This document shows positions 1 through 64,000 of a stretch of DNA of 64,000 nucleotides, in pieces. Each line of letters begins with the position of its first letter. Positions within the stretch are counted from its first letter, which is position 1. Location: positions 52,886,001-52,950,000 of the forward strand of contig NC_042999.1 of NCBI RefSeq assembly GCF_006345805.1. The letters run 5' to 3'. A program made the position numbers and the translations under genes. Origin of the DNA: Octopus sinensis. Taxonomy: Eukaryota. Below the pieces are notes generated by a model that saw only the letters and a program-made list of their open reading frames with translations, searched no databases and was not told the origin of the DNA.

Positions 1-215
1 CTCGTCCTGCTTGGCTTTTGTTGTCCTTCTCCTTTAGTATACACCTGCTAGCACGGAAGCCTAATACGGATCCCTAGCTGCAGCCGCGGCTGTGAAATTG
101 GAACCTAACCGATGACCAATTATAGCACCTACTCGGCGTACCTATTCATTTAGATCAGTAGTGAACTAAACCCGTCATATTCTATATATATATATATTTA
201 TAATTCGGTACACAT

Positions 216-246
<31 letters not shown>

Positions 247-699
247 CTAGGGATGGAATCCATTAATGGATTTGTGAACTACTATAAACGCACGCGTCAA
301 ACCAACATCATCCTGCCATACTCAGTAGCGAAGCGTACATATCACACCACTGTAACGTATTATGTAAACTGATGTGGTTCTTTCTTGACTGTGGAGTCCA
401 TTCGATTCCATTATATCGTTCTCCTTCCTCTAGGGAGCAATGCAGATGTAAGGCGAAACGATTGTCGTGCTAAATAAAGCTTGCAGTATACTCTGTCTTC
501 CCAATCAATCATTTAAAATATACTAAATTTGTACCGAGGAATTCCTTATGTAGATCTTCCGACGAAGCAGCAGTGCCGACCGGTAGCCATAAGTGATGAA
601 CGTACTTCAAGGCACACTACTAGAGACATACCCAAAACAAGGTTTGAATGGTACATTATAAAGTATGCTATCTTTAATTTAAATAGAACACATCTATAT

Positions 700-1640
700 A
701 TATATAGAACTAAAATTATCTTCCTGAACGACCTAGTGACATGCAATCAAGCGGAATGCATAGCGCTCACTGAAATGCACCTAAAACCCAGCATCGCTGA
801 TGCAGAAATACACATACCGAATTATGTGGTATTCGGAAGCGATAGAAAAGACATCCGTGAAGATCTCACGCCGCAGATCCTTTTGTGACACTCAAACTCA
901 GTGTGTGGAGCACGAAATTGTTCATAAAAGTCGACTCGACATCTTTACTACATATCGCCCACCAGATGCACCAAATCTTATTGGAAGACTGCCGTACAAG
1001 AATAGAAGCGGCCTTAATCAAAATAGAAAAGCACATCATAGTACTTTCGATAGGATACTTCAATCAGCCCAATATGAAATGGCCTGAAGGTATTTTCCTC
1101 TCAGGAATGATGCGATGTGAGCAAAGTCAGGTGGAATTCCTGTTTAACCACGCCAACAAGTTATACAAGGAGCAAATAATACTCCAACCAATCAGGGCAG
1201 ACTATATACTTGACCTCTGCTTCACAATGTAGAGCTCATCCATAATGCAAAAGTGACACCAACACTAATCTCGGATCATAACGTAATAGACCTGACCGTA
1301 TATGGACCAGAGGAATCCACAAACATGCAGCCTATGAGAAGCACGAACACCTATCCAATCTGACCTAACACAAATTATACTGGAAGACAGTTGAGAAAGA
1401 GATCACCAAACGGGACCTGTTCCAATATCTATCCACACCTGACATGGACAAAAAATTGAAAACTTTCATGTCTGTAATACAAGCCATATGGTACAATTTT
1501 GTCCAAGAGAGAAGGGCTACTGCACATAAAAAACAAGATTTCCAGGGAGAGAAAAGTTCCTGTGAGACGGCGTAAAATAATTGCAAACTGTACATGCCAA
1601 AGGCACACAGAGCTGCGCTTGGTAGTGAAGTGAAAGCACG
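700..1640 (+). mobile_element. Decayed non-LTR retrotransposon (CR1/L2-like), APE endonuclease region
   Basis: Frameshifted APE motifs CIALTEMHL, YRPPD, GYFNQPNMKW, YILDLCFT and ISDHNVI; same family as 43470-45180. Confidence 0.85.
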
Positions 1641-1662
1641 CTATAAAAATAGAACTACTGAA

Positions 1663-1664
<2 letters not shown>

Positions 1665-1724
<60 letters not shown>

Positions 1725-1726
1725 TA

Positions 1727-1794
<68 letters not shown>

Positions 1795-1803
1795 TAATAA
1801 TAA
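1665..1803. repeat. Compound microsatellite (TAC)n-(AAT)n
   Basis: Direct reading. Confidence 0.98.
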
Positions 1804-2899
1804 TGTGTGTATGTAGGCATGCATGCATGTATGCATGTATGTACGTTGGTATGCATATATGTATATATTTATATATATATTTATGATAATTAAAGGGATT
1901 TTGCTTTGAATGCCTTCAACATCTGAGCATAGGTTGCGCCGTGATATCATTCCAATGAACAAAACTGATTGTATGTAACACTTCCTTCAATGACAACATA
2001 ACTTAGATGTTGATCTTATTAACTATAGAAAATATAATTCAGAAAGCTGGGCGTAGCTGCTCTCGTGGTTTAACCTATTTGGATAAAATAGAGAATGGTT
2101 TAAAGAAATTATCCAGAATACAGGATATTATTTAATGTAAGTGTAATGCAGGAAAATATAAAAATGTATTTATTGAGTCGTGTAATTATTTAATGTGCGC
2201 TTGGCCTTATATTAATATGAGATTACAGAACAAGCTGGAGTTGATCAAAGTTCAGAATAGAGCTAATAAAATATGTTTGGGTAAATAGAATCATTCATGA
2301 AGGACACATTAAAGCTGACTGAAAATTAATGTAGCAAGATTTTGAACGACAGGGAGATTGAAGCATGTTAAAGTTTACGGCCGATTGGCCTCGAGAGACA
2401 TCCAGATGGTTTTACTGAAAGAATATTTATAGAAGATGCATATTAGCTGATGTCAATGTTAATTTCATGGTAATGCCAACAGATTAGTGTATAGATACAG
2501 TTTCAGAAACAATTTTCTCTGCTTTGTCTGAGACTGCAATATTCTGATTTGTCTTGATATGTTTGCAAATATCATGCCTCATTGGTGAATGATTTGCTTG
2601 TAGAAAATAATTCAATGACCTTCACCTCTAAAGGAATGCACAGTATGACGAACTGACGCTTTCAACATATATTAATATAAACATATTTTTTATATCTTAT
2701 TTACTGTTCTTAGATATTTACTGTAGGAGATCTGTCACTGATAATTGAGAAATATTCTGCAACTGTTACTCCAATATATTTTGCAATTCCAAATCTGAAA
2801 GAAAACGAATAAAAAGGATGTCAAACGGAAAATCAGTGGAAGGAAAACGAAAATCAGTAACCCAGTTAGACTAGAATGAGAATAATTTTTGTTAAAATA

Positions 2900-5090
2900 T
2901 TAGTATAAAACTAGATATGTTGACGACGCTCGGCGGGTTCACGCACGATGTATATCAATGAAGGAGAACTCGCATCGGAGCTGCGGTATAGGTGACTGCA
3001 TGCTTTCTTTGATTCGGATATTTCTCGAAGCCTTCAAATTTGTATAGAATGTGTATTTATAGTGTCCCATTGTATTCTTCCACCAAAGGTAACTTAGCTG
3101 AATCGATTTCCATTTCAGTAATCCTTGGGAACCGACAGTGATATTTCGGATCTGATATCTTCAAATCTTTTGTGGCTGTTGTTTGCTTCTCTTTAGAAGC
3201 AAAGTTTAGTTTTCATTCTTTACCTTGGGCCACTTTCTTCCCTACATTTCTGTTAGCATTGAGTGACATCTCACAAAGAGTCCTTCAATTCTTGTCCGAA
3301 ACCTGGCAAAGTGTGTTGGATATGTTGTGCATTGCAGGTTAGCATCGCCTGCAACTCTTCTCCGCTCGATTTACTTCCCAGAATCTTTAATTTTGTTGTG
3401 TCATTAACTTCTCTGACATTGACACAAAACAATTCAGTAATCAGATTAAAAACATTCAGAAGAGTTGCATGCGCGCTTACAGTTGATGGTGCTATTTCTC
3501 TTCTTTCTAGCTTGGATATCGTCCACTTACGTAAAGCTATCGCATTTGTGGTGAAATGTCCAGAACCTAATGCATAACCCTGAAAGCTTGCATTAGTCGT
3601 TACAAGGCTGTACCGTTCTATAAGTTTCACCTGTTTGCCATTTTTATTGGTAAATCTGCTAGGGAGTGTGATTTTGTAGGTACTGTAATCCAAACCAATT
3701 AAAAGGGCGTGTGCAACAATGCCACCGATTGCTGTACATCTTGATAGAATTACTCAGAATACTTCTGGATTTTCGTTGTGTAGGATGTAACAATGCTTGA
3801 TGAGGTTCCCACCATAGTAATTTTCATGTCATGTTCAGAACAGTACTTAATATTTATGCAGGCAATGGAGTGATGAGCTGGAAGAATCGTTAGCATACCG
3901 TGCAAAATGCTTAGTGGTAATTTGTTCGTCGCTACGTTCTCAAAGGCGGCGAGCTGGCAGAAACGTCAGCACGCCGGGCGAAATGCGCAGCCGTATTTCG
4001 TCTGCTGTTACGTTCTGAGTTGAAATTTCGCCGAGGTCGACTTTGCCTTTCATCTTTTCGGGGTCGATTAAATAAGTACCAGTTACACACTGGGGTCGAT
4101 ATAATCGACTTAATCCGTTTGTCTGTCCCTGTCTGTCCTCTCTGTGTTTAGCCCCTTGTGGGTAGTAAAGAAATAGCTAAGTTCTGAATTCACCGAGATC
4201 GACCTTGACTTTCATCCTTTTGGGGAATCACTGGGCACTGTGGTCGATGTAATCGACTTACCCCTCCCCCGAAGTTGTTGGCCTTGTGCCAAAATTGGAA
4301 ATCAATATTATTGCAGGTATTAAAGGTTTTAAGATCAATAAGACAACTCATCCAGTAGCATCACTTCTTTTCTTATCCTATCCTGATGATGGCATATAAA
4401 TGTATCCCTCAAATGTCTCTTCATAACTAGATCTCTATGCATGTTTTGCTGTTCCTGTAATGAAATGGTGCCTGTTCAATACATATACACATCGTATAAT
4501 AAATACTTCCTTCTTGGCAGAAATTACCGATTATAAAGTGGACTTTCCGGTTGATGAATGTGAATATATCTTCTTCGTGTGCGCCAGAGTCGGACCATCC
4601 GGCAAGGATTCAGGAACATTCTCTCAAATTTATTGGAAAGCAATTTTGAGAGAGAAAAGCAGAACAACCATTGAGGGAGCCTGGTTCTGGTGTTGCTGCA
4701 TTGTGAATTCATCCGATATTTGACTCACTGATAAAATATTGAGTGTATAACTCCTTTAGAAACCATGTTCTCTTGTGGATGGCCATTTGGCTTTCTTTGG
4801 GGCTTATAGAGAGAGCGTTCTTCCTCTTTACAAGCGAAACCTGGACCACGAAGAATGATTTTTATGCTTGTCTTGCTGGCACTTGCATCAGCTTTGTCAA
4901 AATTCATTTTATGATCACAAGAAGAAAAGGGAACTCAACTATTGCAGTTGAATACAGGACAGGCGTTGATGGTCACAGCTATTTCCTGCACAATATGTCA
5001 TGAATATATTCTGGATTCCATCATCTTCTGATTGCCTTCAACTCTTAAATTATGAAGGTCGCTCAACTAAAGAGCAGCTGTTGACAGAAA
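2900..5090 (-). pseudogene. Unidentified decayed coding-like sequence interrupted by SINEs
   Basis: 140-aa non-repetitive ORF 3271-3693 with high-complexity flanks; SINE block 3866-4310 bounded by similar AATATT..TGCAGG sequences; no family recognised. Confidence 0.3.
3866..4310 (+). mobile_element. Nested tRNA-derived Nin/Deu-domain SINEs (young copy 3942-4175 inside an older copy)
   Basis: AAGGCGGCGAGCTGGCAGAA head and GCCTTTCATCyTTTCGGGGTCGAT..AAGTACCAG core; GCTACGTTCT / GCTAAGTTCT flank the inner copy. Confidence 0.85.
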
Positions 5091-5109
5091 TGTGTAACAA
5101 AAAATCTAT

Positions 5110-5445
5110 AGAAGAAAGAAGAAGAAGAAGAAGAAGAAGAAGAAGAAGAAAAATAACAATAACAAGTTGAACAAGAAGAAGAAGAAGAAGAAGAAGAAGA
5201 AGAAAAAAAAATAACAATAACAAGTTGAAGAAGAAAAAGAAGAAGAAGAAGAAGAAGAAGAAGAAGAAGAAGAAGGGGAAGAATGAGAAGAATAAGGAGG
5301 AGGAGAAGGAAGAGGAAGAAGAAGAAGAAGGAGAGGAGGAGAGGAGGAGAAAAATAAAAAGGGGGATAAGGAAGAGGGGGAGAAGTAGAATAAAGAGAAA
5401 GAGAAGAGAAGAAAAAAAGGAGGTGGAGAAGAGAAAAGAAAAACA
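5110..5445. repeat. (GAA)n / polypurine low-complexity tract
   Basis: Direct reading. Confidence 0.97.
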
Positions 5446-5981
5446 ATCACATACGTTCATAGAAATATGAAAAATTTCTTTTGAGATATTCGTAGAAATA
5501 TCTTCGCTACTGCAATAATTTTAACAGTGTGAATGAAATCTCGAATTAATCTTATTTGTATATCACATTAAGTACGTAATTGAAATCTTGATATCTTGCA
5601 AATGGAATCAGTAATAGGTTAATGCAATGAACGCAACGTTTAAAATAGTATTCCATGTGAAATATCTGAGAGGATAACTAGCTGAGTTTTCTTCCAATAT
5701 TCATTGCATCACTGACTAATTAAGAAAGATACATGCAATCTAAATTACATAAGATTCTGTATACAATTAACACTACTGCTATGGCCTTCTTTAATTAGAT
5801 CATTCGCTGCAATTTCATTCATTCATTCATTCATTCATTCATTCATTCATTCAAACGTGTGTCATTTGAAGCTGAACAGTGAGACACATGGGTATTGTTT
5901 TAAACAATTCTATTCATTTGTAAAATATCAGAGATTTTCTTCCATATAGCTTCTTTGGTTCACACTTAGATAAATATATCG

Positions 5982-5982
<1 letters not shown>

Positions 5983-6074
<92 letters not shown>

Positions 6075-6096
6075 GTCTGTCTATTTACCTATCTAT

Positions 6097-6155
<59 letters not shown>

Positions 6156-6186
6156 CCTATCTATTAATCTATCTCTCTGTCTATCA

Positions 6187-6223
<37 letters not shown>

Positions 6224-6240
6224 ATCTAATCTAATCTAAT
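5983..6240. repeat. (TATC)n microsatellite
   Basis: Direct reading; similar tracts near 20130-20280, 41225-41280, 54010-54160 and 56700-56810. Confidence 0.97.
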
Positions 6241-9200
6241 TTATGTATTTATTTCTGTCTGCCTCTCTATCTATTCGGATTTCGTGTGGTCTGTCACTTT
6301 GTTGCATCGTCTACACATGAGGTGTTTATTCGAAACATTAAATGCTATTTCTACGTGTCTTTACATATTTTATTAATCCGACTACAGTAGCAGCAGTCGT
6401 TCTTACTGCACAGACGTTTCAGAAATCCAGCTTTAGTCGAAGGCACAAAACAATATTAGTCTATTACTTGCGCTCTAACGGATCATATAATGTGTTCCAG
6501 CTGATGGCATTGACAAAGAGGTTTGGGAATAGAAAGCATCCCTGCTGGGACTCGATCGAAGTTTGAAAAATTCGAACTACTATCCATAAAAGCGAATATT
6601 TAGAGCTGTGTGTGGTATAAGGTGTTTAAGTCAACGAACCCCTCGTTTAATCCGCCAGCGATCAAGAGCTCACTGCCAATGAAAAATGTCTACGGAACTC
6701 CCAAAGTAAATGATGACTCACAGTTAAGAGCTTCAACAGTATTGTTATACGCTTCACAAACTGAAAACCTGATCTGTGAGAAGTTGGCTGTGATAACAAT
6801 CCTAGTTTGGCCGAGTGAGTTAACTACATGACAACACTCTTGCTGAAATCTAATGATAAGTGCAGAAGATTTAACTGTAGATATCAGATGGATAGTATTT
6901 GTCCAAAGATCTGGGATTAGGGTTAAAACGATTTTGCTTCAGTGTGGTATGAAATTTTGAGAAAAAGACAATAGCAAAATAAAGAAACTGTAAGCACGAT
7001 TTCAAAATAATGTGTAAACAATTTTGTATGACAATCTGCCGTAGGTTTTAATTTTATTTTAATTCTATAAAACTCGATCGATGACTCATTTTTGTATTAG
7101 TCAAGCGTTTTGGATGAGTATGCACTATTTCTGCTTGGAAAACAAGTAGAACATTGATACCGAAATTATCGAGGTTGGAATTGAAGGATTTTACTAGGTT
7201 AGTTTAGACTAAATCAAAACATTCCCCACGCTGTGGTTGTTCGCTTATAGTAGAAATGAGGATTATTTGGATTATTTCTTTTAAGGAAATTTAAACCGTT
7301 AGCCAGAGCTAAACAAACAAATTTCGGAATTGAACTGAATTCTCAATGATAATTTAACCTTGTGTTAAATTATCTTGCGTCACTCCTGAACAAAACAAAT
7401 CGCATTATTCAACAGGGAAACCTGAAGACAAGTCTTCCTCCCACGCATCTTCATCCGACACCAACCACGTCAACAAAAGGAATCTTAATTAGAATCAAAC
7501 TCAAGCAACATATGTGATGTGTTTCAGATCCTAATGTGTATAAGTTATATTACACAGAGAGTTGAATATAGCTACTATTTCCTGCAAGTTGATTGACGAT
7601 GTATAGACAGTCTCTTTAATAACGAAAGAAAGTATTCAATGAGTATTTTTATAATAAATTCTACTATTTCATCTCCCGAAAACAATTTCGCCAATTCTGT
7701 TTTCTTTTGAATACTTTGTTTTAATTTACTAAAACGCTAAACACTACATGATAGTATGAAAAACTCATGATAGTATGAAAAAAAAAAAGATTATCGGAGG
7801 AAAAACTCACAGAAAAGGTTCAAGACATAGCCGTATTGTTAAAAGTTTCAGTGCAGCGAATTCTATCTTTGGCAGAATACTGGACCTTAGACTTCCCTCA
7901 CCAAAACCAGTTGATCATAACAAATATTTCTTCCTCCGTCCCTCAAATAAACGAAAGACCGTGCTCTGTATCTCTACAAAGATGAGAACACCTTGAGTTT
8001 GAAAACGGGTCTGTTAAACAAAAACAATAATATATGGAATATCTTTATTCCTAACCATTTGCTTCACTGCGTGTGAAATTCCATGTTATTTTCAAGAAAA
8101 GATTTTGGGAAATTTAATGAACCTCCAAAAGTAAAGAAAAATTAATAAGAAGAGCGGAAGTAAAATTGTACTTTAAAACAAAAATATACACAGATACTCG
8201 TCTAACAATGTAAAATAAATTATTTTTTGCCCAAGTGAAATTATGATCTGCAATACCTGCTGAATAAAAACATGAAATTCCAGATACTGTGAGAGAGAAA
8301 AAAGAATCAATAAATTTTGTTTTGTTTTAGTTGGTGATACAAAATATATACACAAGGTTACAATTACATATCACTTTTACTAAAACCATATATTAGTGTT
8401 CAATCTGTATTATGTATCTTCGTTGTTATGGCATAAAAACCAGTGTGTGCTGTGAAATATCTTTGGTTTTATAATGAAGTCTGTCTATTTTGATTATAGA
8501 TTCCACTTTGAATGGAAAGGCAAATTCTAAAATATATTTCAACGCGGAGAAAAAGTGAAGTAGTTATAGCGTTGAACAGGCAGTGTTGTGATATTCTCGT
8601 CATGGCTGTGTGTGCTCTAAATTCATTGCTTCCTCAATCGACTAATTTTTTTTTCATCTTTATGTGGCCCATAAATCAAAGGACCAATTCTGGGGCAGTG
8701 GAGATTGGTGGATGACTCCCTACCTTACAGACAACAAAGACAGATGCAAACAATGAAACGTATGTAGAATTACGGTACTGCGACAATGGATCGATTCTAC
8801 ATGCTGTAACGACCGGTGGAGTAAATTTCAGGCCTCTAATTTATTCCCTCAGTTCTCATGATCAGGAGAATGCGAACTAATAAGTATAACAATGAAAGAT
8901 GGAAGTAAGAAGTATGGAAAGTAAAACAAATTGGATCCTTGGAGAATTGTATTTAATTTAATCAGAAATTGGATGACAAGCAGAGACAATAATTTACAGT
9001 ATTTGGAACTCCTTCAAATTTTATATGTGATTCAGCAGCAGAGGACACTTCATATTGGTTTGGAAAGAAATGCCTCTCAGTGGTAATTTTCTCATTGATC
9101 AAAATTCTGTAGGAGCCAGGCTAAAAGTCCGTCATATTGGTTTGTATTTATATGCATGTAAGCGGTATTAATGTATCTATGTATAGGTATATGGATATCT

Positions 9201-9257
9201 ATGTATATATAGTGATAGATTGATAGATAAATATATATATATGTATATATATATATG

Positions 9258-9289
<32 letters not shown>

Positions 9290-9549
9290 TATATTATCCT
9301 TCGAAACGTTTAGTAGATGAAACCTTAGCGACTGAAGAAGGGGATTTTTCGTTGTGCTTATTGTCCTGTATCTCTTTTTTGCTTGTCTTGTTCCTTGGTT
9401 TGTGTCTATGTTTTTCGTCTCTCTATGTGTTCGACGTCTTTTTGGTGTCTTGTACACATATATGCGTGTATATGTACATGTAGAGGTAGGTACGTACATA
9501 TATGTTATATATATGCATATGTTCTATTTATAAAACATATATATAATAT

Positions 9550-9580
<31 letters not shown>

Positions 9581-10528
9581 GTACCTACGTACATAGATAC
9601 ATGCCTGCATACATAAATACACGCGTGTGGGCTTGTGTGTGTTGTGTGTGTAGGCGTTTGTGCGTGTATGTGTGTGTGTGTTGTGTGTGTAGGCGTTTGT
9701 GTGTGTGTGCGTGTGTATCAGAAAAGAAGACAGTTCAACAAAAGGCCCAGCAGGCATTTCAATTTCTGAGTTAAAATTACATTCAGAATTCATAATTAAA
9801 TATTTGCCTCACATTTTGGTTCACCTTGTCAAATTCAGCGGTTGGCGAACATGGTGCAAAGAGAACCGCAAAAGGAACGCTTATTTCTTGGTCACAGGCA
9901 TAAAAGAATCGGCCCAACCTTTGCCCTGAATGTGTGATGCTGAATCTTTAACATGATTATATTTGTCTCGTATATCAGACTAGAGGATAACACGAGTAGA
10001 CGAGATATCAGAACCTATAGAAACGTACTTGTAAGTCTGAAGTAAAAGAATAGCAGAATTGTTTTCCCATTCCATTCATTTACCTATAATAACATGTTTA
10101 CCAGTTATATAATACGGTTAATTAAATTGATGCTCCCCTCCAAACTTAGAGCTTTGAAGAATAGAAAGCAATTTTATTTTTCGAGGTATTATATTTCACC
10201 TGTGTGATAATGAAAGCTGTAATAATTCGTATTAATTTGTATTGCAGTGGCTGATAACACTTATATTTCCGATTTAATGGGTGAGGATAACCACAGCAGA
10301 TCGTTAATGACAGACGTACGAACACACACACACACACACATAACATACACACGCGTGCACACACGCGCACACGCACGCACACACACATAACAATGCACAC
10401 AAATACAAAGCACACACACACACACAACATACACATACAACACACACACGGGCGCCTACACGCACACGCGTACACTGTTTCTCTCCGTGTCTGCCGAGAA
10501 TGGATCTCAAAGTAAGGGCAGTATTCTT

Positions 10529-10785
10529 AAAGGCGACGAGCTGGCAGAATCGCTAGCACGCCGGTCGAAATGCGTAGCCGTATTTCGTCTGTCGCACATG
10601 TGTTCGTGGTAAAAATTGCTGTTTCTTTGTGTTAATATTGTTAATATCTGCTGTTTCTAATAACTGTTGTTTCTTGTTAAATTGTTCGGGGTCGATTAAG
10701 TACCAGTTACGCATTGGTTAATCCGTTTGTCTGTCCTTGTTTGTCTCAGCTGTGTTTAGCCACTTGTGGGTAATAAAGAAACAAG
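10529..10785 (+). mobile_element. Nin/Deu-domain SINE copy, internally interrupted
   Basis: Same head and tail (GCCACTTGTGGGTAATAAAGAAA) as 3942-4175. Confidence 0.8.
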
Positions 10786-10960
10786 TATTCTTAGACGCGG
10801 AGGGCAGGTTGGTCGTCTTAGATGTCGATTGCAGTAATGGCTGTGCTCTCCGACTGATAACGTTATTCGCACCGTCCTTAACAGGATTTCTTCCGACGTC
10901 TAGAGGTTTTCCTGGGAACTTCTCCACCTTTACTTTTAGTAGTGGATTGGAACAATATTA
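10786..10960 (+). mobile_element. L1/Tx1-like LINE endonuclease fragment
   Basis: LDAEGRLVVLDV...ALRLITLFAP resembles the DxxGRxxxxxx..NxYAP stretch of the Tx1 APE domain. Confidence 0.6.
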
Positions 10961-11291
10961 TTTTTCATCTTTATTTACTTTATATTTGTCTGTTAGGTGT
11001 TTTGGTAGTTTATGAATTTTTAGTCGTGTATATTTAACTTTTTGATAGGCCGTTCATTTTGATTTTATTCGATTATTCGATTATATACTTTTACCTTCTG
11101 TGATTTTATGTATATGTATTATTTTTTATGTGGTTGAAAACCATGGTAAGTTTTATATATGATTAAATTTTTGAGTGGTGGTGCTGTATGTAAAGTTGTT
11201 GACCCAAATTTAAAGTTTGTTCTATAACCAATGCTTCTTCATACACATATGGATATATCTGTGTATATATATGTACATACATGTATATATA

Positions 11292-11326
<35 letters not shown>

Positions 11327-11379
11327 TAATATAATATATATAATATAGATATATATATTATATATACATATATTGTATT

Positions 11380-11702
11380 GTATGGCTCAGCTTCGTGAAC
11401 CAAGATCACGTCGCGTGCATGCATGCTCATGACTGACAAGTCCAATATGGGAAAGGCAGGTCTGTGAGCAGTGTCCACAGACGAAGGTAACATCTGGTGT
11501 GGTGTCAGAGGCGGCTCGCGCCTTCCTCCTGCGTCTCTGGTCTTTGAGTGTGTCTCTTCTTTGTTCCTCAAACTTGCTGACTGCGTTGAAGATCGTGTGA
11601 AGCCAGACATCACCGTCCGCAGCCAGGTCTGACCAGCATTGGTGGTTAATTTGACATGCTGTTAGAGACTTCTTGAGGCAGTCTTTGTAGCGCTTCCTCG
11701 CA
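11380..11702 (-). mobile_element. RTE-clade LINE 3' end
   Basis: RKRYKDCLKKSL...W...FEEQRR...FVCGHCSQTCLSHIGLVSHEHAC, a C-terminal C2H2-like motif typical of RTE ORFs. Confidence 0.85.
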
Positions 11703-12046
11703 TGTATATAATTTTGAAATGTACGCACAGATTTGAGCTATTGAATTAGCACTGGAATCTATTTGATTATGCACACACACACATCCACACGCACACACAC
11801 ACACATACACACAGACATATATATGTATTTATGTATATCGTATTGCGCTAAGAAGTGCTGTATTTTGAAATGTTTTAACTGAGGAAGATTTTACGTAATG
11901 GCTGCATTTCGTCTGACATAGTACGCAGGCCTAACAGCAGCATATTAAATGATTTCAAGACATCAATCTTTGGTGTGTCTGAATTATATTATCTTGTGTG
12001 CGTGTGCGTGTGATATTGACCCATATCATTTATATTAAACCGTGTA

Positions 12047-12256
12047 AAAGGCGGCGAGCTGGCAGAAACGTTAGCACGCCGGGCGAAATGCGTAGCTGTA
12101 TTTCGTCTGCCGTTACGTTCTGAATTCCCGAGATCGACTTTCGGGGTCGATAAATTAAGTACCAGTTACACACGGGTTGATGTAATCGACTTAATTTGTT
12201 TGTCTGTCCCTGTTTGTCCTCTCTATGTTTAGCCCCTTGTGGGTAATAAAGAAACA
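12047..12256 (+). mobile_element. Nin/Deu-domain SINE copy
   Basis: Matches 3942-4175 and 57284-57516. Confidence 0.9.
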
Positions 12257-13822
12257 TATATTAAACTGTGTTACTTGTTTCTATGATGATAACTGTCCCA
12301 CCTTATTACCTAGGTTTTGCAGACATCGCCTTTGTTATGGTAATGTATTGTACCACAAAAAATATATAAATGTATTAGAAATTAAAATTTCAAATGTGTT
12401 ATTCATGGATTTTCCTACATATCTAACAAAACTACGTTGACATATCCGAATTTCTAAAATATAATTATTTGCGGGGGAAAACGTTAGCTAATCACGAACG
12501 TTAATCTAACTGCAAGAAATATGACAATAGAAAGACAAAAACGCTAAATGCGATAGACACAATCGATAAATAAGATCGATGACAAATAAATAGGAGAATT
12601 ATGAACACATTTGATGTAGGAGAGATGAAAGTGTTTTAAAGTGATCTAAGACAAATGAAAGTGCAACATTACTAGTTTATCGCATGCTTTACACAAACTT
12701 AGTTTTAATAATATAATATGATTGCAATCTGTTAATTGGCTTTTACTAAGAGACATAATTAGCACAATTCCTGTTTCGCTTTTTATATAAATAATATTTT
12801 CTACCATTTAACATGTATCAAATATTGACTTGTTGATACATTGAATTTTCAACTAAGCCTAGCATGGAATTATATGCAGGCAAGAATCCTCTAAAGAGTC
12901 AAACATCCCCTTCAGTCATGTGATGTGTTATGAATTTGGAATTATGTCTCTTATGAGTTAATCTTCAGAAAACCTAATTATATTTAAAGTAAGAAATACG
13001 TTTAAATATTCAAATATGCTTGCAGTCGTTTTCTGTTCTAAAAAACATAAATATTTATCAATCAGCTAACATATTTGCATTTTAAATTTTGCAAATTAGT
13101 AAAAACTGTCTCCAGCATTTTCTTTGAGAGAGCATTAAAAGAGTTTTTCTTCTTTTATTCTTATTCCTTGACAAATATCTTAAACACACGTGATTTAGAA
13201 TAGAGGTTTTTGCGTTTTGATGGAGCGTTATTCAGGTTTGAACAAAAGCATTCGTTTTAAATTGCTGAAAAGCCAACAAAATATATCTGATTTACCATCG
13301 TATGCTGACATTATTTACTTATAATATCATGATTTAACATATACGTCAATTTGGATCAATTATTGCTTCATACACACGCATGCACTCACGCACATGTACG
13401 AACACACACACACACATGCACACACATTGTTTTCTATTTGTGTCAGTCATTTGGCAGGACCATGACGAACTTTAATGGAACAAATCACCCACAGTAGGGA
13501 TCGCTTTTAAAGCCTGTTGCCTATTCTATCGGTATCTTTATCCAAAACGCTAGGTTGCTGGGACGTAGATACGCGAACACCGGTTCCCGAACAGTGGTAG
13601 AAGACAAACACACACACAAAATGAATATATATTTATGTGTATATACATATCCATATATGGGTAGAGGACTTCAAAAAAATTGTAAACAACATTAAATACG
13701 AAATACGAAAACATGGAATACAAATTAACGAAATAAACAAATGGAAAACAAAACAAGTAGCATAAGAACAACCCTTCATCAGTTGTCAACAGTTTTATTT
13801 ACTCCACATTTTGAGAAATATG

Positions 13823-13873
<51 letters not shown>

Positions 13874-14309
13874 TATATATACATATACATGAACACACAA
13901 CATACACACACACATATACACACATAATATTATACATATATATATATAAAAAACAGTAGTTGAAAGTGCACTTAGAATAGTTAAAATATTTTTTTTATAT
14001 ACTTAAAGATGTATCTGGTTTCATTTAATTCATAAAACTATCTGAATTATTTCGCTAATTTTTCGTCAGTCTAATTTTCCCGATTTCAATCTGGGTATAT
14101 AGTGAAGCGAAGCCTTTGGCGTCTATTTTCAGCTTATATGCATGGTTGCTTCTGTGCCCTTAACTGTATTTGTATTCTATACAATTATATATCTCTCTAT
14201 ATAAATCTCGCTTAAAATGATTTTACTTATATGCCGACAACTGATAAGATTCATTACTTTTAATGATTTTATCCTTTAATTATATATATTAGCCACTACA
14301 CATAGTTTG

Positions 14310-14460
14310 TTCTCTCCTTGTTTTTTCTGTGTCCCTTTCTGTAGAAGAGCGTAGGCTCGAAACGTAAAAGACGTTTTCTATTCCTGAGCGTTATACTAAT
14401 ACATCTGTTTGTTTTGTACACCACCTGTCTTCGTCTTTTGTTCTTTTCGTAAACTCTCCC
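14310..14460 (+). mobile_element. Short dispersed repeat (probable PLE terminal-repeat fragment) ending at (TA)n
   Basis: TTCTGTAGAAGAGCGTAGGCTCGAAACGTAAAAG...CTCCC(TA)n; further copies near 46920-47088, 59680-59808, 48850-49005 and 45180-45295. Confidence 0.7.
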
Positions 14461-14464
14461 TATA

Positions 14465-14506
<42 letters not shown>

Positions 14507-15557
14507 AATAATGCAAAGTGCAAAATACATTTTGCAAGTATTAATAATGAAACCATGATGCGTAAGTAATCGTTTTATTTTGCAAATTTTCATTTGCCAT
14601 GCTTATTTTTACATTTTGGCGTTTGCTGGTTTCTTTTTGAGAACACAACACACACTTCGTGTTAAAGCGATTTGATGTCTATCTCTAGCGTTTAGGATTC
14701 CACATAAATTAATTTTATGTATTGGCTTAGTTTTTCATTGTTTGATTTGCCTAATAGTGGTTTTATCTATAATTTAATATAATATATATATATAAAGATA
14801 TTATAATATATATTATATATATATATAATATATATATAATATATATATATCTATATTATATATATATATATATATTATATATATGAAAGTCATTGTGAAA
14901 ATTACTTAATACAGTTTTTAAGTATAAGGGTTCTTTCTTTAGAAAAAAACAGTGGATGTATTCCACTGAATTTAGGTAAATAATCCTTCGAACAGTCGAT
15001 CAGCAGCGACGCCTGCTGGGTTCGGTTACTCCACATTGATAAGAGGCAACCACCTTGAAACTAACTGTGGTTGCCATATCAGCAAGGGGAAGCTACTGAC
15101 CTCCCCTGTTCAAAGGTTATAATGGTCACAGGTTTTTGTGTCACATACCTAGCTAGAGGCGATGGCCTCTTGGAGCTAATCAACGGCAGAATTCGTCCTA
15201 TTTTTCTGGACTGCCATGTGAGCTTGGCGATAACTAGTAATATCAATAAGTAATTAATCATTTGGGAAGTCGATTTTTCCTAGTGTGTGTGAGCGCTTTC
15301 GATTAATCTTTTTGAAACTCACGTGCTGTTGGTTATATATATATATATATATGTACACACACACACAGTAAAAAGTATCTGAACATGTAGGAGTCTTTTA
15401 AAGTATTTAGTAAGTTGACCGGTTTCACTTATGTAAAAATATTTTCAAAAATAAAGTATGAAGCTTTTTGTATCCACTGTGGTGTAAAAATTTAGTTTAC
15501 ATAAACATATTCAGATAAGGTAATAAAATGTTAGGTAACCCTTAACTTTATTTTGTT

Positions 15558-15690
<133 letters not shown>

Positions 15691-18600
15691 TTAGTTTAAC
15701 TACTTTAAATTTATCTAAATATTTTCTGCACCGATTTGCGGTTAAATATTTATCATACACCAGAGTATGTGCGCGCCTATGTATAAGTGTGTATGTATAT
15801 AGCTGTATATTTCCGAAGAGAATGTGATGTCATAGCAACCACATATTTAACTGAAGTGACATTGCCTGCCCATTAAGCCAGATAATGTAGAACATTGAGA
15901 AAAGACAAAATAATGCTTTATTCGTTATTATTTTGACTTAGTTAATCAATTGTGATACTAAATTCAAACAGGAAACCTTGTAATTTTAGAAATTGCTTAA
16001 ATATAAGAAAAATACCACTCATTTAAAATCTAGGATAGGCTTTTAAAGACTTTCATTATTTTCGTAAAGATAAAGCTGTGTTCGATTATAATCAAATTTT
16101 GTATTCAAGTACAAAGAACTTTACTTTACTATATAAATAAAAATGTAATTATTCATTGGTGTAGAAGTGAAGAAAATATTGTTTATACTTGAATGTTTGA
16201 ATATTATATTTCTTCAGTGAATTCTGCTGATATGTTTTACTCGGGTCATTTTTCGTTTAATCATTTATTTTTGTTAACAGATACTCTTTTTGGTTAACGA
16301 CAAGGGTTTCAGTTCATTCGATCGTTAAGTTAACGTGCAAGTAACTGAGCAGACACGCCGGACCGTAACGTAGTTCTCAGAGGGATTCAGCATATCACAG
16401 AATGTCACATGAAAGGCGCTTTTGAATGAGAGGCATATTTTTATTCTTCCGCGGACCGCTTGTATTTGTAATGTGCGAGTCAGTTGGTTCATTGCTTTTT
16501 CTAAAACCCTAGCTTCTCCAGATTCTCATTTACTCACAAAACTAACTGAACTAGTTTTTTGTTGATATAAATGCGAATCTATTTTTTATCTGTATTTAGA
16601 TACTTGAGGTTTCTAAGCAGTTGTCCATAGTTATCCCATTCTCTTTGATTTTCGATGGGATGTTCACATCAGCTGACCTCAATGACGGTAAGTTTCTTTT
16701 CTGTACCAAATAATATCCGATCTGTTAGATTTACACTTCACAGATGTCTTGATGGAAAAGTTCTACTAATATTCCTTGTATTGATAGTTGTATGTGTCTT
16801 TAATATTAGGCGGGGGTCTCTATGTTTATTCTGCTTTCCAAATGGTAATTTATATTGATTTTGTCGCATAAGAAGATATAAGCTCGATAACAATTTTGGG
16901 CAGCTGCTAATCACGTGTAATATCTTCAACAAAAATATGACATAAATTATGTTTTCAGTTGCAACTTAGAGCTCCAAGTTATTAACTGTTTATTTGCTAA
17001 TTATTCACAAACAGCTGTTATTGTACTGAATGTGCATAGACATCGAAGTGTGATGTGATCCAGCCGTCACAAGTCTGTTTAGTTCAAGTCTTCATAAAAC
17101 ACACATACATATTCTTTTTTTGGTTTGCAGAGCGTTTCACATCCAGGTATTTTTTAAGAAAGTTATTCCGGTTGTTTAGGCCTTGTGTGGGAAGCCATCA
17201 AGAAGAGAGTACTTCGCGAAGAGCTCGCTGCCGATACGTAGGGTATTATTCTCTTCCCCTTCTGGCACTAAGTCAATGTGTTTAATGTTTCCGCTCTTTT
17301 GTCTAACAAATGTCATGTGAGAGAGACCATGTCACATTCCCCGGCTATCCGCTCTCATCTCAAATCTCTACTTCCTTTATCTCTTCTTGGATAGAGGTCG
17401 TCGATATTACTATTTCGGTGGATATTTCCAGTTGATGACAATATCTTGTGCGTTTAATGTCTATTAATGTCTATTAATAGTTCTATCTCAGGACTTGGAA
17501 TAATTGTTGTCTTAAATTAGATTAAAATCAACAAGGTGGATGGCCGCGGTTGGAATACCTATGATTGTAATTTTGCTTCCTGTTTTGCCTTAGTTCACAC
17601 CAATAACCGTAGCATTTCCGTTATTATCTGACCTATGTCAGTAATTTTGAGACTAGCGCTCTTTTACCTTCTCCATTCGAGATGAAGAAGAAAGCTGTAT
17701 GCAGTTTCAGCTGCGAATTAATATTCTGACGTAACATATCAAGAGATTTGAATTCACGAATTAAAACTTAAAAGCAATGTTCCCTGGAAATAATAGAATG
17801 ATCAGAGCTGGAGCAGGAATGTTAAAATGGCGACAAGAAAAACAAATAAATACAAATCAGTATTAACTACCGTATAATCTAAAAGCAATGAAGCCTCATA
17901 AAATCAAGATTAGCTATATCGAATTACTCAACATTCTGTTACACACAAACTTTCAGTGACATCATCAAAATAAGTTAACGTATCACAGCTGTAAACGAAC
18001 ACAGTTCATTGTCGTTCTGGTTTTATGAAAATCTGTTACTACAATAAAGCATTTTCCGCATATCATTACTGAGAGAAACAAACCCTCTTCAGACATCAAA
18101 TATTCAACGACCAAAGGCTCCAACTTACATGGCGTGCTTTTAAATATACATTATGGACATCACTCCTAAATATTCACATATCAAATACATCAATGTTCCC
18201 CCCTTTTTGTTTGGTAAATAAATAACATGTAGGACATATTACCATACAATATTGCCTGAAATGCCTTGAAATCAAATAAAGAATAATCATCCTCACACAT
18301 AAAGTTCATTTTCAATAAACTGAAATGAAAACCTGAACGAAATTTTGTTAGCAAAGACAAAAAATAAAAAAAAAAAAAATAAAAATGCAGAAATTGAATT
18401 AAAATGTTGAAAGTAAAGAAATTAATCTACTAAAACATGCCTCTTAAATCCTAATATTTCATAAAAGCGGAACAAATGATCTGCCTTATAACAGCCAATA
18501 AAAGGATAAAAGTTCCGCATAGAAAACTCCAGAATAAAGGATCCGCATCCAATTCTCGAGCACGAATAAAAAACAACTTTATCATATCATCGTCTATCAA

Positions 18601-20179
18601 ATGGTTGTGTGCATTTAGAATGTACACAATTTAGGTGAAGAATATTCTATTTAAAATTTTTCTCAGAAAATATTTAGGTGTTGTCGTTTGAAAACTTTAT
18701 TAATATTCAGGAACGGTTAAAGCATTCTTAAATTTCAGCAAAATTGCATTTGTTTCCAGTTTAGAAACGTAAAAATTATATTTTTATTCATTTCACCATA
18801 TTAACATATTTCCATACCAATTCTTTCTATTAAATTAATGTTGAATATTCTTCCAATTGAATTGTACAAGTAATGTTCCATTTTTAAAGATATAATTTAT
18901 TGTATTTTCATTCGTTTAAGTGGAAATACTAAATATTCATTGTGGAACAATGCTAGGAAGATCTTTAACACTATTGAACATGAAAAACGAAAAGCATTTT
19001 AAGCAAATTAACAAACGTATAAAAATATTCATTATATTTATTTGTTGAAGATGTGAGTTCTATCCTTAAGAAGAAAACCTACAGAGAACTCTCTCAAGAA
19101 TGTCATATTTCAGCAATTAGCTATGGAAATTTAAATTCTTCTGATGTCAGTAATTAATTATTATGAAATTGTTTAAAGTATGTTAAATGTAGAAATATCT
19201 ATTTATGAAGAGGACTTTGTAAATACGAAATGCTATCCTCCGCATCACCATACTACAGTTTCTCTACTAGGATCATATTTTCCAGCTATATTTTATTATT
19301 TTAGTCTTTTATTGTAGCCAGACAGGAACACCGATTTCTAGGATTGCCTGAGTTCAAATACATGATGTCGGAAGGACGAAAGATAAACTGAACATCACTG
19401 CGATTTGAACCCAGAAACTGAAGGGATATCACCAATGTGATATCACCTCAACTGCCCATATTTAATGATAGACTGATGTATTTGTAACTCAAACCTGATT
19501 AATGAATAGCAAGATATGGAAAATGTTTGTCTAAGTATTTCCCCAACTCATAGTTTGCGCATTCAGTCAGGTTTTGTTCTGGGAAAGACGGTTTTCAAAC
19601 CAAAAGACATCAGAATCGAAATATAGAAATAAGCTAGAAAGCATTTCGGAGACATGGACTGTCTTCTAGAATAGTCAGTATATTCTAGGTATGCATTCCA
19701 ATTACGTGTCCTTGCAGTGGTCGTTCAGTCCTTACCTCGGCTACACATCAATTACAGATGTATTATTAAATTTGCATTCTCATATATAGAAATAAATATA
19801 AATCCGGATTAACAGACCACTGAATCAGCGAAATATAAATTAAATTTCATAATTACAATATATAATGCCAGAGCAACGTTGAATTGGTGGTTCAGATTAT
19901 CTGAGATAAAGAAAATTCATTTAATGACTTACAATGCACTTTTCAAAAGACCAATTAACGGGTCACTCATATATACTTTGGGGCGTTTGTGGAAAGACAT
20001 TGCCTCAGCTCTGCAATGCAACAACCTTACAGGCTTGGATTGATAAAACACAGCTTTTCTTTAATTGAATGTCTTTCACGACGACGTTCTCATTCTGTCT
20101 GTCTGACCGTCTGTCTATCTAGCCATTTATGTATCTATATCTATCTACTTATCTATCTATCTGCCTATCTATCTATTTA

Positions 20180-20280
<101 letters not shown>

Positions 20281-20417
20281 GTCAGTCTTTCTTATGTGTC
20301 TGACTGTCAATGTATCTACCTGTCTGTCTCTCTATCTGTTTATCTATCTATCTACCTGTGTATGTGGTGTGTGTATGTTTGTGTGCGTGCATGTGTGTGT
20401 TTTGATTAAAAGCCAGG

Positions 20418-20457
<40 letters not shown>

Positions 20458-20528
20458 AAAAGAAACAAAGAAAGAGATGGAGTAAATGCTGTAGAATATA
20501 TTTATATGAAGTTTGCAATTCTCTCTCG

Positions 20529-20559
<31 letters not shown>

Positions 20560-21448
20560 CCTATCTCTCTCACTCTCTCTCTCCTCATCAATGCATATTT
20601 TGGGAGGTACTACCTATGCTTATTGTGATTTCAAGTGACGCTAGACGTTTCTTCTGCTCCCTACAAAAAGATATTGAGAGGAAAACTGAGGTAAAGTGTA
20701 AAAGTAATGTTTGTCTAACAGATCTTTTCATTCACTAAACACCGTATTTTTGATGTTCTCTTGACAAATTCTCATTCATTTTGTAATTAATTCATTTTGT
20801 AATTAATGAAGGAAATGACTATTCATTCACAGTTTAAACCTTTCAATTATTTCTTGTACGTCACAAATAAGTATTTCATCTCCCTATAACGGCGAGGCTA
20901 AGCTGTGTCCCTAAAATTCACTGTAAGAAATTTCGCCTGTAGGAAAATTTACCGAAGACAAACCGCCGAATGGACAATAATAAAGTATATTATATCAATG
21001 AAATTTGATTTAAATATAAAGAAATGCAAAAGGTTCTCTAAATGTACTAAATAGTCAGGATTTATTCAGCATCAAACATTTAATAAGAACATGATGAGAA
21101 CATTTCAAATGAAAATTCTTACGATGAATTTTCCTACAGCAAAATGTTTATGGTGAAATGTCCTCTGATCGAGGCGACCCCGAATCCTCATACATTTTTC
21201 TTGATAGAATGCGATTTATCTGATTTGTAGTTCCTTTCTTTTACAGCTTGCTGACTAAATGCATGTCTACTTTCTTCTGACTCCACTCACTTAGGCTCTG
21301 TTACAGTCTGTTATCGGTGTATTTACAATGCGTCTCATTTACAATTTCATATAAATCCGAGGTTCTTGACTTACCTGAACATCACATCATCACTAGATAT
21401 CTCTCTGTCTCTATCTGCCACCTCTCTCTCTCTCTCTCTCTCTCGCTG

Positions 21449-21515
<67 letters not shown>

Positions 21516-21526
21516 GTAAATGGATG

Positions 21527-21562
<36 letters not shown>

Positions 21563-21592
21563 CGTGTGTGTATATTTATATATATATATGTG

Positions 21593-21625
<33 letters not shown>

Positions 21626-21975
21626 GGCGCAGAATGGCTGTGTGGTAAGTAGCTTGTTTACCAACCACATGGTTCCGGGTTCAGTCCCACTGCGTGGCAC
21701 CTTGTGCAAATGTCTTCTACTATATCCGCGGGCCGACCAAACCCATGTGTGTGGATTGGGTAGATGGAAACATTTGTATATATTTGTGTTTCTGTCATTG
21801 GCACCCCACTACCGTCGCTGATGATGGTGTGTTTACGTCCCCGTAACTTTGTGTTTTGGAAAAAGGCACCGATAGAATAAGTACTAGACTTACAAGGAAT
21901 AAGACCTGGGGTCGATTTTTTTCGACCAAAGGCGGTGCTCCAGCATGGCTGCACTCAAATGACAGAAGCAAAAAA
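21626..21975 (+). mobile_element. tRNA-derived CORE-like SINE
   Basis: GGCGCAG.AwTGGCTGTGTGGTAAG A box, GGTTCAGTCCC B box, CACCTTG.GCAA.TG core-like segment; starts at (TA)n. Confidence 0.88.
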
Positions 21976-22139
21976 AAAGAACGAAAGAATATATAATATA
22001 TATATATATATATTGCTTCGTTGTTTTATTGTTTTATCAGTTTCAGCTCAAAGCTGCGGCCATGCTGGGGCACCGCCGTTTTTCTACACTGTTATTATTG
22101 AGAACATCTTCTGATAAGTAGCATTTGGTGAGTAACAGT

Positions 22140-22780
22140 GTTTGATGTCCGTGCCCTTTGAGTTATTGAGCAAGGTGACCCACCTAGTCAACACCTGGCC
22201 TTGGCGATGGCTATCCTTGAAAGGGAGGGTGGAGGTGGCCAATGTGTTTATCGCATCGGTCATCGTTTACCACCGAACCGTCGTTCCTTGCCATGATTTG
22301 TGGTTAATCAAACTGGAAAGGCAGCTCTTTCGCTTCTTGTGGAGGAACTCGAAACCGCTTATTAAACGCTCTATTTGCAGACAAAAACCGTTAAAGGGTT
22401 GACTAGGGATGCCTTGGCTGTTGATGCGCAGACATGCGCTGAGGTTGAGGCATCAGAGGCTCTACCTGGTTTGTGAACGGGTGTGATCTCCGCTTGCGAA
22501 ACAAATGTTTCCCAGGTTTAATAGTTTTAGTGGACGGGAAACTCGGTTCTATCGTAGATCGATTCTGAGTACATTGTTTATGGAGTGCCGTAAGGGTCTC
22601 CTGCTATTCCGTCGATCGTTAATGCCAGCGGTGGTAGTTCAGCCGCATCGTTCTATAGAGGGATGGTAGAGTCGGCATGTGACGATACTTTAAGGGAAAC
22701 CCTTGGTTTCGGTGATAATCAGTTGGCCAGTCTGTTCTAACGTACATTCGCGCCGAAGACCCTGGTTAACTTTAGATGAT
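22140..22780 (+). mobile_element. L1/Tx1-like LINE ORF2 fragment downstream of RT
   Basis: W..RWLSLKGRVEVANVFIAS...LERQLFRFLW...KG*LGMP is characteristic of L1/Tx1 ORF2. Confidence 0.85.
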
Positions 22781-22865
22781 CATATATATATATATATAAT
22801 ATATATATATATATTATATATATATTATATATATATTATATAATATATATATTATAATATATATA

Positions 22866-22904
<39 letters not shown>

Positions 22905-23151
22905 TATATATTATTTCATCTTATTTACATTTTTAACACTTTCTTCATCGGATTATCAAATTGATATATTATATAAATATACACACACGCACACACACAC
23001 ACACACACATACACACACACACACACCACACACACATATATATATAATATATATATATATATAATATCTTATTACATCTTATTTACATTTTGAACACTTT
23101 CTTCATCGGATTATCAAATGATATTAATTAATATATATATATATATATTAT

Positions 23152-23182
<31 letters not shown>

Positions 23183-23184
23183 TC

Positions 23185-25199
23185 AGCAATAATAAATCTC
23201 TGAACGAGGTATAAACAGTAGTTGCAACACATCGTGAAGTATATTTGCCACTTGAATGTGGCTAACTCCTAAGGGTGGATGCTACTCTAGCTTCTCTTTT
23301 TTTATGAAGTATAAATTTTACTTATTTTTAAAAGTTCATAAAGGGTTCCAAACCTTCTAATTCCACGACCGGTGGCAGCTCGTCAAACTCGACTTCAACC
23401 CCCAGCGGGTCTATGAAAAGTTCATACATCTCTCTTAATTTCAAATATCTCTCTTTATCTATGACTCTTCCGTTAGTGTTTTCGGCTATTTTCCTGGCAG
23501 CATCTTTACTCTTATTACCGATTTAAATTTTACAATCGTTTCTCTATTTCTTTACTTTTGGAATATGTGACCAAATGCCACTTTTATCTCTTCCTTCCTT
23601 TTCACTTCTGCTTGCTTCGGGTCCCGTCCCGATCTGTTTAGGCGTGCAGAAACATCCCAACCAATTTTATGAACGCTTCCTTTTTATCCCTGTTGTAATG
23701 CTGTTTTTTCCTGTGTGCCTTCTTTCACCACTGCTTCTGTTGGTGCTTCACGCCTATCTCTCTTTTCTTCTATCACAATCTACTTTAGCCTTTTTTGACT
23801 ACCTGGGGGAGAATTCACTTGTACCTTTCTCTTCCTCGTGTTTACTACTGTGAAGGGTTCCTCCACTCCGTGTGTCTCTTTCGTTGGTACTACCTCTTCG
23901 GTATTTTTCTTCATTTTTCTTCTCCTCTTCGTTTTCCTTCTCGGGACATCTTGCTTTTTTTCCGCCTAGGAAACATGTTGGTGGTCTTCCTTTCGACTAT
24001 TATTCGAAGTCTACCGTCTTCCGGGAGTATTATTTCCTCCGTTATACTATGCAAGTCTTTCAAAGATACCTGCATAGTCACTTCAAGGCTGTATACCCAC
24101 AAATTGGACTTTAGGGTCCTCGTCATCTTGAGGATCTCTACTCCATCCTTCATATCGTGCATTATATCTGCTACCAGCCATTCTTCCTCGATTTCGGGGG
24201 CTATTCTTCCAACTTACACTCTGGCTGCGCATTTGCCACAGTACGTCGGAAGTAGTATCCATTTCGTTGTCCGAAACGGCCGCGTGGAGTGGTTCATTGC
24301 ATCTTCTTCGTTGCTAAACCTTACTTCCATTAAGCCATACTTCTTTTCACGTGTATAGAACGTGGTAAAATTTTTCACATTTTCGAGGCATTCCTCTATT
24401 TCTTCTGTTGGGGCTACCTCTATCTTGTTCGAGGACGTAGATAACGTTCTGTATACTACCGTCCTTTTTTCTATGCTTTTCATCAGTTCTTCGGGGTGGG
24501 GGGGGGTTATCAGCTTTGGACTAGTTGCTTACTCTTTCACAAATTTTCTTCCTTCCTTCTTCTTTCTTTTGTCCGTTTCTATTTCTTTCAATTCCAGGGT
24601 GTTGGTATTTATTCCTTGTGTCATTGCCGCTGCGTGACTTTGTCTATTCTCCATCTTTCTTCAATCCTCCCGTAGACAGGGATTATACAGGTGCAAACGA
24701 AGCAGTGATTGAAATTCAATAATCTACACAATCCAACGAATCTTGGTTCTCAGGTGCGGGAAGCCTATAACAAAGATACAATATCAGTGAGTAACAATTT
24801 GAACACACATCGAAGAAATCACAACCTACCCCCGTAGGTGACAATCGCGAGTAGTCGATGAAAAGCAGGCCTCCCTTTGCAAATATATATCCTTTTTCTG
24901 GTGAAAAAAAGTCACTGATATCGAAAAAGTGTAAACAATAAATAATAAATCTCTGAGCGAGTTATAAACAGTAGCTGCAATACATCGTGAAGTATAATTG
25001 CCTCTTAAATATGGCTAAACCGAAGGATGGATGCTACTGTAGCTTGTAGTCCCAGGAGGACACCTCCTCCAGCTGGGTTTTGGCACACTTACTGTGTGTC
25101 AATAGCCAGCTGGAAGGAGGTGTCCTCCTGGGGCTACAAGCTACAGTGGCATCCACCCTTAGGGATTAGCCACAAAATTATGTTCCAAATATACTTCAC

Positions 25200-25200
<1 letters not shown>
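23185..25200 (-). mobile_element. Non-autonomous element with one Gag/ORF1-like ORF, direct terminal repeats and an inverted tail
   Basis: Repeat 23185-23293 recurs at 24936-25088, followed by an inverted copy at 25093-25200; (TA)n at both ends. Confidence 0.75.
23327..24680 (-). pseudogene. Disrupted Gag/ORF1-like protein (RRM-like region, degenerate zinc knuckle, charged linker)
   Basis: ORFs 24214-24483 and 23911-24162 join across a stop: EVRFSNEEDA..WILLPTYCGKCAARV..LRIIVE/GRPPTCF; homologous to 54653-56020. Confidence 0.75.
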
Positions 25201-25259
<59 letters not shown>

Positions 25260-25639
25260 TGTATGTGTGTATGTATGTATGTATTTGTAAGTGTGTATGT
25301 CTTTGTGTCTGAGTTTCTTTGCCATCCCACCGCTTCACAAAAGTTGTTGGTGGGTTACCTCTCCTAAACTTAGCAGTTCACCAAAAGACACTTACAGAAT
25401 AAGTACCAGAATTAAAACAAACGTCCTAGGGACGATTGATTCGACTAAAATTCTTCAAGGTGGTGCCCCAGTATGGCCGAAGTCTAATGACTGATACAAG
25501 TAGAAGACAAAAGAGAAAAGATATTTGGAAACAAAAGTAGGATGTCCTCAAAATGCTCATTATCAGTTTAGCAAATCTGTTGGTCTGAAACCCGATAAAA
25601 ACTGCGGAATACGTTGCCTTTGTTCTGTTCAATAATAAT

Positions 25640-25978
25640 CGTGGCGCTCCGTCGGTTACGACGACGAGGGTTCCAGTTGGTCTGATCAACGGAACAGCCT
25701 GCTCGTGAAGTGGTTGAGCACTCCACAGACACGTGTGCCTTTAACATAGTTCTCGGGTATATTCAGCGTGACACAGAGTGTGACAAGGCTGGCCCTTTGA
25801 AATACAGGTACAACAGAAACAGAAAGAAAGAGTGAGAGAAAGGAGCAGTGAAAGAGTACAGCAGGGTTCACCCCCTCCCTACCGAAGCCTCATGGAGCTT
25901 TAGGTGTTTTCGCTCAATAAATACTCATAACGCCCGGTCCTACGACCCCGAGTCCGCTGCCCTAACCACTGCGCCACT
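25640..25978 (-). mobile_element. Third tRNA-derived SINE family
   Basis: Minus-strand head (GGCGCA..)GTGGTTAGGGCAGCGGACTCG; copies at 33283-33652 and 51760-52020, fragment near 16290-16430. Confidence 0.85.
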
Positions 25979-26339
25979 CAATGAAAATAGATGAGACATC
26001 GTAGTAGAGGAATGTGGGCAAGTTTTATAATTAGAGAATATATGTGAAGGTTATGACAAACGGTACATTAGTGAGAAGGCACGTATGATTTATATCAACA
26101 CTTTCAAATTTCACCTGTAATCAGATGTAAAGTATGATGAAAAAACAAAAAAACTTTTCGCTTTACCTGTCTTTTTACTTCATACCTGTATGGATGTGAT
26201 TCAGGATAAAGATCCTTTACTAGTCATATCGGCACATCAGGGCCAGTTTCTTAGTTTCCATGACCTATATATTCTTTTCAAATCTAGGTACAAGGCCCGC
26301 AAGGTTTTTTTTTTTTTTGGATGGAGCCATTCGATTTGA

Positions 26340-26672
26340 TTGATTCCATCAGGCAACTGGTACTTAATTTGTCGACCGCGAAAGGATGAAAGGCAAAGTC
26401 GACCTCGGCGGAATTTGAACTCAGAACGTAAAGACAGACGAAATACCTATTTCTTTACTACCCACAAGGGGCTAAACACAGAGAGGTCAAACAAGGACAG
26501 ACAAACGGATTAAGTCGATTATATCGACCTTAGTGCGTAACTGGTACTTATTTAATCGACCCCGAAAGGATGAAAGGCAAAGTCGACCTCGGCGGAATTT
26601 GAACTCAGACAAAATACGAAATACGGCTGCGCATTTCGCCCGGCGTGCTAACGATTCTGCCAGCTCGCCGCC
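26340..26672 (-). mobile_element. Nin/Deu-domain SINE with partial tandem duplicate
   Basis: Reverse complement of the 57284 family; the core occurs twice. Confidence 0.88.
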
Positions 26673-26994
26673 TTCCCTGGCGTATATATTACTCACCCAG
26701 ATGGGACGCCGGTCCATTGCAGGTATACTCATGTGTACCAGCTGAGCAGACTGGAGCAACGTGAAATGGGATGCGTTGTTCTAGATCACAATGTATAGCT
26801 TGGTCCAGGAATCGAAACTATAATCTTACGATCAGCAATCCAAAACCGCTAGCCACAAAGGCACGCACTTCCAGTTAGATATGTTATATATTTACATATG
26901 TATGTATGCACATACAGGTGTGCTTGTGAGTGTGTGTGTGTGCATGTGTGTCTATGTGCGTATGCGTGTGTATGTGCGCGCGTGCGTGTATACC

Positions 26995-27227
26995 TATTTC
27001 TTTATTACCCACAAGGGGCTAAACTTAGAGGGGACAAACAAGGACAGACATAGGTATTAAGTCGATTACATCGACCCCAGTGCGTAACTGGTACTTAATT
27101 TATTGACCCCGAAATGATGAAAAGCAAAGTCGACCGCGGCGGAATTTGAACTCACAACGTAACGTCGGACGAAATACCGCTAAGCATTTCACCTGGCGTG
27201 CTAACGTTTCTGCCAGCTCGCCGCCTT
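26995..27227 (-). mobile_element. Nin/Deu-domain SINE, full length
   Basis: Reverse complement of 57284-57516. Confidence 0.9.
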
Positions 27228-27996
27228 TCGTGCGTGTATACCGGGCGACGAAGATATAACAGGAACATTACTGAAAGAAATAAAGAAGCAGACTTTTGTA
27301 ATTAGACACATTTGAAAAGATCTGATAGCGTTACGATCTTGTTAACAAATGTCTAATAGTAAAGAACATTGCTGGTTTGAATATATCTTCTCGTTGTATT
27401 GAGATATCTTGTGATCTTTGTGCGTTTGAATGAAAAGAAATAGCGGGGGAGTTAAACGAAGATGCTTGCGTGGGTTTCATTTTGCTGATTCATTATAAAA
27501 GATCAACGAATGTATTTATAGACGATGTTTATATACATATAAGGATATATTACGAAATTTTGAACAATTGCAGCTTATGAACAAACATATGCACCCCCAA
27601 AACACATACATATAAATACCTGTACTTTATTGTGTGGGAGTATAAATATGTATGCGTGTGAATTAACGTCACTAATACCAAAGGCATCAGTGCTAACGTC
27701 TCTATTACTGACGCATGGGTTACGATTACTTAATGTTATACTGTTAATGTTACCCAGAACATATATAGGCATGACAAATTACGATGAACACAAGTTCATA
27801 TCATTTGTTCTTACGTAATTTGTTTGGAAATCTGCCTTGGGTGTTCCACTTCTAGCCGGATACATAACGGTTCATCAAAGGAACATTTCATTGCATTGTG
27901 CTATGTATACGTATATGTGTATGTGTGTCTAAGTGTGTGGTTGTGTGCGTGTATTAGCATGTGTGTGACTGAAGGTATGTATATTTATATAAATGC

Positions 27997-28041
<45 letters not shown>

Positions 28042-28249
28042 TGTGTGTATTTATGTGTGTTTGTGTGTGTTTGTATTTGTCTATAATTGTGTGCTCGCGC
28101 ACTTGTATGTATGAGTGTCTGTATGGTGTGTCTGATTTGTTTTAAAATATAACAATCAGTTACTTAACGCGTGACGGACCGATGCGCCATAATGATAGCA
28201 GTTCCAACTACATCGATGATACTAGCAACATCCCCAAGCCTGGAGACAA

Positions 28250-28621
28250 CTAGAGATACACTAGGAATGCGAACTTAGCCAGCACCCAAGCCGTGAAATA
28301 CATAGGATCGGCAGCACAGCTTTTAAGCTTTTGCAACCACCAGCCAACCATCATGGTCCCAGAAAGCTGTTTCGTCACGTCCCTGCCAGCTATATGCAGC
28401 ACCTCAAAGATCAAGAGACCCCATAGGATATTAGGTGAAAGATCTTAAAACAACTAGGCCCCTATTTACGTTATTTAGAACAACTAGGCTCCCTATTTAT
28501 ATTACATTATGTCATATGCCCACGGGTATATGGCGTAGTGGTTAAGAGCGCGGTTTTCTAATCCCAAGATTCCGAGTTGGATTCCAAGTAGTGACCTGAA
28601 AATAATAATGATAATAATAAT

Positions 28622-28681
<60 letters not shown>

Positions 28682-28985
28682 TTCGAAAAATACCTGAGGA
28701 ATGAGGACCCAGGTTCGAAATTTCCCCCAAGACACCTGAAGAAGGCTGGAGGGTATATCAGCCGAAAAGTTGTGTTAACAACAAACAAGATGAGGATAAA
28801 TATCCGTCTCTTAAATATAGAACTGAACTAGGCCCCTATACTAACGGGAGTAGGCGCTGTAAAATCTGCATCACTGAGAGTGCCAACATTCTTAAAAACT
28901 TTACTGATCCTGACTTGCCGACCACGCGTAAATAAATATTCACACACTGTATCCATTCCAAGCGCTACCACCAGCAAAATTGATA
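28250..28985 (+). mobile_element. Penelope-like GIY-YIG endonuclease remnant, split by an insertion
   Basis: KYIGS...HLKDQETP*DIR*KILKQLGPY | TNGSRRCKICITE..IL...CIH matches the PLE endonuclease C-terminus (PY.NG..RC..C..E). Confidence 0.75.
28524..28825 (+). mobile_element. tRNA-head + (AAT)n + hammerhead-like chimeric short element
   Basis: A box TGGCGTAGTGG (28531), B box-like GAGTTGGATTCC, (AAT)n, HHR-like motif 28732-28776; AACTAGGCCCCTAT duplicated at 28452 and 28826. Confidence 0.7.
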
Positions 28986-29169
28986 TTCCCCGTTCGCTGA
29001 TTAGGCTCGTAAGAGACGCTACGAATTAGATCCCTACAATTGCTTATGTAAAATGTTATGTAAAGTATATAAAATATAATTTATATATAAAATGTAAATT
29101 ATCCACGCCAGAATTATCCTAATCTTTGTCTTGCCGAGAAACATTTATAATGACACTGAACAATGAATC

Positions 29170-29760
29170 CAAAACACAAATACTCCCTATGTAGTCAACC
29201 ATAATCCTAGAAACCATAACGTCTTTGCTTCAGACAAAAGATACTTTCCAATTCTATACCATCATCAAATTTTAGAAACACGAAGAACCATAAATTATCA
29301 GCAGCCGATGACAACCACAAAAATCATGAAATTCTCTTCAAAATTCTCAACAAAAGAATAATATAGGTTGAAGGCAACAAAATGGGACACCACTCATTGG
29401 GGAATGTGTGAAGTAATTAAGCTGAGCAAAACTAAAATAGGGAATGAAGAAAGAGGGAGAACTGGTGTTTAATGAGTATGTGAATTACATGAATTACAAA
29501 ACGAAAAAAAATCCTATTTAATGTATCGCATACTCACACGACAATGTGATTATATAAGTGAAACAGGAGCAAAATGAATACATCGGGTTAGATTACATAA
29601 GCAAGAAATCAAAGATTCATCTCTTAGAAATATTATGTGTGGTGAACATGAAGTTATTTGCATAAATACTTAATTCAAAGTATTCCCGTAAATAAAAGAA
29701 GACAGGAACTGATTAATAAGGAAATGTAAAATAAGAATACTTAAGAAAAATTCTAATTTC
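29170..29760 (+). mobile_element. Highly decayed PLE remnant
   Basis: LPYVVNHNPR and YISETG (YIGETG-like) motifs. Confidence 0.45.
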
Positions 29761-30136
29761 AAAATTAAACCAGTGTAAAACGCTAGTAAAAGCTACCAAC
29801 TGTGTATAGATAACCTTATAAAACGTTGTGTTTGATATGCTGAAAAAGGCAAAATGTGCTAAATTAGACGCGAAAGTTCTCTTCCAAAATATTTATGTCT
29901 TTCTGCTTTTTAAAGTTATTAATTTTTGGTTTATGAAATTCTATCTTTAAATATCCAAGAATTATTTCGAAGATGTTTCTAAGCGAACACACATAAGAAA
30001 TTAGAAAATATGTGAGCCCAGAAATAAATATTTTTTACTTGTAGTGAAAGCTATATATAATAACAACATATAAATATTGGATTCAAAGCAAACCGTTAAA
30101 CACGTCAAACTTTTACACGCATTTATTTTTATATTT

Positions 30137-30345
30137 AAGGCGACAAGCGCGCAGAATTACCAGCAAGCCGGATAAAACGCTCACTGGCATTTGATTCGTG
30201 TTTATGTTCTGAGTTAAAATGTCGTCGAGGTTACCTTACTTTTCATCCTTTCGGGTTCAAAGAGTGCCAGTCAGGTACTGGAGTGGACATAATTGACTTA
30301 TCCCTACTCCAAGATTTCAGGTCATGGACCTATACAAGAAAAGAT
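30137..30345 (+). mobile_element. Old Nin/Deu-domain SINE copy
   Basis: Diverged head plus TTTCATCCTTTCGGG core; similar old copies at 52666-52976 and 60607-60825. Confidence 0.7.
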
Positions 30346-30703
30346 AAATTATAGCTTTATCTTCGAGTTCCACTGTTAAAAAATATTTATTCCACATTCT
30401 GTCAAAATCTCTGACGTAAGCATCATGCAATTCTCGCTTTGAACAACGAATCTTCTTAAATGGACAGGAAAATTATAAGGATTGTTTTGTTACAATAGTA
30501 GGACGGTTGTCCTTTTTAAAGAAACTGCCAGTTCAAGTCCCAGGAGCACTGTTTGACTTTTTCCATCTACAATTTTCTTGAAGTCAATATTTACACCCCA
30601 TTATTTATAATTTTATCTATTTCAAATTCGACTGTGGCAAACGATTTATTTCACGTTTCTCGAAATTCACTGTATAATACACACACACACACTCACACAT
30701 GTT

Positions 30704-30846
<143 letters not shown>

Positions 30847-30907
30847 GTATATATTGTTATATTTCGGAATGGTCATTTTGCCAGTTTAGGCAAATATATA
30901 AACGTAC

Positions 30908-30992
<85 letters not shown>

Positions 30993-31000
30993 TATATATA

Positions 31001-31035
<35 letters not shown>

Positions 31036-33282
31036 GTGTGTGCGCGTGTATGTGCGTGCGTGTGTGTGTGTCCGTGTGCGTAAATAAAGTATGCCCAGCG
31101 GGGGTGTTGCAGTTAGGTATGGGGGTTTATAGTCACCTACCTTTTCCATAATTTCTAGGCAGTGGATTGACATGTGCGACCTCGGTAGAAACGTATTGTA
31201 ATCGGTAGGTGTAGGATCGTTTGTCTAATATGAGCTACTTTGGTTCGTCAGTAAGTGACCTTCAGTATGAACTGAATGGGTTCACTGTCAAAGAATATGT
31301 GTCCAATGTTTTCTGCATCTTAATGGAGCACCATTGGGAAATGTGTATATATGCGGGGCCGTATTCATGTACGTTGGGAATCCGGAGGCTGGATTAGATT
31401 CTAGGTGGTAAGGCAGTAATAGACCGGCTTCAGAATTCAATCCTCGGAAGAGGAAAATTTCGTCAACGAAATATAAACTTGCCATTTTCAATTCGCTTTT
31501 GTACCTATCCGCACCTATGGTCATGAAGGTTGTGTAATAAGGAAAATAGTACGATCACGAAAAGAATCGTCCGAAATGGGTTCTTTCGGGGGTCTGTAGA
31601 GTAATGATATTCCACAGAGTGCCTCGCACGGAAATCAGACTCTCTTGGCCGTGCCGATACACTTCTCCGCGTTGAGAAGTCGTAGCTCCAGTACAACGAG
31701 CATGTGATTAGAATGACGTAGGATAGAATCAGAAGGTAGATTCATGAAGCAGAGTTAATCGGCAGGAGAGCTAGGGGTATGCCAAGAAGAAAATGTCTGG
31801 ATAGTCGCCATCTTCTCAGTTGGTCGTGCTTGGGAATGCTGCAGGAAAATCTAATGGCGTTTGTTTCTGATATGACCGTAGGTACGTAGGGACTCTACCC
31901 CCAACGACCCACCCAGAATAGAGGGTGAAAAATTGGATGGAATCATGGATGGAGGGATGGCATTTTTCGTTTATAAAATCCTTTCTTTAAATATTGTGAC
32001 TATTTCAAGAACTTTTTCGAAGACATTTCTAACACACACCCACGAACACATACACTTATATGCATATATGGTTCATGTCATAATAACTTGGAAAACATGA
32101 GAGTCCTGAAATAAATTCTTTTTGTGTGTGAAACTGCCTCTGAAATGTAGACGGATGAAAAAGCAAGTTATTGCTTTCACTCACAAAGTTACAAAAAGGA
32201 AAATGTTCTGACATGTTTGTTGAACCTTTGATCACTCGTCAGTGACCTCACATCCTTCTTCTCACGATGACAGACTTGTTGGGATCGTTATATAAGTAAA
32301 CACCTACCAGACTTTAGTTGTAAAAGCAAGACAAATTGGATAACAGGCGGTGAAAACTGATTTGCAGCTGGTAGCATTTTGTTGGGGAAGAAGGGGAAGA
32401 AAAAATGGTAGCCATAATTTTCTTGTTGTTATTGTATTGGTTTCTCTTACTTAAATATACTCCTCTGACCATTCTTTGTCTTGGCCGTTGCTAATACAGT
32501 TTCAGTAACAGCTGCTGTTTAGTAAGTTGAGTGGGAAGGCGTAAGTGTGATGTCATCTGAAGCTGAATATATGTTAAGCGTATGTGGGCGGGTTGTGTAG
32601 GAACAGGTTAATATGTGTGGGTGAGAATACTACATCTTCCATTCTACTTATTACATTATTAGTAATATTGTACTAAAAATGTACCAAAACAGTGATAAAT
32701 ATAGTATGGCTGTTTATTGCATTAAGATACATGTTCGTTCTACTGTATTATGTCTCGTAGCGAACGGACTTCAAGTCAATCTCAATTATGAAACAACATT
32801 ACATAATTCGTCTTCAATAAACTAATTTTCGTTTGGAATTGAGTTCTCTCTGCTATTAATTGAGCTTCGGTTTTCTTTTGCTTTCGCAAAGTAGATATGT
32901 AAATTTAAGAGACAAAAAAAGAAAAAAATTGAAATGCACTAGCATTTCCTGTGCAGATCAAGTAAATTAATGAGTTTCAGACACGTCTCAATGGAATTTC
33001 AGTCTTTTAAGGTCTGTCATGGCTGTTTCATTACAACAAATTTATCTTATTCAGTGAAGTCCAACCAGTTAAGCCGTTTTAAGGAAATATTTCTGTTTCG
33101 TTCAAATGCAAATATTTTGCCATGAAATGTCTATAAATCATCTCTTTGAAAGTAGTTCATTCCAATAGCAGTGACGTGTCGTATTAAAAGTAAGCTTCAA
33201 CAACAAACATCGTAACTTCCAGAAGATACTGAAGATAATGAGGCACAGCACAAGATACATACAAACGTGACACACTCACTCT

Positions 33283-33652
33283 CATCGTGGCACTCCGTCA
33301 GTTACAAGGACGAATGTTCCGGTTGATCGGATCAACGGAAAAGCCTGCTCGGGAAATTAACGTGCAAGTGGCTGAGCACTACACAGACACGTGTACCATT
33401 AACGTAGTCCTCAGGGAGATTCAGCGTGACACAGTGTGTGACAAGGCTAGACATTTGAAATACAGATATAACAGAAACAGGAAGAAAGAATGAGAGAAAG
33501 TTGTGATGTAAAAGTGCAGCAGGGTTCGCCACCACTCCGTGCCGGAGCCTCGTGGTGCTTCAGGTATTTTAACAACGCCGGGTCTGGGATCGAAACCGTG
33601 ATCCTACGTCAACGAGTCCGCTGCCCTAACTACTTGGCTATTGCGCCTCCAC
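33283..33652 (-). mobile_element. Third-family tRNA SINE
   Basis: Aligns with 25640-25978 and 51760-52020. Confidence 0.85.
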
Positions 33653-34093
33653 ACTCACTCACATATACTAGCACACTCACATAGACAAGCACTGGTACAT
33701 ACTCACACATATCCACACTCATATATGCGGGCTGGAATACTCAATACATAAAAGTTAGTGTATATATTCTATTAGAATCTAATGACACAACTTGTAAATT
33801 TTTAATTGCAGACGCATACACACACACGTGCGCTCACGCACAAACAAATAAACAATGACACACAAACACCAATGTGTCTGGGTGTGCCTGTGCGTATGTG
33901 AGAGTGCTTTTTGTCGTCATCACCCAATCACCGCCAGTTTCGGCATGAAGATTGACGATAGCCAGCGTTTAAAAATCTAAGATGAAATAGTCTATCACTG
34001 ATGATAATGCTTGTCTACGAGTTGACAATAGACATATACTCAGATATACACATACACACATAAATACATACATTCATGCATACATACATATAT

Positions 34094-34430
34094 AATAGAC
34101 CTGACATAGTAATTTGGGATAGAGAAGAGAAATTGTACAGTGATGGAAATCAGCTGCTCAGCGGATGTTAAAATAAAGCAAAAGATCAAAGAAATAGAAA
34201 ATACCTAAACGGAACTATTGAGGAATTTACAGCATCTCTATCCAGATTAGAAGCTCGGGTTTAAACCTGTAATTATTGGGGCACTAGGATATGTAACACA
34301 CTGACTAAATATCAATCTAGAAAAATTCGGCTTCTCAGAACAAGAAAGGAGAAAGCTGATTCGAAGAACACAGATCCAATCCATCATTGGTAATGTAAAA
34401 AATTTCTAAATTTTTCCAGAAGTATACCAT
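34094..34430 (+). mobile_element. 3' end of an RLE-type non-LTR retrotransposon (R4/NeSL/HERO-like)
   Basis: NRPDIVIWDREEK..EISC..D...K...PVIIGALG restriction-like endonuclease signature. Confidence 0.8.
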
Positions 34431-34979
34431 TTATGTATACATGAGTATGTTTAAATATGAAACCATATACATGAGAATACATACATAAAACATAACTTAC
34501 AAATCTGTACACATACATACATGATGGTTTTCTACTCCTTACGCAGAGTTTGACCACCTCTTGACCTTACACCCTTCATGGCGTCTGATGTTGTTTTTTA
34601 AACCAGACAATGTATTGAAAAGACACCCACAAAGATTGCATATCCGATTTGGACCACTAAGAGCTGCAGTTAAGTTCTCATCTTTGTGGACCTTAAACTT
34701 TCTTTTGGGGCTTCCGGTAGATTTGCTCTTTTTTCCTGACTATTAATTCCCATTTATACCAATGATCATAGGTGCATCAGGCTCTGTACCAACAAATATA
34801 CACTAAAACCCTGATTAGGTATTTTGAAGAAAATACAAAGGAAAGTGTCAAAATTCTCCAGATTCAATCTATTAGGAGCACAATTGAGAGTTGTAAGAAA
34901 TTCCAAAGATTGCCCGTCTGAGATTCTTCAGGTGAACAGATACACACAGTTCAACTAACATCTCAACTCAACCACATAT

Positions 34980-35605
34980 ATATAAATATCGGGTACCTTC
35001 TTAACTAAAAAATATTGTCGGTTTTTTAGCAATCTCCTTGCATTATCTTCAGAAGAACTTAAAATAAAAGTCCAAGAAAAATCTGCATACTCATATTCGA
35101 CCTTTGGTGATGATATCATGAGCAAAATGAAGATCAAGGAGTCATACATTCCCCTCAAACATGACATCACGTCCATGAAGAGTGAGACACGCTCAGGCAG
35201 GTCATCCACAATTTGAGACGAGGAGCCGATTCGAGGGGTTTGTTGAATAATCATAGAAGACCGTGATGTAACAATCCAGAAGATTGCTCACTTAGTGGAA
35301 ATAAGCACAGGACTCTCTGCATTCCATTTTAACGGAGGATTTGTGCATGCGGAGTGCTGGCGAAAACCGTCTCTAGGGTGTTGGCTGAGTGACAGGAGCA
35401 ACTCCGTATGGAAACCACTCAGGATACACTGGACTGTGCAAACCATGACCCAGACGGCATGGGTTTCTGGTCTCTGTTTGATACGTTCGATGCGCTTTCA
35501 CATATGCACAGGAAGAGTGATGCCACCTTCTGCCCACATGATTTTGTCGAAGAAAAAGTTTGGGAGGCAAAAATACAGTCGGACTCTTTTTGAATACATA
35601 TCGCA
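34980..35605 (+). mobile_element. Decayed, deleted mariner element
   Basis: FGDDIMSK...ETRSGRSST...IIEDRDVTIQKIAHLVEISTG resembles the mariner HTH region. Confidence 0.6.
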
Positions 35606-35668
35606 TATATTGATGTATATTTATATATTTATATATGTATACGTATATGAAATCTATATATTTGTATA

Positions 35669-35904
35669 TAGTAATCCCTCGCCACATCGTGTTTCACCTA
35701 TCGCACACTCAGTATATCGCGTTTCAACTATCGTGCATTCAGAATATCGCGGATTTCTCTGGCTAATATAAGTAAATTTACATTCCGGACTTCTCATTAT
35801 ATCACGGGTTTCTGCGGCCAATAGGTATTTATATTGTTTTAGATTTTAATCATTTCTGTGAGAGGGTTTGGAACGTAACACCCGTGATAATCGAGGGATT
35901 ACTG
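35669..35904. mobile_element. pogo/Tigger-type MITE
   Basis: TIRs yAGTAATCCCTCG ... CGAGGGATTACTG, flanked by TA. Confidence 0.8.
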
Positions 35905-36524
35905 TATACGTAGGTGCGTGTATACATGTGTATATGCTTTGAAGGAGCATACATATATTCTACTCCACTACTATACTCGTTTGATGCCCTGAAAGTTACA
36001 AATGTTTTCTAAGAAAGGATATCGCTGGCATAAAACATGACAGATATTACACTTTACGTTTCATTTCATCATAACATTCTAGCTGTCCGCCATGTTTGAG
36101 TGTTTGTTTCTGTCTCAAAGGCGTGCATTATGCGTATTTGTAACTTTCCATAAATTCCCTTTAGATTTAGTTTGTTTGATCTACGCATTATTTTCTTTAA
36201 TAGCTCAAAATATGTAAATTATTCAGAAACGTTCGAACACAGCATGGCTTATCAAATTTTAATTTCAAAAGTTAATTCACTAACAACAATTAATGCCTAA
36301 TACTAGCGCGCGCGCCTGTGTGTATATACATGCGTGCATGTTTAATAGCATGGAGATGCGTGAGATAATTACAGAATAATTAAAATTTACCACTTTTATT
36401 AAAATTTACCTTCAATTTAGCATTCTGCCTTTTTATCATTTTTCCTCGCCTATATATGTATATATATATATGCATGTATGTATGTGCGTATGTATGTATG
36501 TGCGTATGTATGTATGTATGTATG

Positions 36525-36555
<31 letters not shown>

Positions 36556-36692
36556 TAGTCACTCATTATTTTCGGGGGGTAGTAAAGCTGGTAACATATA
36601 ATATGCTTTCAATGGGTGTTTTCGGAGCTCTATGTTTAAGACATAATGCTATGGCCCTCTAACCCTGATGGATGATAGTTAGCTATATATAT

Positions 36693-36755
<63 letters not shown>

Positions 36756-36789
36756 ATAATATATATACATACATCATACACGCACGCAC

Positions 36790-36824
<35 letters not shown>

Positions 36825-36827
<3 letters not shown>

Positions 36828-39613
36828 ATTTCAACAATTGAGGGTAAAATTAATTAATTAATCAATTTCACCAAGTATTCAGTATGCAAAGGGACCATTT
36901 AAGGCGAATTCAAATTATTACATTATATAAAAGGGCTTAGTAAAATAAATTACTTTGCCGCATACTGAACTCATTAGAAATAGCAGCTAAAAAAACTTCT
37001 TTAAAACTATTTCTAATACTTAAAGAAAACCTCTCTCATATAGTGTTTGCTCAATTCAACTCACGAAAGTATGAGGGTAGAGACATTAAAAAATCAAATG
37101 CAAAGGTTTTGAGAACGTACGTTTCAAGATTAGTCAAACTCGACACTTCTATCATCAGCTCAGAACTCCCTGGTTTGGATTTGAAAACACTGAAAGTGGG
37201 AGCATACCCTTCGGCTTCTTATCGCTTCTGAAGATCCGCTCGAAACTAACAGTGCCAGCAAACTCCAATATGCAAGCGAAGAATTTCTGCTCTCCCCTTT
37301 CCACCAGCGTGGCTTAAAATCAGTAAACACTATGCTTTTTTCGGTAAAATCCGGGGCATTAAATAGAGAGAGATGAATTATAATTTCAACAATTGAGGGT
37401 AAAATTAATTAATTAACAATTTCACCAAGTATTCAGTATGCAAAGGGACCATTTAAGGCGAATTCAAATTATTACATTATTAAAAGGGCTTAGTAAAATA
37501 AATTACTTTGCCGCATACTGAACTCATTAGAAATAGCAGCTAAAAAAACTTTTTTAAAACTATTTCTAATACTTAAAGAAAACCTCTCTCATATAGTGTT
37601 TGCTCAATTCAACTCACGAAAGTATGGGGGTAGAGACATTAAAAAATCAAATGCAAAGGTTATTTGAGAACGTACGTTGCAAGATTAGTCAAACTCGACA
37701 CTTCTATCACCAGCTCAGAACTCCCTGGTTTGGATTTGAAAAACTGAAAGTGGGAGCATACCCTTTCGGCTTCTTATCGCTTCTGAAGATCCGCTCGAAA
37801 CTAACAGTGCCAGCAAACTCCAATATGCAAGCGAAGAATTTCTGCTCTCCCCTTTCACCAGCGTGGCTTAAAATCAGTAAACACTATGCTTTTTTCGGTA
37901 AAACCGGGGCATTAAATAGAGAGAGATGAATTATAATTTCAACAATTGAGGGTAAAATTATTAATTAATCAATTTCACCAAGTATTCAGTATGCAAAGGG
38001 ACCATTTAAGGCGAATTCAAATGATTACATTATATAAAAGGGCTTAGTAAAATAAATTACTTTGCCGCATACTGAACTCATTAGAAATAGCAGCTAAAAA
38101 AACTTCTTTAAAACTATTTCTAATACTTAAAGAAAACCTCTCTCATATAGTGTTTGCTCAATTCAACTCACGAAAGTATGGGGGTAGAGACATTAAAAAA
38201 TCAAATGCAAAGGTTATTTGAGAACGTACGTTTCAAGATTAGTCAACTCGACACTTCTATCATCAGCTCAGAACTCCCTGGTTTGGATTTGAAAACACTG
38301 AAAGTGGGAGCATACCCTTTCGGCTTCTTATCGCTTCTGAAGATCCGCTCGAAACTAACAGTGCCAGCAAACTCCAATATGCAAGCGAAGAATTTCTCTG
38401 CTCTCCCCTTTCCACCAGCGTGGGTTAAAATCAGTAAACCACTATGCATTTTTCGGTAAAATCCGGGGCATTAAATAGAGAAGATGAATTATAATTTCAC
38501 AAATTGAGGGTAAAATTAATTAATTAATCAATTTCACCAACTGAATACTTGGTGAAATTGATTAATTAATTAATTTTACCCTCAATTGTTGAAATTATAA
38601 TTCATCTCTCTCTATTTAATGCCCCGGATTTTACCGAAAAAAGCATAGTGTTTACTGATTTTAAGCCACGCTGGTGGAAAGGGGAGAGCAGAAATTCTTC
38701 GCTTGCATATTGGAGTTTGCTGGCACTGTTAGTTTCGAGCGGATCTTCAGAAGCGATAAGAAGCCGAAAGGGTATGCTCCCACTTTCAGTGTTTTCAAAT
38801 CCAAACCAGGGAGTTCTGAGCTGATGATAGAAGTGTCGAGTTTGACTAATCTTGAAACGTACGTTCTCAAATAACCTTTGCATTTGATTTTTTAATGTCT
38901 CTACCCCCATACTTTCGTGAGTTGAATTGAGCAAACACTATATGAGAGAGGTTTTCTTTAAGTATTAGAAATAGTTTTAAAAAAGTTTTTTTAGCTGCTA
39001 TTTCTAATGAGTTCAGTATGCGGCAAAGTAATTTATTTTACTAAGCCCTTTTATATAATGTAATAATTTGAATTCGCCTTAAATGGTCCCTTTGCATACT
39101 GAATACTTGGTGAAATTGATTAATTAATTAATTTTACCCTCAATTGTTGAAATTATAATTCATCTCTCTCTATTTAATGCCCCGGATTTTACCGAAAAAA
39201 GCATAGTGTTTACTGATTTTAAGCCACGCTGGTGGAAAGGGGAGAGCAGAAATTCTTCGCTTGCATATTGGAGTTTGCTGGCACTGTTAGTTTCGAGCGG
39301 ATCTTCAGAAGCGATAAGAAGCCGAAAGGGTATGCTCCCACTTTCAGTGTTTTCAAATCCAAACAGGAGTTCTGAGCTGATGATAGAAGTGTCGAGTTTG
39401 ACTAATCTTGAAACGTACGTTCTCAAATAACTTTGCATTTGATTTTTTAATGTCTCTACCCCCATACTTTCGTGAGTTGAATTGAGCAAACACTATATGA
39501 GAGAGGTTTTCTTTAAGTATTAGAAATAGTTTTAAAAAAGTTTTTTTAGCTGCTATTTCTAATGAGTTCAGTATGCGCAAAGTAATTTATTTTACTAAGC
39601 CCTTTTATATAAT
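36825..39613. repeat. ~555-bp tandem array: 3 full + 1 partial forward units, then about 2 inverted units
   Basis: Unit starts ATAATTTCA at 36825, 37380, 37933 and 38491; orientation switches at 38540/38541; (TA)n at both ends. Confidence 0.97.
38817..38869 (+). ncRNA. Candidate type I hammerhead ribozyme in the array unit
   Basis: TGAG-CTGATGA-[imperfect stem II]-GAAAC-GTAC-GTT-CTCA; also 39373-39425 (+), 37110-37162 (-), 38219-38270 (-). Confidence 0.6.
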
Positions 39614-41015
39614 AATATATATCTATATATATATATATATATATAATATATATATATATATATAATATATATATCTATATATATATTTATATATATGTAT
39701 ATATATATATATATATACATATATATAAAATGAGTATGATTCAGATGAATTAGATGCTTAAATGTAGGTACCTAGCCGGTTGATATAGCCCGCGTAGCTA
39801 GAAGAACAATTAAGTAACGAGGATGTCCAGGTATTAATGCATTACGGCCGTTTCAGGCGGCTCCATTTAATTGATCAGTGAAAACATTACATCAATTTGA
39901 AATACACCACTCTCCTCAGAGGCAGACAAACTTATAGATTTCCAACATAAAGGATAAAACCTTTTTTAGCACAATTTCCATCAGTAATAGAAAATAAAGC
40001 GCTTAACATTGGTTTTCTTTGATATGTTTGTGGAAAAATGAATTTATGGGAAAAAATCTAAAACCTATTGTAATTTATAGAGCTTTAGAGGGAAATAGTA
40101 GGGGCCAAGAAAAAAGAAGTTGGGAATAGTTTATTTTTAACTTTGTTTTATTTATAAGATTTTATGCTACAACCCTTTAGAGTTAAATTTGTTGGGAGTC
40201 GACAGTTAAGTTCCAGTTGATGAGGGAAATTAATTAATGTCGATGCAATGCGGTATATTTGCTATCTATCATTTTATCGGCGATTGTCATTGGAATACGG
40301 CTAAAATGGTCATCACACTGAAAGTTTCAGTTTTTATATATACTCCCGGTATTTTATCAAGCGTTATTATATCGATATGTTAAAGGCTGCCGGCAGAGTT
40401 GACCTTTGCGTGACAGAGATGGAACTAAATGTGAGAGTGCGACTTTTTTTGCACATGTATAACGCACAACATTGTCTTAAATTTCGCTGGTATGTTTATT
40501 CTCGTGCCTATATGCGAAATATGTGTACGAAATGCGAAGTATGTGTACCAACGAACACACATGTGTAGGTGTGAGTTGCAGAGAGATATCTAAAATTGTT
40601 GAAAAACGAAACAGAAACATGAAAATCTTTCTGTTACAAATTAGTTGAAATTTTACTCATTAAATTCCGTTTCCCTTCACAATTTTATTGAAACATATTT
40701 TCCTTCTGGCAACGAACTTCATGGCAATTTCTTTAATTTTCCTATTTTGTATTTAACCTGCAGCATAATACATCTTTCATAAGAAGATGAGACGAGAAGC
40801 TGAGTGAAGCCTGACCAGGCTATAAATAGAAACGTAATACAGGCTAATAAAGTCAGATGAAACATTCGAATTCGGAAGTAAATTTAATTAGAAATCTACA
40901 CTTCTTACTCAAAAATCCGAAACGTTTGAAGTATACACCAAACCATAGTGGCACCTGCGAACATACATACGTACTAGTATATACATACTTACAGGTATAC
41001 ATTCTTACTTGTAGG

Positions 41016-41112
<97 letters not shown>

Positions 41113-41223
41113 GTGCGTGTACGGGTTTGAGCATTCGCATAACTTGGTAAAAAAAGGTTAATTGCTTCACATGTTTCCCTCCGTTGAGACTTCTTGAAAC
41201 ATTAAAGAAATCGTTTTATTCTC

Positions 41224-41283
<60 letters not shown>

Positions 41284-41291
41284 ATATATAT

Positions 41292-41446
<155 letters not shown>

Positions 41447-42419
41447 TATATATACTAAGGTAATAAAGAAAATGACACCAAAAGAAGAAAAGTACGAAAA
41501 AAGTACGAAAAAAAAAGGAAAGACCGGAATGACAATTTTGCTTCATTAAACGATGATAATTAGTCCTGTTGCCTTATCAAACTAAAAATTCGTTGATTTT
41601 GTTTACTTTGTTGATATTTCAACGTGGTTGTCTTTTTTTTCTATTGATTGTAAATTATCATGAATTTCTTTGTAAGATATTAAAATGTTAAAAGTGGTGT
41701 TAAATACGATATTAAAATGGCATAAAGTTGACATAAAGGAAATGTGAAATGGTTATTGTTATATGATGACCTTGGGATAATGTAATTAAATAAATTGAAA
41801 GCATGAAGCAATATTAGATCGGAATTTATAGCCAATTACAGAGCAAGTACGTACATCTTCCATTCATATCCCGTTCCCGTATTGACACTGAAACACAGCA
41901 TTCTGCTTCCATTAACCTTTACACTGCTTACACATATTGAAATACGTTTCCTTGTTTACTTACCTTTATGTAAAATCATGCTAAAATATCGGTCGGGTTA
42001 CTTCTACTATGATGTAAATCTCTACTCGTAAAAATTTATACATTTGACTGGATCCGAGGTAATTTAGCGTGAAGTACAATGAATTGGTTTTGGTCTTGGT
42101 TTTCCCTGCTTGTTATACTGTTGGGGTAAAACATTTGTATGAATATACTGTTGCATGCACTCATGCTGAACTGTTCATTGCATTTGCTCAATAAATGATG
42201 CAGATGAAAATAGGTTCAAATATTCCAATGGTACTTTATTTACAATAATCTTTCTTACATCAACAGAACACAGTTCCCTTACAGAGCTTCAATTTAATCT
42301 TGTGGAATGCGTGTTTAGTTTCCAAGAAATATAAGCCATTATTCTTGCATTTATTCTTAAAGAAATTTTGTTTGGGGGATATAATGGTCTTGGAAATGAG
42401 TCCTGGATATATATTCAAC

Positions 42420-43020
42420 AAACACTGTTTCATTTCAAATTGCTATATTGCATCTGCTCTAAGAATTTTCTGCAATCAACAAGACAACACCCTTCCATAA
42501 AGTGGAAGCCACCATTTTGGAGGATCGCCACATAACTATTCGGCAACTAGCCCAATATGTGAAGATAAGTGTAGGGACCGTGGAAAAAATCACTCACGAC
42601 CATTTTCATATACGGAAGTTATCTGCACGTTCGGATTCCCCCGATGCTCACACATTTTCAGAAGCAGGAACAAGTCAATTGCTCCCAGCAACGGCACTAC
42701 TGGCAATGTGCCAGGAAAACGGGGAGGGCTTCTTTCGGCAGTCCATCACTATGATCCTGAGACTAAAGTCCAGTAAAAGCAATGGAAACATGATAACACA
42801 CCATATCCAAAGACGTCTTATGTCTAGCCCTCACCAGGCAAGGTGATGCTCACAGTCTTTTGGGACCAGCGTGGAGTATTGATGATGGATTTTCTGGCAA
42901 AGGGCATCACAATTAACGGGGCATATTATATATCTTTGCTGCAGGAATTTCGGGACGCCATCAAAGCGTGGCATGCTGACCAAAGGAGTCCGCCTCCTCC
43001 AAGACAACAACCCACTTTAC
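42420..43020 (+). mobile_element. Mariner transposase pseudogene
   Basis: EDRHITIRQLA..KISVGTV..I.HDH..RKLSAR and KVMLTVFWDQRGVLMMDFL.KG.TING.YY; frameshifted. Confidence 0.9.
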
Positions 43021-43469
43021 AATGGCTTTTAAACTCCAAAAGTCTTTCATAACAGAATAAAGAATTATAAGTACAACTGAAATCATGGAAACAAAATGAA
43101 ACATGTTTTCTTTTTAATTGCAGGAAGTTAATGTCTTGAATAGAAAGTATCAATTTTTCTCGTTAGCAGAATCAATAAGATTTTGATAATGGAAATATAC
43201 GAAAGAGACAAAGCGTCTGGTCCTACTTGAAAAATTAGTCAACATGGTCACCTGTAAATTATTTTTTAATACACACACATACACACACACACACACACAG
43301 GTACGCCCATGTATATACATAGACATACATATACATATATACATATACATACACACATACATACATACACACACACACGTATATATAAAGAGAGATAGAT
43401 AGAGAGAAATGTCTCTCTCTATATATAAATACATATATTTTTCTTGCTCCAGTATGCTTTATCATCAGA

Positions 43470-45180
43470 GGACTGTTACAACGTAGTAACAGAACTAAAG
43501 TTACCTTCATGAGAGAACGCGTGGTATGCAATCAAGCCTATTGTATAGCACTCACCGAAACGCACTTAAAAGACGATGATGTACATGCAGAAATACACAT
43601 ACCAAAGCATGTGGTATTGTGAAACGATAGAAAAGACAGAAGCCATGGTGGAGTTGCAATGGATATCCGTGAAGACCTGACGCCTCCGATGTTTTTATCA
43701 CTCTCAAACTCGGTATGTGATACATTAATTGCACATATAAGACAGCTTGACATGGCTATATATATATATGTGTGTGTGTGTGAGTGTGTGTAATACTTAT
43801 CTCGAACCAGATTCGAAGACTGCCTTGCAAGAATAGAAATTTTAACCAAACCAAACTAGAACAGCACATAAGTGTACTCCTCATGGGGGACTTCAAACCG
43901 CCCGACGTGGAATGGCCTGAGGTCTTTTCCTCTCAAGAATTTCGCGATGTGAGCAAAGACAGGTGAAATACCTGTTCAACCTCACCAACAAGCTTTATAC
44001 ATCGAGCAAGGAATACTCCAATCATGCAGGACGAAGCAATATACATTTATAATGTAGCAGTGACACAGACGCTACTCTCGGATCACAACATAACAAAGCT
44101 GACTATGTATGAACCATAGAAATTTGCAGGCATGCAGCCTACGATTTATCCGATCTGAACTAGATTCATCTCATCTGAACTACTACAAAACAAACTGGAA
44201 ATCAATACAGAAAGAGATCATTAAACATGATTGGCCTCAATGTCCTTTTACACTTCACACGGACAAATGATTTAACGAATTCATGTCCACTATGCAAGGC
44301 ACATGCTATTGTGATTTCCTAGAGAGAGAGAAAAAAAAAAACAAGATTTCTAGAAGGAAAAAAGTTCTTATGATATAGCGTACAAAGAATGCAAACCACC
44401 TCAACAGAGAACTCAATTGCAGGGAAAAATCCCGATAGGAAACAGCAGTACTGGTGACTGAGAAACAGTTGAAACACTCCCATGAAAACGAAAGTATGAC
44501 AAAGAATCCCGTGTTATAGAAAATATATAATCAAACTTTAAAGCTGAAGTATGCCAAAGAAATTGGCTCTCTGCGCGTTGAAAGGTAGGGTCACTTCTCC
44601 AAAAAGATGGTTCTCTCATGGAAAACCAAATGAGGATAAGTGAAACACTGAACGAACAATTCAAATGCGTCTTCAACCCAGTTTTACGGCACATGCAAGT
44701 TAGCAAACCTGTAGAATTCTTTGCCACAACAGATGTAGAAATGGAATAACAATTGATTCCATGAACATCAAAGAAGAGAATGGCAATAAATGATATAGAG
44801 GCAAACTCAGCTGCTGGTCCTGATAGATTCCCATCAATCTTCCTCAAGACATGCAAACGAGTTCTTACAAAGCTATTGCAGCTTCTTTTTCAGAGTTTCC
44901 TTACAAATGTTAAGTTCCCGGACAAAAATGAAGAAGGAAAAAATATGCAGATGCTAAAGACTATAGGCCCATCTCTCTGACCTCACACATTGGCAAAGTC
45001 ATGGAACGAATAGTCCGAAGGAAGCTAGTTGCATTCTTTGAGGAGAATACCTTACTGACTGACATCCAGCAGGGTTTAGACTAAGTAAAACCTGCTTGAC
45101 ACAACGCTTGCAGCATTACGGCAGGATGTTAAAGCAGTTGCTAGCAACTCACATGTAGGCGTGATATATCTCGACTTTGT
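43470..45180 (+). mobile_element. Decayed CR1/L2-like LINE ORF2 (APE plus N-terminal RT)
   Basis: IALTETHL, MGDFKPPDVEW, SDH, NSAAGPDRFP, YRPISLTSHIGKVMERIV and VIYLDF motifs with stops and frameshifts. Confidence 0.9.
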
Positions 45181-45293
45181 AAAAGTAGGCTCGAAACATA
45201 AAAGACTTCTTCATAATCCCGAGTATCAAACTAATACACTTGCCTGTTCTTCATACACCTATGTTTGTTCTTTGTTTTTCCAACAATTGCAAC

Positions 45294-45406
<113 letters not shown>

Positions 45407-45829
45407 GGTTTGTTGCCAGGATAATGTGGCAGTCTCGGGAAATGGAAGAATGTTACTGTTATTCAGCCCCAAGGAACTGCGTTTTGATTTGACTACGCGA
45501 CACAAGCGTTCTGTGTCCTTAACCTTTCAAAGAGGGGAGATAAACACCTCCACCTAACAAAGCCAACAAATAGAGACTAGTTTCGTTATCAGTCGGGAGT
45601 AGCCTGGTTTTGCTAAATGTCACTGCTAATCCGCTGTAATATTTCTATTTTTGTAGATATTTACACACACACACACACATATGTAAAAGAAGAAGCAGGG
45701 ATATTTATATACATAAATATACATACATATATATATAAATACATACATACATACATACATACATACATACATACATACATACATACAGACAGACAGACAG
45801 ACAGACAGACTGACAGACAGACATATATT

Positions 45830-46095
45830 GGCCCCTCTCTTATTAACATTACACCAAAACACATTAAAACAGAAACATGCCACATAGTTTTCAAGACGTT
45901 TTTCTACAAATTCCTTCAAAAATTCCCGGGTATACCTCCAACACACAGATATATCTCCATAAACAATAACTCTTTCATCGAGTGTGCCATATCCGATTCC
46001 TGCTTTGAATGACTTCGCCAGGTGGTGCCATTAAGTTAGACATGGCCTGGGCCAATACTGGCCGAAACCTATCAAAGTATCAAAGTATCGAAGTA
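45830..46095 (+). mobile_element. LINE 3' end with (TATCAAAG)n tail
   Basis: GPSLIN..P...FK..L.KFL...P-like C-terminus followed by an octamer tandem tail. Confidence 0.6.
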
Positions 46096-47084
46096 TATAT
46101 ATATATATGATATAGGAGGTATTGGTATCCAGAAGACACAAGACGGCAGGTAAGGCCATGAAACTGCTACGGAAGGACAGAAATAATATGAGTGATGAGT
46201 CTAATGCGGGTCATGTGTATGTTAAATAAAATGAGATAACAGAGTCAACACTGTGTAGAATTATTAGGACATTTATAAAGAGAAGGGTAGTTTTACAACT
46301 CCTTTTCCAAAATAACTTCTCATACTGAACTCTATTATTCCCCTCTATTTAACTTTCTCACATCGTCTCTGATCAAGGAATATCCCTATTATCCCAGAAA
46401 AAGCTGTAAGACTACTTTTCTCTATGTAAATGTCCCAATTTTTACATTATATTTATATTTATGTGACATTAGTATATGTTCATCAAATTTAAAAAGATGT
46501 ACCTTTGGATGTTATATGTAGGCTTATCAATTTATTTTAGCAAATTCTCCTAAAATGAATTGGTAAGTCCACATATAACATCCACTTGTACATTTTTTCT
46601 TTTTTTGTCATGAAAATATACACATAACACATAAATGTAAATTTAATGTACAAATTTGTAATTTAATTATAGAGTATTAATTGAAACCGCTGTAAGAAGG
46701 AAAGACGACCAATTTGTTGTGAATAAACAATGAACTTCCTAACCTCCATTTTCTTTTCTTCTCTTAACAAGTGCGGCGTCCTGTACTGGTCAGTGCTACT
46801 TACGTTTATAGCACTGTCCAGTATAGGACGCCACACCTGGCTGGTAATTATATGTTACGATTCCGTATTACTGCTGTTTATATCTCGCTCAGAGATTTAA
46901 TACAGTATATATATATATATTTCTCTCCTTGATTCTCTCCTTGTTTTTTTTTTCTGTGTCTCTTTCTGTAGAAGAGCGTAGGCTCGAAACGTAAAATACT
47001 TTTTCTATTCCTGAGCGTTATATTAATGCATCTGTTTGTTTTGTACATCACATGTCTTCGTCTATTGTTTGTTTCGTAAATTCT

Positions 47085-47130
<46 letters not shown>

Positions 47131-48289
47131 ATATTTATATGCGTGCACACAGACACACATAATGACACATGTTAGTTGAAGGTTATCATCGTTTATATGG
47201 ACAATTTATAAGCAGTTACAGCAATTTTATGCCTCCGACGTAAACCCGAACATATAATATTCGGAAATCGCGAAATATCTGAAATAATAGAATTTAAAGT
47301 AAAACATGAGAAGCTTTTTTAATAATTCATTAAAATATTGTTGCTTCAATGAGCAGGTACAGAGCTATGATAGATAGCATTGCTAGCGCTTTAACATTGT
47401 TCAAGAAATCCATTTAATTACGCAATGTGTCGACTAAATTCCCAATTATCCAATTAGCAAGAAATCAATAGTATAAACTACTAAAATAATGAGTTAAATT
47501 AATTAAAACCAACAACCCACTCCATATATATATATACACATATATACACACACGTATACACAGACACATGTATGTGTGTGTGTGTGTGCGTGTGTGAATC
47601 TCTCACTAAATTGTGCGTTTCTTGTTGACTAACACGACTTCAGAGGTCAAAGCCATTTTACAACAATTATAAAAATGATGTTAAAAAGAAAAAGAAATAA
47701 AATTCAGGAAGAAGAAAACGAAATACATCAATTTTAACATGGCGACCTAATGTTTAACGGATATCATCTTAATAAAGGGGAGTCCGCTATCGATTGTTCT
47801 ATAGGATAAAAGTGAGGGAAACGAAGGGAGAGAACAGGAAGAGGGAGGCGAAACATAAAAGGATGAGGGGAGAGAGAAAGAAAACGAGGAAGAAATAAAG
47901 AAAAAAATAACGTGAGATCGTCTTTATATTTATTGAGGTCTGTTAAACTTAGCAAAATACGGAAACAGCCACGTGTTTATATATAAATATTCATAACCAC
48001 GCGCAGACACAGACACACACGCAATCACGTACGCACGCACACATACACACACACACACACACTTATTGAAATTTATGTCAAGTCATTCTTGCTTTATGCA
48101 AATTCTCCCTATGTATCATATATCCAGTATGACACGTTGCTTCTACAGTCTTCGTTGGAAGTGTTCGTTTATTGACGAAAGCATTTAAATGTATTTAAAT
48201 GTATCACTAAAATGGTGTGATCATTATAAACAGATTACCCAGCGATGTGATCACAGAAGTGCACACAAGCATGTATTCATATACATATC

Positions 48290-48672
48290 TCTTTTACTCT
48301 TTTACATGTTTCAGTCATTTGACTGTGGCCATGCTGGAGCACCGCCTTTAATCGAGCAAATCGACCCCGGGACTTACTCTTTGTAAGCCCAGTACTTATT
48401 CTATCGGTCTCTTTTGCCGAGCCGCTAAGTGACGGAGACGTAAACACACCAGCATCGGTTGTCAAGCAATGCTAGGGGGACAAACACAGACATACAAACA
48501 CATATACATATATACACATATATACGCCAGGCTTCTTTCAGTTTCCGTCTACCAAATTCACTCACAAGGCATTGGTCGGCCCGGGGCTATAGCAGAAGAC
48601 ACTTGGCCAAGATGCCACGCAGTGGGACTGAACCCGGACCCATGTGGCTGGTTAGCAAGCTACTTACCACAT
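48290..48672 (-). mobile_element. CORE-like tRNA SINE
   Basis: Reverse complement of 49024-49420. Confidence 0.9.
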
Positions 48673-49023
48673 AGCGAGGATTCATGAGAATCTAGGCGCA
48701 TCAAGAGGCAGGACATCAGAAATGGCCACGGAGGGTAACATAGACCCCACTGTGAAGCAAACAATATTGAACATATTATGTGCTGGTAGGATACGGTATA
48801 TATGCAAGCACTATGCTTGACCGCTAAATCTGCAGGATTTTTTTTTGTTCTCTCTCTGTTTTGTTTTGTTTTGTTTGTTCGCATTGCTTTCTATTCAAGA
48901 GCGTAGGGTCGAAACGTAAAACATTTTTTCCTTTTTCATTTTCACGATCGTCAAACATGCTTGCTGTTCATACACTTGTCTTCGTTTTTCTTTTTCAATA
49001 AATTTAATATATTTATGTATATC

Positions 49024-49180
49024 AGGAGTGGCTGTGTGGTAAGTAGCTTGCTAACCAACCACATGGTTCCGGGTTCAGTCCCACTGCGTGGCATCTTGGG
49101 CAAGTGTCTTCTGCTATAGCCCCGGGCCGACCAATGCCTTGTGAGTGGATTTGGTAGACGGAAACTGAAAGAAGCCTGTC

Positions 49181-49214
<34 letters not shown>

Positions 49215-49425
49215 TTGTGTGTCTGTGTTTGTCCCCTTAGCATTGCTTGACAACCGATGCTGGTATGTTTACGTCCCCGTCACTTAGCGGTTCGGCAAAA
49301 CAGACCGATAGAATAAGTACTGGGCTTACAAAGAATATGTCCCGGGGTCGATTTGCTCGACTAAAGGCGGTGCTCCAGCATGGCCGCAGTCAAATGACTG
49401 AAACAAGTAAAAGAGTAAAAGAGTA
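49024..49425 (+). mobile_element. CORE-like tRNA SINE, full length with AAAAGAGT tail repeats
   Basis: Matches 21626-21975; partial copies at 61940-62087 (-), 63640-63805 (+) and 59945-60065 (-). Confidence 0.92.
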
Positions 49426-49506
49426 AAGAGTAATATATACCAGAGTAAACACATAAATGTGAAAACAAGGTGGAGAAAAGAGTACTCAGATACCAGGGGT
49501 AGAGTA

Positions 49507-49670
49507 ATATGCTTTATTCAAAAGCAGCAGAAATTCAACAAAACCTGTCACTCGGATATTCATGTTCCCGCTCGTCGGACAGTTTTGTTAAAATTGAACC
49601 GACGAACGGGAACGTGAAACTCCGAGTAACAAGTTTTGTTGAATTTCTGCTACTTTTGAATAAAGTATAT
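49507..49670. repeat. Inverted repeat with HHR-like core
   Basis: Arms 49507-49578 and 49599-49670; CCGACGA-ACGGGAACGT-GAAACTCCGAGTA. Confidence 0.8.
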
Positions 49671-49994
49671 ATATATATATATATATATTATATATGCGTA
49701 TGCGTGTGTGTGTGTGTGTGTGTGTATGGATATACAGACATATATAGATAAATGCTTGTTTTTATGTCGGGTTACAATATATTACGTTAAAATTAAGGGC
49801 TGTTTAATACTTATTTTAGAGTATACGTTTCTAATTTCTACAAAAGAATAGAGTTGTCAGTGTTTTGAATGTTCCGGCCTGTCTAGACTTCAGTCTGATT
49901 CAGGCTAAACAGGCCGAAACTTCGAAATCACTCTCAACACTGTTTGGTTGAAAACAACAATGTATATATATATATATGTGTGTGTGTATATATA

Positions 49995-50052
49995 TATAGG
50001 CGTAGCAGTGGCTGTGTGCTAGATATCTGTCAGGTGCATATATATATATATA

Positions 50053-50117
<65 letters not shown>

Positions 50118-50990
50118 GTATATATACATATATAAATAAGTATTAAACAGCCGGTTGTCAAGCGATGTTGGGGGAGGGGGGCAAACACAACACACAAACA
50201 TACACATATATATATACATATATATGACGGGTTTCTTTCAGTTTCCGTCTACTTTGGTCGGCCCGAGGCTATAGCAGTAGACACTTGCCCAAGGTGCCAC
50301 GCAGTGTGACTGAACCCGGAACCATGTGGTTCATATGCAAGCTACTTACCACACAGCCACTCTTACGCCTATACATATATATATACTTGCCCAAGGTGCC
50401 ACGCAGTGTGACTGAACCCGGAACCATGTGGTTCATATGCAAGCTACTTACCACACAGCCACTCCTACTCCTATACATATATATATATATATATAGCCAC
50501 TCCTACGCCTATACATATATATATATATATATATATCTATATATATATATGTATAGGCGTAGGAGTGGCTGTGTGGTAAGTAGCTTGCATATGAACCACA
50601 TGGTTCCGGGTCATATATATATATATGTATAGGCGTAGGAGTGGCTGTGTGGTAAGTAGCTTGCATATGAACCACATGGTTCCGGGTTCAGTCACACTGC
50701 GTGGCACCTTGGGCAAGTGTCTTCTGCTATAGCCTCGGGCCGACCAAAGTAGACGGAAACTGAAAGAAACCCGTCATATATATGTATATATATATGTGTA
50801 TGTTTGTGTGTTGTGTTTGCCCCCCCCCCTCCCCCAACATCGCTTGACAGCCGATGCTAGTGTGTTTACGTCCCCGTAACTTAGAGGTTCGGCAAAAGAG
50901 ACTGATAGAATAAGTCCTGGGGTCGATTTCCTCGACTAAAGGCGTTGCTCCAGCATGGCCACAGTCAAATGACTGAAACAAGTAAATGAA
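49995..50990. repeat. Palindromic cluster of CORE-like SINE copies
   Basis: Minus copies 50150-50515 face plus copies 50550-50990, and the heads are reiterated. Confidence 0.9.
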
Positions 50991-51698
50991 AAAGGAAAAA
51001 ATATATCATACAGACACACACATAGATACGCGTATACAAACATACAAGTATATATATAGTACTTCAACATTAGATGTATTGAACTGTTATAACTAGCGGA
51101 AGTAAGAGGTAGTAAAAGATATAAAGATAAAATTTTATAAACGAGAAACGTGTGAATTTTTAAACATAACATCTTTCTGTGTTCCATAGTTTTAAAGTGT
51201 AAATAATCTTGTGATTGCATTTGATTATTATCGCATTTCCTTTATCGAGAAATAGTCTACTGGAAAGTAAAATTGGTATTGCCTTCTGGCAGCATAATTG
51301 CAAAGCTCTTCGTTTTCCGTTCATGGATTTGCCAATTTTACAATGCTCCACTGCATACTTTACACATTTGTTACATTTCTGATTTGCCCGTCGAATTCTG
51401 CTAATGAAGTTGAGTACAAAAATAATATAATTTTAAAGGAGCGTATACGTTCTAAAATATTTTTATTTTGAAGCCAATTACTTCCATAGTGAACGCATAT
51501 GTAACTACTTTACATTTATATACAATATTTTTGACCACTGTAAGAAATAGCTTATCACTTGGTTTCTGAGTACTACAGGATTTTCGGTTTAAAAAGATTT
51601 TTAAAACTGAAAGCTCTATGAACGCATATTGCATCCAACACCCGTTGCAGATACACAATATTTACAAGGTTCTGTATCCTCTGAGAGATATCTGTCAG

Positions 51699-51759
<61 letters not shown>

Positions 51760-51764
<5 letters not shown>

Positions 51765-52020
51765 AGTGATCACCGTGACCGACGCGCTTCGTATTGTCTT
51801 AGCCTTCAAATGACGCCACCCTGCTGGCTATGCGAGCAGGCCAACAGAAGAAAGAGTGAGAGAAAGTTGCGGCGAAAGAGTACAGCAGGGTTCGCCACCA
51901 CCCCCTGCCGGAGCCTCGTGGAGCTTTAGGTGTTTTCACTCAATAAACACTCACAACGCCCGGTCTGGGAATCGAAACCGCGAGTCCGCTGCACTAAACA
52001 CCGGGCCATTGCGCCTCCAC
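51760..52020 (-). mobile_element. Third-family tRNA SINE
   Basis: Head GTGGAGGCGCAATGGCCC..GGTTTCGATTCCCAGACC on the minus strand. Confidence 0.85.
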
Positions 52021-52039
52021 ACACACACACACACACACG

Positions 52040-52074
<35 letters not shown>

Positions 52075-54025
52075 CCTTTTACTTGCTTCTGTCATTTGAC
52101 TGCGGTCGAGCTGGAGCACCGCATTTAGTCGAGCAAATCGACCCCAGGACTTATTCTTTGTAAACCTATTACTTATTTTATGGCGATGTTGTGAACCTTG
52201 GCACTATGCAGCAGTGCTTCGTTCTGCTCTTTGTGTATATATATTTATATATATACACATGTTAATGTGTGTATTAAAGCAAATTATAAAAATCCTATTC
52301 CGCTTGTAAGGCACAATTTTCTTTGGCTGGCCTCCAGCCCTGTCATCTTTATTTGCGAATATAACCCAGGTTAATACAACACAGGGGGCATAATTTTGGC
52401 ATGCGTGTTGACAATTTATCTCCTCTAGATTCATTTAAAGCAAAATATTCTATTCCTGTCCATGAGATTACTCGCCTTGTTAAATGAATCAGAGTACAAC
52501 GGTTCGAATATAGCGAGTCTTGCGCTATGTCCCAACATGTTTAGGGACGTCTGTAGCGTTCTAGCATTTAAAACAATAGCAATTTTTATGTTTCAATCAT
52601 GACCGCATTCATGTGGGTGCAGTATCTCTGGTTCATAATTGTTATTATTATTACATCGCAAACCAGGGTGGCGAGATTTTCGGATCGTTAGCACGATGGG
52701 CAAAGTGTTTAACGGCATCTCATCCGTCCTTACGTTTGTAAGTTCAAATTATGCCAAGGTCGACTTTGCCTATCATCGTTTCGAGGTCGACGAATAGTGG
52801 ATCGCAATGTGGCAAGCTTGTAGAATCGCTGGAACGCCGGACGAAATTCTTAGCAGCATTTCGTCTGTCTTCACATTCTGATTTCAAATTCCACCGGGTT
52901 CAAGCTTTTGGGGGGTCGATAAAATAAGCACCTCCTCTCGAAATTGCTGACCTTGTGCCAAAATTTGAAACCAATATTCATTTACACAGATTGCTTACTG
53001 TATCTATAATCTGTTATACATCCAATACTAAAGTTTAAAATTGTTTTCCTTTTACCCTTCGAAGCTTCTTTCTCTCGTTATTAAATATTTTACTTTGACA
53101 CGGCCTGGATAATTGGCACCACCGACCAGCCAATCAATACTCCAGTTATAATAGTTATCTATTAAAGCTTACGTAATCATCGCTACTTAATATTCTACTT
53201 TTTGCCAGATTTAATTGTCAAATCTCCTTTCGTCGTAAATTTATGATTCCATCTGTATATTTCATTGAAACCAGGTTATTCCTCTTTATAGCATCTCCAT
53301 GATATTATTATATATTAACTATTTACTCTGCGAATTTTGCCCCCCTTCATGATTTGAGATATGCAAATTGCGTCAATACAATTTACCATTATATAAAATA
53401 TTTGATTTATCTCAACATTCCACACTTTCTTTTACTTACTGCTTTATATGCTACTTAAACAATTCTCCTTCATCAAACATAGCATACAGTTTTACATATA
53501 TTCATTCACATATATATATATACTCAGATGCATGTGTGCGTATATAGATATGCATTTGTGAGAGTGTGCGAATGAGTGTATGTACGTCTGTATCCATATC
53601 TTCTTTTCTATGCATCTACAAATTCGTCTCCATAAGTTTTCCATTTGATTTATCTTCCGTCTGTTAACTCTTCCGCTAGTTTTACCGTCGTTCTGATTCG
53701 AAATGTTCCGCCGAGCAGATATTCTATATCCGTGTATCACCTTAACAACCTTATGTTAATACTTCTTAGCTTTTGGCTCCGGTATTTATGTTTAAATAGT
53801 TTTCTTTAACTACTCTTAGACAATTGGTTACTGGCGAAAGTTCGAAATCATTTTCGTTTTGGATATTTTCTAATATAATAGACAGCTTTCGAACTGAGTT
53901 GTGTATACAGTTAATTTATTGGCACTGGGATTGTTTGTGGCTTGAATCTTCTTTATAACACAGCCACCAAGAAAATATGTATGTGGATATGTATCTTTCT
54001 CTCTGCGTACCTATCTATCTATCTT

Positions 54026-54068
<43 letters not shown>

Positions 54069-54113
54069 GTCTGTCTGTCTGTCTATCTATCTAGATAAAT
54101 GGATGGATAGATG

Positions 54114-54159
<46 letters not shown>

Positions 54160-54192
54160 CAGACAGCTCGGTAGCTAGCTAGCTTTATATAT

Positions 54193-54240
<48 letters not shown>

Positions 54241-54652
54241 GTTGTATACTGTCAACTCAACGTGACAGTCCCGTAAGGGAATTGCACCACCACCATTCAG
54301 CCCTAGGAAACATCGACGTTTTCTGTCGGCTTTGACACATTTTCTGTGTTCTTATATTTGCAAGGGGGGGGGGGGGCAATCACCCCCGCCAGCTGGGACT
54401 AGCACCTGAAGACATATGTTTCTGAGTGTATTGCTCGTCATCACTCCAGGGTGCAAGTCTCGCTCGCTGGAATCTTTATTAAAGGCACAATTGCCTGAAT
54501 GAACAGGGGGCATAACAATACAAAACAAGACATGGGGTACATGTAACAAAAATACAGAAAAGATGATATGAAATGAAATATTAACAATGAATTAAATGAA
54601 ATGGCTTACGAGCCCCCCAAAGCTCGCAGTTTCATTTACAATTACAGTTATT

Positions 54653-56020
54653 CTATCTGGGGTGTTCGTCACTAATATAAACGAGTAATTCATCCTGCTC
54701 TATAACGCCGGGTAAACTGTCATATCGAACGTAGTGCGCAATGCACACAGCTGTATTTGAAAACAAATTTATTAATTTATTTACCGTCTCTTTTTCCACT
54801 ATTACAGCCTTTATTTGGTTATCGTATATCCTCGGTTTCAATTTCACTCTCGTTAGATATTTTATTATCGCTAATTTTTTCTCAATTTTTTATCTTTTCG
54901 GTACAACTCTAAGATTTCTTCCTTTGGGTCTTCCTCATTCCTTCCATGTTTTCAGACATTCCTCCACTTTTCTGATCCATTTTTCCGTTTCCTCCCACGT
55001 TCGACCTTCACTCACTTCAGTTGTTTTATTTTTCCATTCGTGTGTTCGATCTTCTGTCTCGACGGCAGACTTTTTTGTTTGTTTTTTCTTTTTTTGGTCT
55101 TTGGGTGGTTATTTCACCCCTGTTCGCTTTCTATCCTCTTTTTATTCTATTCTCTCCTTTTCTTTCTCCTTCTCTAGCTCGTCGCAACTTTCCATATTAT
55201 CTGTTGTCATGATCTCTTCTCCCGCTAGTAGTTCTACATTCTCTCTTTCTAACTCCCCATGTCAAAGCTTTTATTCCTTCCACCAGGGTTATCGTATTCT
55301 CTTGTTTTTTTGAGGACACACATCCTTCATGCGCCCTCTGCTCTTACATTTATAACATACTGGAGGTCTCTCATCCACCACGATTCTCAGTCGTGTCTCT
55401 ACGGGGAACACCAACTCCTAGGAGATGTTGTACAAATCTGGCATGGTTATGTGGATTAAGGCTTCCACCGCATAACCCCACCAGTTTATTTCATTCGACC
55501 TTTCCACCTTGAATATATCCACGTCCTCCTTGCAGTTGTAAATTATTGCAGCTACTATACTTTCGGTATCAAGTCCCGATGGAATTTTGCTTATCCGCAC
55601 CCTCGCCGCACTTCTACCGCAATAAGTAGGAAGTAATACCCATTTATCTGATCTCAACGCTGTCGTTGCATTCCTTTTTTGCTTCATCTTCATTTTCGAA
55701 GCGAACTTCTACTGTTGCGCATTTTCTACCTCTATTGTAGATGGTAGTTCTTCCTTTTATTCCTTGTAAACATTTTTCAATCTCTTCTACTTCTGCCACT
55801 TTTATTCTTTTTGAGACCACACTCCATGTTCAGTATGTTATCGTTTTTCTCTTTGCTTTTTTAACTTCTGGTGTTGTAATCCTCAGACAGTCTCCTTCCT
55901 TTTTGAAGCTGCCATAGTATTTCCTCGGGTTTTCCTTCTCAATAATTTCTTCTTTTAACTGTAATGCGTCAGCAGACAGGCTTTTGCCTGCTGCTTTCGC
56001 ATAAGTCTGGGCTTACATAC
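54653..56020 (-). pseudogene. Disrupted Gag/ORF1-like protein with CCHC knuckle
   Basis: TYAKAA...VEVRFENEDEA / WVLLPTYCGRSAARVRISKIP...LRIVVDERPPVCYKCKSRGRMKDVC (Cx2Cx4[H>R]x4C). Confidence 0.8.
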
Positions 56021-56333
56021 CCAACAAAGAATTCAACGATTATAACGTTCAACACAAAGCAACAATTTTCAACAACAATAATCAACAAAATTCAACTCAC
56101 AACTGCAAATCTGAAAAACCGACACAAACACTTCCGCGTGACGTTATCATCTAGGGTAGGAAGTCTCGCTCGCAATGCCCTGAATGAAGAGGGGACATAA
56201 CAATACAATACAGCCTTTCTGTATTTTTGTTATATGTTATATGTACCCCATGTCTTGTATTGTATTGTTATGTCCTCTCTTCATTCAGGCCATTGTGCCT
56301 ATAATAAAGATTTCAGCGAGCGAGACTTGCACA

Positions 56334-56377
56334 CTGGACTGATGACGCGCAATGCACTCAGAAACATATGTCTTCAG
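56334..56377 (+). ncRNA. Type I hammerhead ribozyme motif
   Basis: CTGGA-CTGATGA-CGCGCAATGCACTCA-GAAAC-ATAT-GTC-TTCAG: intact core, GUC site, palindromic stem III; the mirror copy 54405-54450 (-) has GTGATGA. Confidence 0.72.
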
Positions 56378-56623
56378 GTGCTAGTCCCAGCTGGCGGGTG
56401 TGATTGCCTCCCCTTTGCAAATATAAGGACACAGAAAATGTCTCAAAGCCGACAGGAAACGTCGATGTTTCCTAGGGTTAAATGGCGGTGGTGTAATTCC
56501 TTTATGGGACTGTCACGTTGAGTTGACAGTATATAACCACTATATCGCTCCACTACCGCTCATGTCTCTCTGAGACATTCAGAAATTCAATGTTTCTAAT
56601 ATATATATATATATATTATATAT

Positions 56624-56693
<70 letters not shown>

Positions 56694-56698
56694 GAGAG

Positions 56699-56737
<39 letters not shown>

Positions 56738-56791
56738 GATAGATAGATAGATAGATAGATAAATAGATAGACGGATGAATAGATAGATAGG

Positions 56792-56825
<34 letters not shown>

Positions 56826-57283
56826 AGAAAGAGTTGGAGAGAGAGAGAAAGAGAGATTGACAGATAGATGGAAATAAATATATACAGAAAGAGAAATAGA
56901 GAGTGAGAGAGAGAGGGAGAGATTACATACACACGCACACACACTCATACTTGTATACGGTAGATACACACTAAATTCGCAACCAAGTATCGAAACCTCG
57001 TGCTGCATGTTCGATTTCTCGCTTCCCCCTCGATGGCACCAATCAAATTTGTGCCCACTTCAAGTGAAGCTGCATGTAACTTATCCAATTCCATAGTTGC
57101 TGAACTAGTTCCACTTCAACACCGATATAAATACAAGGCACCTGTAGAAAAATATTTCTTTTTCTAGTCGACCTTCAGAGAGTAATTTCTTTGCTTCTTA
57201 TCTTTCCTTGCTGTGACGTCAGGCAATGAAAAAGGCAACGCATTCCCTCTGCGACGTTCACACAGTTAATTTCTCTCTTTCTT

Positions 57284-57516
57284 AAGGCGGCGAGCTGGCA
57301 GAAACGTTAGCACGCCTGGCGAAGTGCTTAGCGGTATTTCGTCTGCCGTTACGTTCTGAGTTCAAATTCCGCCGAGGTCAACTTTACCTTTCATCCTTTC
57401 GGGGTCGATAAATTAAGTACCATTTACGCACTGGGGTCGATATAATCGACTTAATCCGTCTGTCTTTCCTTGTTTGTCCCCTCTGTGTTTAGCCCCTTGT
57501 GGGTAGTAAAGAAACA
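57284..57516 (+). mobile_element. Nin/Deu-domain SINE, full length
   Basis: A-box head, GAGTTCAAATTCC B box, CCTTTCATCCTTTCGGGGTCGATAAATTAAGTACCA core. Confidence 0.92.
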
Positions 57517-57539
57517 GGAGGAACAATGTGGGAGGCCGA

Positions 57540-58360
57540 GAGCTATTACGTGGTATGATCAACTGACAGTAATGTCATAAGACAAATGACCTCTTACCAA
57601 ACCGGATGTCCTGTGTTGCTCCGCCAAACTATCAACAAACTGGCAGCCTGTTTCCTCGATCTAAGTAGGTTGCAGAGGAAATATTCTAGTGTATATATGG
57701 AGTTATTAGAGTTGCAGCGAAAGGAATCCCTTATGCAGAAAGAGCCGTGAATGGGTCTGGTGAGTGTGGTGGTGATGCAAAGGAAAGGGTTGGAATGTGT
57801 TAATGCGAAAGAGAGAAGGAAACTCCGAGGGGAACATTTTATGGGGCAGAAACAGCTAGGGACTAGTAGGCTGCACAGGTTGCAGAAAGAGAGAATGGGT
57901 GGGAGAGAGCAGAAACAGGAAGTGTTAGGTTTAGATTGCACTTGGGGGAAGAAGCAAAAGATGGTGTGTTGTACGTGCAACTTGCTGAGAAGGAACCCAG
58001 ATGTGATAGGAAATGCGGGGTGGGATGTAAGGGCTGAGGTACCATCAACAGCATAGAAGCGGCAAAGAGCAAAAATGGACAATAGAGGGACAGTAAGTAC
58101 GTCCAAAGATGAAGTGGCCCATAGTTTGAACCTGCTTACTGAAGTCGATACAGTAGTTAATGAAGCGCCGGAGACAGAGAAACTGGGATTAAGGGACAGA
58201 GCTCTTACTCTAGGTGGGGTGAGGGGAAAGATTAATGGTAGGAGTGGGAGTTGGAGAGGTTGATGATGGAAGTGGTGATGTTATGTGTGGGGAGGTCGAT
58301 GAATATATTGATGTCGAGCAAATGAAGTGAGGTGTCGGAGCATATTTGTGCAAGTGGTTA
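57540..58360 (-). mobile_element. Penelope-like (Neptune-type) remnant: RT thumb/linker and GIY-YIG
   Basis: SVP*SQFLCLRRF, LTSHPA and IRDSFRCNSNNSIY..CNLL resemble PLE SIPYSQFLRLRR, LTYHP and F.C.S.N.IY. Confidence 0.7.
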
Positions 58361-58551
58361 TTTTTGTATATAAGTTTTACATAAATAATGGATTTGCTAA
58401 TTTCCATGTAATTTAAATTCTGTCAGTTAAATTGACGAATGTTTTTAGGTAACAATTATTCATGTTATTTAAAATTCTGAAGGTTTAGCATTTCTGTTCA
58501 CTTAACACTAATCATTTTCGATTATCTATGTATATGTATACAAACATACAT

Positions 58552-58640
<89 letters not shown>

Positions 58641-58826
58641 GCATGTGGAACGAGCGTATGTATTAAATCTAGTTTTGTATTAATCTAATTTTGATTCAAC
58701 ATATTTTTCTCCTCCATTTTTATACTTGTTTATGCTATATTATACCTGTAACGATATTTTTCAACTATATAGATACATACACACACACACACATATACAT
58801 ATATATATATATAATATATATATATA

Positions 58827-58870
<44 letters not shown>

Positions 58871-58884
58871 TATATACATATATG

Positions 58885-58916
<32 letters not shown>

Positions 58917-59808
58917 ATATATATTATATATATATATATACATATATACATACATCACATATATATACATATATATATGTATGCATGCATGCATGTATGT
59001 ACATATGTATGTATATATTAGTAAAATGTAAGGGATTACCTCAAAACAATTATCAGTTTGCTCTCAGGTGTTCAAAATATGTTAATCAACAGTTATCGTA
59101 TAAATCCAGTAAAGTTTTTAGAAGATAAAAGATTAGAGGAATATTCCGTTGGATTATTCTGAACATATTTCCTAAACAATACCGGTTTCCTGATTAATTA
59201 TTCACTTATAATTGGCAAATGTGAATTTCATTAAGCGGTCATACCGAGGGACATCAAGCTAAAACCATGAAGAAACTGGACCGTAATATTGTAGGGTTGC
59301 AATTACAACGATTACTATTCGGTGCAACTGAAACATGCTTTGATCTTAAAAGGCAGAACATAATTATAGAATTAAAGGTAATACTATTACTACTTCGGAG
59401 TAATCCTTACTTTAAATACTGTCAACACACACACACACACAGACACACACACAAACACACATATACATGCATAGATGTTAAATATATTATCTTTGTTTTA
59501 TTTTCTTGATCTCAATCATTGGACTGCGGTCATGCTGCGGTACCGTGTTGAAGGCATTAATCGAACCAACCACCCAATGCTTTCAGTTATCCTATCGGTT
59601 TTATACCGAACCGGTTAGATATGAGCACGTGAGCAAACCAATACTGCTTGTCGAGCGAACGTAGGGAACTCGAAGGCGTCCGTTTCTGTAGAAGAGCGAA
59701 GGTTCGAAACATAAAAGACGTTTTTAATTTCCTGAGCATTATACTAATACATCTGTTTGTTTTGTACACCATCTGTCTTCGTCTTTTGTTCTTTTCGTGA
59801 ACTTTCCC

Positions 59809-59839
<31 letters not shown>

Positions 59840-60829
59840 ATATGTGTGTATGTATATATGTATATATGTACGTACGTACGCACGTATACATTGGTGTATG
59901 TATATGTTTATATGTGTATGTATGTATTATGTATGTATGTATGTAAACTGGCTTCCATACAGTTTCCCTCAACTAAATTCTCTCACAAAGCATTAGCTGG
60001 CCTAGAAGATGCCCAAGCTGCAGCTCAGTGGGACAAAATCGGAATCTACGTGGCTGCAAAGTAAGCTTATAATAGTTACAAACACACAAGCAAAATTTGA
60101 AGGATGATGAAGGTGTCTAACCAATAAAAACTCTGGATTTATACAACCAAAAACACATGTGAAAAAGCTTAGGAATTCCCGAAAGAGAATTGCAAAGAAG
60201 ATGTGTGTATTACGACAATATATAAACGATCGAGAATCTGGTGTTTTGTGTTATCCCCGTTTTCAAAGACATGTAAATGTATTGAGAGGCAGAGTGAAAA
60301 GGGAAATAAGATGGATACCAATGTAACGACAAAATACGCAAATGGAGGGTATCACAATAGGATTGGGATCAAAAGAAAAAAAGAGAAAGAGAAGTTGTGA
60401 AGTCGAGAAAGTGAAAAGGAGAGAGTGTGTTAGATGAAAGAAGAAGGTAGACGAAGAATAAAATACAGAGAAATGGTAAAAGAGCAGAATACTGAGAGAA
60501 TAGAATTGTTGGTGGTTGTATGTGGGAGAGCGAAATATGTAATGTTGGCATGTATAAACGTACAAAACTCGTCTGTGTGTCCATTGAGATCAAGTACTAC
60601 CATATAAGGTGGTGACATGGCAGAATCGCTCGCATGCCGGACAAAGTGCTTAGCAGCATTTCGTCCGCCTTTACGTTCTGAGTTCAAATGTCACCGTGGT
60701 CGACTTTGTATTCGTCCTTTGGAAGTCGGATAAAATAAGTACCAGTTGAGTACTGGGGTCGACGTGTTCGACTTAGCCCCTACCCCCGAAAGTGCTGGTC
60801 TTGTGCCAAACTTTGAAACCAATATATAA

Positions 60830-61630
60830 TAGAAAAATACTCTTTGTAAATCTCACAACGAGAGATATTCAGCAACAGCATTTGGGAGTAAAGATTATTT
60901 GCCAAAATAACATAGCAGTCCTGTGTAGGACGAAAGGAAATAACCCGGAAATCGCGATACACAGATATTTTTTTGAGCTGAGTGGGGGTGCTAGATGCAC
61001 TTGTTCGAAAATATAAGGACACGATGTCTCCTGGAGCTAAATCACAGCATGTTATGTTGGCATATAATCTTTACTCTAATATATAGTATTTGCATGTATG
61101 TCTGTATTTTAATGGTGCATCCAGGTAGGGTGCATACGTTTGTGTGTTTGTAAATGCCGAGCTAAAGGGTGGAACAGTGTGCTTGTGGGTGTATGAAGGA
61201 TTGTGAAAGTGTATGGGAGTAGGCAGAGTTGTTTTCTAGTGATGCGTATATGTGCAAGTTGCTGTTTGTGTGGATATATTGATAAATAGGTTTAGTGTGC
61301 GTGTTGGGCGGCGGGATGTATGCGTGTGTGCGTGGGGGGCATGGGAATGGTTGTTTGGATGAAATGTAGAAGTGGTGTGTTAGGACGCAGTTATGAGATC
61401 ACCCACGCGGTAACCACGAACGAAGAGTGAACAAAACGGAGCGAGAGAGAAGGTATTGTTCTTGTCACAGCAATAATACGTGGGACGGGGAAGCGAGGTG
61501 ACGTGAAATGACGTCGCAGACCGAACGGTGACAAATGGCGTCGGCAAGTGAGATGAAGTGACGTGCGGCGAGTAAATTGATGATGCTTAGGCAGGTATAT
61601 CGTGGGTGTTAATGCGTTAACTATATATAT
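60830..61630 (-). mobile_element. Possible second decayed PLE remnant
   Basis: LFVRGY motif and base composition similar to 57540-58360. Confidence 0.35.
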
Positions 61631-61632
61631 AC

Positions 61633-61669
<37 letters not shown>

Positions 61670-61816
61670 AGTAGGTGAATGAATTATCCTATGCTTATCG
61701 TCAGCATGGGAAATTCATTTAACCGAAACCTGGGTAGCAAATTCACGTCAGAAAACACGGTTGAAGAGTAAAGAATTTTGTTAACATATTCGTTCGACTC
61801 CATTCTTTCATCTATT

Positions 61817-61875
<59 letters not shown>

Positions 61876-62086
61876 GTATGTATGTATATGTATGTGTGGA
61901 AGAACGTACGCTCGAAACGTTAAATACTTTTTCACTTTAAATTTCCGTCTACCTTAATCCACTCACAAGGTTTTCCCGGACGAGGCTATAGTAGAAGACA
62001 CTTACCTAAGGTATCACGCAGTGGGACTGAACACGGAACCATGTGGTTGGTAAGCAATCTACTTACCACATAGCCCCTCCTGCGCC

Positions 62087-62131
<45 letters not shown>

Positions 62132-62956
62132 TTACGCTTGTATATAATACAATATGAAAAAATATTCAATATGTCGATATGAGTTGATATGTTTAATAAA
62201 CATACGCAATATAGAGTTTCTTTTAGTTGTAATTCATAGACACTTGACTTTGATTGATGTAACATTGTTACATACAGTTTACGTTAGTTTACGGAACAAG
62301 TGCATTATAAATATATATATATATATATGGAGAATGGTTATTAGATTACACATTGCAGAGAGTTAATTTGAATACCAGTGCTACTGTGACAACTTTTGAA
62401 AACGCACCGATGCAGTATGAATGGTTATCTAATATCATGGTTATACAATTTAATAACTTTTTCTCATCATCAGAGAGGATAATGCGGTCAGAAGATGCTT
62501 TAATATATATTTCTATTATAGTCAGGAGTGCGGACTGTGGCAATGATTTTACAGGGCTTCCCTGGTTAGAGACGAAACAGAGAGGCATTAAACGTCAAAC
62601 CAGAAACTGATCCGATTGCTTGTAAGAGATTGCACTTTGCTAAAATCGCCGAAGACACCAATATAATGGTGGTACACATAACTCAAAACACGTCCAATCA
62701 ATGTTCATAATTTTCTACCAATCATTATCTCTGTTCTTCTTCAGGTTTGTGGGTCCTGGGTGAGAAGATTATAACGTTACTACTCTTGATTTAGAAGGCA
62801 AGGTACTGATTTCGAGGATAAACGATAGGGAATAGAAACATAGAGATAGTATCCTAATATATCCCAACTTTAAATATCATGTTGAGATTCTAATAAATTG
62901 CAATGCATGATTGTGTATGTGAATGTATGGGCAGACATAGATACATACATACATAC

Positions 62957-63022
<66 letters not shown>

Positions 63023-63027
<5 letters not shown>

Positions 63028-63291
63028 CGTATATTTGCCATTGAAATATGGCTAGCCACTAAGGGTGGATGCTACTGTAGCTTGTAGCCGCAGGAGGCCA
63101 CCGCCTCCAGCTGGCTATAGACACAGATAGGGCACAGAAAGTGTGTCTATAGCCAGCTGGAGGTGGTGGCCTCCTGGGGCTACAAACTACAGTAGCATCC
63201 ACCTTTAGGAGTTAGCCATATTTCAATGGCAAATATACGTCACGATGTGTTTAGCTAGTGTTTATAACTCGGTCCGAGATTTATTATTGCT
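63023..63291. repeat. Solo hairpin copy of the terminal repeat of element 23185-25200
   Basis: Arms about 63024-63124 and 63142-63243, plus an extension; corresponds to the reverse complement of 24936-25200. Confidence 0.9.
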
Positions 63292-63304
63292 TATATATAT
63301 ATAT

Positions 63305-63438
63305 TATTTATTTCATAGAAGGAGCTTCTACAGGACTAGAACTGTTTCATTCAAATGAAATCATCAGGAAGCTTCCTGATGATTTCATTTGAATGAAACA
63401 GTTCTAGTCCTTTGGAAGCTCCTTCTATAAAATAAATT
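63305..63438. repeat. Near-perfect spacerless palindrome with HHR cores on both strands
   Basis: Centre AAG|CTT at 63371/63372; CTGATGA-TTTCATTTGAAT-GAAACAGTT. Confidence 0.88.
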
Positions 63439-63531
63439 AATTTACTCTGCTATCTATTGAGTACCTTAATTACAGTGGTTAACCCCGACTCAACCCGGGA
63501 TCTACACATATATATATATATATATATGTAT

Positions 63532-63593
<62 letters not shown>

Positions 63594-63801
63594 ATACATA
63601 CACACATTTAGATCTTCAGTCTCTCGCTTTCCCAGCTGAGCTATTTCGGTGTGATAGGAAGGTTGCTTTCTAACCACATGGCTCTGGGTTCAGTCCCTCT
63701 GCGTGGCACCTAGGGAAAGTGATTTTACTTTAGCCTCGTACCAACCAAAGCCTTGTGAGTGAATTTGTTTGGGGAGAAACTGGAAGAAGCACGTCGTATA
63801 G

Positions 63802-63883
<82 letters not shown>

Positions 63884-63884
63884 T

Positions 63885-64000
63885 CTAGCAGTATCGCCCG
63901 GCGTTGCTCGGGTTTGTAAGGGAAATAACTATATAAGCATTTTTAGAGAGTTACTTCCCTTATAAATTCGGGCTTTCTTAGCCATTTTTGTTTTGGTGTC
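63885..64000 (+). mobile_element. Probable non-autonomous Helitron/Helentron-type end, truncated by the window
   Basis: CTAGCAGTATCGCCCGGCGTTGCTCGGG small hairpin terminus next to (TA)n. Confidence 0.45.

What the first reader, a model, noticed from the sequence alone, without database searches (positions are those of the whole stretch)
23185..25200. Divergent sister element with the same single ORF and layout but different terminal repeats
Seen: the protein is collinear with the 54-56 kb ORF from end to end (SHAAA/TYAKAA; EEIEECL/EEIEKCL; WILLPTYCGKCAARV/WVLLPTYCGRSAARV; VIDKERYLKL/IVEKETVNKL; FDELPPVVE/YDSLPGVIE). It stops just before the terminal repeat and has the same repeat-ORF-repeat-inverted repeat order, yet the repeats are barely alignable. 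Inference: two deeply diverged lineages that both lack pol argue for an old, selected single-ORF design rather than a chance truncation. I could not find a clean HHR in this repeat.
Basis: partly seen in the sequence, partly recalled or inferred. Interest (0 to 1): 0.75.

Follow-up and report, generated by a model that had tools for sequence, protein, structure and literature searches.

The report
Half-LINE nested in ribozyme repeat
This is two jumping elements, one inside the other: a LINE that carries only its RNA-binding protein sits at one fixed spot in a small ribozyme-bearing repeat, likely placed there by a full LINE's enzyme, and that spot is predicted to be where the repeat's transcription starts.

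Summary
The sequence observations hold; the reading does not. The ORF is an L1/Tx1-type ORF1 (predicted two RRM domains plus a CCHC knuckle), homologous to ORF1 of full LINEs in this octopus genome. The 'terminal repeats' are a separate ~352-nt hammerhead repeat (non-LTR retrozyme) that mostly occurs empty. The ORF1-only element has its own AATAAAGA tail and a target-site duplication, stacks in tandem with other inserts, and the same ORF family occurs in either repeat. This copy lacks the hammerhead because of a ~449-nt deletion. Full ORF1+ORF2 LINEs, one family 95-99% identical, use the same site and give the same layout. That site lies ~59 nt behind an ATCAGT motif, as does +1 of U2 genes. 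The ORF1-only design is real and was under purifying selection. A few composites appear to have been re-copied Penelope-style. ORF1-only LINEs, Tx1 targeting of transposons and retrozymes are each known; I found no paper combining them. The scan earlier noted Tx1 LINEs at retrozyme start sites in other genomes and an inserter in this one; the ORF1-only radiation did not come up in those notes. New variant; interest 0.6.

The parts
23185..23293 (-). 3' terminal piece of the host hammerhead repeat A (monomer nt ~164-272), running into (TA)n
   Evidence: 84% to the monomer of an empty array; TA flank
23283..23297 (.). Junction of a ~449-nt deletion that removed the insert's 3' UTR and AATAAAGA tail, the right target-site duplication and the hammerhead
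   Evidence: Clean single gap against L009; gap placement was unstable against four other copies; not seen in 29 other A loci
23328..24654 (-). Decayed ORF1 of the half-LINE (family A): two predicted RRMs, CCHC knuckle, charged linker, short C-terminal domain; stops and a frameshift near 24005
   Evidence: model made from intact B copy
24655..24839 (-). 5' UTR of the half-LINE
   Evidence: Shared by A copies from the junction onward
24840..24852 (-). Left copy of the target-site duplication (ACTCGCGATTGTC, a variant of ACCGGTGATTGTC)
24853..25096 (-). Upstream part of host repeat A (monomer nt ~113-352), with ATCAGT at 24919-24914 and ATCG at 24859-24856, 60 nt apart; predicted promoter and start site
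   Evidence: sequence; U2 comparison
25094..25206 (+). Inverted arm of host repeat A (Penelope-type 5' inversion), followed by (TA)n
54233..56545 (-). Sister composite: family B half-LINE (ORF 56018-54653, tail at ~54478) in host repeat B; the inverted arm 56216-56545 contains the insert's tail, the duplication and a hammerhead (56330-56380, + strand)
63017..63291 (+). Host repeat A fragment with inverted arm and no insert, between (TA)n runs

Best explanation
The stretch is an ORF1-only L1/Tx1-type LINE sitting at a fixed site inside a separate hammerhead repeat, likely inserted there by target-primed reverse transcription with the enzyme of a full LINE, and the site is predicted to be the repeat's transcription start. 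Shown: the repeat is a ~352-nt tandem, TA-flanked element with inverted arms that occurs empty; inserts have their own AATAAAGA tail and are flanked by a duplication of about 7-30 nt of host sequence; different inserts stack head to tail at the site; ORF1+ORF2 LINEs use the same site. Inferred: (1) the host is first pasted by a Penelope-type enzyme, which makes the partial tandem and the inversion; (2) a LINE endonuclease nicks near the host's +1 and ORF2, supplied in trans, copies the half-LINE RNA there, while the half-LINE's own ORF1 coats its RNA; (3) the upstream host piece then serves as an snRNA-type promoter; (4) now and then an uncut read-through RNA is copied again, insert included, by the Penelope-type route.
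For: Empty sites: 29 of 32 junctions, including an array of at least five monomers. Duplication at filled sites follows the local host variant (permutation p 0.0012, n=14; p 0.0002, n=16). B inserts in host B 16 and host A 6 of 30. Tandem stacks of different inserts (L133, L134, L205). A 5'-truncated A copy outside any host with its own 15-nt duplication (L013). ORF homologous to ORF1 of full LINEs in 14 of 15 stretches, E 1e-20 to 1e-39, whose ORF2 carries endonuclease, RT and zf-RVT domains. ORF2-bearing elements end directly before host A or B in 10 of 30 hits and before a third hammerhead-like repeat in 6. A young family ends before a host-A-related repeat in 17 of 24 tails, before its own 5' end in 5, at U2 +1 in 1. 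ATCAGT lies 57-61 nt before +1 in 19 of 20 U2 genes, 57-60 nt before ATCG in 19 of 32 host A junctions and 58-59 nt in all 8 young elements with upstream host in view; background 5 of 604. Inverted arms with empty junctions (L002, L011, L016, L021, L334, L337) date insertion after the host landed. Hammerhead stem I 88.8% paired against 69.7% shuffled, loop 3 palindromic in 55 of 82.
Against: The mobilising LINE is not pinned down: A, B and C tails resemble other full LINEs (z up to 12) more than the hammerhead-targeting ones (z at most 3.3). No Penelope element sharing the host's ends was found among 30 copies of the one family tested. Promoter activity, start site and self-cleavage are untested. 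Rfam finds no hammerhead and the pair next to the core is C-A in 67 of 82 motifs. 11 of 32 host A and 5 of 11 host B junctions lack the exact motif, and related copies are not independent. A and B duplications start several bases behind the predicted +1, not at it. Sequence mimicry of the U2 start (ATCGCT) could explain the shared target without any promoter use. Re-copying evidence is a minority: 1 of 8 inverted arms among the 60 A/B loci holds the insert's tail. In one search two host A loci (L012, L014) were mislabelled host B, which inflates that contrast.
Confidence: 0.82

Rival explanations
1. The whole stretch is one non-autonomous Penelope-like element with its own pseudo-LTRs and a captured ORF1 as cargo, spread only by a Penelope enzyme.
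For: TA flanks, partial tandem and inverted arm fit Penelope insertions (PMC8557442 passages). The window B arm and L246/L252 duplicate insert sequence in inverted form. Six 5'-truncated inserts keep downstream host but show none upstream (L010, L019, L022, L023, L024, L059).
Against: Empty hosts dominate; variable duplications, own tail and an off-target copy with its own duplication; inserts swap hosts; ORF2-bearing LINEs share the site. It can describe a secondary route, not the origin.
Confidence: 0.08
2. The nesting is as described, but targeting is plain sequence recognition of a multicopy safe site and the inserts use their own internal promoter; the ATCAGT spacing is inherited or incidental.
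For: The young family's target begins ATCGCT like U2, so its one U2 hit may be a sequence look-alike. Family C spreads mostly without the host, so half-LINEs can be transcribed without it. A and B nick a few bases behind the predicted +1.
Against: The spacing is kept in three diverged host repeats and in U2 promoters that are otherwise unlike them.
Confidence: 0.3
3. A and B are chance internal deletions of full LINEs, amplified passively, with no selected protein.
For: Nearly all copies are broken; one intact 460-aa ORF among 30 B loci and none full-length among 30 A loci.
Against: Shared changes avoid amino-acid replacement in the RRM-CCHC region (Fisher p 1.6e-9 for B, 0.005 for A; B C-terminus p 0.27 and UTR control p 0.31). 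Several ORF1-only families at about 38-64% identity branch apart from ORF2-linked ORF1s.
Confidence: 0.05

Closest known systems
HAL1 (half-L1), HeT-A and Ag-Sponge: ORF1-only non-autonomous LINEs (PMC5786205 and PMC5753468, passages)
   Same: Encodes only ORF1p, keeps a LINE-type 3' tail, no RT, needs a partner in trans.
   Different: Invertebrate L1/Tx1-type radiation of several families; A and B are site-specific for another mobile element; ORF1 is predicted RRM-RRM-CCHC.
Target-specific Tx1-clade LINEs: Tx1L in Tx1D, Keno in U2, Tx1-Mar with its non-autonomous SINEU-3 in Mariner-N4 (PMC4494074, passages)
   Same: Fixed site in another repeat, target-site duplication, tandem stacks, a non-autonomous rider sharing the target; borrowing of flanking transcription was proposed there.
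   Different: The target is a hammerhead retroelement; the rider codes for a protein; the site lines up with a predicted snRNA-type start; some composites seem to hitchhike.
Metazoan non-LTR retrozymes (PMC7229834, passages; bioRxiv 10.64898/2026.07.22.740005, part 1 of 5 and term search)
   Same: Non-coding tandem units in the 170-400 nt range, one type I hammerhead each; proposed Penelope dependence.
   Different: Here they carry LINE inserts and a U2-like upstream motif; the preprint has no mention of Tx1, ORF1 or octopus.
Penelope-like elements (PMC8557442, passages)
   Same: Partial tandem, inverted 5'-truncated copy, microsatellite bias, hammerhead in the repeat.
   Different: No RT or GIY-YIG gene in the element; the ORF is of LINE origin and arrived separately.

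Membership tests
ORF1-only non-autonomous LINE (HAL1-like) | Single ORF homologous to ORF1 of autonomous LINEs | tested here: met
   CCHC knuckle; two RRMs predicted, pLDDT 87, best Z 8.7 over 81 residues, rmsd 2.6
ORF1-only non-autonomous LINE (HAL1-like) | No ORF2; ORF1 followed by 3' UTR and LINE-type tail | tested here: met
   0 of 60 loci with ORF2 downstream within 1.5 kb; tail found in 55 of 60
ORF1-only non-autonomous LINE (HAL1-like) | Inserted by TPRT: variable duplication, 5' truncation | tested here: met
   L013 off-target with 15-nt duplication
ORF1-only non-autonomous LINE (HAL1-like) | Descent from mammalian L1 (HAL1 in the strict sense) | tested here: not met
   Named homologues are octopus proteins; an independent origin
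Tx1 clade | APE-RT ORF2 of the L1 group in the autonomous relatives | tested here: met
   Pfam; closest solved structure human L1 ORF2p, E 2e-63
Tx1 clade | RT groups with named Tx1 elements in a tree | not tested
   No named Tx1 reference came from any call; the label rests on behaviour and recall
Tx1 clade | Target-sequence preference | tested here: met
Non-LTR retrozyme (host repeat) | Short non-coding tandem units | tested here: met
   352-nt monomers, array of at least five
Non-LTR retrozyme (host repeat) | Type I hammerhead fold and core in each unit | tested here: met
   Core and GUC site conserved, stems covary; but no Rfam hit and a C-A pair beside the core
Non-LTR retrozyme (host repeat) | Self-cleavage and circular RNA | not testable with these tools
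   Only contigs were available
Penelope-like element (autonomous) | RT plus GIY-YIG ORF | tested here: not met
   the Penelope ORF behind one family C copy (L126) is a separate insertion
Penelope-like element (autonomous) | Partial tandem, inverted 5' copy, microsatellite target | tested here: met
   Holds for the host repeat

The most novel reading that the evidence does not exclude
A three-layer parasite: an old radiation of ORF1-only LINEs borrows ORF2 from Tx1-type LINEs to land on the U2-like transcription start of hammerhead retrozymes, takes the retrozyme's snRNA-type promoter, and is also spread as a passenger by a Penelope enzyme, so one protein-coding element is mobilised by two unrelated reverse transcriptases.
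Probability: 0.4. Interest if true: 0.8.

Novelty: new variant of a known kind. Interest (0 to 1): 0.6.

Why it matters
It gives a testable model of how non-autonomous elements obtain both an enzyme and a promoter. It points to an snRNA-type promoter for animal retrozymes, whose transcription is not explained in the passages read. It supplies a young full LINE family with a sharply defined 16-18 nt duplicated target, useful for studying endonuclease specificity. It also warns annotators that 'single-ORF elements with terminal repeats' in cephalopods can be nested composites.

Tried and rejected
Rfam at gathering score on the window and by E-value on seven loci found no ribozyme, only microsatellite noise. 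Pfam on the window's broken frames gave nothing useful (two of its four frames were off-frame). The 352-nt monomer folds no better than shuffles (z -1.1). A pattern for GTGGG-type LINE tails at the host A site found 0 matches. An apparent ORF2 behind a family C ORF1 (L126) was rejected as an inserted Penelope element. The LINE ORF2 fragment at window 22.1-22.8 kb is on the other strand and not part of the element. Upstream-ORF1 fields are blank through a script error and were not used. No RNA holder was listed as RNA; contigs from four guessed-RNA runs cover parts of a B composite, but the stretch included a SINE and contigs show no starts or ends, so this is no evidence either way. U6 upstream regions (13 printed) show no ATCAGT at the U2 position by eye. 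No Penelope partner was found. The alignment is out of register between hosts for stems I and III, so only stem II was counted with the tool and the rest by script; six 50-nt-repeat rows of L097, two 49-nt rows and one false B row were left out of 90. Labels in the tree are automatic and some are wrong (L013, L065, L066). DIRS/Ngaro and LTR readings were considered from recall and dropped: no recombinase, integrase or RT, and the repeats exist alone.

Full report
Observation. The window is animal DNA rich in TA microsatellites; its genome has 2.72 Gb and the named homologues of the protein are octopus proteins, so I call it an octopus genome by inference. Both window ORFs are broken.

Copies. 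A search with the body of element A gave 974 candidates, 40 scored, and I studied the best 30 loci; for B 332 candidates, 40 scored, best 30 studied. Other A copies carry about 400 nt between the stop codon and the terminal repeat piece. This holds a 3' UTR, a tail ending GCCTATAATAAAGA, the motif ACCGGTGATTGTC and a hammerhead. The window copy lacks 449 nt against L009, which explains both the abutting stop codon and the missing ribozyme.

The repeat is a separate element. A 386-nt repeat query gave 4694 candidates, 40 scored, and tandem arrays of 352-nt units with inverted arms. Of 32 distinct junctions with repeat sequence upstream, 29 run straight into the hammerhead, two into an insert and one is deleted; the contiguous query favours empty copies. 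An insert-free fragment lies at window 63.0-63.3 kb. In 82 motifs stem I pairs at 88.8% against 69.7% for shuffled arms (maximum 75.6%), loop 3 is a perfect palindrome in 55 (seven different ones), and 77 have C at the cleavage site; stem II has 20 cells with changes on both sides against 7.8 shuffled. Against this, Rfam gives no hammerhead hit and the pair beside the core is C-A in 67 of 82. The unit fits non-LTR retrozymes (PMC7229834, passages; bioRxiv 10.64898/2026.07.22.740005, part 1 of 5), and its tandem-plus-inversion form in TA runs fits Penelope insertions (PMC8557442, passages).

The ORF unit is a LINE-type insert. At filled sites the host motif appears on both sides, about 7-30 nt long, and follows the local host variant (n=14 p 0.0012, n=16 p 0.0002, the latter with two mislabelled rows; 33 of 60 loci plus one chance tail match had both ends scored). 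After the tail, A copies show host A in 19 of 30, the motif plus another insert in 4, unrelated DNA in 3 and no tail in 4; B copies show host B in 16, host A in 6, motif plus other sequence in 5, unrelated in 2, no tail in 1 (automatic labels). Different inserts stack head to tail (C-B-D in L133, B-A-short in L134). L013 is a truncated A copy outside any host with a 15-nt duplication of its own. A third family (8640 candidates, 150 scored) has the same kind of tail, and only 1 of the 19 tails I could read among 30 loci is followed by a hammerhead.

The protein is ORF1. It has a CCHC knuckle, and the model of an intact B copy (pLDDT 87) matches RRM proteins over two domains. It matches ORF1 of full LINEs in 14 of 15 stretches (the fifteenth began inside ORF2), whose ORF2 has endonuclease, RT and zf-RVT domains and is closest to human L1 ORF2p among solved structures. 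In two trees the ORF2-linked ORF1s form a group (support 0.98 and 97) that excludes families A, B, C and D; rooting is by midpoint, one ORF1-only element (L176) falls beside the ORF2 group, and one labelled ORF1-only (L247) inside it. Substitutions shared by three or more copies give pN/pS 0.25-0.36 (B) and 0.37-0.50 (A) in the RRM-CCHC part, private ones 0.7-1.4; the B C-terminus and a UTR control show no such contrast.

Full LINEs share the site. Of 19 exact tail-plus-motif matches in the genome, two had ORF2 sequence upstream. Following one, 10 of 30 hits end directly before host A or B and 6 before a third hammerhead-like repeat. A young sister family (95-99% identical among the 25 loci taken) ends before a host-A-related repeat in 17 of 24 tails, before its own 5' end in 5, at +1 of a U2 gene in 1 and elsewhere in 1. 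Ten stretches show 5.5-kb ORF1+ORF2 elements between two copies of TCATCGCTACCTGGTG, with the same repeat-ORF-repeat-inverted layout; none had ORF2 in one unbroken frame. The layout is therefore not a single-ORF design. The partner of A and B is not fixed, since their tails are closer to other full LINEs than to these.

Why this site. I took the lead from earlier scan notes and tested it here. ATCAGT stands 57-61 nt before +1 in 19 of 20 U2 genes, the twentieth being the one with the LINE in front. In host A it stands 57-60 nt before an ATCG in 19 of 32 junctions, in the young family's host 58-59 nt in all 8 elements in view, against 5 of 604 for background; in host B a like motif lies 57-61 nt before the duplication in 6 of 11; in the window copy the distance is 60. 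The copies are related, so the independent evidence is three host lineages plus U2. That this is a promoter and is used by the inserts is inference.

Hitchhiking. Among 8 inverted hammerhead arms in the 60 loci, four hold an empty junction, so the insert came after the host; one, window element B, holds the insert's tail. L246 and L252 duplicate ORF2 sequence and host end in inverted form, and six truncated inserts keep downstream host with none upstream. These suggest that composites were sometimes copied whole by the host's route. For window element A the arm contains no junction, so its route cannot be told. No Penelope partner was found in 30 copies of one family.

Known and new. ORF1-only LINEs (HAL1, HeT-A, Ag-Sponge) are described in PMC5786205 and PMC5753468 (passages); the HAL1 paper itself was not held. 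Tx1 elements that target other transposons or U2, with a non-autonomous rider, are in PMC4494074 (passages). An Octopus vulgaris repeat annotation lists L1-Tx1 and Penelope families without ribozyme, ORF1 or nesting terms (PMC13282606, part 1 of 3 and term search). No paper held both 'retrozyme' and 'Tx1'; searches listed none on this combination, judged from listings. Repbase, Dfam, subscription papers and supplements were not seen and may hold these families. Verdict: new variant of a known kind, interest 0.6.

Noticed in passing
window 10529-10920; L171, L178, L180, L184: A full LINE family inserts inside the abundant octopus SINE; its 5' end and an endonuclease scrap sit in a SINE head in this window.
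   Followed up: partly
window 22103-22790 (+): Decayed L1/Tx1-type ORF2 C-terminal fragment, 69% and 60% to a full element, on the opposite strand to element A.
   Followed up: yes
window 4134, 12215, 27036, 57475: The abundant SINE ends in a tail like that of full L1/Tx1-type LINEs and the half-LINEs, suggesting a shared mobiliser.
   Followed up: partly
L063-L090, L132, L139, L140: Family C and related tails are often followed by TCAGT- or CAGT-like starts, perhaps 5' ends of other elements or initiator sites.
   Followed up: no
L268, L278, L283: LINE sequence next to U2 genes: ORF2 tail abutting U2 +1 in L283, ORF1 or ORF2 starts downstream in L268 and L278.
   Followed up: partly
L220-L226, L249-L252: A third hammerhead-like host with core variants TTGATAA or CTGATAA; the young family's host has TTGACGA.
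   Followed up: no
L097:1861-2419: About twelve 50-nt tandem copies of just the target motif and hammerhead 5' half upstream of a monomer.
   Followed up: no
L126:2576-5517: Penelope-like RT plus GIY-YIG element of an abundant family (18232 candidates) inserted into a family C half-LINE.
   Followed up: partly
L134:6020-6520, L207:7261-8427, L212:7818-8904: Short or internally deleted inserts (0.45-1.15 kb) use the same site.
   Followed up: no
window 36824-39613: Near-identical (91-100%) AT-rich direct and inverted repeats between TA runs, possibly a Penelope-type terminal repeat array.
   Followed up: no
window 46843-46902: 60-nt remnant resembling the end of host repeat A next to a TA run.
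   Followed up: no
window 48289-49423 and 50172-50829: Inverted pairs of a SINE-like repeat, 92-97% complementary.
   Followed up: no
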